A stretch of DNA of 42,920 nt from Coprobacillus sp. (GCA_021203745.1 JAJQAP010000047.1:1-42920); one strand, 5' to 3'. Numbered from the stretch's first letter, positions 1-42,920 are shown. A program made the numbers and translations. Notes: generated from the sequence alone by a model not told the origin.

Positions 1-87
1 GAGTTGCTACTGTGATTTTTCACTTCCATTCACAGATTCTTGATAAGTTATGAAACTATTATATGTAAACGTTTAGTAAGCTTCAAG

Positions 88-672
88 TTAATCTTTAATG
101 AGCTCACCATAAACTTCACCACTGACATCACAAAGTCCAGCGGCATTTGCTTCATCTGTATCGATGTGGCAGGCAAGAGCAAATGTATCTTTCACTCTGA
201 CAACACAATCTCCAAAGATGATTGATCTATTTGGTGTGGTTAATTTGATCGAGACAATATCTCCGTTTTTGCAACCAAACTCTTCAGCATCTGCAGGGGT
301 CATATGAACATGACGCTTTGCCACAATGCAACCCTCTGTAAGATCTAATTCTCCACATGGTCCAACGAGTTTAATTGGAGCACTACCTTTGATATCACCT
401 GATTCTCTAATGATGGCGGGAACGCCTAAGGCTCTTGCATCAGTGGCACTGATTTCCACTTGAGCGGCATCTCTGTATGGTCCAAGAATGGACACATTCT
501 TGATGGTGCTCTTTGGTCCCGCGACATCAAGTCTTGTGGTGCTGACATATTGACCAGGCTGAGAAAGATATGCTCTGACTTCGATGTTAGCATCTTCACC
601 ACATAAAATTTTAAATTGTTCTTCAGTAACATGAATGTGCCTTGCACTTGTTTCTACTAAAATTTGTCTCAT
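88..672 (-). CDS. pduL: Phosphate propanoyl/acetyl-transferase PduL (two PTAC repeats)
   Basis: 194-aa ORF. It carries the duplicated PduL pattern ARHIHV...QPGQY...GPK...ILGP.R...QVEIS.TDA..LG and AKRHVHM...F.D.VVRV...F.L..HIDTDEANAA, which is characteristic of PF06130. Confidence 0.9.
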   Translation of the reverse strand: MRQILVETSARHIHVTEEQFKILCGEDANIEVRAYLSQPGQYVSTTRLDVAGPKSTIKNVSILGPYRDAAQVEISATDARALGVPAIIRESGDIKGSAPIKLVGPCGELDLTEGCIVAKRHVHMTPADAEEFGCKNGDIVSIKLTTPNRSIIFGDCVVRVKDTFALACHIDTDEANAAGLCDVSGEVYGELIKD

Positions 673-762
673 GATTATTTACCTCACCTAAAATTATATG
701 CTTTTTAAAAAATTATTAAAATAATTTTGATTAGTCATTATAATATTCTAATGGTGTGAATT

Positions 763-1173
763 ATGAGAAGTAAAAAACTAGCTATTTTATCTATATGTCT
801 TTTAGCGGCACTAGCAAGTGTAGGTGGATTAAAGGAAACCTATGTAGAGGAGTATATACCAGAGGTTAGTGAAAGAGTTGAATGCACTTATCAAGAGGCA
901 ATAGAAATTGATCTTGATTTCGACATAGAAGATAAAAACGATGCATATTTTGAAGACGCTGAAAGAAATGTCGATGTTTTTTATGCAGAGGTTGCAGCAG
1001 ATAGTATTGATGACGATTCAGATGTCCCATTTTCCACTTCTCTTAGCTTCCAATGGTGGTGGATTGTTATTATCGTTGGAACCATAGCACTTATATTCTT
1101 TATAGGTTGGCTTATCTTCTTTATTTGGGATAGGAAAGACAAAAAGAAATACAAAAAGAAGCAACAAAAATAA
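763..1173 (+). CDS. Small membrane-anchored acidic protein of unknown function
   Basis: 136-aa ORF with an N-terminal hydrophobic signal/anchor (LAILSICLLAALASVGG). It has a D/E-rich middle, a C-terminal TM (WWWIVIIVGTIALIFFIGWLIFFIW) and a Lys-rich tail. A GGTG Shine-Dalgarno-like element lies upstream. No recognisable family. Confidence 0.5.
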   Translation: MRSKKLAILSICLLAALASVGGLKETYVEEYIPEVSERVECTYQEAIEIDLDFDIEDKNDAYFEDAERNVDVFYAEVAADSIDDDSDVPFSTSLSFQWWWIVIIVGTIALIFFIGWLIFFIWDRKDKKKYKKKQQK

Positions 1174-1174
1174 A

Positions 1175-1753
1175 ATGGCAGAGAAAACAGAAAAAAGTAA
1201 GAGTAAATTTGGCCGAGAGTTAGGTCGATTCGCCATTACTGGACTCAGTTGTGCAATTATTGATTATCTAGTATGCGAACTATTTTTGTTTATTTGTCGA
1301 AACATTGATACAGTATGGGCAAATATCATCGCCACTTTTGCTGGATTCCTTGTCGGTGCCACACTTAACTATGTAATATCGACCTTTTGGGTTTATAAAG
1401 ACAATACCGATAAAAAGAAAAAAGAGAGTAAAACTGGTTTGTTTGTGGTGAAATTCCTTCTTCTTGCTTTTGTCGCTCTTTTAATATCCGAAGGAGTGAT
1501 GGTTTTATCTCAATACATAGTGAGAATAACCTCGGGTTACGATATAGCAAATTTCAATATAAGCGGCATCTTTACAACGAGGTTCTGGATCGATGCAGAA
1601 TTCTGGTTATATTTACTTTGTTTTGTCATCAAAACCGTCTTTGGAGCGGTTTGGAATTATTACACAAGAAAATATATTCTCTATAAAACAAACACGAAGA
1701 GAGTTAAAAATCCCGATAATTCTAATATTGAAAATGAGGTACAAAAAGAGTAA
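1175..1753 (+). CDS. GtrA-like polytopic membrane protein
   Basis: 192-aa ORF that starts 1 nt after the previous stop. It has four hydrophobic segments and a GtrA-type N-terminus (GRFAITGLSCAIIDYLV) and C-terminal WNYYTRKYILYK motif. Confidence 0.6.
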   Translation: MAEKTEKSKSKFGRELGRFAITGLSCAIIDYLVCELFLFICRNIDTVWANIIATFAGFLVGATLNYVISTFWVYKDNTDKKKKESKTGLFVVKFLLLAFVALLISEGVMVLSQYIVRITSGYDIANFNISGIFTTRFWIDAEFWLYLLCFVIKTVFGAVWNYYTRKYILYKTNTKRVKNPDNSNIENEVQKE

Positions 1754-1771
1754 ATTATAAATACTGAAATT

Positions 1772-1856
1772 GCGCGAGTGGCGGAATTGGTAGACGCGTA
1801 CGTTTGAGGGGCGTATGGGAATTCCCGTGTGAGTTCAAGTCTCATCTCGCGCACCA
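1772..1856 (+). tRNA. tRNA-Leu (anticodon GAG), long variable arm, encoded CCA
   Basis: Manual cloverleaf. Acceptor GCGCGAG/CTCGCGC. Anticodon stem TACGT/GCGTA with loop TTGAGGG. T-arm GTGAG-TTCAAGT-CTCAT. 3' ACCA. Confidence 0.85.
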
Positions 1857-1857
1857 T

Positions 1858-1889
1858 CAAAAAAACGAACTTAAGTGTTCGTCTTTTTT
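1858..1889. terminator. Bidirectional rho-independent terminator between tRNA-Leu and the convergent methyltransferase gene
   Basis: Hairpin ACGAAC-ttaagt-GTTCGT (1865-1882), flanked by an A-run upstream and TTTTTT downstream. Confidence 0.7.
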
Positions 1890-1903
1890 ATTAAAATCAA
1901 TGT

Positions 1904-2527
1904 CTATTTTTTAGTAGCAGAAATTTCTAAGACCTTTTTTGGTTTTTCGTAGCGGTTCATATCCGCTTCCACTACCTGACACTCTCCAATTAACGAGAAG
2001 TAATTTATAGCGTCTTCAATTGTAAAGAAACGTTTATTATATCCATCTACGTAGTAATAATTCTGGTCAAGTTTTACTCCTTGTCCCGCTCCAAAATTTG
2101 TGTCTTTTGTGGAGTTTACCCTAGCAAGTAAATAACCATTTGGGCTAAGGATTCTTCTTATCTCCTTCATAATCTTTTTTGTGGTTTCATCATCAAAATA
2201 ATGAAGAGATAGATCAGCGACAATGACATCAAAAGAACTGTCGTTAAATGGTAAAGGCCCTGAAATGTCTATTAGTTTTGTTTCTGCACTCGAGATATTC
2301 TTTTTAAGAATATCAAGAGCAACCTTAGAGTAGTCACAGGCAATTACTTTAAAACCGCGTTCCACTAAATAAAGAGTGTCATTACCGGTTCCACAACCTA
2401 AATCTAGGACATTCGTGGAGCAGTTATGTAAAATGCACTGATATTTGTCTAACCAGTTGTCATAAGTTATAGATTCATCAGAGTGTTTTTTATGGGTTGT
2501 ATCCCAATAATCAACAAAATCCATCAT
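1904..2527 (-). CDS. Class I SAM-dependent methyltransferase (Methyltransf_11/25-like; no DNA-MTase motif IV)
   Basis: 207-aa ORF. SAM-binding motif I VLDLGCGTGNDT, acidic post-I residue (ACDYS) and motif II/III DVIVADLSLHY...LSPNGYL. Its ATG overlaps the helicase stop (ATGA), with AGGAGG 5 nt upstream. Confidence 0.8.
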   Translation of the reverse strand: MMDFVDYWDTTHKKHSDESITYDNWLDKYQCILHNCSTNVLDLGCGTGNDTLYLVERGFKVIACDYSKVALDILKKNISSAETKLIDISGPLPFNDSSFDVIVADLSLHYFDDETTKKIMKEIRRILSPNGYLLARVNSTKDTNFGAGQGVKLDQNYYYVDGYNKRFFTIEDAINYFSLIGECQVVEADMNRYEKPKKVLEISATKK

Positions 2528-5016
2528 AGACCTCCTAAGTCTTTATAATAATTTTCTAAGAATTTAGTTTCTTTTTCCACTACTTCATTCTTTATCTCAT
2601 CAGATAATTGACTCCACAAGGTTGGATTGAAAGATAAAAGATTCAAATCAGAACTATAATAGACAAATCGTTTTCTTTCAAACTTCTCAAAAGGATTTGA
2701 TAGAATGCTACGTTTCATTTTTATTTTATCATTTAAGTAATCGTAATCAAAGACACACCCTTTACGATCAACAGGTAGATTTCTATCTAGTCTATCGAGA
2801 TAGAAGGAACTATACCTATCGATGAGTGAGTCAATGTTAACTTCACCTTCGGTGTCAGCAAGAGCAAACATGCAGAGCATAAAGTTCAATTTAAATGAAT
2901 AAGTTAATGCATTTTCATCAATAAAATCGAGAAAATCTTGAAGAATTGTCTCATCTGAGTGAACTGGCAAATTTTTAATTGCTCGAATGTTTTCAATATC
3001 GGTTGCAGAGAAATATGGCATATTTTTACTTCCGATTGGAAGATAGAGACTAGATAGTTCTGGGTTTTTCTTTACCCACTTACTGAGCGTCGTTGTTCCT
3101 ATAAATAATTCACGTGCTGCCTGTTCAAGTGATAGGCAATCTTTGTACTTTTCTTCAAATGTAAATACATCGACTTCTTGCATAGAGATTTCGTTTTCAC
3201 TTAAACCGAGAATTGATAGGTAGTCAGTGTTGTTATTTATGACACCCGCAAAATCAGAATAATTCTCAATGTGAAAGAGGGAATTAAAGTTCCAAGGAGA
3301 AAGCTTTCCAACATAGTTGTCCACCACATCGATAACATATAGGCATTCTTTTCCATCATAATTTCTGACTCCTCTTCCGATTTGCTGCAAATACAAAACC
3401 TTAGAAAGAGTTGGTCTTGCCATAACAACGATTTCAGTTTGTGGACTATCCCAACCTTCGCTGATTAATTGACAACTTATGAGAAACTGAACTTTTTTAT
3501 CACGATAGAGTTCCATAATTTTGTCGTTATTTTTATTACCACCATAAACGGCTCTAGCACTTAATCCAGCTTCGTTCATCATCTTCTCGAGTTTTTTGCA
3601 GTGGTTGACGTTTACACAGAAGACAATTCCTTGCTTATAGAAGTCTTTCCTTGGAGCAAAATATTTCTTTATCGTTTGGACAATAAGTTCGTTTCTTGAA
3701 TCCACAATGAGGGTCTTTTCTAGATCACCATAGTTGTAATCCTTGCCGTTGTAACGGACATTACTTAAATCAATGTTACTGAGTAGTCTATAACATCGAA
3801 TATTTGATATAACACCTTTTTCTATTGCTTCTTCAAAGGATAGTTTTGATTCATATTGCCCAAATATTTCTTCGAGTTTCTGATTATCTAATCGTTCTGG
3901 CGTGGCCGTTAACCCGATTAAATATTTTGGAGTAAAATACTGTAAGGTCTTTTTGCAGTTTGCCGCTTGAGCATGATGTGCTTCATCAAAAACAATGTAA
4001 TCATAATGATCTTTTTCAATTTTGTTGCGTTCTAGAAAAACCCTATTATAGAATTTGACTTCAATATTGAGTTTATTAGATAAAACAGATGTTCTTTTTT
4101 CCCAGTCTTCCTTTATTGGAATTGATGGAACCATAATAAGCACATTTTTAACTGCACCGATTTTTTGCAGACTTTTTAGATCTTCAAGAACAATTTGAGA
4201 CTTGCCACTACCCATTGGGCAAACTATCAACGAAGTATTAATTCCTTCAATTCTTGCCTCATTTATATCTTCCAAGATTTGTTCCTGGTGTTCATAGAGT
4301 TTGAACTTCCTTTCTTCTTTAAACACTGCAGAATTTATAAACTCATCTGAACTGCCGAGATATTTCTTAATGTTATCGATGATTTGATCTTTGAAAGCCA
4401 TATTGGAAGTTGAAAAACGGAAGACTTTAAAGTCATATAGAACTAGTGTATTTTGTTTTTCTAACTGCCTTTCATATTTTTCCTCACCGATAATCTGAGG
4501 GTGATGATAGGAAACTCCGTTTTCTTCGATGGCATAATTACCATTTTTTGTTTCTATAACATAATCGACAAAGGCATTTTTTCCATTTTCAAGTGAAATG
4601 GAATATTCCTTCTTTAAATACTGAAGAGCATCCTCTCCATAGGCATCCATAAAAAGTTCTTCAAATGATTGTTCTAGAGGCGTGTTATCAGTGTGAACAA
4701 CATCAAAAATGCCACCATCATCATCAATCTCTATTTCATCAGCGGATTTATATAACCATTCATTAATTTTTTCAATCGTTTCATGGCCCCTATAGTTGAA
4801 ACGAAGGACTTTTTTATAAATTGCCATGTAGCGGTTCTGCATTTCGCAGTATTTTGAATAGTCAAAAAGAATATTGTCATAGTTTTTGCAAATATCATCA
4901 TCGACAATCAAACATATATCGCCACTAACAAAAACAAATGAAGAGTGTTTCTCATCATAAAAATACTGTTCAATGAGAGTAAATCCTAAGTCTTCAATTT
5001 GCTTTCTATTAATCAT
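2524..5016 (-). CDS. Endonuclease-SF2 helicase (ResIII/DEAH type)-HTH fusion protein with unassigned C-terminal domain
   Basis: 830-aa ORF. Residues about 148-205 (VDYVIETKNGNYAIEENGVSYHH...LYDFKVFRFS) resemble the Vsr/DUF559-type PD-(D/E)xK endonuclease core. Helicase motifs are Walker A CPMGSGKS (266-273), DEAH (344-347), TATP (370-373) and QQIGRGVR (544-551). An HTH-like segment LSLEQAARELFIGTTTLSKWVKK lies at 628-650. The last ~145 aa carry no motif I recognise. Confidence 0.85.
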   Translation of the reverse strand: MINRKQIEDLGFTLIEQYFYDEKHSSFVFVSGDICLIVDDDICKNYDNILFDYSKYCEMQNRYMAIYKKVLRFNYRGHETIEKINEWLYKSADEIEIDDDGGIFDVVHTDNTPLEQSFEELFMDAYGEDALQYLKKEYSISLENGKNAFVDYVIETKNGNYAIEENGVSYHHPQIIGEEKYERQLEKQNTLVLYDFKVFRFSTSNMAFKDQIIDNIKKYLGSSDEFINSAVFKEERKFKLYEHQEQILEDINEARIEGINTSLIVCPMGSGKSQIVLEDLKSLQKIGAVKNVLIMVPSIPIKEDWEKRTSVLSNKLNIEVKFYNRVFLERNKIEKDHYDYIVFDEAHHAQAANCKKTLQYFTPKYLIGLTATPERLDNQKLEEIFGQYESKLSFEEAIEKGVISNIRCYRLLSNIDLSNVRYNGKDYNYGDLEKTLIVDSRNELIVQTIKKYFAPRKDFYKQGIVFCVNVNHCKKLEKMMNEAGLSARAVYGGNKNNDKIMELYRDKKVQFLISCQLISEGWDSPQTEIVVMARPTLSKVLYLQQIGRGVRNYDGKECLYVIDVVDNYVGKLSPWNFNSLFHIENYSDFAGVINNNTDYLSILGLSENEISMQEVDVFTFEEKYKDCLSLEQAARELFIGTTTLSKWVKKNPELSSLYLPIGSKNMPYFSATDIENIRAIKNLPVHSDETILQDFLDFIDENALTYSFKLNFMLCMFALADTEGEVNIDSLIDRYSSFYLDRLDRNLPVDRKGCVFDYDYLNDKIKMKRSILSNPFEKFERKRFVYYSSDLNLLSFNPTLWSQLSDEIKNEVVEKETKFLENYYKDLGGL

Positions 5017-5330
5017 TAATCGTTTACATATTCGAGGAATATTTTATCTTTAAATGCTCCTCTTTCTTCTTCTTTCTGTTTTCTTTTTGCGTCAAAAGAG
5101 TCATACGTATAACCTTTTTGTGTCGCGATAGCCCTTAATACTTCTTCTAGATCAATGAGTTCTTCTACATTATCGTCTTTTAGAAATTCCTCAAGTTCTT
5201 CTTTAAATTTGGTCTTTAGGGCGTCGTAATATTCGTTATCGTCTAAGGCTCTTGTAACACAAGTTTTGCCATCATCACTTTCGATGATAGTCGGAATTAA
5301 ATCGCGTACTAATTTGTTATAAACTGTCAT
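5016..5330 (-). CDS. MazG/phosphoribosyl-ATP pyrophosphohydrolase-like NTP pyrophosphohydrolase (small all-alpha)
   Basis: 104-aa ORF. The N-terminus YNKLVRDLIPTII is typical of the PRA-PH/MazG-like house-cleaning family. Acidic metal-binding clusters KEELEEFL and EELIDLEEVL are present. The stop overlaps the helicase ATG (TAATG). Confidence 0.7.
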   Translation of the reverse strand: MTVYNKLVRDLIPTIIESDDGKTCVTRALDDNEYYDALKTKFKEELEEFLKDDNVEELIDLEEVLRAIATQKGYTYDSFDAKRKQKEEERGAFKDKIFLEYVND

Positions 5331-5447
5331 ATTTTTCTCCCATAATATTAAAAATATATCACAAATTTTTTATTCTAATAAAAAAATATAGTCATTTTAT
5401 GAAAATGAGAGTAAGATAATAAAGCGTTAAATGTAAGGAGATAGATT

Positions 5448-5933
5448 ATGCCACAGGCACAAAAAAAGAGTAGAGTAACAAGCGTTACAATCATGATCAT
5501 TTCAATCGTATTACTAATGATTGCATCATTAGCGATGTTTTTCCCAAACATCAAAACTGCCGCAGGTGCATCTCCTTCAGCCGCAGATATATTCTGGCCT
5601 AACTCCAAGAATCAACCAGTTGGGTTTATCGGTATTTGGCCTGTCTTTATCGGATATATGTTTATCTTCCTTTGTGGAGTGGGAACCCTTGTTCTTGCGC
5701 TTCCTGTTATTCATCTATCCTATAAACTTGAAAAGACACTTCTAATTACATTTACTGCACTTGAAGTTGTTGGAGCAATTCTAGTTGCCTTAATCAACGT
5801 CTTCTACTGCTCCATAAATGGTTTTATGGCCCAGCTCATGGATACCACCTTCTATTGGGGAGCGTATCTCGCGGTGTTCTGTACGTTAATTGCCGCGGGC
5901 TTAAATATCTACGCCATCTATCTAGATCGATAA
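5448..5933 (+). CDS. Polytopic membrane protein, unknown function
   Basis: 161-aa ORF with AAGGAG 8 nt upstream of the ATG. It has about 5 hydrophobic helices and no recognisable motif. Confidence 0.5.
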   Translation: MPQAQKKSRVTSVTIMIISIVLLMIASLAMFFPNIKTAAGASPSAADIFWPNSKNQPVGFIGIWPVFIGYMFIFLCGVGTLVLALPVIHLSYKLEKTLLITFTALEVVGAILVALINVFYCSINGFMAQLMDTTFYWGAYLAVFCTLIAAGLNIYAIYLDR

Positions 5934-5949
5934 TTAGTTAAATATAATA

Positions 5950-5980
5950 AAAAGAAAAGAGGCAAATGCCTCTTTTTCTT
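5950..5980. terminator. Bidirectional rho-independent terminator between convergent genes
   Basis: Hairpin AAAGAGGC-aaat-GCCTCTTT (5956-5975), with an A-rich 5' flank and a T-rich 3' flank. Confidence 0.75.
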
Positions 5981-5995
5981 TATCTATAAGTTATT

Positions 5996-7702
5996 TTATA
6001 ACTTAGATTCTAAGTCTCCAAGAATCTTTTTAAGTGGTCTTATAGCTTTTGCAACATTTCCTTCTTCAAAAGGATTTCTTAGATGATTCTTTTTAAGGGT
6101 TTCGACAAATGGGCTACGGCCACCATACTTACAGAGTTTAATGTATTTATTAATGGCTTTCTCTGGATTCTTTTGAGACAAGTCTAAGAACTCAAAGGCC
6201 ACCACTTGAGCAAGGGTATAATCGATATAGTAGAATGGGGACTGGAAGATATGAGCTTGACGGAGCCACCAACCACCTTTTTCTAGTTCTGGAGCTTCAC
6301 TGAAGTCGAGATGTGGTTGATACTTATGTTCTAGCTCTCTAAATTTAGCACATCTCTGTTCGTGCGTGGCATCGACATTTTCATAGACCCAGTGCTGGAA
6401 CTCATCCACAGTTACTCCATATGGTAAGAAGGTAATTGCCCCTTTAAGATGAGAGTACTTATATTTTGTGGTGTCTTCTTTAAAGAAGTCTTCCATATAT
6501 GGCCATGTAAGGAATTCCATACTCATAGAATGGATTTCACATGTTTCCATTGTGGCCTCTCGATACTCTGGTACTTTGATCTTTCTTGCACAGTAGAATT
6601 GGAAAGCATGTCCAATTTCATGGGTTAATGTTTCAACATCGTTTAAGGTTCCATTATTATTAGCAAAGACAAATGGTGCTTTATATCTTGGGAAGGATGT
6701 ACAGAATCCACCACTCATCTTTCCAGGTTTGGCGTCAAGATCTAGAAGATGATGATTAACCATATAATGGAAGAAGTCTCCAATTTCAGGAGAGAGTTTA
6801 TCATACATATTACAGGCAATCTGAACTTGCTCTTGGGTACCCATCTTTGGGGTGGGATTACCATCGAGGAAGTCGAGGTTATAATCGTAGTATTGAGGAT
6901 TCTTCACTCCAATTCGTTTGATTTGACTCTTATATAGCTTTTGGGTATAAGGGACAACCGCTTCATAAATCTGGTCTCGATATCCTTTGACCTTTTCTGG
7001 GTCGTAGTCCATTCTACCCATTCTGTCATAACCTAGTTCAACATAGTTTTTATAACCGAGTTTTTTGGCCATTCTGTCTCTTACATGGACGAGCTGGTCA
7101 TAGATATCACCAAATTCCGCATCATGGTCTTCAAAGAATTTTGCAGTGGCAAGAGATGCCGCTCTTCTTGTTTCTCTATCCGCAGAATTGGTATATTTAT
7201 TCATCTGAGGGAGATTTAATACCTCACCATTAAATTCAATTTGCGCGGACGCGATTAAGGCGGAGTACTGACTAACAAGTTCATTTTCTTTTGTGGCTTC
7301 TTCAATAACATCTGGAGAGAAGGTCTTTAGGGCTAACTCCCATTGTTTAACGGCATACTCTCCATAGATCTTTTTAAGATCATCGATATATGGAGCGTGC
7401 ACAAGTATCTCCATAAATTGAGTGGATACAGCGTTCAACGCTGGGGCAATCTGATTGACCTGGTCTTCGAGTTTCTTATATTTAGGATCGGTGGTGTCAA
7501 GTTGGAAATGGACTTCAATTAGTCCAAAATCTGTGGATATATCATCGGTGTATTTATTCATCTTGTTAATGACTTTAACCGCGCTTTTTGCATCGTTGCA
7601 CGCTTTTAACTCTTCAATAAGAGAGATGAGTTTTGCTTGAATCTTTTTTTCATTTAAGGGGTGAATTTTAAATTCTTCAAAGGTTAGTTCTGTTTCTTTC
7701 AT
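5996..7702 (-). CDS. pepF: M3-family oligoendopeptidase F
   Basis: 568-aa ORF with the zinc motif HEIGHAF followed by a downstream E (ETCEIHSMSMEF). Length and overall pattern fit the PepF/M3B family. Confidence 0.85.
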   Translation of the reverse strand: MKETELTFEEFKIHPLNEKKIQAKLISLIEELKACNDAKSAVKVINKMNKYTDDISTDFGLIEVHFQLDTTDPKYKKLEDQVNQIAPALNAVSTQFMEILVHAPYIDDLKKIYGEYAVKQWELALKTFSPDVIEEATKENELVSQYSALIASAQIEFNGEVLNLPQMNKYTNSADRETRRAASLATAKFFEDHDAEFGDIYDQLVHVRDRMAKKLGYKNYVELGYDRMGRMDYDPEKVKGYRDQIYEAVVPYTQKLYKSQIKRIGVKNPQYYDYNLDFLDGNPTPKMGTQEQVQIACNMYDKLSPEIGDFFHYMVNHHLLDLDAKPGKMSGGFCTSFPRYKAPFVFANNNGTLNDVETLTHEIGHAFQFYCARKIKVPEYREATMETCEIHSMSMEFLTWPYMEDFFKEDTTKYKYSHLKGAITFLPYGVTVDEFQHWVYENVDATHEQRCAKFRELEHKYQPHLDFSEAPELEKGGWWLRQAHIFQSPFYYIDYTLAQVVAFEFLDLSQKNPEKAINKYIKLCKYGGRSPFVETLKKNHLRNPFEEGNVAKAIRPLKKILGDLESKL

Positions 7703-7712
7703 ATTTTTCTCC

Positions 7713-8276
7713 TTAACTAATCATGTTCTTTTCCTTAACTTTGGCCCATTTATAGAATATACGTGTGGGGATAAATCTGACCCAGTAGTTATAACCCACT
7801 GCATCACTATTATAGTTTGTAACGTGCGCGCGATAAGAAGCATCAACATCATCGATAGAAGAGAGTAATCCTTTAATTAACTCGTGCTTTAAAAGACGAT
7901 TATCACTATTGATGAGGTTCACTAAATCATTCTTAACAATCGATAGTGTTTCTCTTATTGTTTTTGATATATCTCCATCTGGTTCTAGGTAGGATGGGAT
8001 AGAGATGGTGCTAAACTTCTCTTTAATATCTTCTGGGATAGCTACACCCGCTTTCTCAATCACCTCCATTAACTCTTTGATATAGTCATACTTTGTTTTA
8101 ATGACCACAGTTATGGCTTGGCTTCTCTTTTTTAAGGTGTAGGTAAAGTAAGTAAAAAAGAAAAGTCCCATTAAACATATAAGGACAAAAAGCACCACAA
8201 GGGCGAGGACGATGATGAGGGTTATCTGCCACCACGAATAAGAAGAGGCGTAAATTAGGACTTTCATATCACACAA
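7713..8276 (-). CDS. LemA-like single-pass membrane protein
   Basis: 187-aa ORF with an N-terminal TM. The C-terminal pattern YRAHVTNYNSDAVGYNYWVRFIPTRIF resembles the LemA motif (YN..V..YN..I..FP). The true start may be the internal MKVLIY. Confidence 0.45.
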   Translation of the reverse strand: MCDMKVLIYASSYSWWQITLIIVLALVVLFVLICLMGLFFFTYFTYTLKKRSQAITVVIKTKYDYIKELMEVIEKAGVAIPEDIKEKFSTISIPSYLEPDGDISKTIRETLSIVKNDLVNLINSDNRLLKHELIKGLLSSIDDVDASYRAHVTNYNSDAVGYNYWVRFIPTRIFYKWAKVKEKNMIS

Positions 8277-8416
8277 AATAATACATTATTTTGAGTCTAT
8301 CTACAATAAAAGAAAAGAAAATAACAACAATTAACCCCTTATTAACACGCTCTTAGATACTCTTATATTTGCTTTAATATTCATTTTAAAGTAAAATGAA
8401 TGCGTGAGGTAAATAT

Positions 8417-9247
8417 ATGGGAAGACCGATAGTAGCAATATTATACGATTTTGATAAGACTTTATCTGTGACAGATATGCAGAATTTTAGTTTTATTCCC
8501 GCGATGGGTATGACTCCTGACGAGTTTTGGGGAGAGACCACAAAATTTAGTCAAAAGACGGGATGTGAAAAGATTCTTTCCTATATGTATATGATGATTA
8601 AATGCGGTAACGATAAAGGAATAAAGATCAGTCGTGAATTCCTTCAGTCCTGTGGTAAAAATATTAAATACTTCCCTGGTGTCTCGACCTGGTTTAAACG
8701 AATCAATGAGTATGGAGAGAGTAAGGGGGTCAAAGTAGAACACTACCTCGTTTCAAGTGGTACAAAAGAAATTGTGGAGGGTTGTTCCATTGCTAATGAG
8801 TTTACAGAGCTCTTTGGTTGTGAATACCTTTACGATGAAAATGGAAACGCGATATGGCCTAAACTAGCGATAAACTATACACAGAAAACACAGTTCCTCT
8901 TTAGGATCGCTAAAGGCGTTGGTGATATGAACGATGAAGAGGGAGTCAACAGAAAGACAAAAGAATATCGAATCCCTTATTCAAACATTCTCTATGTTGG
9001 AGATGGGATGACAGATATAGCCTGCATGACCCTTGTTAAACGTAATGGTGGCAGAGCGGTTGCCGTTTATCCAGAAGGACAAATAGAAAGCGTTAAAGGA
9101 ATGTATTCCGATGGGAGAGTCGACTTTGTCTGTAAAGCGGATTACTCCGCGGGTAGCGATGTTGAAAAAGTTATTAGAATGCATATAGATGATGTCGCCT
9201 TAAATAACGACATGCAAAAAAAGCAATTATCTTTACTTAATAAGTAG
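8417..9247 (+). CDS. HAD-superfamily hydrolase (HAD-IB-like)
   Basis: 276-aa ORF with HAD motif I ILYDFDKTL (DxDxT), motif II LVSSGT and motif IV YVGDGMTD. GTGAGG Shine-Dalgarno upstream. Confidence 0.7.
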   Translation: MGRPIVAILYDFDKTLSVTDMQNFSFIPAMGMTPDEFWGETTKFSQKTGCEKILSYMYMMIKCGNDKGIKISREFLQSCGKNIKYFPGVSTWFKRINEYGESKGVKVEHYLVSSGTKEIVEGCSIANEFTELFGCEYLYDENGNAIWPKLAINYTQKTQFLFRIAKGVGDMNDEEGVNRKTKEYRIPYSNILYVGDGMTDIACMTLVKRNGGRAVAVYPEGQIESVKGMYSDGRVDFVCKADYSAGSDVEKVIRMHIDDVALNNDMQKKQLSLLNK

Positions 9248-9324
9248 TTATATAAATGTTTTAGAGATAGGGATAGTAACTAGATTTTTTAGATTGACTA
9301 TAGATATCGATAAGGAGAACCGCT

Positions 9325-10617
9325 ATGAAAAAAGAAGATGTTTTAAAAGTGAATCTTGATAAGGCTATCGAGAAAGACAAAATTTTATCATACCAAGAAA
9401 AAGTGAGTGAGATTGATAAGGGGATTAAAGATAAGTCACTTGCTGGAAACGACTTTTTAGGATGGAGCGATTATCCTCTTACCTATAATAAAAAAGAGGC
9501 CAAACAGATTATAAAAGACGCAAAAAGAGTAAGAAAAGAAGTCGAGGTCTTAGTCGTGTGCGGAATTGGTGGGTCTTACCTTGGCGCGAGAGCGGCAATA
9601 GAAGCCTTAAAGGGTTTAAAGCCTAGTGATGGGCCAGAGATCATCTTCTTTGGAAACACCTTCTCTCCTAACTACACAAACCAAATCATAGAATATCTAA
9701 AGACAAAAACATTTGCGATTAATGTCATCTCAAAAAGCGGCACCACAACAGAAACAAGTATTGCTTTTAGACTCGTAAAAGACCTTCTTGAAAAGAAGGT
9801 AGGAAAAGAAAAGGCAAGAGAATTAATCTTTGCCACTACCGATAAAGAAAAAGGCGCCCTTAAAACCCTTGCTAGTAAAGAAGGATACCAGACATATGTC
9901 TTGCCTGATGATGTTGGTGGAAGATATTCCGTCTTTACCGCAGTGGGACTCTTCCCGATGGCCGTGGCAGGTATTGATATTGAAGACTTCCTTAAAGGGG
10001 CAAAAGATAGCATGACTAGATACTCTAACCCTGATTTAAAGGAGAATGAGTGTTATCAATACGCGGTAACAAGAGACTATATGTATCATAATGGTAAGAG
10101 TGTTGAGATGTTTGTCACTTATGAACTTCAATACACCCAGATTGGTGAATGGTTAAAACAGCTCTTTGGAGAAAGTGAAGGGAAAGGTAAAAAAGCTTTG
10201 CTCCCCACAAGTGCGACATTCTCAACTGACTTACATTCCCTTGGACAGTTTATTCAAGATGGATCTCCAATCCTCTTTGAAACAATTCTCTATGTCAATA
10301 ATCCAAAACTTAATACAAAAGTCCCACATGACGAACAAGATCTAGACGGACTTAACTACCTAGAAGACAAAGAATTATCATACGTAAATCGAAAAGCGTA
10401 CGAAGGAACACTAGAAGCTCATGTTTCAGGAGGCGTTCCTTGCATCACTATCGAGATGGATAAACTCGATAGTTATACACTTGGATACCTCTTCTACTTC
10501 TTTATGAGAGCGGTCGCTTTAAGTGGATACCTACTAGAGGTCAATCCATTTGATCAACCAGGGGTCGAAATCTATAAAAAGAATATGTTCCATCTCCTCG
10601 GTAAAAAAGGTTATTAA
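9325..10617 (+). CDS. pgi: Glucose-6-phosphate isomerase (short Firmicute type)
   Basis: 430-aa ORF. SIS/PGI signatures: VVCGIGGSYLGARA, VISKSGTTTET, DVGGRYSVFTAVGL, GESEGKG. AAGGAGAA Shine-Dalgarno upstream. Confidence 0.92.
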   Translation: MKKEDVLKVNLDKAIEKDKILSYQEKVSEIDKGIKDKSLAGNDFLGWSDYPLTYNKKEAKQIIKDAKRVRKEVEVLVVCGIGGSYLGARAAIEALKGLKPSDGPEIIFFGNTFSPNYTNQIIEYLKTKTFAINVISKSGTTTETSIAFRLVKDLLEKKVGKEKARELIFATTDKEKGALKTLASKEGYQTYVLPDDVGGRYSVFTAVGLFPMAVAGIDIEDFLKGAKDSMTRYSNPDLKENECYQYAVTRDYMYHNGKSVEMFVTYELQYTQIGEWLKQLFGESEGKGKKALLPTSATFSTDLHSLGQFIQDGSPILFETILYVNNPKLNTKVPHDEQDLDGLNYLEDKELSYVNRKAYEGTLEAHVSGGVPCITIEMDKLDSYTLGYLFYFFMRAVALSGYLLEVNPFDQPGVEIYKKNMFHLLGKKGY

Positions 10618-10666
10618 ACTAAATTTATTTAGTTTTATAAGGCGAAGAATCTGCTAAAAAATTAAA

Positions 10667-10695
10667 TTGAATATTTATGCATACTTATTTATAAT
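10667..10695 (+). promoter_or_regulatory. Sigma-70-type promoter of the five-tRNA operon
   Basis: TTGAAT (10667-10672), an exact 17-nt spacer, then TATAAT (10690-10695). This lies 20 nt upstream of the first tRNA. Confidence 0.6.
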
Positions 10696-10714
10696 ATACA
10701 AGCGTAAATATAGC

Positions 10715-10790
10715 GGATGCTTAGCTCAGTTGGGAGAGCATCGCCTTTACACGGCGGAGGTCGTGGGTTCGAGTCCCTCAGCATCCACCA
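10715..10790 (+). tRNA. tRNA-Val (anticodon TAC)
   Basis: Manual fold. Acceptor GGATGCT/AGCATCC. D-arm GCTC-AGTTGGGA-GAGC. Anticodon stem TCGCC/GGCGG with loop TTTACAC. T-loop TTCGAGT. CCA encoded. There is one T50-T64 mismatch in the T-stem. Confidence 0.8.
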
Positions 10791-10815
10791 TTAAAAATAA
10801 AACCCTTATCATTTT

Positions 10816-10899
10816 GGAGGGGTAGCGAAGTGGCTAAACGCGGCTGACTGTAAATCAGCTCCTTCGGGTACGGCGGTTCGAATCCACCCCCCTCCACCA
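10816..10899 (+). tRNA. tRNA-Tyr (anticodon GTA), long variable arm
   Basis: Acceptor GGAGGGG/CCCCTCC and anticodon loop CTGTAAA. The 5' half is the same as the Bacillus tRNA-Tyr as I remember it. CCA encoded. There is one C51-A63 mismatch in the T-stem. Confidence 0.88.
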
Positions 10900-10902
10900 C
10901 TT

Positions 10903-10978
10903 TGGGGTATAGCCAAGAGGTAAGGCAACAGACTTTGACTCTGTCATTCCGGTGGTTCGAATCCACCTACCCCAGCCA
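10903..10978 (+). tRNA. tRNA-Gln (anticodon TTG)
   Basis: Acceptor TGGGGTA/TACCCCA (U1-A72, as is typical of bacterial tRNA-Gln). Anticodon stem ACAGA/TCTGT with loop CTTTGAC. T-arm GGTGG-TTCGAAT-CCACC. GCCA 3' end. Confidence 0.85.
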
Positions 10979-10991
10979 AAATAAAATCTGT

Positions 10992-11067
10992 CTCCCGTTA
11001 GCTCAGTCGGTAGAGCACTTGACTTTTAATCAAGGGGTCAGAAGTTCGAACCTTCTACGGGAGACCA
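10992..11067 (+). tRNA. tRNA-Lys (anticodon TTT)
   Basis: D-arm GCTC-AGTCGGTA-GAGC. Anticodon stem CTTGA/TCAAG with loop CTTTTAA. T-arm AGAAG-TTCGAAC-CTTCT. Acceptor CTCCCGT/ACGGGAG, an unusual C1:G72. ACCA 3' end. Confidence 0.8.
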
Positions 11068-11070
11068 CTT

Positions 11071-11158
11071 GCTCGAGTGGCGAAATAGGTAGACGCAACA
11101 GACTTAAAATCTGTCGGTTGAGTAGACCGTACCGGTTCAAGTCCGGTCTCGAGCACCA
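11071..11158 (+). tRNA. tRNA-Leu (anticodon TAA), long variable arm
   Basis: Acceptor GCTCGAG/CTCGAGC. Anticodon stem ACAGA/TCTGT with loop CTTAAAA. T-arm ACCGG-TTCAAGT-CCGGT. ACCA 3' end. Confidence 0.88.
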
Positions 11159-11163
11159 CCACT

Positions 11164-11188
11164 AAATCACGCAATACGTGATTTTTTT
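11164..11188 (+). terminator. Rho-independent terminator of the tRNA operon
   Basis: Hairpin AAATCACG-caata-CGTGATTT followed by a T-run (to 11188). Confidence 0.7.
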
Positions 11189-11241
11189 GTTAAATTCGAT
11201 GTCCTTTATTGAGATCTTATAAAATTTGCAGTGTTTTTAAT

Positions 11242-11274
11242 AAAAAAGTAGTCCGAACTAGGGACTATTTTTAT
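11242..11274. terminator. Bidirectional hairpin terminator downstream of minus-strand tRNA-Ser
   Basis: TAGTCC-gaactag-GGACTA (about 11248-11267), flanked by AAAAAA on one side and TTTTT on the other. Confidence 0.55.
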
Positions 11275-11277
11275 TGC

Positions 11278-11368
11278 TGGCGGAGTAAGAGGGACTCGAA
11301 CCCTCGCGCCAGTTGCCCGACCTACCTCCTTAGCAGGGAGGCCCCTTCACCAACTTGGGTATTACTCC
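11278..11368 (-). tRNA. tRNA-Ser (anticodon GCT), long variable arm
   Basis: The reverse complement folds with acceptor GGAGTAA/TTACTCC. Anticodon stem CCTCC/GGAGG with loop CTGCTAA. T-arm GAGGG-TTCGAGT-CCCTC. GCCA 3' end. Confidence 0.88.
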
Positions 11369-11375
11369 ACTTGTT

Positions 11376-11404
11376 AGTGTAGCAAAATCGAGGCAATATT
11401 TCAA
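11376..11404 (-). promoter_or_regulatory. Candidate sigma-70 promoter for tRNA-Ser(GCT)
   Basis: On the minus strand: TTGAAA (11404-11399), a 17-nt spacer, then TACACT (11381-11376). It lies 7 nt upstream of the tRNA 5' end and immediately after the proS stop. Confidence 0.45.
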
Positions 11405-11407
11405 TAA

Positions 11408-12847
11408 TTAGTATGCTTTTGCAAAAAGCACAACTTTGTCTGCCTTTTTACCACAGACGACGCATTTATCATCGCATGGAATTTGATTAAAAGGTAATAC
11501 TCTTGCGGTGGCGCTTGTCACTTCTTTAATCTTTGCTTCACAGTCTGGGTCACCACACCACATCGCTTTGGCATATCCCTTATTGTTATCCATTACCTCT
11601 TTAAGCTCATCAAATGTATGGACTTCATAGGTATGACTAACTTGGAAATCGAGGGCTTTTTTATACATTTCATCGTGTATTTGTTTTAGGAGTTTAGTTA
11701 AATCATCGACAAGGGTATCTCTCGATAGTGTTAGTTTTACTCCATCATTACGTTTCACCGCGGTAACGACATTATGTTCGATATCTCTTGGACCAATTTC
11801 GATTCTGACAGGCACTCCCTTCATCTCATACTCAGCGAATTTCCATCCAGCAGTGTGATCTGAATCATCGAGTTTAACTTTGAAGTCTGCCCTCTTTAAC
11901 TGCTCTTCAATCTTTTTTGCTTCATTAAGCACTCCTTCTTTATTTTGGGCAACAGGAATAATTACTACTTGGATAGGAGCGACGTAAGGAGGTAAAACAA
12001 GACCATTATCATCTCCATGCATCATAATAATAGAACCTAGTAGTCTTGTGGATACACCCCAGGATGTTTGATGAGGGTTATAGATTTTACCATCTCTTCC
12101 TTGATAAGAAATATCAAAGGCTTTAGCAAAACCTGTGCCAAAATAATGAGTGGTACCACATTGCAGGGCTTTTCCATCAGGATTTAATGATTCTAGGGAA
12201 TATGTTTCAAGAGCACCCGCAAACTTCTCTTTATCGGTTTTAATACCTTTACTAAAGGGGATAGCAAGTAAATCTCTTCCAAGATCATCGTATATATCAA
12301 GAATTGATAAGGCTTCGTGTCTAGCTTCTTGCTCAGTTTCATGAAGTGTATGTCCTTCTTGCCAAAGGAATTCACTACCTCTTAAAAAGGGTCTAGTGGT
12401 TTTCTCCCATCTTACTACTGAACACCACTGATTATATAAAAGAGGTAAGTCTCGATAGGACTTTAATATTTTCGCGTAGTGTTCACAGAATAGGGTTTCA
12501 CTCGTTGGACGGATGATGAGTCGATCATCGATCTTTTCTCCTCCGCCTTCTGAGGCAATAAGGGTTTCAGGGGCAAAACCTTCCACATGTTCTTTCTCTT
12601 TATTGAACAAAGACTCTGGAATCACCATTGGCATATAGACGTTTTGGTGACCAGTTTCTTTAAAACGTTTATCAAGATAGGCTTGTATATTCTCCCAGAT
12701 GGCGTATCCATAAGGACGATAAATAATAAAACCTTTCGTACTGGAGTAGTCCATAAGTTCCGCTTTCTTACAGACATCAGTGTACCACTGAGCAAAATCG
12801 TCTTCTTGACGAGTTATAGAGTCGTTTTTAATTTGGTTATCTGTCAT
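11408..12847 (-). CDS. proS: Prolyl-tRNA synthetase, archaeal/eukaryote-like type (no INS editing domain, C-terminal Zn-binding domain ending in Tyr)
   Basis: 479-aa ORF with class II motifs (FRPYGYAIWE-like, RPTSET, motif 3 region GTTHYFG). The C-terminal cysteine cluster CGDPDCE...CVVCGK and the terminal ...FAKAY are typical of this ProRS subtype. Confidence 0.92.
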   Translation of the reverse strand: MTDNQIKNDSITRQEDDFAQWYTDVCKKAELMDYSSTKGFIIYRPYGYAIWENIQAYLDKRFKETGHQNVYMPMVIPESLFNKEKEHVEGFAPETLIASEGGGEKIDDRLIIRPTSETLFCEHYAKILKSYRDLPLLYNQWCSVVRWEKTTRPFLRGSEFLWQEGHTLHETEQEARHEALSILDIYDDLGRDLLAIPFSKGIKTDKEKFAGALETYSLESLNPDGKALQCGTTHYFGTGFAKAFDISYQGRDGKIYNPHQTSWGVSTRLLGSIIMMHGDDNGLVLPPYVAPIQVVIIPVAQNKEGVLNEAKKIEEQLKRADFKVKLDDSDHTAGWKFAEYEMKGVPVRIEIGPRDIEHNVVTAVKRNDGVKLTLSRDTLVDDLTKLLKQIHDEMYKKALDFQVSHTYEVHTFDELKEVMDNNKGYAKAMWCGDPDCEAKIKEVTSATARVLPFNQIPCDDKCVVCGKKADKVVLFAKAY

Positions 12848-14624
12848 TTCGTTTACCTATTACCATCTGGCTTAATTTATCGAGTTTTTTCTTCTCAACA
12901 GGGAGAATCATATCACTTGAATATGATACAACCTCACTAGATATTAAATCAATTCCTGATTTAATAATGAGTTCTATGGAGACCCATCCTTCAAGGTCAG
13001 AGACGATGATTGGACGTTTAAAACGAAGGAGTTGTTCTAAGAGATTATGGATAGAGAGTCTCGTCCTAGAGTCTTTCTTCATTTCACTGACGAGAGTGTC
13101 CCCAACGACAAAGTAATCGAAGTTAGCGTATATGCTTGGATCTAAAAGGAGCTCTTCACTCTTTAAAGCAAGAGCGATTTCAAAGTCATGACTCTTCACT
13201 TCTTTGAGTTTTTGATTTAAAGCATCGATGTTTAATGAGTTTGCCATTACTTCATCTTCATTGAGTAAAAGAATTAGTCTTATATCTTTAACTTTAGGAA
13301 TTTGAAGGAAGATCTCTAAGGCATTATTTAAATCCCCCATCGAGAGATAGTAGAAGAGTCGAGAGTTACTCTCTGGGGCCTCAGAAGCAAACTTAGTGAT
13401 AATATTGCGACTGACTTTGGCAAGAAGCTCTCTATTCTTACCGATATCAGAAGCGTATTGAGAGAGTTCTTCAAAAGAGTTAAAGGATGTATCATACACA
13501 CGAACATAAGAGAAATATCCATATGTTTGTTTACGTTTAACATTGATGATTGGACGATAGAAGTACCTAAAGGAATTACCTCTTAATAGTTCGTTAATCT
13601 CTTCTTCGTATTTAGCAACATTATAGAGATTAGTCACTCCTTGATACATCTGGACATTCTTATTATCCTGATGGGCTCGCATTGCGGTGGTTGAAGCTTC
13701 TCTCACTAAAGAATCAAAGTTTTGATAGTAAGCGGAGTTTTCAATAACTCCGATTGCAAAGGTAATACCATTAGCAAAACCATTGACCTGAATAGCTTTA
13801 TTTAAGGCTTTTGAAATAGATGTCGCTAGTCTAAGTGCTTCATCTTTAGAGGACAAAGAGAAATCAAAGAGGTAGGATTCCATTTCTCCGTTTGTAAGGA
13901 TATAACGGGTATGATGAGATCCCACGACAAAGGGGAATATCTCGTTCATAAGGGTCATCGCCATAAAACGTTCTTCTTGATTAGAGGCGAGGATATTTTG
14001 CTTTAAAAAGAAGAGACGTATTGAGAAAGTAAAACCTTTTGTATTTTTAGACTCATTAATTTGTTTAGAAACAACATCTCGAGAAATAATCCCATTCTTT
14101 CCTTCTTGGAGGGAGCGAGAAGCACTGTGGACTGGAGTAATATATTTCAAAATATGCGATTCAAGGTGAAGTAAACCTTTAGACTCGTCATAATGTAAGA
14201 ATTTAAGTAACGAAAAATAGGAGGATCTTCCATGCTCGATGATGATATCCGCTTGAAGATACTCATCAAAGGTTTCATTAGGATTGCAGATTGCAAAAAT
14301 CCAGTTCTTCACTCTTTCAACATCTGAGGGGTCAAATCTCTTATAGAAAGTGACCATATCCATCGTTCTTTTATCTTTAAGGTTCGTCTTATTGAAATAT
14401 GTGACAAGGTTTGTGTTTGTATCGATGACAAAGATTCTTGAGGTGTTAGATTCTCTTAACATGTCTCGACGAAACGCTCTTCTATTCTTACCCATGATAG
14501 AAAAGGTTACCGCAAAAACGACGATTAAGATAATAAAGACAATCGTTACAATAAAGATTGCAAGAAACGTAGGGTCAGTGAAGTCCCAAAGGTCCCAAAA
14601 TGATGAATCATCCGCCAAAATCAT
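12837..14624 (-). CDS. Membrane-anchored protein with degenerate GGDEF-like and degenerate EAL-like domains
   Basis: 595-aa ORF with one N-terminal TM (FLAIFIVTIVFIILIVVFAVTF). A GGDEF-fold pattern is present with the signature replaced (NGEME for GGDEF; AIGVI; TTAMRAHQDNKN). An EAL-fold pattern is present (FRYFYRPI for YQPI; GYFSYVRV for G.EALLR; LLLNEDE; IVSDLEG), with most catalytic residues substituted. The 3' end overlaps the proS start by 11 nt. Confidence 0.5.
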   Translation of the reverse strand: MILADDSSFWDLWDFTDPTFLAIFIVTIVFIILIVVFAVTFSIMGKNRRAFRRDMLRESNTSRIFVIDTNTNLVTYFNKTNLKDKRTMDMVTFYKRFDPSDVERVKNWIFAICNPNETFDEYLQADIIIEHGRSSYFSLLKFLHYDESKGLLHLESHILKYITPVHSASRSLQEGKNGIISRDVVSKQINESKNTKGFTFSIRLFFLKQNILASNQEERFMAMTLMNEIFPFVVGSHHTRYILTNGEMESYLFDFSLSSKDEALRLATSISKALNKAIQVNGFANGITFAIGVIENSAYYQNFDSLVREASTTAMRAHQDNKNVQMYQGVTNLYNVAKYEEEINELLRGNSFRYFYRPIINVKRKQTYGYFSYVRVYDTSFNSFEELSQYASDIGKNRELLAKVSRNIITKFASEAPESNSRLFYYLSMGDLNNALEIFLQIPKVKDIRLILLLNEDEVMANSLNIDALNQKLKEVKSHDFEIALALKSEELLLDPSIYANFDYFVVGDTLVSEMKKDSRTRLSIHNLLEQLLRFKRPIIVSDLEGWVSIELIIKSGIDLISSEVVSYSSDMILPVEKKKLDKLSQMVIGKRNDR

Positions 14625-14714
14625 ATTGTTATTATAGCAAAGAGAACTGTTTATTTAAATTAATAAAACCTTATCAATTTAAAAGTAAGAAAAATGGGCA
14701 AATTTCAAAACCTA

Positions 14715-14723
14715 TGGTATAAT
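14715..14723 (+). promoter_or_regulatory. Extended -10 promoter element (TGgTATAAT) for tRNA-Ser(CGA)
   Basis: TGGTATAAT ends 10 nt before the tRNA 5' end. A weak -35 TGGGCA lies 17 nt upstream. Confidence 0.5.
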
Positions 14724-14732
14724 AAGGCACAT

Positions 14733-14823
14733 AGAGGAATACCCAAGTGGTTGAAGGGGGTGGTTTCGAAAACCACTAGGAGATTAACGTCTCGCAGGGG
14801 TTCGAATCCCCTTTCCTCTGCCA
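14733..14823 (+). tRNA. tRNA-Ser (anticodon CGA), long variable arm
   Basis: Acceptor AGAGGAA/TTCCTCT. Anticodon stem GTGGT/ACCAC with loop TTCGAAA. T-arm AGGGG-TTCGAAT-CCCCT. GCCA 3' end. Confidence 0.85.
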
Positions 14824-14832
14824 GATAAAGCG

Positions 14833-14858
14833 ATGAGATTGGAAAATCTCATTTTTTT
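14833..14858 (+). terminator. Rho-independent terminator after tRNA-Ser(CGA)
   Basis: Hairpin ATGAGATT-ggaa-AATCTCAT followed by TTTTTTT. Confidence 0.75.
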
Positions 14859-14894
14859 AGGGAATTTTATAAAAGTCTGTCTATTTATATAAAT

Positions 14895-15551
14895 GTGGAA
14901 CAAAAGGAAAAACTGACAAAAGAAAAACTAATCGAAGAAGCCAGATCTTTTTGCCGAGAAGAAAACGAACTACGTTGCTCACTAAGTTTAAATGACAGTA
15001 AAAGTATCGGGACATTCATCGAACATAGTTTTAAAAACTACCTAAGGGCAAAATACATCTTCTTAGAGGGCAATTCCGCATTAGGTGTAGATTTTCCTGA
15101 TGCATGTATAAACACCGATATTAAATCGACATCGATTGCAAAACCCCAGTCATCATGTCCATATAAAAGTCCAAGGCAAAAAATATATGGACTTGGTTAT
15201 AGCTTACTAATTTTTATATATGAAAAATCAGGGGCTCTATCTGAAACAAAACTCAAATTTACTGACGTTTTATTTATAGATGAAACAAGAACGGGGGATT
15301 ATATGACAACAAAATTGCTTAATGATATGTTAGATCAAGGTTGCTCAAAAAATGATATAATGAGTCTATTAAAGGCAAGAGAAATTGCAGATGACTTTGA
15401 AACTCTTAATATGCTATCAGATTTGATTATTACTAATAGACCAGCGCAAGGTTATTTAACGATTTCAGATGCTTTGCAATTACGATTGAAATACACAAAA
15501 ATATCAGAACTAAAGGAAAATACGGATGGGGTTACCAAAATCAGAATCTAA
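14895..15551 (+). CDS. Putative type II restriction endonuclease (PD-(D/E)xK candidate)
   Basis: 218-aa ORF with a GTG start. The candidate catalytic motif is VDFPD-x7-DIK (GVDFPDACINTDIKS). It overlaps the downstream N6-adenine methyltransferase gene by 26 nt. I do not recognise a specific family. Confidence 0.5.
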   Translation: MEQKEKLTKEKLIEEARSFCREENELRCSLSLNDSKSIGTFIEHSFKNYLRAKYIFLEGNSALGVDFPDACINTDIKSTSIAKPQSSCPYKSPRQKIYGLGYSLLIFIYEKSGALSETKLKFTDVLFIDETRTGDYMTTKLLNDMLDQGCSKNDIMSLLKAREIADDFETLNMLSDLIITNRPAQGYLTISDALQLRLKYTKISELKENTDGVTKIRI

Positions 15552-17058
15552 AAATAAACTTGAATACGGAGATTATCAAACACCAAGGGATTTTTGTCAC
15601 ATAGTCATTTCACTAATCGCAAAAGAATATGATCCAAGTTATGTGTTTGAACCGACTTTTGGTTTGGGCAATTTTCTTGATTCTTGCCGAGAGACATTCA
15701 AAAACGTAGCAACTTTTTACGGGAACGAAATAAATGAAGAGTATTTTGAAAAATACAGCGCAAATAGATATACCGATACAGTCCTATACAACGAAGACAT
15801 ATTCACTTTTGACAACCGCAATATCATAAATGCAATTGGTGATAAACCACTACTAATCATAGGAAATCCTCCGTGGGCCACAAACACAAAGTTATCAATA
15901 GCTAAATCTAAAAACCTGCCAGACAAAAGAAACGAAGACAATCTAAAAGGAATTGATGCTCTTACAGGAAAGAGTAATTTTGATATATCAGAATCAATAA
16001 TCACTGCACTTTTAAAAGGATACGAAAAATGTAACGTATTATTTGCCTTTCTTTGTAAGACACAAGTGGCAACTAACATCATGAAAAAAATAAATGAGTA
16101 TAAACTACGAGATATCAAAATATATAAATTCTCCGCACGGAAAGTGTTTGGGGTGGATGTAGATGCATGCCTATTTACCGCTAAATCATCAAATGGGCCT
16201 AAGCAAGTAGCGTCTGTTTACGATTTAGATAATCCAGCAAAAGAATTGTATAAGATGGGCTATAAGGAAAATAAATTCTATACAAAAATAGATAGCTCAA
16301 TTAAAGATGGAAGGTTTTTCATGGAGTGGCATTCTGGAGTTAAACATGATCTTAAAAAAATCATGGAGCTTGAAAAGATAAATGATGGTTTATATAGAAA
16401 CGGAAATGGAGAGCAAATTGAATTAGAGGAGGATTATATTTATCCGCTTCTAAAAAGCAGTGATTTAAAAAATAACAGAATAAATAACCAAGAAAAATAC
16501 GTCATTATTACGCAAAAACACACAAATGAAAACACAGCAAATATTAAGCAAACTGCGCCTAAATTGTGGACTTATTTAAAAAATAATGAACAATATTTTA
16601 AGCAAAGAAAATCAAAGATTTATAGCAATAAACCTCCCTTTTCAATCTTTGGCGTGGGTCCATATTGTTTCAAAAAATATAAGGTTGCGGTTTCAAGTTT
16701 TTATAAAAACCCTGCATTTATTTTTGTCTCTTCAAATAAGCCTACCTTTTTTGATGATACATGCTATTTTATAAGTTTTGATCATGAAGACGAGGCGATT
16801 ATTACATGCACCTTATTAAATAGTGAGGAGTGCAAAAAGATGCTCGACTCAATTGGATCAAAAGGGAGCAAAAGATTTCTTAATAAAGAAATACTTATGA
16901 GAATAGACCCAGCAAATATAATCGAGTGTTATGACTACGAAAGATTTAAAAAAGAGTGCCAAGCACTCACTCTAAAGAAGATTAGTAAAGAGACATTTGA
17001 TAAATACAAACAGACTATTCTTGACTATCAATATCAGGATGAGAACCAAACCCATTAA
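15526..17058 (+). CDS. Gamma-class N6-adenine DNA methyltransferase (Eco57I/TaqI-like family)
   Basis: 510-aa ORF with motif X GDYQTP, motif I FEPTFGLGNF and motif IV IIGNPPWAT in gamma-class order. A large C-terminal target-recognition region follows. Confidence 0.8.
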   Translation: MGLPKSESKNKLEYGDYQTPRDFCHIVISLIAKEYDPSYVFEPTFGLGNFLDSCRETFKNVATFYGNEINEEYFEKYSANRYTDTVLYNEDIFTFDNRNIINAIGDKPLLIIGNPPWATNTKLSIAKSKNLPDKRNEDNLKGIDALTGKSNFDISESIITALLKGYEKCNVLFAFLCKTQVATNIMKKINEYKLRDIKIYKFSARKVFGVDVDACLFTAKSSNGPKQVASVYDLDNPAKELYKMGYKENKFYTKIDSSIKDGRFFMEWHSGVKHDLKKIMELEKINDGLYRNGNGEQIELEEDYIYPLLKSSDLKNNRINNQEKYVIITQKHTNENTANIKQTAPKLWTYLKNNEQYFKQRKSKIYSNKPPFSIFGVGPYCFKKYKVAVSSFYKNPAFIFVSSNKPTFFDDTCYFISFDHEDEAIITCTLLNSEECKKMLDSIGSKGSKRFLNKEILMRIDPANIIECYDYERFKKECQALTLKKISKETFDKYKQTILDYQYQDENQTH

Positions 17059-17866
17059 ACTGGGCGGATTTTGGATCTGAAAGAGTATGACCTGTATCTA
17101 GTGTCTTGATTAAATCCATATCTTCTTTTGATAATGTAAAGTCAAATATATCAGCATTTGAAATAATGTGATCTTTATTTTTAGAACCAGGTATAATCTG
17201 GTATCCAAGTTCAAGTTGCCATCTTAATAAGATCTGGGCGTTTGTTTTATTAAATTTTTTAGCAATAGAGGTAATTAACTCGTTGTTGATGACATTTTGG
17301 TTTCCGTGACCAAGAGGAGACCATGATTGTAAAAGGATACCTTTGCTTTTTAGGTATTCATTAAATTCTATATGATTACATAAAGGATTAGTTTCAATCT
17401 GGTCCACTACTGGTTTGATCTCACAATTACTAAGGAGGTAATCCAGATCTTCTTGATAGAAGTTAGAAACACCAATAGATCTAATCTTTCCTTCTTTATA
17501 AGCCTTTTCAAGAATTCTATATCCATCTAAATAGCCTGGAGCGGGTGTATGAATAAGCATAAGGTCTATATAGTCTAGTCCAAGTCTTTCTAGAGTCTTA
17601 TCCACAGCGTCTTGTTCGTTGAAGAGCGTCCACCAAAGCTTTGTTTCAACAAAGATATCTTCTCTTTTTAAGCCAGAGGATTTAATCGCTCTCCCCACTG
17701 CCTTCTCATTCATATAAATGTTTGCGGTGTCAATATGTCGATATCCTGCTTTTAAGGCTTCACTTACTGCATACTCACAGTCTGCGGGGGATAAAGTAAA
17801 AGTTCCTAGTCCCATTTTAGGGATTTTATAACCATTTGATAAAGTGTATGTTTCCTTTTTTTCCAT
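17015..17866 (-). CDS. Aldo/keto reductase (2,5-diketo-D-gluconate reductase / YvgN-like)
   Basis: 283-aa ORF. AKR signatures: GLGTF, GYRHIDTA..Y, catalytic Y/K/H context (ETKLW, LMLIHTP), SIGVSNF, and the C-terminal LRW..E.G...IPGS. Confidence 0.88.
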   Translation of the reverse strand: MEKKETYTLSNGYKIPKMGLGTFTLSPADCEYAVSEALKAGYRHIDTANIYMNEKAVGRAIKSSGLKREDIFVETKLWWTLFNEQDAVDKTLERLGLDYIDLMLIHTPAPGYLDGYRILEKAYKEGKIRSIGVSNFYQEDLDYLLSNCEIKPVVDQIETNPLCNHIEFNEYLKSKGILLQSWSPLGHGNQNVINNELITSIAKKFNKTNAQILLRWQLELGYQIIPGSKNKDHIISNADIFDFTLSKEDMDLIKTLDTGHTLSDPKSAQFNGFGSHPDIDSQE

Positions 17867-17985
17867 ACCCCTATATTACCTTAAATAGAGCCAATTTAGA
17901 ATAGCAAAGTAAATAGAAAAGCATTAACTCATTCTTTTTATTAACAACGATTTATGCGAAAAAATATTCACAAGGGATAATTTTT

Positions 17986-18906
17986 ATGTATAATAGGAAT
18001 ATGAAAGAAGGGACGGAATCAATACTTGATGATTTTTTCTACGACGGGTATGACGTCATAGAAGAACTAAAAGGGGGAATGACAAACCACTCTTATTTAG
18101 TGAGGAGTCATGCGGATAAGAGAAAGTATGTCGTCTACGAACCTACAGAGTTTGCTAGTCAAACGATAAATCGAGAAAGAGAACTTAAGGGCATTAGGCT
18201 TGCTTCTAATATGAGAAAAATTACAAGTCTAAATGTCTTTTTTGATAAAAAAAGTGGGGTTAAGATCAATGAGTATATTGAAGGAGTCTCCCTAAATAAA
18301 ACTGATGACTACGATATTAATAAAGTCGCTCATCTATTAAAAAGACTCCACACTATTCAATTAAATTCCTATGATAATGAACTAGATTTTAAAGAAAATA
18401 TCGATTTCTATCTCTCCTTTTTAGAAGATAAGAGTCAAATAGATCCTCGCTTCTTTACAATGCTAGACCAGTTCTATGAGGATACTGTACATATCAATAT
18501 CCAAAAGAAATCATTATGTCATTGTGACTTCCAAAAGAGCAATGTCATTCGTGGTGAAGATGGAAAGTATTATATGATTGATTTTGAGTTTTCCGCGGCT
18601 AACGATAAAATCTACGATATCGCTTGTTTTGCTAACGACGGAAATAGAGAGGAAGGTCTCGCCTTATTAAAAGCGTATTTCCAAGATAATCCAAAGGATA
18701 TCCACTACTACAAGTTCTTCCTCTTTAGGATGTATATATCTTTACAATGGTATCTTCTCGCTCTTATTAAAAAAGACGATAAAGAAAACCAAGAGTTAGG
18801 TATTGATTTTGAAGAGACTGCAAAACGATTCTTTCAAGATGCTTTAGAAGATAAAGAAATACTAGATAAATACTTTAAAGACAGTCAATTAACATCACTC
18901 GACTGA
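17986..18906 (+). CDS. Choline/ethanolamine kinase-family phosphotransferase (APH fold, LicA-like)
   Basis: 306-aa ORF with the Brenner motif LCHCDFQKSN and the metal-binding IDFEFS. An alternative start ATG at 18001 is preceded by AGGA. Confidence 0.7.
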   Translation: MYNRNMKEGTESILDDFFYDGYDVIEELKGGMTNHSYLVRSHADKRKYVVYEPTEFASQTINRERELKGIRLASNMRKITSLNVFFDKKSGVKINEYIEGVSLNKTDDYDINKVAHLLKRLHTIQLNSYDNELDFKENIDFYLSFLEDKSQIDPRFFTMLDQFYEDTVHINIQKKSLCHCDFQKSNVIRGEDGKYYMIDFEFSAANDKIYDIACFANDGNREEGLALLKAYFQDNPKDIHYYKFFLFRMYISLQWYLLALIKKDDKENQELGIDFEETAKRFFQDALEDKEILDKYFKDSQLTSLD

Positions 18907-20790
18907 TTTTAATGATTCATTCATATCGAGTTTCTTAGTCTTTGGATAGAGTAAGAGATTACTAATAAGGGCGCACACTATCATAATAACTAGAGATAGT
19001 ATATAAGAAGTCCATGTGACGTTAGAGGCGCTTCCAAAATCCATTAAGTTACACACTAGCATTGTAACTAGCCAGCCAAGAGGCACCGCTAATAAGGCCC
19101 CAACAACAGATAAGGTAATAATTTCTCTACTTGTATAAAGAAGGCATTCCGTGTCATGGTAACCTAAAACCTTGAGAGTGCATAACTCTCTTTTTCTTTC
19201 GCTGATATTCATATTAACAAGGTTAAACAGGACTAGGATACACAGCAAAGCGGCTAAAATCAGAACAAAGATAGAGATAACCGCAATGGGTTGAGAAACG
19301 GTTCCATATAATGGATCATCCGTGAGGGCTCTTGCGTTATCAAAAAGACCAAAACCAAGGACCACTAAAGCGCCGCTACCCATCACCGATAATATTGTTA
19401 AAATCATATTTTTCTTGTATCTAAAGATATTTCTTATCATTGATTTAATAGAGAAAGAGAGTCTTTTCCATAAACCCTTCCATCTTTCGAGAAAGATTTT
19501 TTTACCAGCTTTAGGGGCTTTAGGAAGTAAAAGAGAGGCGGGACTTTCTTTTAAGTTAGCAAGTATTACCCAAAGACAAATCGCTAAAACAACGACGAGA
19601 AGGATAAAACTAAAGAGAAGTCCTAACCAAATGTTTCCAGAAAACATTAAAGGTCCCATATTAAAGATCTGACTATAGGCAGGATGAATAATCGCAGGTA
19701 AAAGGAATATACCACCCACGATACCTACCAGGGCGCCTATCATAATAACCATAAGGTTAAAGAGAAAATATTTAGATATAATTCTCCCTCTTGATATACC
19801 AAGGGAGTTATAACAGCCAATTATTCCTCTTTCATCGTTAACGAGTCTAGAGGTAGTAATAGAGATAACTAAGGCACACACGAGCATAAAGAAGATAGGT
19901 AAGATAATGGCAATAAGATCAATCTTGTCATTCACACTATCAAAGTAGATAAAACCGACATTATCACTAAAGGTAAGTAGGGCATAATTTTCTCCCTCTA
20001 ACTCCGAGAGTGTTTCATTTAATGACTCTGTTTTTGTATTTATTAGTTTCTTATAATCTCGATGGAAGATTGACACATCTTCGTTATAACGCAAAGCAAT
20101 TTCATTAACAGGAATGTTCCCAAATAGATTAAAAGCATCGTATTCACTATCGGTATAGATAATAACATCTAGATAGTCTTCTATTTCTTCTAATTCTGAA
20201 CCCATATTTTCAGTTAGCATTGGTTCATCCACAAACGAACTATATAAAGGAGAGCTAACTATACCCACCACTTCTAAAGACATAGATACATTTAAACCTA
20301 GGCTTTCATACATAAAGTTATTAAAGGTAATAACATCTCCAACTTGATAGTTGATTAGATATCCATTTGGCTTATTAATTAGACATTCACTAGAGGAGGC
20401 AGGATATCTACCCTCTTCAAGAGCGAGGGTATTAACCTCTCTATTTTGAAGTTTTCCATCATAGAATCTAGCGTTTATCTTTTCCTTAGTGTCTAATGTT
20501 ATAGTGTAGTCCGCACTAAAATAAGCCTCATATGCAATTAGATCACTTTCATTATCAATAAGACTATTGACAGTATCTTCTTTAAAACCAGTATCCTCTG
20601 TACTTTTAAGGAGAAAATCACTGACATTTTCTTGTTGGATTCCTTCATTGTAGCTTTTTTCCATCGCTGAAGTTGTGACTCCTAATCCAGAACATAAGAG
20701 TAAAGAAACAGCGATAATACAAATAATAAGGGCCATTCTCCCTTTGTTATCTTTAAACATTCTCCAAATAGTTTTAGTAAAAGTTTTCAT
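18895..20790 (-). CDS. ABC transporter permease, FtsX/MacB-type (large extracytoplasmic domain, two FtsX-like TM bundles)
   Basis: 631-aa ORF. It has an N-terminal TM, a ~250-aa hydrophilic loop, and then multiple TM segments in two blocks. It starts 3 nt downstream of the stop of the cognate ATPase gene. Confidence 0.8.
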   Translation of the reverse strand: MKTFTKTIWRMFKDNKGRMALIICIIAVSLLLCSGLGVTTSAMEKSYNEGIQQENVSDFLLKSTEDTGFKEDTVNSLIDNESDLIAYEAYFSADYTITLDTKEKINARFYDGKLQNREVNTLALEEGRYPASSSECLINKPNGYLINYQVGDVITFNNFMYESLGLNVSMSLEVVGIVSSPLYSSFVDEPMLTENMGSELEEIEDYLDVIIYTDSEYDAFNLFGNIPVNEIALRYNEDVSIFHRDYKKLINTKTESLNETLSELEGENYALLTFSDNVGFIYFDSVNDKIDLIAIILPIFFMLVCALVISITTSRLVNDERGIIGCYNSLGISRGRIISKYFLFNLMVIMIGALVGIVGGIFLLPAIIHPAYSQIFNMGPLMFSGNIWLGLLFSFILLVVVLAICLWVILANLKESPASLLLPKAPKAGKKIFLERWKGLWKRLSFSIKSMIRNIFRYKKNMILTILSVMGSGALVVLGFGLFDNARALTDDPLYGTVSQPIAVISIFVLILAALLCILVLFNLVNMNISERKRELCTLKVLGYHDTECLLYTSREIITLSVVGALLAVPLGWLVTMLVCNLMDFGSASNVTWTSYILSLVIMIVCALISNLLLYPKTKKLDMNESLKSVE

Positions 20791-20792
20791 CT

Positions 20793-21500
20793 TTACCAGG
20801 AAATCTCTTCTATTGGAGTAGGGTTATCGTTAGTTACAACGCTTTCGATTTGCCCATTTTTAATATGTATAACTTTATCTCCCATACCTGAAAGAGCGGA
20901 GTTATGGGTGACAATAATAACTGTTTTATTATGGTTTTTGGCAAAATCCTGTAAGATCTTTAAAACTTCCTTACCGGTATTATAATCAAGCGCGCCTGTC
21001 GGTTCATCGCATAAAACGATCTCTGGGTTTTTGCAGATTGCTCTTGCAATCGATACACGTTGTTGTTCCCCACCACTTAGTTGGGCAGGGAAGTTATCTA
21101 GTCTATCTCCTAGTCCTAACTGTTCTAGTGTTTCTTTAGGAGAGAAAGAATCCTTTTTTAACTCAGAAGCTAGTTCAACGTTCTCTTCTGCGGTTAGATT
21201 AGGCATAAGGTTATAGAACTGGAAAACAAAACCAACATCGTTACGACGATAATCGGTTAGTTGTTTCTTACTAAACCGGGCAATATCATTACCATTTATT
21301 AAAAGCTCACCACTGGTGACTGTATCCATTCCACCGATTAAGTTTAATAGGGTTGTTTTACCCGCACCAGATGGTCCTAACACGACGAGGAGTTCTCCTC
21401 TGTTGACAGTAAAAGAAATATCATCGATTGCCCTAACACTAATAGAGCCGGTGACATAATCCTTCACTAGATGCTTTGCTTCTAGGATTGGCTTTTCCAT
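20793..21500 (-). CDS. ABC transporter ATP-binding protein (MacB/LolD-like)
   Basis: 235-aa ORF with Walker [11 protein letters not shown]-loop, signature LSGGEQQRV, Walker [13 protein letters not shown] and H-loop VTHN. Confidence 0.92.
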
Positions 21501-21532
21501 ACCTTCATTGTACTCCTAAATTGTTAAAGATA

Positions 21533-21568
21533 GGTAAACAAAAAGGTTAGAAATGAATCTAACCTTTT
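21533..21568 (-). terminator. Rho-independent terminator after the lipoprotein gene
   Basis: On the minus strand: AAAAGGTTAGA-ttcatt-TCTAACCTTTT followed by TGTTT. Confidence 0.6.
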
Positions 21569-21592
21569 AGTATAAATTAGTATAACTAACTA

Positions 21593-22765
21593 TTATAGAG
21601 CAGCAATGAATTCTGTGATGCTTGAAACGCCAGTAGTCCAAGTGCCCGCAGTAGAATCTTCTTGGTGAGAAGTTGATGATAAATCATATTCTACAGTATA
21701 GACAGCATAACCAGTATCATTCTTTGGAATAGTAATTGTACCTGTCGATACATTAATATCAGTATCACTCACCCAAATCCAATACGAGTCTGTCTGTCCA
21801 GATGTTAAAGTTCCTGGGGTGGATGTATAGATACAAGTCTTGTTGGTAGTTCCTGTTGTGGCATTGGTGCCAGTTGTTTTTGTTGATCCGTTGAATACTG
21901 CTTTACCACCTTGAATTTCATATGTATTTGATATTGTAGCGGAACCACTGTCGAGGAAGACGATATAGAATTCTGTTTCAGTGGCACTTGGATCTTCCCC
22001 AAACTTTTCTTCAAAGTTATAGCAGTTTAAGAGTGGATAATAATGGGTTCCACCACTAACGGCAGTGGTAGCGATTGTAAATGTAAAATTATCACTTCTA
22101 ATTGGATTCCAACTGTTACCAACACAAATCATAAATTCATGAGAACCACCAATAACGGAACTTAAAGTAATAGAATAGGCAACATTACCAGAAGCATCTG
22201 TGGTTTCAGTTAAGGCAGTGTAACCACCCCAATCCCACCAACCATCCGAGTTCCATGTTCCATCATAATCACCCGTAATATAGAGGGTGTCACCATCTAA
22301 AGCTTTCTGAACTTGTAGATTTTCATCGTAAAGCGTAAACACAAGAGTGTAGTTTGTATAAGTAATGGTGGAATCTCCTGCATCATCAGGAACATCTTCA
22401 CTGATACCACCACCGACAATCACTGTCGCATTTGCGGTATAACCACCATCATTTGTCGTTAGTGTTAGTGTGCCAACTCCAATTGATACACCAGTAAATG
22501 AACCTTGCTCACTATCCACTGTAAAGATATCTTCATTTGAACTTTCTAGTGTGTAGGTTTGATCTGCTGGATAGGTGGGGGTGAATTCCACAAAAGACTT
22601 GAGGAAATAAGTCTCACCAATATCAACATTAAAAGTGTCTTGTGTTAATCTTACTCCTTCAACTGATCCTTCGCCTTTAATCGCGGAGTTACCACCTGAG
22701 GTAGAACAACCCGCAAGGACAAGAGAAAGAGCTAAACACGCACTTAAAAGAAATTTCTTTTTCAT
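21593..22765 (-). CDS. Surface lipoprotein with Big_2 (bacterial Ig-like) domain and Thr/Gly-rich C-terminal region
   Basis: 390-aa ORF with signal peptide plus lipobox LVLAGC. Big_2-like segment: TYTLESSNEDIFTVDSEQGSFTGVSIGVGTLTLTTNDGGYTANATVIV. Confidence 0.7.
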   Translation of the reverse strand: MKKKFLLSACLALSLVLAGCSTSGGNSAIKGEGSVEGVRLTQDTFNVDIGETYFLKSFVEFTPTYPADQTYTLESSNEDIFTVDSEQGSFTGVSIGVGTLTLTTNDGGYTANATVIVGGGISEDVPDDAGDSTITYTNYTLVFTLYDENLQVQKALDGDTLYITGDYDGTWNSDGWWDWGGYTALTETTDASGNVAYSITLSSVIGGSHEFMICVGNSWNPIRSDNFTFTIATTAVSGGTHYYPLLNCYNFEEKFGEDPSATETEFYIVFLDSGSATISNTYEIQGGKAVFNGSTKTTGTNATTGTTNKTCIYTSTPGTLTSGQTDSYWIWVSDTDINVSTGTITIPKNDTGYAVYTVEYDLSSTSHQEDSTAGTWTTGVSSITEFIAAL

Positions 22766-22897
22766 AATAGTATTTCTCCTTAATTAACATAAAAATACAT
22801 AGACATAACTAGTAAAGGTACTATGTATTTCTTTCTGACTTTATTTTACTCACATTAAAAGTTTTTTCAAGTTTTATATATAAATATAAAGGGTAAA

Positions 22898-22920
22898 GAA
22901 AAAAGTAAGCAGTGCTTACT
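22898..22920 (-). terminator. Rho-independent terminator after tRNA-Gln(CTG)
   Basis: On the minus strand: AGTAAGC-act-GCTTACT followed by TTTTTTCTTT. Confidence 0.65.
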
Positions 22921-22931
22921 AATTCCTTTTG

Positions 22932-23007
22932 TGGCTGGGGTACTAGGATTCGAACCTAGGAAATCTTGGGTTCAGAGCCCAATGCCTTACCGCTTGGCCA
23001 TACCCCA
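22932..23007 (-). tRNA. tRNA-Gln (anticodon CTG)
   Basis: The reverse complement folds with acceptor TGGGGTA/TACCCCA. Anticodon stem TTGGG/CCCAA with loop CTCTGAA. T-arm CTAGG-TTCGAAT-CCTAG. GCCA 3' end. Confidence 0.85.
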
Positions 23008-23008
23008 A

Positions 23009-23323
23009 TTAGAAATACTCCTCTGTTAGACCTTTGGCGGCTTTGATACGATCATAATCCGCCATCCTAACTTCGGTGACTTCGCTAACTTCGTCGGTGA
23101 CAACATCGGTGACAACACCGGTGATATCATCCATCGCTAGAAAGCAATCTTGACATGCACCTGTTAAGATAACATAAACGATCCCTTCTTCATAAGAAAT
23201 GAATTCGATGTCTCCTCCTTCCCTTTGAAGGAAGAATCTTAACTTTTCAATGCATTTTTTGATGTCGGTAATGATTTCGTTTTCACTTCGACATGATTCA
23301 GTTTTTGCTTCTTCTTGTTCCAT
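23009..23323 (-). CDS. NifU-like (Nfu C-terminal domain) Fe-S cluster scaffold/carrier protein
   Basis: 104-aa ORF with REGGDIEF...VYVILTGACQDC (CxxC), typical of the NifU C-terminal domain. Confidence 0.8.
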   Translation of the reverse strand: MEQEEAKTESCRSENEIITDIKKCIEKLRFFLQREGGDIEFISYEEGIVYVILTGACQDCFLAMDDITGVVTDVVTDEVSEVTEVRMADYDRIKAAKGLTEEYF

Positions 23324-23368
23324 CTTTAATATAATAACACAAACAATGTTTAATTTATAATTAAATGC

Positions 23369-24160
23369 TTATAAGAGAATATTTTCTTTTCGGTTACAGA
23401 TAATATAACCATCATGGTTATAAACATCTTCTTTGTTATATTTAATTATCTCTCCCTCTGGGGTTTGAAACACTCCACCCGCCTCTAAAACAATAATTTG
23501 GATAGCGGCGCTATCCCATTCTTTAGTGTTTGGATTTAAGCGATAAGAGAGATCCGCTTTACCCTCTGCAATAAGACAAGCCTTAATTGAAGAACCACAA
23601 CTTGCAACACGTTCTATCTTTTCGTGGTAAAAATCGATTTTTGCTTGTTCTTCTTCCGTCTTATGAAAGACAGAGGTAAGAACCACTAAATGGTCGACTC
23701 TATCTGAGACATGGATTTTTGTGGTCACTCCACTATCGAACTTATAAGCTCCCTCTCCTTTAACCGCGTAGTATATGACGTCTTCACAAGGGATTAAAAC
23801 AACCCCAAGAACTAACTCTCCTTTATAAGAAAGGGCAATATTAATCGTAAATTCATCGTCATGAGCGATAAAGTTTTTTGTGCCGTCAAGTGGATCCACT
23901 ATCCAGACATAATCTTTTGTGAGTCGATCTAGACTACCTTCCTCTTCAATAGACTCTTCGGTTAATAGTCCATAACTAGGATATTTCTCTTTTAGGTAAT
24001 CGTGAATTAGTTTATCACTACTTTTATCGGCGATTGTCACGGGGGAGTTATCGCTTTTTGTTTCGACAGAAAAATCCGCATGCATATAAACATCAAGCAC
24101 CACTTTCTGTGCTTCTCTAATTATATATAAGGCGTCATTAAGTTCTTTTGAATAGGTCAT
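23369..24160 (-). CDS. Inositol monophosphatase-family phosphatase (SuhB/CysQ-like, possible 3'-phosphoadenosine-5'-phosphate phosphatase)
   Basis: 263-aa ORF with family motifs LTEE (metal ligand), WIVDPLDGTKNF and WDSAA. Its start overlaps the nrnA stop by 4 nt. Confidence 0.8.
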   Translation of the reverse strand: MTYSKELNDALYIIREAQKVVLDVYMHADFSVETKSDNSPVTIADKSSDKLIHDYLKEKYPSYGLLTEESIEEEGSLDRLTKDYVWIVDPLDGTKNFIAHDDEFTINIALSYKGELVLGVVLIPCEDVIYYAVKGEGAYKFDSGVTTKIHVSDRVDHLVVLTSVFHKTEEEQAKIDFYHEKIERVASCGSSIKACLIAEGKADLSYRLNPNTKEWDSAAIQIIVLEAGGVFQTPEGEIIKYNKEDVYNHDGYIICNRKENILL

Positions 24161-25113
24161 TTTTGATATTTAAGTATTTCATTATCAAACCGAGAAACGA
24201 TATCGTCAATGGTTTTTTGATTAAAGGCTTCGATATTTGTGCAGCCTGAAGCAAATTCATGGCCTCCTCCACCGAGAGAATCAGCGATAGGTTGAACGGG
24301 GATAGTCTGACTACGGAACTCCGCTCGCATATGGTGATTTGGATATTCAAAGAAACCAATCCAGATAGGATAGTTCTCAAGCCATCCTAATGTATTAACG
24401 TAGCTTGCGGCTTCGTTAAGTGTAATGCCTAACTCCTTAAGAGTTTCCTTACTAAAGGCGATATAGATAACACCATGTTTACTCGTCTGGTAATTAGAGT
24501 AGATATATGTTTTAACGGTTAAGTCTTTACTCTCTTTAATGTTTAAAACGTGATAGATTTTGCTAATATCTCCACCTTGTTTAACAAGGTACTCTGCGCT
24601 GTCAAACATATGATCATAATGTGCGGCGTATTGAAACCTCCCTGAATCCGTAATAAGTCCAAGAAGGAGCATAGTGGCACTTTCTTTATTTATCTTTAAT
24701 CCTGTATCTCTAATAAAATCAGTAATAACCTCGCATGTTGAACAAGCATCGCTGTTAGATATATAGGGTCCAGGAAGAGGATCATCTTCACATATATGAT
24801 GATCGATTGTACATATAGCCTTACATAATTTATACCTTTGGTCTTCCACCATATAGGCATCTCGACAGTCGAGGACAATACCTAGTGACTTTTTAAAAAT
24901 ATCATCATCCACTGATGTGTCTGTTACACCAAATAAAGAGAAGAGGTTACTTACTCCTGAAGAGGATATATAGACCTTCTTACCCTTAAAGTTAGACAAA
25001 ATGATCTCTCGCATGGCAGTTGTAGACCCATAACAATCTCCATCAGGGTTTACATGACCAAAGATTACGATAGAATCATTATCGTCAATAAGATTAATGA
25101 TATCTTCAAACAT
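24157..25113 (-). CDS. nrnA: DHH/DHHA1 phosphoesterase, NrnA-like nanoRNase / pAp phosphatase
   Basis: 318-aa ORF with DHH motifs HVNPDGD, LDC.D, DHH (TIDHHI), GLITDSG, and DHHA1 GGGHEFASG. Confidence 0.85.
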   Translation of the reverse strand: MFEDIINLIDDNDSIVIFGHVNPDGDCYGSTTAMREIILSNFKGKKVYISSSGVSNLFSLFGVTDTSVDDDIFKKSLGIVLDCRDAYMVEDQRYKLCKAICTIDHHICEDDPLPGPYISNSDACSTCEVITDFIRDTGLKINKESATMLLLGLITDSGRFQYAAHYDHMFDSAEYLVKQGGDISKIYHVLNIKESKDLTVKTYIYSNYQTSKHGVIYIAFSKETLKELGITLNEAASYVNTLGWLENYPIWIGFFEYPNHHMRAEFRSQTIPVQPIADSLGGGGHEFASGCTNIEAFNQKTIDDIVSRFDNEILKYQK

Positions 25114-25118
25114 TTTAA

Positions 25119-25985
25119 TTAATTAAAGGCTTTACCAATGCAACCAAAGACTTCGCAGTGCTCACGTACCACCCTAGTGATTCCGTCTTTAGCGGGACCA
25201 AGAATCTTTCTTGGATCGTAAACTTCAGCGTCTTTTGCCACAACATCACGGAGAATTTCCGCAAATGCCATCTGACATTCGGTGTTAACATTGATCTTGC
25301 ATGTCCCACATTCAATGGCTTTTTTAATCTGATAATCTGGAATACCAGAACCACCGTGTAAAACGAGAGGCATTTGAACAAGATCTCCAATTTCTTTCAT
25401 TTCTTTAAAACCGAGTTTTGGTTCTCCGTGGTAAGGTCCATGAACACTACCTAACGCTGGAGCGACACAATCGATATCGGTTTCTTTGCACATTCTTTCA
25501 ACTTCACTTGGGATCGCGTACATACTTTCAGCGACCACTGTGTCTTCTTGACCTCCAACTCGGCCAAGTTCCGCTTCCACTGAAACGTAATGATCCTGGC
25601 TTCTTGCGTAGGCAACAACTTCTTTAACGAGAGCGATGTTTTCCTCAAGTGGATACTTAGAGGCATCAATCATAACTGAAGTATAACCCGCATCAATCAC
25701 TTTTTTGCAGGATTCAACACTTGATCCATGATCAAGATGAATGGCTACAGGTACAGTAATATTTTTATCCTTGATATAGCCTTTGACCAAGCTGACAACG
25801 GTATTTGGTCCTCCCATGTACTTGCAAGCGCCTTCACTCACACCGAGAATGACTGGAGCCTCAAGTCTTTGGACTTCATCGAGAATCGCAGAAACCCATT
25901 CGAGGTTGTTGATGTTAAACTGGCCCACTGCATAGTGACCCTCTCGTGCTTTTAAAAGCATTTCTTTCATACTAACTAATGGCAT
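25119..25985 (-). CDS. fba: Class II fructose-1,6-bisphosphate aldolase
   Basis: 288-aa ORF with [29 protein letters not shown] and CKINVNTE signatures. Confidence 0.93.
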
Positions 25986-25999
25986 ATCTATTATCTCCT

Positions 26000-26443
26000 T
26001 TAATTATAAAAGTCTATAGAATCATCATCAGAAGTTTCATCTACGTCATAAGAGACTTCATCCTCGTCTCCACTGTTATCGTCAGAATCTTCTTCTAAAT
26101 CTATTTCTTCTTCATCCATTCCCATCATGTCGTAGGCGACTTCTTCTTCGTCCTCTTCGTCCTTATCCGTATCTTCAACATCGTTATAGACATCTCTCAT
26201 ATCGATATGAACTTTATCAAATGTTTGTCTTTCTCTTAAGTCCCAAACATTTTCCCCCACAGTGACAAAACGTCCATCGAGTTGGAAGTTTGTGAAGAAT
26301 TGAGCAATCCTGCTGTTAGCTTCTTCATTTGTCATCTCACATTTTTCTTTGACATATTCCCAAATCTTGCTAAAAGGTGTCTCTCCTTTGCTGACATTTA
26401 GTAAATAGTCATAGGCAACATCAAGTTCATTCATACAAAACAA
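26000..26443 (-). CDS. rpoE: DNA-directed RNA polymerase delta subunit
   Basis: 147-aa ORF with an N-terminal HARE-HTH-like region (...[26 protein letters not shown]). The Asp/Glu tail is extremely acidic, as in Bacillus RpoE. TTG start; an alternative ATG lies at 26434. Confidence 0.85.
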
Positions 26444-26495
26444 AATTTCCTTTCTTAGTTATATCTATTTTAGTATCTTTTCTCTTTTACTTCTA

Positions 26496-28130
26496 TTACA
26501 TTTTATCCATTGGGGTCACTCCAATAAGATTAAAAGCATTTCTTAGGACTATTTTAGCACATTTTACAAGTGACAACCTCGATTTTGAAACATTGACATT
26601 ATCAAGATCGATAATCTTACACTTAGTGTAAAATTGATGAACTTCTTCACTGACATCTTGAATGTAATTTGTAATTTTATAAGGCGCTCTATCTTTAGAG
26701 GCATCTTTTACTACTTTAGGGAATAAAGACAATGTCTTTAAAAGGGATAATTCGATATCTTCTTTAAGGTATAAACCGGTGTTATCAGGTTCTAGTCCTT
26801 TTTCTTTAGCAAGATTTAAAACAGACGTTGCTCTTGCGTGAGCGTATTCAGCGTAGTAGACAGGATTAGAAGCGTTTTGACGGACCGCTTGGTCAAGATC
26901 AAAGTCAAAATGGACAGAACCACTTCTCATCGTGAAGTAGTATCTTGCGGCGTCTTTTCCCACTTCGTCAATTAATTCCTTCATCGTTATCGCATTTCCT
27001 GTACGTTTTGAGGCTTTTACCTCTTGCCCATCCTTCATAAATCTCACCATTTGAATCATCGAGACTTCAAGAATATCCTTAGAATAACCATGAATCATTA
27101 ACGCGGATTTTAAACGACTGATATATCCGTGATGGTCGCTCCCTAAAACATCAATCAATAGGTCATAGCCTCTTGATAACTTATTTAGGTGATAGACAAT
27201 ATCAGGAAGGAAATAGGTATACGCCCCATCGGATTTAACGATAACCCTATCCTTATCATCGAGGTAATCCGTAGTTTTTAAATAGGTTGCCCCTTCATCT
27301 ATATAACAATGGGGTTTTAAATACTCTATTTCTTTTTCAACAGCATGATCTTTTCTTATATCAAGTTCCGATGTATAAACATCAAAATGAACATCATAGG
27401 AGTCAAGTACTTCATTTATTTTATCTAGTTCTCTTTTAATTCCTTCTTTTTTAAAGAAGGACATACAGTCTTCTCTTTCTAAGAGTTTATCCCCGTATTC
27501 ATTCTTTAAGTCTTTAGCGATTTCTATTATATCCTCACCATGATATCCATCTTCAGGAAGAGTAAAGTCTAGACCTAATAACTCTCTATACCTTCCAATA
27601 AGAGAAAGAGCGAGGTTATCAATCTGATTACCAGCATCGTTAATATAGTATTCTTTTGTCACATCATACCCATCAAAAGAAAGGATACGGGCTAGAGAAT
27701 CACCCACAGCCGCCCCTCTAGCATGGCCGACATGTAAATCTCCTGTTGGGTTAGCACTCACAAACTCAATGTTGACTTTTTTATTCTTTGTTTCGCCTCT
27801 ACCATAATCAGTATCTTGCTCTAAAATAGTAGGAACGACATCAAGTATTGAGTCGCTTTTTAAGAAGAAGTTAATAAAACCTGGACCTGCGACTTCAAGT
27901 TTAGAAACGTTTTCGTTGTGAAAATTAGATATGAGAGAGTTAGCAAGTTCTATAGGTGATTTACCCACCTTTTTTGCGTATTTCATCGCCGTATTTGTGG
28001 AATAGTCTCCAAAAGACTTATCTTTACTAACTTCAATGACGATATCTTCAAGTGTTAAAGATAGTCCTTCTATTTTAAGGGCGTCGATAATGCTTTTCTT
28101 TAAACTATCTTGGACATCCATAATTAACAT
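26496..28130 (-). CDS. argS: Arginyl-tRNA synthetase
   Basis: 544-aa ORF with class I HIGH variant ANPTGDLHVGHARG, the Arg-tRNA-synthetase N-domain and a DALR anticodon-binding C-terminus. The start may be the MDVQD Met at 28121. Confidence 0.92.
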   Translation of the reverse strand: MLIMDVQDSLKKSIIDALKIEGLSLTLEDIVIEVSKDKSFGDYSTNTAMKYAKKVGKSPIELANSLISNFHNENVSKLEVAGPGFINFFLKSDSILDVVPTILEQDTDYGRGETKNKKVNIEFVSANPTGDLHVGHARGAAVGDSLARILSFDGYDVTKEYYINDAGNQIDNLALSLIGRYRELLGLDFTLPEDGYHGEDIIEIAKDLKNEYGDKLLEREDCMSFFKKEGIKRELDKINEVLDSYDVHFDVYTSELDIRKDHAVEKEIEYLKPHCYIDEGATYLKTTDYLDDKDRVIVKSDGAYTYFLPDIVYHLNKLSRGYDLLIDVLGSDHHGYISRLKSALMIHGYSKDILEVSMIQMVRFMKDGQEVKASKRTGNAITMKELIDEVGKDAARYYFTMRSGSVHFDFDLDQAVRQNASNPVYYAEYAHARATSVLNLAKEKGLEPDNTGLYLKEDIELSLLKTLSLFPKVVKDASKDRAPYKITNYIQDVSEEVHQFYTKCKIIDLDNVNVSKSRLSLVKCAKIVLRNAFNLIGVTPMDKM

Positions 28131-28621
28131 TTGTAGCTAAGTAAGAGTGTTGCCGTGGCGCTTACCGCTTCTCCTTTCCCTATTTCTCCTAAGCCTTCGT
28201 TTGTGCCTGGTTTGATCGATACATAACTAGTGCTAGATAAAAAGTCTTTTAATAAGTCATTGATGTTTTTTCTCATCTTTTCAATATATGGGTTAAGTTC
28301 AGGTTCTTCAAGTTGAACACATATATCGATATTTTCAATAAAATACTTTTCTTTTTTTAGTAGTTTTGATACTTCTTTAACAAAGTAAGATGATTCTTTA
28401 TTTTCGTATTGAGGATCGGTGTTAGGAAACATAATCCCAATATTGCCTTTTCCCATCGCTCCAAGAAGAGCGTCGCATAAGGCATGATATATAACATCAC
28501 CATCAGAATGAGCCTCTTCTCCTTTTGAGTAAGGAATAATTACCCCTCCTAGAACAAGAGGACGACAATCCACAAGTTTATGGATATCAGTGCCTAAACC
28601 TATTCGATAACGCATTCCCAT
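28124..28621 (-). CDS. ispF: 2-C-methyl-D-erythritol 2,4-cyclodiphosphate synthase
   Basis: 165-aa ORF with RIGLGTDIHKL, AHSDGDVIYHALCDALLGA and IGIMFPNTDP, all diagnostic IspF motifs. Confidence 0.9.
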   Translation of the reverse strand: MGMRYRIGLGTDIHKLVDCRPLVLGGVIIPYSKGEEAHSDGDVIYHALCDALLGAMGKGNIGIMFPNTDPQYENKESSYFVKEVSKLLKKEKYFIENIDICVQLEEPELNPYIEKMRKNINDLLKDFLSSTSYVSIKPGTNEGLGEIGKGEAVSATATLLLSYKC

Positions 28622-29733
28622 TATTTTGATACATTGAAACGGAAGAAGACGACATCACCATCTTTGATGACGTAGTTTTTGCCTTCGGTTCTTACCTTTC
28701 CTTTTTCTCTGACTGCAGTTTCACTTCTTAACTCTTGGATAGCTTCATACGGATAGACTTCCGCACAGATAAATCCTTTTTGAAAATCGGTGTGGATAAT
28801 ACCTGCGCATTCAGGAGCAAGACTTCCGTTTTTAAATGTCCACGCGCGACATTCATCCGGTCCGACAGTAAAGAATGTCGATAAATTAAGAAGTTTATAT
28901 GTCGCTTTTATGACTTTTTCGAGTCCTGATTCTTCAATATTTAAAGACTCGAGGTATTCTTTTCTATCTTCCGATGAAAGCTCCGCAAGTTCACTTTCTA
29001 TTTGACAAGAAACTGGAATTGCTTGGTTACCCTCGTTTGTGGCGTACTCTAAAACCTTTTGATAGTTTTCACACTTGTCTAGGTCAAGAAGATCATCTTC
29101 ACTGACGTTAGCAACATATAATATTGGCTTTAAGGTTAGTAAAGAATAGTTAGCCCTCATATAGGAAAGTTGATCTTCACTGAATGAAAGGTTTCTTGCG
29201 GGTATCCCTTTTTCAAAGTTTTCTTTTAAGTAAGTAAGAAGTTCCACTTCAAAAACGGATTCTTTATCTTTGGTGGTCCTTGCTTTTGTGGCGACTTTTT
29301 CTAGACGTTTCTCAACAAGGTCTAGGTCCGCCATAACGAGCTCGAGATTAATAACTTCAATATCTCTAATGGGGTCGACACTTCCATCAACATGAATAAT
29401 ATCTGGATCGGTAAAGCAACGGACAACTTCCACCACTGATTCGCATAGTCTTATATGAGAAAGGAACTGGTTACCTAAACCTTCTCCTTTTGACGCTCCT
29501 TTAACAAGACCCGCTATATCGATAAACTCCACTGTTGCGGGGATTCTTCTTTTTGGATTAAAGATTGAACATAGATCATCTAGTCTTGGGTCAGGAACAT
29601 TGACCACACCAGTATTGGGGTTAATTGTCGCAAAGGGATAATTTGAGGCTTCAACATGTGATAAAGTTATCGCATTAAATAATGTGGATTTTCCTACATT
29701 TGGTAAGCCTATAATTCCTGCTTTTAAAGACAT
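28621..29733 (-). CDS. ychF: Ribosome-binding ATPase YchF (Obg-like)
   Basis: 370-aa ORF with G1 GLPNVGKST, a coiled-coil insert and the C-terminal TGS-like domain (RAWTF..G..APE.AG.IH.DF..GFI.AEV). Confidence 0.93.
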   Translation of the reverse strand: MSLKAGIIGLPNVGKSTLFNAITLSHVEASNYPFATINPNTGVVNVPDPRLDDLCSIFNPKRRIPATVEFIDIAGLVKGASKGEGLGNQFLSHIRLCESVVEVVRCFTDPDIIHVDGSVDPIRDIEVINLELVMADLDLVEKRLEKVATKARTTKDKESVFEVELLTYLKENFEKGIPARNLSFSEDQLSYMRANYSLLTLKPILYVANVSEDDLLDLDKCENYQKVLEYATNEGNQAIPVSCQIESELAELSSEDRKEYLESLNIEESGLEKVIKATYKLLNLSTFFTVGPDECRAWTFKNGSLAPECAGIIHTDFQKGFICAEVYPYEAIQELRSETAVREKGKVRTEGKNYVIKDGDVVFFRFNVSK

Positions 29734-29781
29734 AATAAGATCCTTATAAGATTATATAATAAACTTATAAAAATGCAATTA

Positions 29782-32631
29782 TTATCTCTTAATGGCATCA
29801 AGGGGATTTAGGGAGATGATCTTCTTGTAATTCAGGGCGGCCGCAAGAAGAGATATCCCAATTGAAACAATAAACATTGTAAAAATGGCCCATAAAAATG
29901 AGAGCGAGAAAGTCAAAGCGTCAAAACCTAACTGAACCACTAAAACGACAATGACTAGTTCAACGATAGAAAAGAGAAATGAAGTCAGTGACAGGTTAAG
30001 AGAATAACCAATAACGAGTTTAAATGATTCTTTAGCGTTTACTCCTAAACACCTAAGAAGACCAAACTCCTTTTTATTCTCGACGATTAAAAAGTTTGTG
30101 GTAGTAAAAATTAATAGAGCAGCAGCAATAATTGCAACAATAGAGAAGATTAAAATACCAATCGTAATGTAGTTTGTTACCTCATTAACTGAAGCAGATA
30201 GATCTCTTAATGGGGAGTAGACATTAAAAGCGGGAAAATAGTTTTTTAATAGTCTTAAAGATGAATCAATTTTAGAGGCATCTTTAGCGGTCAGTGATAT
30301 AGAATGGGGGATAAGACTAAAGGAAGAAACCTGAAAACGGCTCATAAAATAGGTCACTATCCAAGGGGAGTATTGATAAATGATTGGTCTATCATCTTCG
30401 ATTATCCCGGTAACTGTTAGGGTGCTATATTTAAAAGACTTTCTCACAAAGTTATCGGATTGATAAGTTTCCTCGTAGTTATAGGCAAAGTTAAGGGGAC
30501 GAACAGGAAGTGATTTAACACTCATCCCAAGCTTAGTAAGTAAACCTGTAGACACCACAATTTCATCAGGACACCCAGGTGATTTACCGATACTTATCAG
30601 TGACTCGTCAAGAGGATAAAAAGTCACTCCCTCAGAACTCGTTAATGTGTAATAACCCTCTAAAACTCCAGCAGGCATGCTGAATTTGATGTTTTCTAGG
30701 TATTCATAATAAGAAACTTGATCGACGACATCAAGCACTGCATCATAGTCAAAACTAAAGTATGATTCGCGGGCAAAACCGCTCATATAGTAAGTACCAT
30801 ATATTGCATATCCCATATCCGTTCCATAAATGATAGAATCAACATTTTTGTCTAGTTCAAGAATCTGATTACCTATATAGGGGGAGATATAGGTTTCATT
30901 GTTCTCGTAGAGGATGATTCGATTATCATAGATATCGGAGTAGTCAGAATAGTGAGAAAAGTAATTTTTACTCGCGCAGTCAAAGAAGATGTTTTGGAGT
31001 TTCTTCTCATTCACCAAAAGGTCAATAAACTCATCTCTTTCTCCTCCTGTTTCATAGTAATAGACTTTCTCCATTGTCGTTTTATCGGAGTGGGGGGAGT
31101 TTATACTTAAGGAAGAGGGGAAAGTCATGTATTCCTCAAAAATATACTCGTTCCACAGGTGATTATAATGGTAAATACAGTCTTGTGTCGTTTCAAAAGA
31201 GAAACCCACAACCTGTAAAAGGATAGAGTCTTCATATGTCCCATCCTGCGTTTTGTGAGCGGGCCATGAGTTATTTTCAACATTTAGATAAATATATAAA
31301 CCTTCCTTTGAATTTTTTATATAATCGCTTAATGGTTTTATACCGGTACCACCATCGGTCCAGGCAATATCTAGAAGGTGATCTAAAGACCGAATAGACG
31401 AGATAGTTAAACCTAAAACCACTTGATCATCCTCTAGTGTTTCAGGAAGGGAGGGATAAACTTTACTTGGGGTGTATTCATCGAGCCATATAAAGTCGTT
31501 AATTGAGGAAGCGGTGAGGTTAGTCACACTTTCTTTATATGCAGGGCCGTATAAATAAAACTCATTTACGTCTGGAAAGAAGTAAGAATAATCATTGAGG
31601 TAAGTCACTCCGATATCAGAGATATATTCAGGATATAGACTCTTATATTCTTTGGCGCTGTTATAGGATAGTCCTTGTATATCCCTAAATTTATTATAGA
31701 AGTTTGTGTCATCAATAATGATTTGATCCTCACCAATCAGTTGAGAATAAGAGGAAGTAATAATTCCAGAAACACACTCAGAGATAACAAAGGCGAGACC
31801 CACTCCTACAAGACCAAGAGAGATAACAGCTTTTGAGAGTGTCGTTCTCCACTTCTTCCGTTTGTTATATTGCTTGATATGGTTTCTAATAAAGGATGAT
31901 GGTAATTTACCAGTATTTTCTGGAGCCTCTTTTTTTGCCTGTAACAATGATTTAGTGACTATTTCATAGTTATAGGTTTCAACTTTTTCTACCTCTCCAT
32001 CTTTTAAATAGACAACCTGGTCAGGATAGGTATCTACAAGACTTTGATCATGGGTCACCATGATGACGAGTTTTTTCTGGCTAATGGTTTTTAATAGTTC
32101 CATCACCACTTTTGCATTCTCTTTATCTAGAGATCCTGTCGGTTCATCCGCGATTAAAAATTTAGGTTTGGTTACTAGGGCTCTTGCGATAGCAACCCTT
32201 TGCTTTTCTCCTCCTGATAAGTCAGAAACATAATTATCTTTAAGAGTGTCTACACCACACATCTTTAACGTGGATAATACTTCTTGGAGGTTGGCGTCTT
32301 TTTTCTTAACGTCGATAACATTTAACGGGAGAGCGACGTTATTAAAGACCGTATCGCTTTCAAAGAGTTTAAAGTCTTGAAAGATAAAACCAATATCGTG
32401 CAAACGGAACTCACTCTTTTTATCTTCTTCAAGAGGTCCATAGTTTTTACCGTTTATTCTAATTGTCCCTTCGTAGTCGGTTAATGTGGATATACAGTTT
32501 AATAAGGTAGACTTACCAGACCCACTTGGACCAAGTATCATAACAAGACCTTTATCTTCAAATTCAAGGTTAATATCCTTTAAAACTTCGTTATTTTGAT
32601 ACCTTTTTGTAAGGTTTTTAATCTCAATCAT
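29782..32631 (-). CDS. MacB-type fused ABC transporter (N-terminal ATPase + FtsX permease with ~520-aa extracytoplasmic domain)
   Basis: 949-aa ORF with Walker A GPSGSGKST, signature LSGGEKQRV and Walker B FLIADEPTGSLD. One TM follows, then a long hydrophilic region, then three C-terminal TMs (FtsX topology). Confidence 0.85.
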   Translation of the reverse strand: MIEIKNLTKRYQNNEVLKDINLEFEDKGLVMILGPSGSGKSTLLNCISTLTDYEGTIRINGKNYGPLEEDKKSEFRLHDIGFIFQDFKLFESDTVFNNVALPLNVIDVKKKDANLQEVLSTLKMCGVDTLKDNYVSDLSGGEKQRVAIARALVTKPKFLIADEPTGSLDKENAKVVMELLKTISQKKLVIMVTHDQSLVDTYPDQVVYLKDGEVEKVETYNYEIVTKSLLQAKKEAPENTGKLPSSFIRNHIKQYNKRKKWRTTLSKAVISLGLVGVGLAFVISECVSGIITSSYSQLIGEDQIIIDDTNFYNKFRDIQGLSYNSAKEYKSLYPEYISDIGVTYLNDYSYFFPDVNEFYLYGPAYKESVTNLTASSINDFIWLDEYTPSKVYPSLPETLEDDQVVLGLTISSIRSLDHLLDIAWTDGGTGIKPLSDYIKNSKEGLYIYLNVENNSWPAHKTQDGTYEDSILLQVVGFSFETTQDCIYHYNHLWNEYIFEEYMTFPSSLSINSPHSDKTTMEKVYYYETGGERDEFIDLLVNEKKLQNIFFDCASKNYFSHYSDYSDIYDNRIILYENNETYISPYIGNQILELDKNVDSIIYGTDMGYAIYGTYYMSGFARESYFSFDYDAVLDVVDQVSYYEYLENIKFSMPAGVLEGYYTLTSSEGVTFYPLDESLISIGKSPGCPDEIVVSTGLLTKLGMSVKSLPVRPLNFAYNYEETYQSDNFVRKSFKYSTLTVTGIIEDDRPIIYQYSPWIVTYFMSRFQVSSFSLIPHSISLTAKDASKIDSSLRLLKNYFPAFNVYSPLRDLSASVNEVTNYITIGILIFSIVAIIAAALLIFTTTNFLIVENKKEFGLLRCLGVNAKESFKLVIGYSLNLSLTSFLFSIVELVIVVLVVQLGFDALTFSLSFLWAIFTMFIVSIGISLLAAALNYKKIISLNPLDAIKR

Positions 32632-34717
32632 TGTTTTGGAGTTCCTCCTTTAAAGAGATTTTTCCTTTAAAGGTTAAAGGGATAGAAGAAGCGATAACTA
32701 GAGCGAGTAAAGAGACACCGATAACGATAATAGGAAGAGCTAAGGGAATACCCATAAAAGAGAAGAAAGGAATCTTAATGAAAGGAGATATACCCATAAC
32801 TAACTTTAAGATCCAGTTAATAATCCATTGGAAGACAAAGGAGAAGACAAAGGAGAGAGCTAAACTAATAGCGAGAGATATTAAGTTCTCCTGTATATAC
32901 ATATTGATTGTCTCTTTTCTTGTTAAACCCAAAGATAAGAGAATAGCGAGCCCTTTAGAATCACTGATATAGGATGATAAACAGATAATCCCAAGAAGAA
33001 TTAAAGAGATGATAAGGACGATAACTAGGAAGAAGATTAGACCCACCCTGACTGCCTCTAGCATCGCGGAGAAGGCATCCACACGACTCACAGTGTTGCT
33101 CGTTAAAGAGAATGTCTCGGGTAAGAGGTCAATTGTTTGCTGAATTAAAGAATAACTAGAAAGGTCTTTTAGAAAGAGACGATAAGAATACATCGTATAA
33201 ATTTCGTTATCCGATATCATTCCTAGAAAGTCGTAATAGGTTATATCTTGGTTTAACATCTCTGAAAGATTATCCATTTTACAGCCCATCAGATAATCCT
33301 TAAAACCAGTGTAGGAATAATAGACTGTTGGACTAGATAGAAAGGTAAAGTCATTAACCACCCCAACAATCTTAAAGTTCTCATCAAAGATATATGTATC
33401 AGTAGACCTCTCGTTTGTAGTGCTGTTAGTATAAGAGATCTCCGATTCGATAGAATAAGAGAATGTCATCCCTAAAGGATCTATCCCTAACTGGGTATTT
33501 AAATAGTTATAGGCACTTGTATTAATTAGTACTTCATTAAAACTAGAAGAAGGGATTTCTCCTAAATAAAGAAGAGAGGTATCTATATACTCACTAGAGT
33601 AAGAGTAAACTGGGACAAAGCTTAATTCATAGAGAGAGGACCTGTCTTTAGTGGCTTCTCCTGTAGCGATAAAATAGTCGAGGTTATAATCAATTTCATA
33701 GTAGTTTTGGATCCAACTAATAGAGTTAAGTTCACTCTTAAGTGGTCGATATGATTTAACAAGGGATAAATTAGAGTTATCAATGCTCTCTGTTTGAACA
33801 CTATAGAGAGTAAGGGCACCATAATCTAAAGCTTGGTTTGCTTGATTAACCACTAAATTGTCGATATTAGAAATAAAGCCGATAATCAGAAGAGAAAACA
33901 GTAGACATATACTCATAACTACGGAGTTAAAGATTGATTGTTTCTTTCTTCTTTTAAAGTTAGAGTAAGCAATTTTAGATATAAGATTTGATTTCTTATT
34001 GTTTTTAGTAAAGGATGTATTATCACTTTCTCTATTAGGAGAGTTAATAACCACACTATCGATTAAAGCGCCACCATCGATGGTGATAATTTGATCAGCA
34101 TACTCATTGATGAGCTCTTCATTATGAGAGACCACAATAACGAGTTTATGTTTAGACTCTTCTTTTAAGAGGTCCATGATAATATGTGAGTTAGTACTAT
34201 CTACCGCCCCTGTAGGTTCATCACATAAAAGGAATCTAGGGTTTTTAATTAACGCGCGTACTAGTGCAATTCTTTGCTTCTCTCCTCCTGATAAGTCTTC
34301 AACTTTATGATTAAATAGATCTTCTTTAATATCGACTTTTGCTAGATAATCTCTAGCTATCTCCTCCGCCCCAGAGATGTTATCAATAAGTAAAGGTAGT
34401 TCAACATTGTATAAGACTGTTTCGTATTCAAAGAGATGATAGTTTTGAAAGATGATTCCTATCTCATCTTTACGATAACTAACGACTTGTTTCTCGTTAT
34501 AAGAGAGAATATCATCCCCATCATAGAATATAGAACCTGAGGTTGGTTTATCTAAAAGGGATATTAAGTTGATAATCGTCGATTTACCTGAACCACTTTT
34601 ACCTTTGATAAAGACTAGGCCAGAATCAGGAAAGGTATAGGTAAAATTAGACAAAGCGACAAAATCTTCTTTACCTTTTATTGGATACTTTTTTGTGAGA
34701 TCTTTAACTTCTAAAAT
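32624..34717 (-). CDS. MacB-type fused ABC transporter paralogue (ATPase + FtsX permease); probable non-canonical ATT start
   Basis: The ORF track starts it at TTG 34654. However, the in-frame upstream codons encode ILEVKDLTKKYPIKGKEDFVA, the normal ABC N-terminal strand, preceded by GAGGG 7 nt before ATT 34717. Walker A GKSGSGKST, signature LSGGEKQRI and Walker [12 protein letters not shown] are present, with a C-terminal FtsX-type TM bundle. It overlaps the downstream paralogue by 8 nt. Confidence 0.8.
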   Translation of the reverse strand: MLEVKDLTKKYPIKGKEDFVALSNFTYTFPDSGLVFIKGKSGSGKSTIINLISLLDKPTSGSIFYDGDDILSYNEKQVVSYRKDEIGIIFQNYHLFEYETVLYNVELPLLIDNISGAEEIARDYLAKVDIKEDLFNHKVEDLSGGEKQRIALVRALIKNPRFLLCDEPTGAVDSTNSHIIMDLLKEESKHKLVIVVSHNEELINEYADQIITIDGGALIDSVVINSPNRESDNTSFTKNNKKSNLISKIAYSNFKRRKKQSIFNSVVMSICLLFSLLIIGFISNIDNLVVNQANQALDYGALTLYSVQTESIDNSNLSLVKSYRPLKSELNSISWIQNYYEIDYNLDYFIATGEATKDRSSLYELSFVPVYSYSSEYIDTSLLYLGEIPSSSFNEVLINTSAYNYLNTQLGIDPLGMTFSYSIESEISYTNSTTNERSTDTYIFDENFKIVGVVNDFTFLSSPTVYYSYTGFKDYLMGCKMDNLSEMLNQDITYYDFLGMISDNEIYTMYSYRLFLKDLSSYSLIQQTIDLLPETFSLTSNTVSRVDAFSAMLEAVRVGLIFFLVIVLIISLILLGIICLSSYISDSKGLAILLSLGLTRKETINMYIQENLISLAISLALSFVFSFVFQWIINWILKLVMGISPFIKIPFFSFMGIPLALPIIVIGVSLLALVIASSIPLTFKGKISLKEELQNND

Positions 34718-34786
34718 AAAAATGCCCTCTATATATACATATAGGAGGGTAAACGAAAAAACTTCCTAAAAAATTTTAAATATTTA

Positions 34787-35470
34787 TCATTTAATGAAGG
34801 ATTTGAAGATAAAATCACCGATAAGTAGTCCCATAGAAGATGTTACAAATATCAAGGAATTTAGTGAGTTTCTAGAGAGATTTTCGTTGGTTTCATTAGA
34901 ATATGCGCAGTTTATTTTGCTAATATCGATATTCTCTTTTCTTAGAAGTTCTCTCATCTTTTTAGCAAGACGATCACCACTAGATTTATCTAAAGTGGAA
35001 ATCTTAATCTTCGTGGGGTCGTATTTATTTGCCGCCCCTGTTGAAACAATTAAAGGGATATTATGGCTAATCGCGTATTTAGTTAACATCACCTTTGCGT
35101 TTACATCGTCAACGGCATCGCAAATATAATCGTAGTGAGAGTCTAGGACATCATCGATATTCTCTTCTGACAATTTGACATTTGACACTTTAATATCAAT
35201 ATCAGGGTTAATAGAAAGGGCAAAATCCTTTGCTACATCCACTTTTGCTTTTCCAACGTCGTTAAGAGTGTAGAGAACTTGTCTATTGAGATTAGTCTCT
35301 TCAACATTATCAAAATCGATAATATGAAAATGGATGACTCCACTTCTAACAAGGGACATAAAGACTGTTCCGCCCACTCCTCCAAGTCCAACGATTAAAA
35401 CTCGTTTAGTCTGAATAAGATTAAACTTCTCTTCTCCAATTAAACCTTTTGTTTTCTCATAGTAGTCCAT
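34787..35470 (-). CDS. tcdA: tRNA threonylcarbamoyladenosine dehydratase (ThiF/E1-like, TcdA/CsdL family)
   Basis: 227-aa ORF with the Rossmann motif VLIVGLGGVGG, then DFD.V..TNLNRQ, CDA.DDV..K and DPTKI, as in TcdA. Confidence 0.78.
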   Translation of the reverse strand: MDYYEKTKGLIGEEKFNLIQTKRVLIVGLGGVGGTVFMSLVRSGVIHFHIIDFDNVEETNLNRQVLYTLNDVGKAKVDVAKDFALSINPDIDIKVSNVKLSEENIDDVLDSHYDYICDAVDDVNAKVMLTKYAISHNIPLIVSTGAANKYDPTKIKISTLDKSSGDRLAKKMRELLRKENIDISKINCAYSNETNENLSRNSLNSLIFVTSSMGLLIGDFIFKSFIK

Positions 35471-36338
35471 TTTGGATGTCCTCTTTGAGTTTATTTATAT
35501 CCTCGTACATAATCGTTGGAAACTGATGCGTAAAGAATGTTACTTGTCTTTTTGCGTAGTTTCTCGTTCTCTTTTTCATAATGTTTTTACACTCAAGGAT
35601 GTCGTATTCACGATTTAAAAAGCACATTACTTCTTTATATCCGATAGCTTGAGAGGCAGTTTCTGATAATTGGTATTTCTTTGTAAGTGCTTTTACTTCG
35701 TTAACAAACCCATCTCTAAACATTTGATCCACTCGATTGTCAATCCTCTCGTATAGTTCGTCTCTTTTTGGATTGATAAAGATAAATTTTACCTGTAACC
35801 CCTCAATATAGAAATCATGCTTTTGGCTTGCAATGTTTTCGCTCTTCTTTTTGTCGGAGTGAAGAGCAATATTCAATGCTCTGACAAGTCTCTTACGATT
35901 ATTTTTATGAATCTTTTCAAGCGATGCAGGATCTTTTTCTTTTAAAAGATTGTAGAGTTCTTCATCGGTTAAATCATCAAATGACTCTTGTTCAATCTCT
36001 TCAGGAAACTCGTAGTCATATAGGGCCGCGCGAATATAAAGACCGGTTCCACCGACAATAACTATGTCATTATTTAAAGGGTCTAAAGAATTGAAGACTT
36101 TTCGAAAGTCATCTTGATACTGCTTCACACTGTAAGTCTGGTCAGGAGTAATGATATCTAGTAAGTAGTATTTAGATCGGTCTGGATCATACTTACTAAT
36201 CTTTGCAGTCCCTATATCCATGTCCTTATAAATCTGAAAAGCATCAGCATTTATAATGGGGGCATTATATTTTGCAGAGATAATGGAGGCAATTTTACTC
36301 TTTCCACTGGCGGTAGGACCAACAATAACATAGACCAT
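35457..36338 (-). CDS. miaA: tRNA dimethylallyltransferase
   Basis: 293-aa ORF with P-loop GPTASGKS, then DAFQIYKDMDIGTAK, and overall MiaA pattern. Confidence 0.9.
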   Translation of the reverse strand: MVYVIVGPTASGKSKIASIISAKYNAPIINADAFQIYKDMDIGTAKISKYDPDRSKYYLLDIITPDQTYSVKQYQDDFRKVFNSLDPLNNDIVIVGGTGLYIRAALYDYEFPEEIEQESFDDLTDEELYNLLKEKDPASLEKIHKNNRKRLVRALNIALHSDKKKSENIASQKHDFYIEGLQVKFIFINPKRDELYERIDNRVDQMFRDGFVNEVKALTKKYQLSETASQAIGYKEVMCFLNREYDILECKNIMKKRTRNYAKRQVTFFTHQFPTIMYEDINKLKEDIQNGLL

Positions 36339-36340
36339 AA

Positions 36341-36631
36341 TTAACCTTCGAGTATCTCCTTTATTTCTAGTAAGGTATTATCTATCTCTTCTCTTAAAGC
36401 GGTGAAATTTGCGTTAAGAGGATTATTTTCATACTTTTCTTTAAGCTCTTCATAATTTGCAGAGTTTTTGACTTTAGCATTAGCCACTTCTTCTTTAAGC
36501 TTTTGAAGTTCTGTGTCGTTTTCAACTTGCTCTTTTAAACGAAAATACTCCTTGAATGTTGGAGTGTTATATAAATACTCTTTTAAGTTCTCTAAGTCCT
36601 TATCAAAATCACTCATTGACAATCTCTCCAA
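36341..36631 (-). CDS. Small helical YlbF/YmcA-family-like protein (candidate RNase Y Y-complex component)
   Basis: 96-aa ORF predicted to be all-helical. The pattern TFKEYFRLKEQVENDTELQKLKEE...NP is reminiscent of the Com_YlbF family. Its position immediately downstream of miaB mirrors B. subtilis ymcB(miaB)-ymcA. Confidence 0.45.
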   Translation of the reverse strand: MERLSMSDFDKDLENLKEYLYNTPTFKEYFRLKEQVENDTELQKLKEEVANAKVKNSANYEELKEKYENNPLNANFTALREEIDNTLLEIKEILEG

Positions 36632-38051
36632 TTAATGAATAAGTATGGCTTTCTGTTATCTTCACATCAATAATTTTCCCTATATTTCTGAGTCCACCTT
36701 TAAAATGGACAAGTTTATTGGATTCTGTATAACCACTTAAATACTCTGGATTGTGTTTTGAGATACCATCCACAAGGACTTTATAGGTATTACCGACCAT
36801 GCGTTGTGCACTAGCGGAAATCGATACTTCAAGATGCTTAACGAGTTCCTGAAACCTTGCACTTTTTTCTTCCTTAGTAATTTTGTCTTCCATTTTTGCA
36901 GCGGGTGTTCCTTTTCTGGGTGAGAAGATAAATGTAAATGCGGCATCATATTTAACCTTATCGACTAGGTCTAGAGTCTCATTAAAATCATCATCGCTCT
37001 CATTAGGAAAACCCACAATTATATCAGTGGAAAGCGCTAAATTAGGGATTTTTTCTCTCATTTTTGCAACAAGTTCTAAATATTCCGCTTTTGTGTATCT
37101 TCTGCCCATTCTCTGTAAAATCTGGTCAGATCCAGATTGGACGGGAAGATGAATAAAAGGCATGATGTTTGGATAAGAAGCGATAATATCAATCATCCTA
37201 TCATTAAAGTTCCAAGGATGAGAGGTTGTAAAGCGAAGACGAGGGATACCGAGTTTAGCCACTCCTTCAAGGAGGTCAGCGAAATCATATCCTTCTTTTA
37301 AATCGTTGCCATAAGCATTGACGTTTTGTCCTAAGAGCATAATTTCTTGGTAACCATTATCAATTAAATCCTGGCATTCTAAAATGATGTCTTCATATTT
37401 ACGGCTTCTTTCTTTACCTCTTGTATAAGGAACAATACAGTATGTACAGAATTTATCACAGCCATACATGATGTTTACATAGGCTTTATATTTGCTGTTA
37501 CGACTTACCGCAAGACCCTCAACTACTTCTCCTGGTTTAGAGTTAACTGCGACTATCTGTGTGTTTTCCGTTCCACTTTCATAGATAAGGTCAATGAAGT
37601 CCTTTATTTCATGAGTGCCAAAGACCACACTTATATATGGGAAGGTCTCTAGGATTTTATCGAGAATTTCAGGTTGCTCCACCATACAGCCACAGACACA
37701 AGTAATAACCTTTTTCTTTGTCTGATAGATATTTTTTAATATACCTAGTTCACCATAGACTTTATCTTCAGCGTTTTCTCTTACTGCGCATGTATTAATA
37801 ATGACGATATCAGATTCAATGTCAGTGCCTTCCAGGGCGCCCATATTAAGAAGCATACCTTTCATCGTCTCTTCATCTCTGACATTAGCCTGGCATCCAT
37901 AGGTTCTAATAAAGAAGGTCTTTCCTTTATAGAACTTATAAACATCTGGAGAATAGGCTTTAGAGACATAATCAAAAGTGGTTTCAGATTTATTTCTTAA
38001 ACCCGCTTTCTTTAGAGATGGTTCGTTTATTACTTCTTTTTTCATAATCAA
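36609..38051 (-). CDS. miaB: tRNA-2-methylthio-N6-dimethylallyladenosine synthase (radical SAM methylthiotransferase)
   Basis: 480-aa ORF with UPF0004 N-domain cysteines (YGCQAN...NTCAVRE), the radical-SAM motif CDKFCTYCIVP and a C-terminal TRAM domain. The start may be the MKKEV Met at 38045. Confidence 0.92.
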   Translation of the reverse strand: MIMKKEVINEPSLKKAGLRNKSETTFDYVSKAYSPDVYKFYKGKTFFIRTYGCQANVRDEETMKGMLLNMGALEGTDIESDIVIINTCAVRENAEDKVYGELGILKNIYQTKKKVITCVCGCMVEQPEILDKILETFPYISVVFGTHEIKDFIDLIYESGTENTQIVAVNSKPGEVVEGLAVSRNSKYKAYVNIMYGCDKFCTYCIVPYTRGKERSRKYEDIILECQDLIDNGYQEIMLLGQNVNAYGNDLKEGYDFADLLEGVAKLGIPRLRFTTSHPWNFNDRMIDIIASYPNIMPFIHLPVQSGSDQILQRMGRRYTKAEYLELVAKMREKIPNLALSTDIIVGFPNESDDDFNETLDLVDKVKYDAAFTFIFSPRKGTPAAKMEDKITKEEKSARFQELVKHLEVSISASAQRMVGNTYKVLVDGISKHNPEYLSGYTESNKLVHFKGGLRNIGKIIDVKITESHTYSLIGEIVNE

Positions 38052-38839
38052 GGTTCAAAAAAGTAGATAGGGAATATTTCTTTTGTTTTACCTGTTATAT
38101 TATCGATATCTAAAACTACCGCGTTAAACATTCCTCTACCTTCATCTGGATAGACAAATCGGCTTTTATTTCCAAATAGGGTTTTCTCTGTCGCTGATTT
38201 AGTTTCTACTCCTAAAACTCCATCTGCGTATCCACACATTCCTACATCGGTAATATATCCAGTTCCTTCCGGTAAGATTCTCGCGTCGTGTGTTTGTATA
38301 TGCGTGTGAGTGCCTAGTATTGCACTTACTTTTCCGTCAAATTCATAGGCAAGGGATAATTTCTCTCCTGTTGCCTCTGCGTGTAAATCGACAATATTAA
38401 TCGTCGCTTTCTCGTTTTCTTCATCGCTAAGGAGATCGGCCAGGGCGTAGTAAGGGTCAGACACCGTGACATCCGTTATAAAGGCACTACCCATTAAATT
38501 GGTAACCCTGATTGTGATTCCATCAACTTCATAGACTTCACTCCCCACTCCTCCGATAGGATTGACGATATTAATTGGTCGAATTAATCTATCAACGTTA
38601 TCGATATAGGAAGCGATTTCTTTTTTTGAGGCATAATGATTACCCATGGTAAGAACATCCACTCCATCATCGATTAACTCCTGGTAATGGTTAAAGTTTA
38701 AACCTTTACCATGAGTGGCGTTTTCTCCATTAGCTATCACAAAATCAATTCCATATTTATCGACGTAATATGGCACTTTTTCTTTTATCATTCGTCGTCC
38801 GATTTTTCCGACGATATCACCAATAAAAAGAATTTTCAT
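38048..38839 (-). CDS. ymdB: YmdB-family metallophosphoesterase (2',3'-cyclic-nucleotide 2'-phosphodiesterase)
   Basis: 263-aa ORF with MKILFIGDIVG, GENATHGKG and DLHAEATGEK. Conserved position directly after rny. Confidence 0.9.
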   Translation of the reverse strand: MKILFIGDIVGKIGRRMIKEKVPYYVDKYGIDFVIANGENATHGKGLNFNHYQELIDDGVDVLTMGNHYASKKEIASYIDNVDRLIRPINIVNPIGGVGSEVYEVDGITIRVTNLMGSAFITDVTVSDPYYALADLLSDEENEKATINIVDLHAEATGEKLSLAYEFDGKVSAILGTHTHIQTHDARILPEGTGYITDVGMCGYADGVLGVETKSATEKTLFGNKSRFVYPDEGRGMFNAVVLDIDNITGKTKEIFPIYFFEP

Positions 38840-38840
38840 A

Positions 38841-40406
38841 TTATTTAGCGGTTTCTATCGCTCGGTATTCACGAATAACAGAGACTTTTATTTGACCAGG
38901 ATAGGTCATTTCGTTTTCAATTCTTTCCTTTATATCTCTTGCTAGTTTCGTGGCTTGTAAGTCATCAACCTTTTCTGGGATAACCATTACACGTAGTTCA
39001 CGACCACTTTGCATAGCGTAGGATTGATACACTCCATCATACTCATTACAGATCTCTTCGAGTTTTTCAATTCTCTTGATGTAGTTTTCAAGTATTTCAC
39101 TACGGGCTCCTGGACGCGCCGCACTGAGTGTATCCGCGGCTTGGACAATATTGGAGATTAAGAATTTAGCTTCAACATCACCATGGTGAGATTCCACGGC
39201 ATTGATAACAACTTCGTTTTCACCATATTTCTTACATAGGTGAGAACCAATTTCAACGTGAGATCCATCCAATTCAAAGTCAGCGGATTTACCAATATCA
39301 TGGAGAAGACCCGCTCTCTTAGCGAGATTTTGGTCAAATCCTAACTCTGCCGCCATAATCCCAGAAAGATAGGCAACTTCCATAGAGTGGTCTAAAGCGT
39401 TTTGTCCATAGGATGTTCTAAACTTTAATCTACCAACGTAGTTTTGAAGTTCCTTATTCATTCTCGTAATACCAAGTTTAAGGCAAGCTTCTTCACCCGC
39501 TTTTTCGATATCTTGGTTAACTTCATTTCGGCATTTCTCCACAATCTCTTCAATTCGACCAGGTTGAATTCTTCCGTCTTTGACAAGGGCTTCAAGAGAT
39601 CTAGTTGCCACTTCTCTTCTAATTGGGTCAAAGCAAGACACTGTAATTACTTCTGGAGTGTCATCGATAATGAGGTCCACTCCTAGCATCTGCTCTAGTG
39701 TTCTAATATTACGACCTTCACGACCGATGATACGGCCTTTCATCTCGTCGTTAGGTAAAGAAACAACACTCACTGTATGCTCTGTTGTTACTTCTTGAGA
39801 ATACCTACTCATAGCAAGGCACATTAGTTGTTTAGCGTTTTCGTCCGCTTGCTCTTTGGCTTTATCTTCTTCTTGCTTAATATAAGCGGTAATCTCTTTT
39901 GACATCTTTGATTCCACTCTCGCAAAGAGTTCATCTTTTGCCTCGGCACTTGTCATACCAGAGACTCTTTCAAGTTCAGGAATGATGCCATCGAGTTTCT
40001 CTTGAAGTTGAGCTTCTTTCTTATCATATTCTTTTGCTCTTCGATTGAGTTCATTTGTCCTATCTTCAAGAGATTGTTCTTTTGATGCTAAAACAGCATC
40101 ACGTCTTTCAATGTTTTGTTCTCTTTGGAGGAGTTTGTTTTCTTGTTGGGTTAACTCCCCACGTTTTTCTTTGATTTCCTTATCCGCTTCCGCTTTTAAG
40201 TCATTCGCTGCTTGTTTTCCATCTAGTTGGGCATTTTTGACAATATGATCCGCTTTAATTTCTGCGTCTTTAATTGTCTTATCCGCTTTCTTTTTTCTAT
40301 CCTGATACTTAAAGAAAGGGACTAAAAGTGTGACACCGATTCCAATTGCGAGTGCCACAATAGCAGTGATAACTATTGATAAGGCTAGTATAGCGCCATT
40401 ACTCAT
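38841..40406 (-). CDS. rny: Ribonuclease Y
   Basis: 521-aa ORF with an N-terminal TM, a Lys/Glu coiled coil, a KH domain ([12 protein letters not shown]) and an HD domain (LLHDIGK...SHH). Confidence 0.95.
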
Positions 40407-40596
40407 AATTAAAATAATCCTTTCCGTAGATAGTCGTTTTGAAAAACGACGTTTGATAATAAAATCTCAGGTCCGAATTCTATATTATTTATTAAATAAG
40501 ATTTTTAGAGTTGAGAATTTATATAAAGTGTATTTCTACACACAAGATTATTTTAAAGAGTTTTTTTAAAATAAACAAATGTTTATTTATAAATTA

Positions 40597-40626
40597 TAAA
40601 AAAAGGAGGAAGAATTACTCTTCCTC
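40597..40626 (-). terminator. Rho-independent terminator overlapping the recA stop codon
   Basis: On the minus strand: GAGGAAGA-gtaat-TCTTCCTC followed by CTTTTTTTAT. The TAA stop lies in the loop. Confidence 0.7.
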
Positions 40627-41649
40627 GGTTTTACTATCTTCCTCTACTGGGGTTGAATCACTATTTTCCCCACGCAGAGCGACAATTTTATCTTTCAGGT
40701 CATCAAATAAACCAGGTGTTTTTTGGATATAGTCTTTGGCGTTTTCTCTTCCTTGACCAATCTTTTGTCCTTGGTATTCAAACCAGGCTCCTGATTTATT
40801 AATGATGCCTTTTTCCACTGCAAGATCTAATACTTCACCAGTTTTCGATATACCTTGACCATAGATGATATCGATATCACATTGTTTAAAGGGTGGAGCG
40901 ACTTTGTTTTTGACCACTTTTACACGAACGGTATTACCAATAACGTCCGCGCCTTGCTTAATAGCTTCGGTTCTTCTTATATCTAGTCTAATTGTGGAAT
41001 AGAACTTTAAGGCTCTTCCTCCAGATGTTGTTTCAGGATTACCATATAAGACACCGACCTTTTCTCTTAACTGGTTAATGAAGATAACCGCACAACTACT
41101 CTTATTAAGAGTACCGGTAATCTTTCGTAATGCCTTAGACATTAATCTTGCTTGCATTCCCACTGAGGAATCCACCATATCACCTTCAAGCTCTGCTTGA
41201 GGGACGAGAGCGGCGACACTATCGACAATGATTAAATCAAAGTTGTTTGATCCAGCGAGTATTTCAACAATCTCGAGTGCTTCCTCTCCACTTGAAGGTT
41301 GAGAAAGGATTAGTTCATCAATATCGACACCAAGTCTTTTTGCGTACTCTGGATCGATAGCGTGTTCGGCATCGATAAAGGCTGCTCTACCACCTTTCTT
41401 TTGACACTCCGCGATAGCATGTAAGGCAAGAGTGGTCTTCCCAGATGACTCTGGGCCATAAATTTCTACAATTCGTCCTTTTGGATAACCACCGACTCCT
41501 AGTGCTTCATCGAGAAGTAAGGAACCAGTAGGAATGACATCGCAATCCACGGCGGGACGATCGCCAAGTTTCATAACTGAGCCTTTGCCATACATCTTTT
41601 CAATTTCTTTAATCGTATCATCAAGACTCTTTTTTTCTTCTTTGGCCAT
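40615..41649 (-). CDS. recA: Recombinase RecA
   Basis: 344-aa ORF with Walker [10 protein letters not shown], the L1/L2 regions and [35 protein letters not shown] Shine-Dalgarno upstream. Confidence 0.97.
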
Positions 41650-41717
41650 AATAACCTCCTTACATTTATATATATAGCGGGGTTAACGGAAAAACTTCCT
41701 AATTTTTTTTATTTTTT

Positions 41718-42200
41718 TTAAATTTTTATCTTACCAATCATCTCAGAGAGTAAATCTAAGGAGATAATTAGGGCTTTTTGTTGTATCTCTTCTCTTGATC
41801 CTTCTAGTTGATATTTATAGACGTTAGTCTTGGAGTATGTTGAGATACCAATATAGATTAAACCAACTGGTTTACCCTCTAGTGCTTCTGGACCAGCATT
41901 ACCAGTAAAAGATACACAGTAATCGACATTTAAGAGGTTTCTTCCTCTTCTTGCCATCTCTGAAGCGCATTCTTCACTGACCACGCCAAACTCATCGATA
42001 AAATCATAAGTTAAACCAAGAAGACGGATCTTCTCTTCATTTGTGTATGTAATAAGACCACCCTTAAAGACTTTACTGGCTCCTGGAATATCGGTCATTT
42101 CGTTAGCAAAAAGACCACCGGTAAATGATTCCACACAGCCAATTGTGGCGTTATACTTCTTTGCTTTCTTCTGGAGTGGCTCCACTATTTCCTTCATCAT
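41718..42200 (-). CDS. pncC: CinA C-terminal-domain protein / nicotinamide-nucleotide amidase PncC
   Basis: 160-aa ORF with GCVESFTGGL, SFTGNAGP and VGLIYIGI, typical of the CinA/PncC domain. Only the C-terminal domain is present. Confidence 0.85.
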   Translation of the reverse strand: MMKEIVEPLQKKAKKYNATIGCVESFTGGLFANEMTDIPGASKVFKGGLITYTNEEKIRLLGLTYDFIDEFGVVSEECASEMARRGRNLLNVDYCVSFTGNAGPEALEGKPVGLIYIGISTYSKTNVYKYQLEGSREEIQQKALIISLDLLSEMIGKIKI

Positions 42201-42855
42201 GTTTATCTCCTTTCATAAATACTTGTCTATTTTGAACGATATATATAATACCTGAGATGAGACTTACCGCAGCGGCAATATAGACGATAAAGTCTGTTAT
42301 ATGTAATCCTTTTGGCCAGCCGCTATCAAAATAAGAGAAGGGCCAACCATTAAGGAGAACAAATCCGATGGCTACCATTTCTAAAACCGTCTTTGCTTTT
42401 CCCCACCAGTTAGCGGCGATAACGACGTTTTTAGAGGCGGCGATAAACCTTAAGGACTCTACAGCAATGTCTCTGGCTATAAAGATTATCACAATAAAGA
42501 CATTGATAGAGATAACCTGTACGGTGTTATAGGAAGCAAAGAGAGATGGACTAATTAAGAAGATTAGTAAGGAATCGATTAAGAGTTTATCCGCAACTGG
42601 GTCTAAAAACTTTCCTAAATCGGTAATTAAATCTCTCTTTCTTGCCATATGGCCATCGATTGTGTCTGTGATACACGCGGCAATGAAAACCACAAAAATC
42701 ACTAGAAATACAAGATCAATTTCACCATACCCTTCTTTAATTCCTGGGATGTAAGGATCCACAAAATCAGGAATAACTGATAAAACAAAAAGGGCAATTA
42801 CCATGGCGATAATGATAATAATGCGTGAGAACGTGAGTTTCGTTGGTGTGTTCAT
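42151..42855 (-). CDS. pgsA: CDP-diacylglycerol--glycerol-3-phosphate 3-phosphatidyltransferase
   Basis: 234-aa ORF with the CDP-alcohol phosphatidyltransferase motif DTIDGHMARKRDLITDLGKFLDPVADK. It has multiple TMs and a hydrophilic C-terminal tail that overlaps the pncC start by 50 nt. Confidence 0.9.
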   Translation of the reverse strand: MNTPTKLTFSRIIIIIAMVIALFVLSVIPDFVDPYIPGIKEGYGEIDLVFLVIFVVFIAACITDTIDGHMARKRDLITDLGKFLDPVADKLLIDSLLIFLISPSLFASYNTVQVISINVFIVIIFIARDIAVESLRFIAASKNVVIAANWWGKAKTVLEMVAIGFVLLNGWPFSYFDSGWPKGLHITDFIVYIAAAVSLISGIIYIVQNRQVFMKGDKHDEGNSGATPEESKEV

Positions 42856-42920
42856 AGGACTAACGTAATTGAGTATTCGATCCTGTAAGCCATGTTTTGT
42901 CTAGGATAATAATTTATCTA

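Follow-up and report, generated by a model that had tools for sequence, protein, structure and literature searches.

Layout of the cassette

The window, by which we mean the whole 42,920-nucleotide stretch of Coprobacillus sp. DNA that was analysed, contains three adjoining genes on its minus strand. From the ORF listing, these are a MazG/PRA-PH-related ORF of 104 aa (positions 5016–5330), a nuclease-helicase ORF of 830 aa, which is the predicted effector (2524–5016), and a class I SAM methyltransferase ORF of 207 aa (1904–2527). An earlier note on this DNA had described three minus-strand ORFs of these lengths and positions, joined by start/stop overlaps, and both the ORF listing and a direct reading of the sequence agree. 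The MazG-like and helicase genes overlap in the minus-strand sequence TAATG (5014–5018), which comprises the stop codon TAA (5018–5016) of the former and the start codon ATG (5016–5014) of the latter. At the second junction, ATGA (2527–2524), the methyltransferase start ATG (2527–2525) overlaps the helicase stop TGA (2526–2524). An AGGAGG, a TCT spacer and ATGATG together occupy 2522–2536 of the minus strand. The AGGAGG does lie inside the 3′ end of the helicase gene, as had been noted; its reported spacing of 5 nt needs a minor correction, since 3 nt separate the motif (2536–2531) from the first ATG of the methyltransferase and 6 nt from another ATG in the same frame (2524–2522).

Beside the cassette, on the plus strand, is a tRNA-Leu(gag) gene at 1772–1856. 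Between it and the methyltransferase stop codon lies a GC-containing hairpin set between A and T runs (1865–1882), which is likely a terminator serving both the methyltransferase gene and tRNA-Leu. With a GC content of 0.337, the cassette lies below both the window as a whole (0.364) and the following 6 kb (0.388). Housekeeping genes flank this copy, and neither an integrase gene nor an att repeat can be seen in the window.

Domain composition of the three proteins

The earlier note had proposed that the 830-aa protein combines a restriction-endonuclease-like N-terminus, a ResIII/DEAH motor, a helix-turn-helix (HTH) and a C-terminal domain without family assignment, and our analysis bears out this architecture. 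The protein has more than 120 full-length homologue clusters at 61–93% identity. Its SF2 ATPase/translocase core (aa 237–570; 3307–4308, minus strand) was delimited from Pfam, PADLOC, NCBIfam and PDB matches, which include Pfam ResIII (6e-25) and Helicase_C (2e-12), PADLOC mREase_IV (4.3e-36 over aa 331–568, the motor only), and the PDB entries 7clg, which is SauUSI (phmmer 1e-30, aa 332–605), and 3h1t (4e-18). The motor comes closest to SauUSI, mREase_IV and Type I R subunits; the match to the NCBIfam EcoAI-type Type I R subunit (9e-27) reaches 93.8 bits against a cut-off of 550, and the motor is also 24–30% identical to phage replicative helicases. The residues singled out in the earlier note, namely GSGK272S (Walker A) and D344-E345-A-H in the motor and E164-E165 within AIEENG in the nuclease-like domain, were correctly placed, and they are invariant or nearly so in alignments A3 and A5.

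The protein begins with a beta-rich subdomain (aa 1–95; 4732–5016, minus strand), defined from an AF2 model and alignment A5, that carries a conserved FDYSKYCEMQN motif (A5). It is modelled with a pLDDT of 84–97 across aa 1–90 (model m4ddb66fb13be), and Foldseek gave no informative fold match for it. A PD-(D/E)xK-type nuclease-like domain follows (aa 110–232; 4321–4689, minus strand), based upon AF2, Foldseek, Pfam and A5. In the AF2 model, its secondary structure is alpha-beta-beta-beta-alpha-beta, and residues E119, D151, E164, N166, G167, H171, Q188, N189 and R200 are invariant (A5). The Foldseek matches, all weak at E of at least 0.04, are mostly to PD-(D/E)xK nucleases: the R2 RLE domain, bunyavirus cap-snatching endonucleases, Bax1, AF1548, Can2 and MGME1. 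The Pfam model PF18741 (REase_MTES_1575), which we take to be a Vsr/DUF559-related family and the nuclease family of Hhe, is matched by 11 of 19 N-terminal domains, all under the cut-off of 38.2 bits (best 3.4e-4); the window protein has a sub-threshold match of 0.018 over aa 146–207. An hhalign comparison of the domain with E. coli Vsr was negative.

Beyond the motor, AF2 and Foldseek identify a MerR/RacA/BldC-like HTH with a wing (aa 617–683; 2968–3168, minus strand). Its model (m55ba5b2a640b) matches RacA (5i44) in Foldseek with a probability of 1.0 over 57 columns, but at E 0.15, and the match to Pfam MerR_1 is 0.061. The C-terminal winged-helix-like module (aa 691–827; 2536–2946, minus strand), recognized from AF2 and alignment A1, has an invariant NPFEKFERKRF motif (A1), a pLDDT above 90 and no matching Pfam family. 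It weakly resembles the winged-helix domains of ScpB/MukE/JetB, MarR, TubR and Cdc6 (Foldseek E of at least 0.09); indeed, every fold match for the nuclease and recognition domains lies above E 0.03. With a pI of 4.4–4.8, the HTH/winged-helix module is acidic, and among its nearest folds are ScpB, MukE and JetB, KITE proteins that bind protein; the module may bind protein instead of DNA.

The 207-aa protein is TehB-like and exceeds the Pfam cut-offs for Methyltransf_25 (8.9e-21) and Methyltransf_11 (2.5e-20), whilst every NCBIfam match falls far under its cut-off. The SAM-binding motif I, LDLGCGTG, is conserved, the protein is acidic, and its PDB neighbours are small-molecule or peptide methyltransferases. 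It had been described as a class I SAM enzyme without recognizable DNA-methylase motifs, and this holds: motif IV, (D/N/S)PP(Y/F/W), is found in none of 38 family methyltransferases, the window copy included, and the PC and ENV motifs are absent from the window copy. There is also no target-recognition or other extra domain in its ~200 aa. Lacking motif IV and a target-recognition domain, it was rejected as a conventional DNA methyltransferase. A partial match to PADLOC mad2 (1e-22) covers profile positions 261–398 of 492, a region of generic class I fold.

By itself, the 104-aa protein has no significant Pfam match, and its kinship to MazG/PRA-PH enzymes, as claimed in the earlier note, holds only through its relatives. 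Among 62 diverse relatives, 17 match PF12643 (MazG-like; best score 9e-6), 15 match PF01503 (PRA-PH) and six match MazG; some also match the dUTPase_2 model, and NCBI names one a phosphoribosyl-ATP pyrophosphohydrolase. The best PDB profile matches are weak (the PRA-PH part of HisIE, 7bgm, E 0.12; a nucleotide pyrophosphohydrolase, 5ie9, E 0.62). Like the all-alpha NTP pyrophosphohydrolases of the MazG/PRA-PH group, whose models its relatives match, the protein keeps paired EExxE and EExxD acidic motifs of the metal-binding ExxE ... ExxD kind, with E44, E45, E48, E57 and D60 invariant in the 62 relatives (alignment A7); unlike them, it stays below every Pfam threshold. The family is very large, consists mostly of stand-alone proteins of ~105 aa and forms a separate, uncurated branch with a conserved N-terminal NKLVRDxIP motif.

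Related loci and their surroundings

We compared 49 loci in which the helicase is 37–100% identical to that of the window. The methyltransferase gene adjoins the helicase gene in 38 of them, whereas only 10 carry the MazG-like gene, and the conserved unit is therefore the helicase–methyltransferase pair and not the trio that the earlier note had put forward. The MazG-like protein is an accessory, lineage-specific add-on. The pairing persists in loci whose helicase identity ranges from 100% to as low as 41%, extends to Colwellia, and involves two divergent methyltransferase subfamilies. The two genes occur in either order, and in all 38 loci they are on the same strand and overlap or are separated by no more than 23 nt. 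The overlaps are thus not due to chance, and the genes form one unit, as had been supposed.

At five loci (L016–L019 and L028), the 0.7–6 kb of sequence downstream of the helicase gene contains no methyltransferase, and these helicase genes are intact and keep their catalytic residues. Such copies argue against classical self-protection, and they weaken the earlier suggestion that the methyltransferase serves that purpose. In P0154, a methyltransferase-like N-terminus is joined to the C-terminal module of the helicase; the protein is incomplete, lies at the end of a contig and could have arisen by deletion.

Flanking genes differ from locus to locus, and many are defence or mobility genes. Among the neighbours are Wadjet (JetABCD), BREX (BrxA/WYL), GmrSD, Type I M and S subunits, NACHT-pentapeptide, AAA_13/AAA_15, NERD and SLFN helicases, a reverse transcriptase, a CRISPR array, integrases, a serine recombinase and MobL; GmrSD and other Type IV genes are frequent. 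Some copies sit inside integrative elements with MobL, PcfJ and integrases. Instead of a core locus conserved in all relatives, which would have spoken against the earlier proposal, we therefore find variable, defence-rich and mobile contexts. The full-length family has no members among PLSDB plasmids and next to none in phage records and IMG/VR. It is common in gut Bacillota, and is also found in Fusobacteriaceae, in Thermodesulfobacteriota/Deltaproteobacteria MAGs and in the gammaproteobacterium Colwellia.

Possible function and relation to known systems

We favour, at slightly better than even chances, a reading of the cassette as a mobile, restriction-like candidate defence module with a helicase–methyltransferase core. 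The 830-aa protein would be a single-chain, ATP-driven restriction-type enzyme, in which the C-terminal MerR-like HTH and winged-helix module selects target DNA, the SF2 motor translocates along double-stranded DNA and the N-terminal Vsr/MTES_1575-like PD-(D/E)xK domain cuts. Gene structure, domain make-up, conserved catalytic motifs, the pairing and the variable, defence-rich surroundings were observed; DNA translocation and cleavage, like an anti-phage or anti-plasmid role, are predicted. What the two smaller proteins do, we can only infer. The methyltransferase, an obligate-looking partner, would most likely control or license the nuclease through SAM-dependent methylation other than that of conventional DNA bases; its candidate substrates are the nuclease-helicase itself, a nucleotide or the DNA backbone, or the protein might act as a SAM sensor. 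The MazG-like protein, a putative NTP pyrophosphohydrolase, probably hydrolyses a (d)NTP species. A more far-reaching version, which we regard as rather doubtful, makes the non-DNA-type methyltransferase a self/non-self or on/off switch of the translocating nuclease, by a chemistry new to immunity, with the MazG-like enzyme tuning the same nucleotide pool. The switch might work by methylating the enzyme, a nucleotide or second messenger, or the DNA backbone, or else by sensing SAM and so detecting phage SAM-degrading enzymes. Several observations run counter to the favoured reading: the fold matches of the nuclease and recognition domains, all above E 0.03, the negative hhalign comparison with Vsr, the acidic module, the lack of a DNA-methylase motif and target-recognition domain, the methyltransferase-less helicases and the housekeeping flanks in the window.

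It is also conceivable, though in our view unlikely, that the helicase works alone as a modification-dependent restriction enzyme of a Type IV-like kind, whose winged helix would sense modified foreign DNA and which could dispense with protective methylation. Both the methyltransferase and the MazG-like protein would then be auxiliaries, acting, for example, on the non-canonical nucleotides of hypermodified phages. This would fit the motor, which is most similar to that of the Type IV enzyme SauUSI, the catalytically intact helicase genes without a methyltransferase, the absence of DNA-methylase features and the Type IV genes often found nearby; in addition, DpnI and Mrr have winged-helix domains that read methylated DNA. 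Yet Type IV enzymes are not usually coupled to a methyltransferase, as the helicase is here in 38 of the 49 loci and in either order, Pfam and Foldseek revealed no reader of the SRA, DUF3427 or PUA type, and the module proposed for recognition is acidic. The close translational coupling and joint inheritance of the two genes would suit a restriction-modification pair of a new type, in which the methyltransferase docks on the C-terminal module and marks self DNA unconventionally, and the nuclease-helicase destroys unmarked DNA. The domain order is like that of Type ISP enzymes, which carry a methyltransferase in the same chain (PMC7913695), and both the fusion in P0154 and the partial mad2 match point the same way. 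We nevertheless hold such a pair to be distinctly unlikely, given the lack of an N6A/N4C motif IV in all 38 methyltransferases, of PC/ENV in the window copy and of a target-recognition domain, the acidic character of the methyltransferase, the helicase copies that lack it, and the uncertain status of P0154.

The least probable of these alternatives, and a very unlikely one, is a non-immune pair: a helicase-nuclease serving a mobile element or repair, together with a methyltransferase of small molecules or RNA, passively carried in variable regions. The copies in integrative elements, the resemblance of the motor to phage replicative helicases, the place of the window copy between housekeeping genes and the likeness of the methyltransferase to TehB/UbiE-type enzymes are consistent with it. 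It accords poorly with the near-complete lack of full-length members in phage and viral collections and their complete lack in plasmids, with neighbours that are mostly defence genes and share no single conserved pathway, and with the invariance of the nuclease-like residues.

If the favoured defence module is functional, it would be an unnamed restriction-like system, common in gut Bacillota, in which a SauUSI-like motor is joined to another kind of nuclease and to a new winged-helix module for recognition, with an unconventional methyltransferase as partner. As a tractable two-gene case, it would allow one to ask how a nuclease-helicase can be held in check in the absence of a canonical DNA methylase. 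It might also yield a new DNA-recognition module and stand as a new obstacle to phage therapy or gene transfer among gut bacteria. Should the methyltransferase prove to be a switch, restriction-type defence would gain a new logic.

A PADLOC search of the cassette proteins gave 19 matches, none of which amounts to a fitting system, so that the trio corresponds to no system named there, and we found no paper in the literature that names the cassette. MADS is a methylation-associated defence system of eight genes. Part of its mad2 model is matched by the methyltransferase; however, the helicase matches no mad model and the three-gene cassette lacks the rest of the MADS genes, and we rejected this assignment since the mad1–mad8 set is missing. 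Hhe is a large SF1 helicase. It was reportedly described by Gao et al. in 2020 as a single-gene defence, a helicase plus a Vsr-type endonuclease. The 830-aa protein shares with it the fusion of a helicase to a nuclease-like domain, with the sub-threshold MTES_1575 matches noted above, but its motor is of the SF2 ResIII type (ResIII and Helicase_C), Hhe has no methyltransferase or MazG partner, and no Hhe model is among the 19 PADLOC matches; on the motor type and these matches, the protein was not assigned to Hhe. Hhe nevertheless provides a precedent for the favoured reading: this helicase with a Vsr-type nuclease domain has been validated in defence, and mutation of the nuclease abolishes its activity (10.1101/2022.06.16.496414).

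With Type ISP (LlaGI/LlaBIII) and Type I (EcoAI-type HsdR) enzymes, the cassette shares a nuclease of PD-(D/E)xK type at the N-terminus, a related motor for dsDNA translocation after it, and a methyltransferase within the system. Its methyltransferase differs in being a separate 200-aa class I enzyme without NPPY or a target-recognition domain, there is no HsdS or HsdM, and scores are far below the family cut-offs; membership of either type was rejected on the missing motif, the lack of an S subunit and the EcoAI R score. SauUSI, an ATP-dependent Type IV enzyme, has the linear order nuclease-ATPase-coupler-TRD and translocates on DNA (PMC7913695). The two proteins have homologous motors, and each is a single chain with a nuclease, an SF2 DExH translocase, a linker and a C-terminal recognition domain. 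In SauUSI, however, the nuclease is a PLD and the C-terminus SRA/DUF3427 (PMC7913695), compared with a PD-(D/E)xK-like nuclease and an HTH plus winged helix here, and SauUSI has no partner methyltransferase; as Pfam, AF2 and Foldseek revealed neither a PLD nuclease with its HxK motif nor an SRA/DUF3427 reader of 5mC/5hmC, the 830-aa protein was not assigned to the SauUSI type. Its order of nuclease, SF2 translocase and recognition module resembles that of SauUSI or the Type ISP enzymes, and the cassette is probably an undescribed restriction-like immune system, a new architectural variant.

Gene organization and conservation of the cassette

Based on the ORF listing, the cassette (1904-5330, minus strand) comprises three genes, encoding a 104-aa MazG-like protein (5016-5330), an 830-aa nuclease-helicase (hereafter, the helicase; 2524-5016) and a 207-aa class I SAM methyltransferase (1904-2527), each located exactly where the earlier note had placed it. 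The overlaps by which the note had joined these genes, TAATG at 5018-5014 and ATGA at 2527-2524, are both present, but its 5-nt spacing between AGGAGG and ATG had to be corrected: the sequence places AGGAGG at 2536-2531, with 3 nt between it and the nearer of two adjoining ATGs. Between the methyltransferase stop codon and a tRNA-Leu(gag) gene (1772-1856) there is a hairpin (1865-1882) bordered by A and T runs. The cassette is slightly AT-richer than its surroundings, with a GC content of 0.337, compared with 0.364 for the window and 0.388 for the next 6 kb. No integrase is visible around the cassette among the window ORFs, and a search of its flanks for a directly repeated, att-like copy of the tRNA-Leu end found none. 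The window copy, like some other copies, is flanked by housekeeping genes. A six-tRNA cluster (10715-11368; Val, Tyr, Gln, Lys and Leu on the plus strand, Ser on the minus strand) is located ~5 kb from the cassette, and three more tRNA genes are dispersed elsewhere in the window.

Genomes, metagenomes and GenBank records supplied 48 related loci (helicase 37-74% identical to that of the window), which with the window itself make a set of 49. In 38 of these, the immediate neighbour of the helicase is a methyltransferase belonging broadly to one family, and most of the remaining 11 are contigs that break off early. The methyltransferase gene is always on the helicase strand, downstream or upstream of the helicase gene, with an overlap or a gap of at most 23 nt, and the same pairing occurs in a Colwellia genome. 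Intact helicase genes for which a methyltransferase is absent within 0.7-6 kb downstream were found in L016-L019 and L028. The methyltransferases fall into two divergent subfamilies, one of the window's clade and the other accompanying more distant helicases (including one 41%-identical copy). The MazG-like gene is found with both subfamilies and in two gene orders, yet in just 10/49 loci. Given these counts, the conserved unit is the helicase-methyltransferase pair, with the MazG-like gene as a recurrent accessory, and not an obligate trio.

Domain composition of the three proteins

The sole Pfam finding in the 830-aa protein is its SF2 motor (ResIII, aa 237-375; Helicase_C, aa 450-551), in which Walker A (GSGK272S) and D344-E345-A-H are invariant in the helicase alignments. 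The nearest characterized relatives of the motor are dsDNA translocases of restriction enzymes, among them SauUSI (PDB 7clg, 1e-30) and a Type I R fragment (PDB 3h1t). EcoAI-type HsdR was also matched (9e-27, far under the NCBIfam cut-off), and the PADLOC model mREase_IV (4e-36) matches the motor portion only.

The AlphaFold2 model of aa 1-236 (mean pLDDT 83, pTM 0.83) has two parts, a small beta-rich subdomain (aa 1-95) and an alpha-beta-beta-beta-alpha-beta unit (aa 113-220). Foldseek matches to this model were weak (E of at least 0.04), the majority being PD-(D/E)xK nucleases: the R2 restriction-like endonuclease, bunyavirus cap-snatching endonucleases, Bax1, AF1548, Can2 and MGME1. Sub-threshold matches to the Pfam family REase_MTES_1575, which we take to be a restriction-endonuclease-fold family related to Vsr and DUF559, were obtained for 11 of 19 diverse N-terminal domains (best 3.4e-4; 0.018 over aa 146-207 for the window protein). 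Residues E119, D151, E164, N166, G167, H171, Q188, N189 and R200 are retained without exception in homologues as distant as 37% identity. Searching PDB sequences with an N-terminal profile returned nothing, and hhalign likewise found no match to E. coli Vsr. Since the REase_MTES_1575 matches are sub-threshold, the Foldseek matches weak and the Vsr comparison negative, the "Vsr/DUF559-like core" of the earlier note is a reasonable label at the superfamily level, with membership of the family itself putative.

The C-terminal module (AlphaFold2 model of aa 589-830, pLDDT 85) is predicted to consist of a MerR/RacA/BldC-like HTH with a wing, followed by a winged-helix module that matched no Pfam family and bears a weak likeness (E of at least 0.09) to ScpB/MukE/JetB, MarR, TubR and Cdc6 winged-helix domains. 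It contains an invariant NPFEKFERKRF motif and is acidic (pI 4.4-4.8), so that this putative recognition module may bind a protein partner instead of DNA. In proteobacterial and Thermodesulfobacteriota relatives (L050; P0175, P0177, P0179), an S24 (LexA/UmuD-like) peptidase domain is located C-terminal to the HTH/winged-helix module, a feature that could point to regulation through DNA damage or RecA; in one of these, Colwellia sp. MSW7 (L050:5522-9248), the helicase is broken into three ORFs. The C-terminal module is also joined to an RF3-like GTPase N-terminus on two independent contigs (P0160, P0162) and to a methyltransferase-like N-terminus in a partial gene at a contig end (P0154). Whether genuine fusions or chimeras of assembly, they may also be products of deletion or partial genes, and for that reason we did not use them as strong evidence.

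The 207-aa protein is a class I SAM methyltransferase (Methyltransf_25, 9e-21, Pfam) whose NCBIfam and PDB neighbours are small-molecule or peptide methyltransferases (TehB, UbiE-like, BioC, CypM), none reaching a curated cut-off. Copies are ~200 aa in length, without an extra domain and mostly acidic, and the (D/N/S)PP(Y/F/W) motif occurs in none of the 38 collected. The window copy lacks PC and ENV as well, in agreement with the earlier description of a protein devoid of DNA-methyltransferase motifs.

The 104-aa protein, as a single sequence or in a shallow alignment, gave nothing significant against Pfam, PDB, PHROGs or in tblastn of phage records, and its hhalign alignment with canonical MazG is confined to the EELADL motif. 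A family signal emerged only with 62 diverse representatives, which match MazG-like (17/62), PRA-PH (15/62), MazG (6/62) and dUTPase_2 (6/62) and in which the acidic motifs E44, E45, E48, E57 and D60 are invariant. The best PDB profile matches, both weak, were the PRA-PH part of HisIE and a nucleotide pyrophosphohydrolase. The predicted MazG/PRA-PH assignment therefore holds at the superfamily level, by transitivity through relatives, although the protein alone matches nothing. The family is very large (9,722 clusters at E≤0.001 in a profile search of 1.84 billion representatives), and its members are mostly stand-alone proteins of ~105 aa.

Genomic neighbourhood

Outside the cassette, almost no gene is conserved between loci; this is not a conserved core locus, the case that would have counted against the earlier note. 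Neighbours include Wadjet JetABCD, GmrSD, Type I M and S subunits, a NACHT-pentapeptide protein, AAA_15, AAA_13, NERD and SLFN helicases, integrases, a serine recombinase and Nmad3. A 74%-identical trio resides inside an integrase and MobL element, adjoined by a WYL regulator with BrxA, or by a reverse transcriptase. In PLSDB plasmids the full-length helicase family does not occur, and in phage records and IMG/VR it is all but missing, with just an unverified faecal contig and a disrupted copy. Such variable flanks carrying defence and mobility genes, together with the absence from plasmids and the scarcity in phages, are what a small, mobile defence cassette of cellular genomes would be expected to show.

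Several neighbourhoods have features of their own. The sole GenBank "phage" record with a full-length homologue (L009; MT836124.1, "Bacteriophage sp.", unverified) is probably not a phage genome; it looks like a bacterial defence island, with a GmrSD-like DUF262 protein, methyltransferase, helicase and S8 peptidase-like ORF in that order, as well as transporter genes (features at 5537-7315 and 10962-12461). In L019 (3562-5895), the region immediately upstream of a helicase homologue that lacks a methyltransferase is a CRISPR array (36-nt repeat GTTTGAGAGCCCTGTAGATTTTAATGATTCTCAAAC; ~33 units of 66 nt). In one clade (L040-L043 and L047), the pair has a divergently oriented neighbour (~4890-5735, minus strand) encoding Nmad3 (nucleotide modification associated domain 3; PF18754, 6e-60). 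Downstream of the pair at L003:9085-14496 are a tyrosine-recombinase-like ORF and proteins of 578 and 288 aa, which by eye resemble Ssp/Dnd-type phosphorothioation systems (PAPS-reductase/DndC-like with Fe-S cysteines, and DUF4007-like). An SLFN-g3/DUF2075 helicase recurs beside the pair (L029:148-2185, L031:11318-14457, L005:11143-14710), accompanied in L029 and L031 by a canonical MazG-like protein (PF12643, 1e-18) and in L031 additionally by a DUF3427-bearing ABC ATPase. We considered the canonical MazG upstream of the L029 helicase as an independent MazG link and rejected it; because the same gene pairs with the SLFN/DUF2075 helicase in L031, it probably belongs to a separate module, which MazG and the Schlafen-like helicase may form together.

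Proposed activity and relation to known systems

We propose that the 830-aa protein would act as a single-chain, ATP-dependent, translocating nuclease, and that the methyltransferase would control it, or act with it, via SAM-dependent chemistry on a substrate other than a conventional DNA base. A translocating nuclease governed by, or partnered with, a non-conventional SAM methyltransferase is the best-supported reading, in which we infer all of the activities. Against classical self-protecting modification stand the features of the methyltransferase and the helicase copies that lack one; against a pure Type IV enzyme stands how very closely the methyltransferase is linked. The suggestion of a defence system is partly supported: its variable defence and mobile context makes the cassette a good candidate, but as a pair with an accessory gene.

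Apart from the generic motor and fold, nothing in the cassette fits a PADLOC model, as the claim of novelty had implied, and we found no paper naming the pair or the trio. Hhe is a validated helicase-Vsr-nuclease defence gene (10.1101/2022.06.16.496414), but the PADLOC matches of the cassette proteins include none of its models. MADS is an eight-gene system, and the cassette methyltransferase shares only a generic fold region with its mad2 (PADLOC, 1e-22). SauUSI has the motor and linear layout in common with the 830-aa protein, whereas its PLD nuclease and SRA reader are both replaced (PMC7913695). Type ISP and Type I enzymes share the PD-(D/E)xK and motor head, but theirs are NPPY methylases with TRDs, unlike the cassette methyltransferase. 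Compared with these systems, the cassette is a new architecture within restriction-like nuclease-helicase systems, and its main interest is the unexplained methyltransferase partner.
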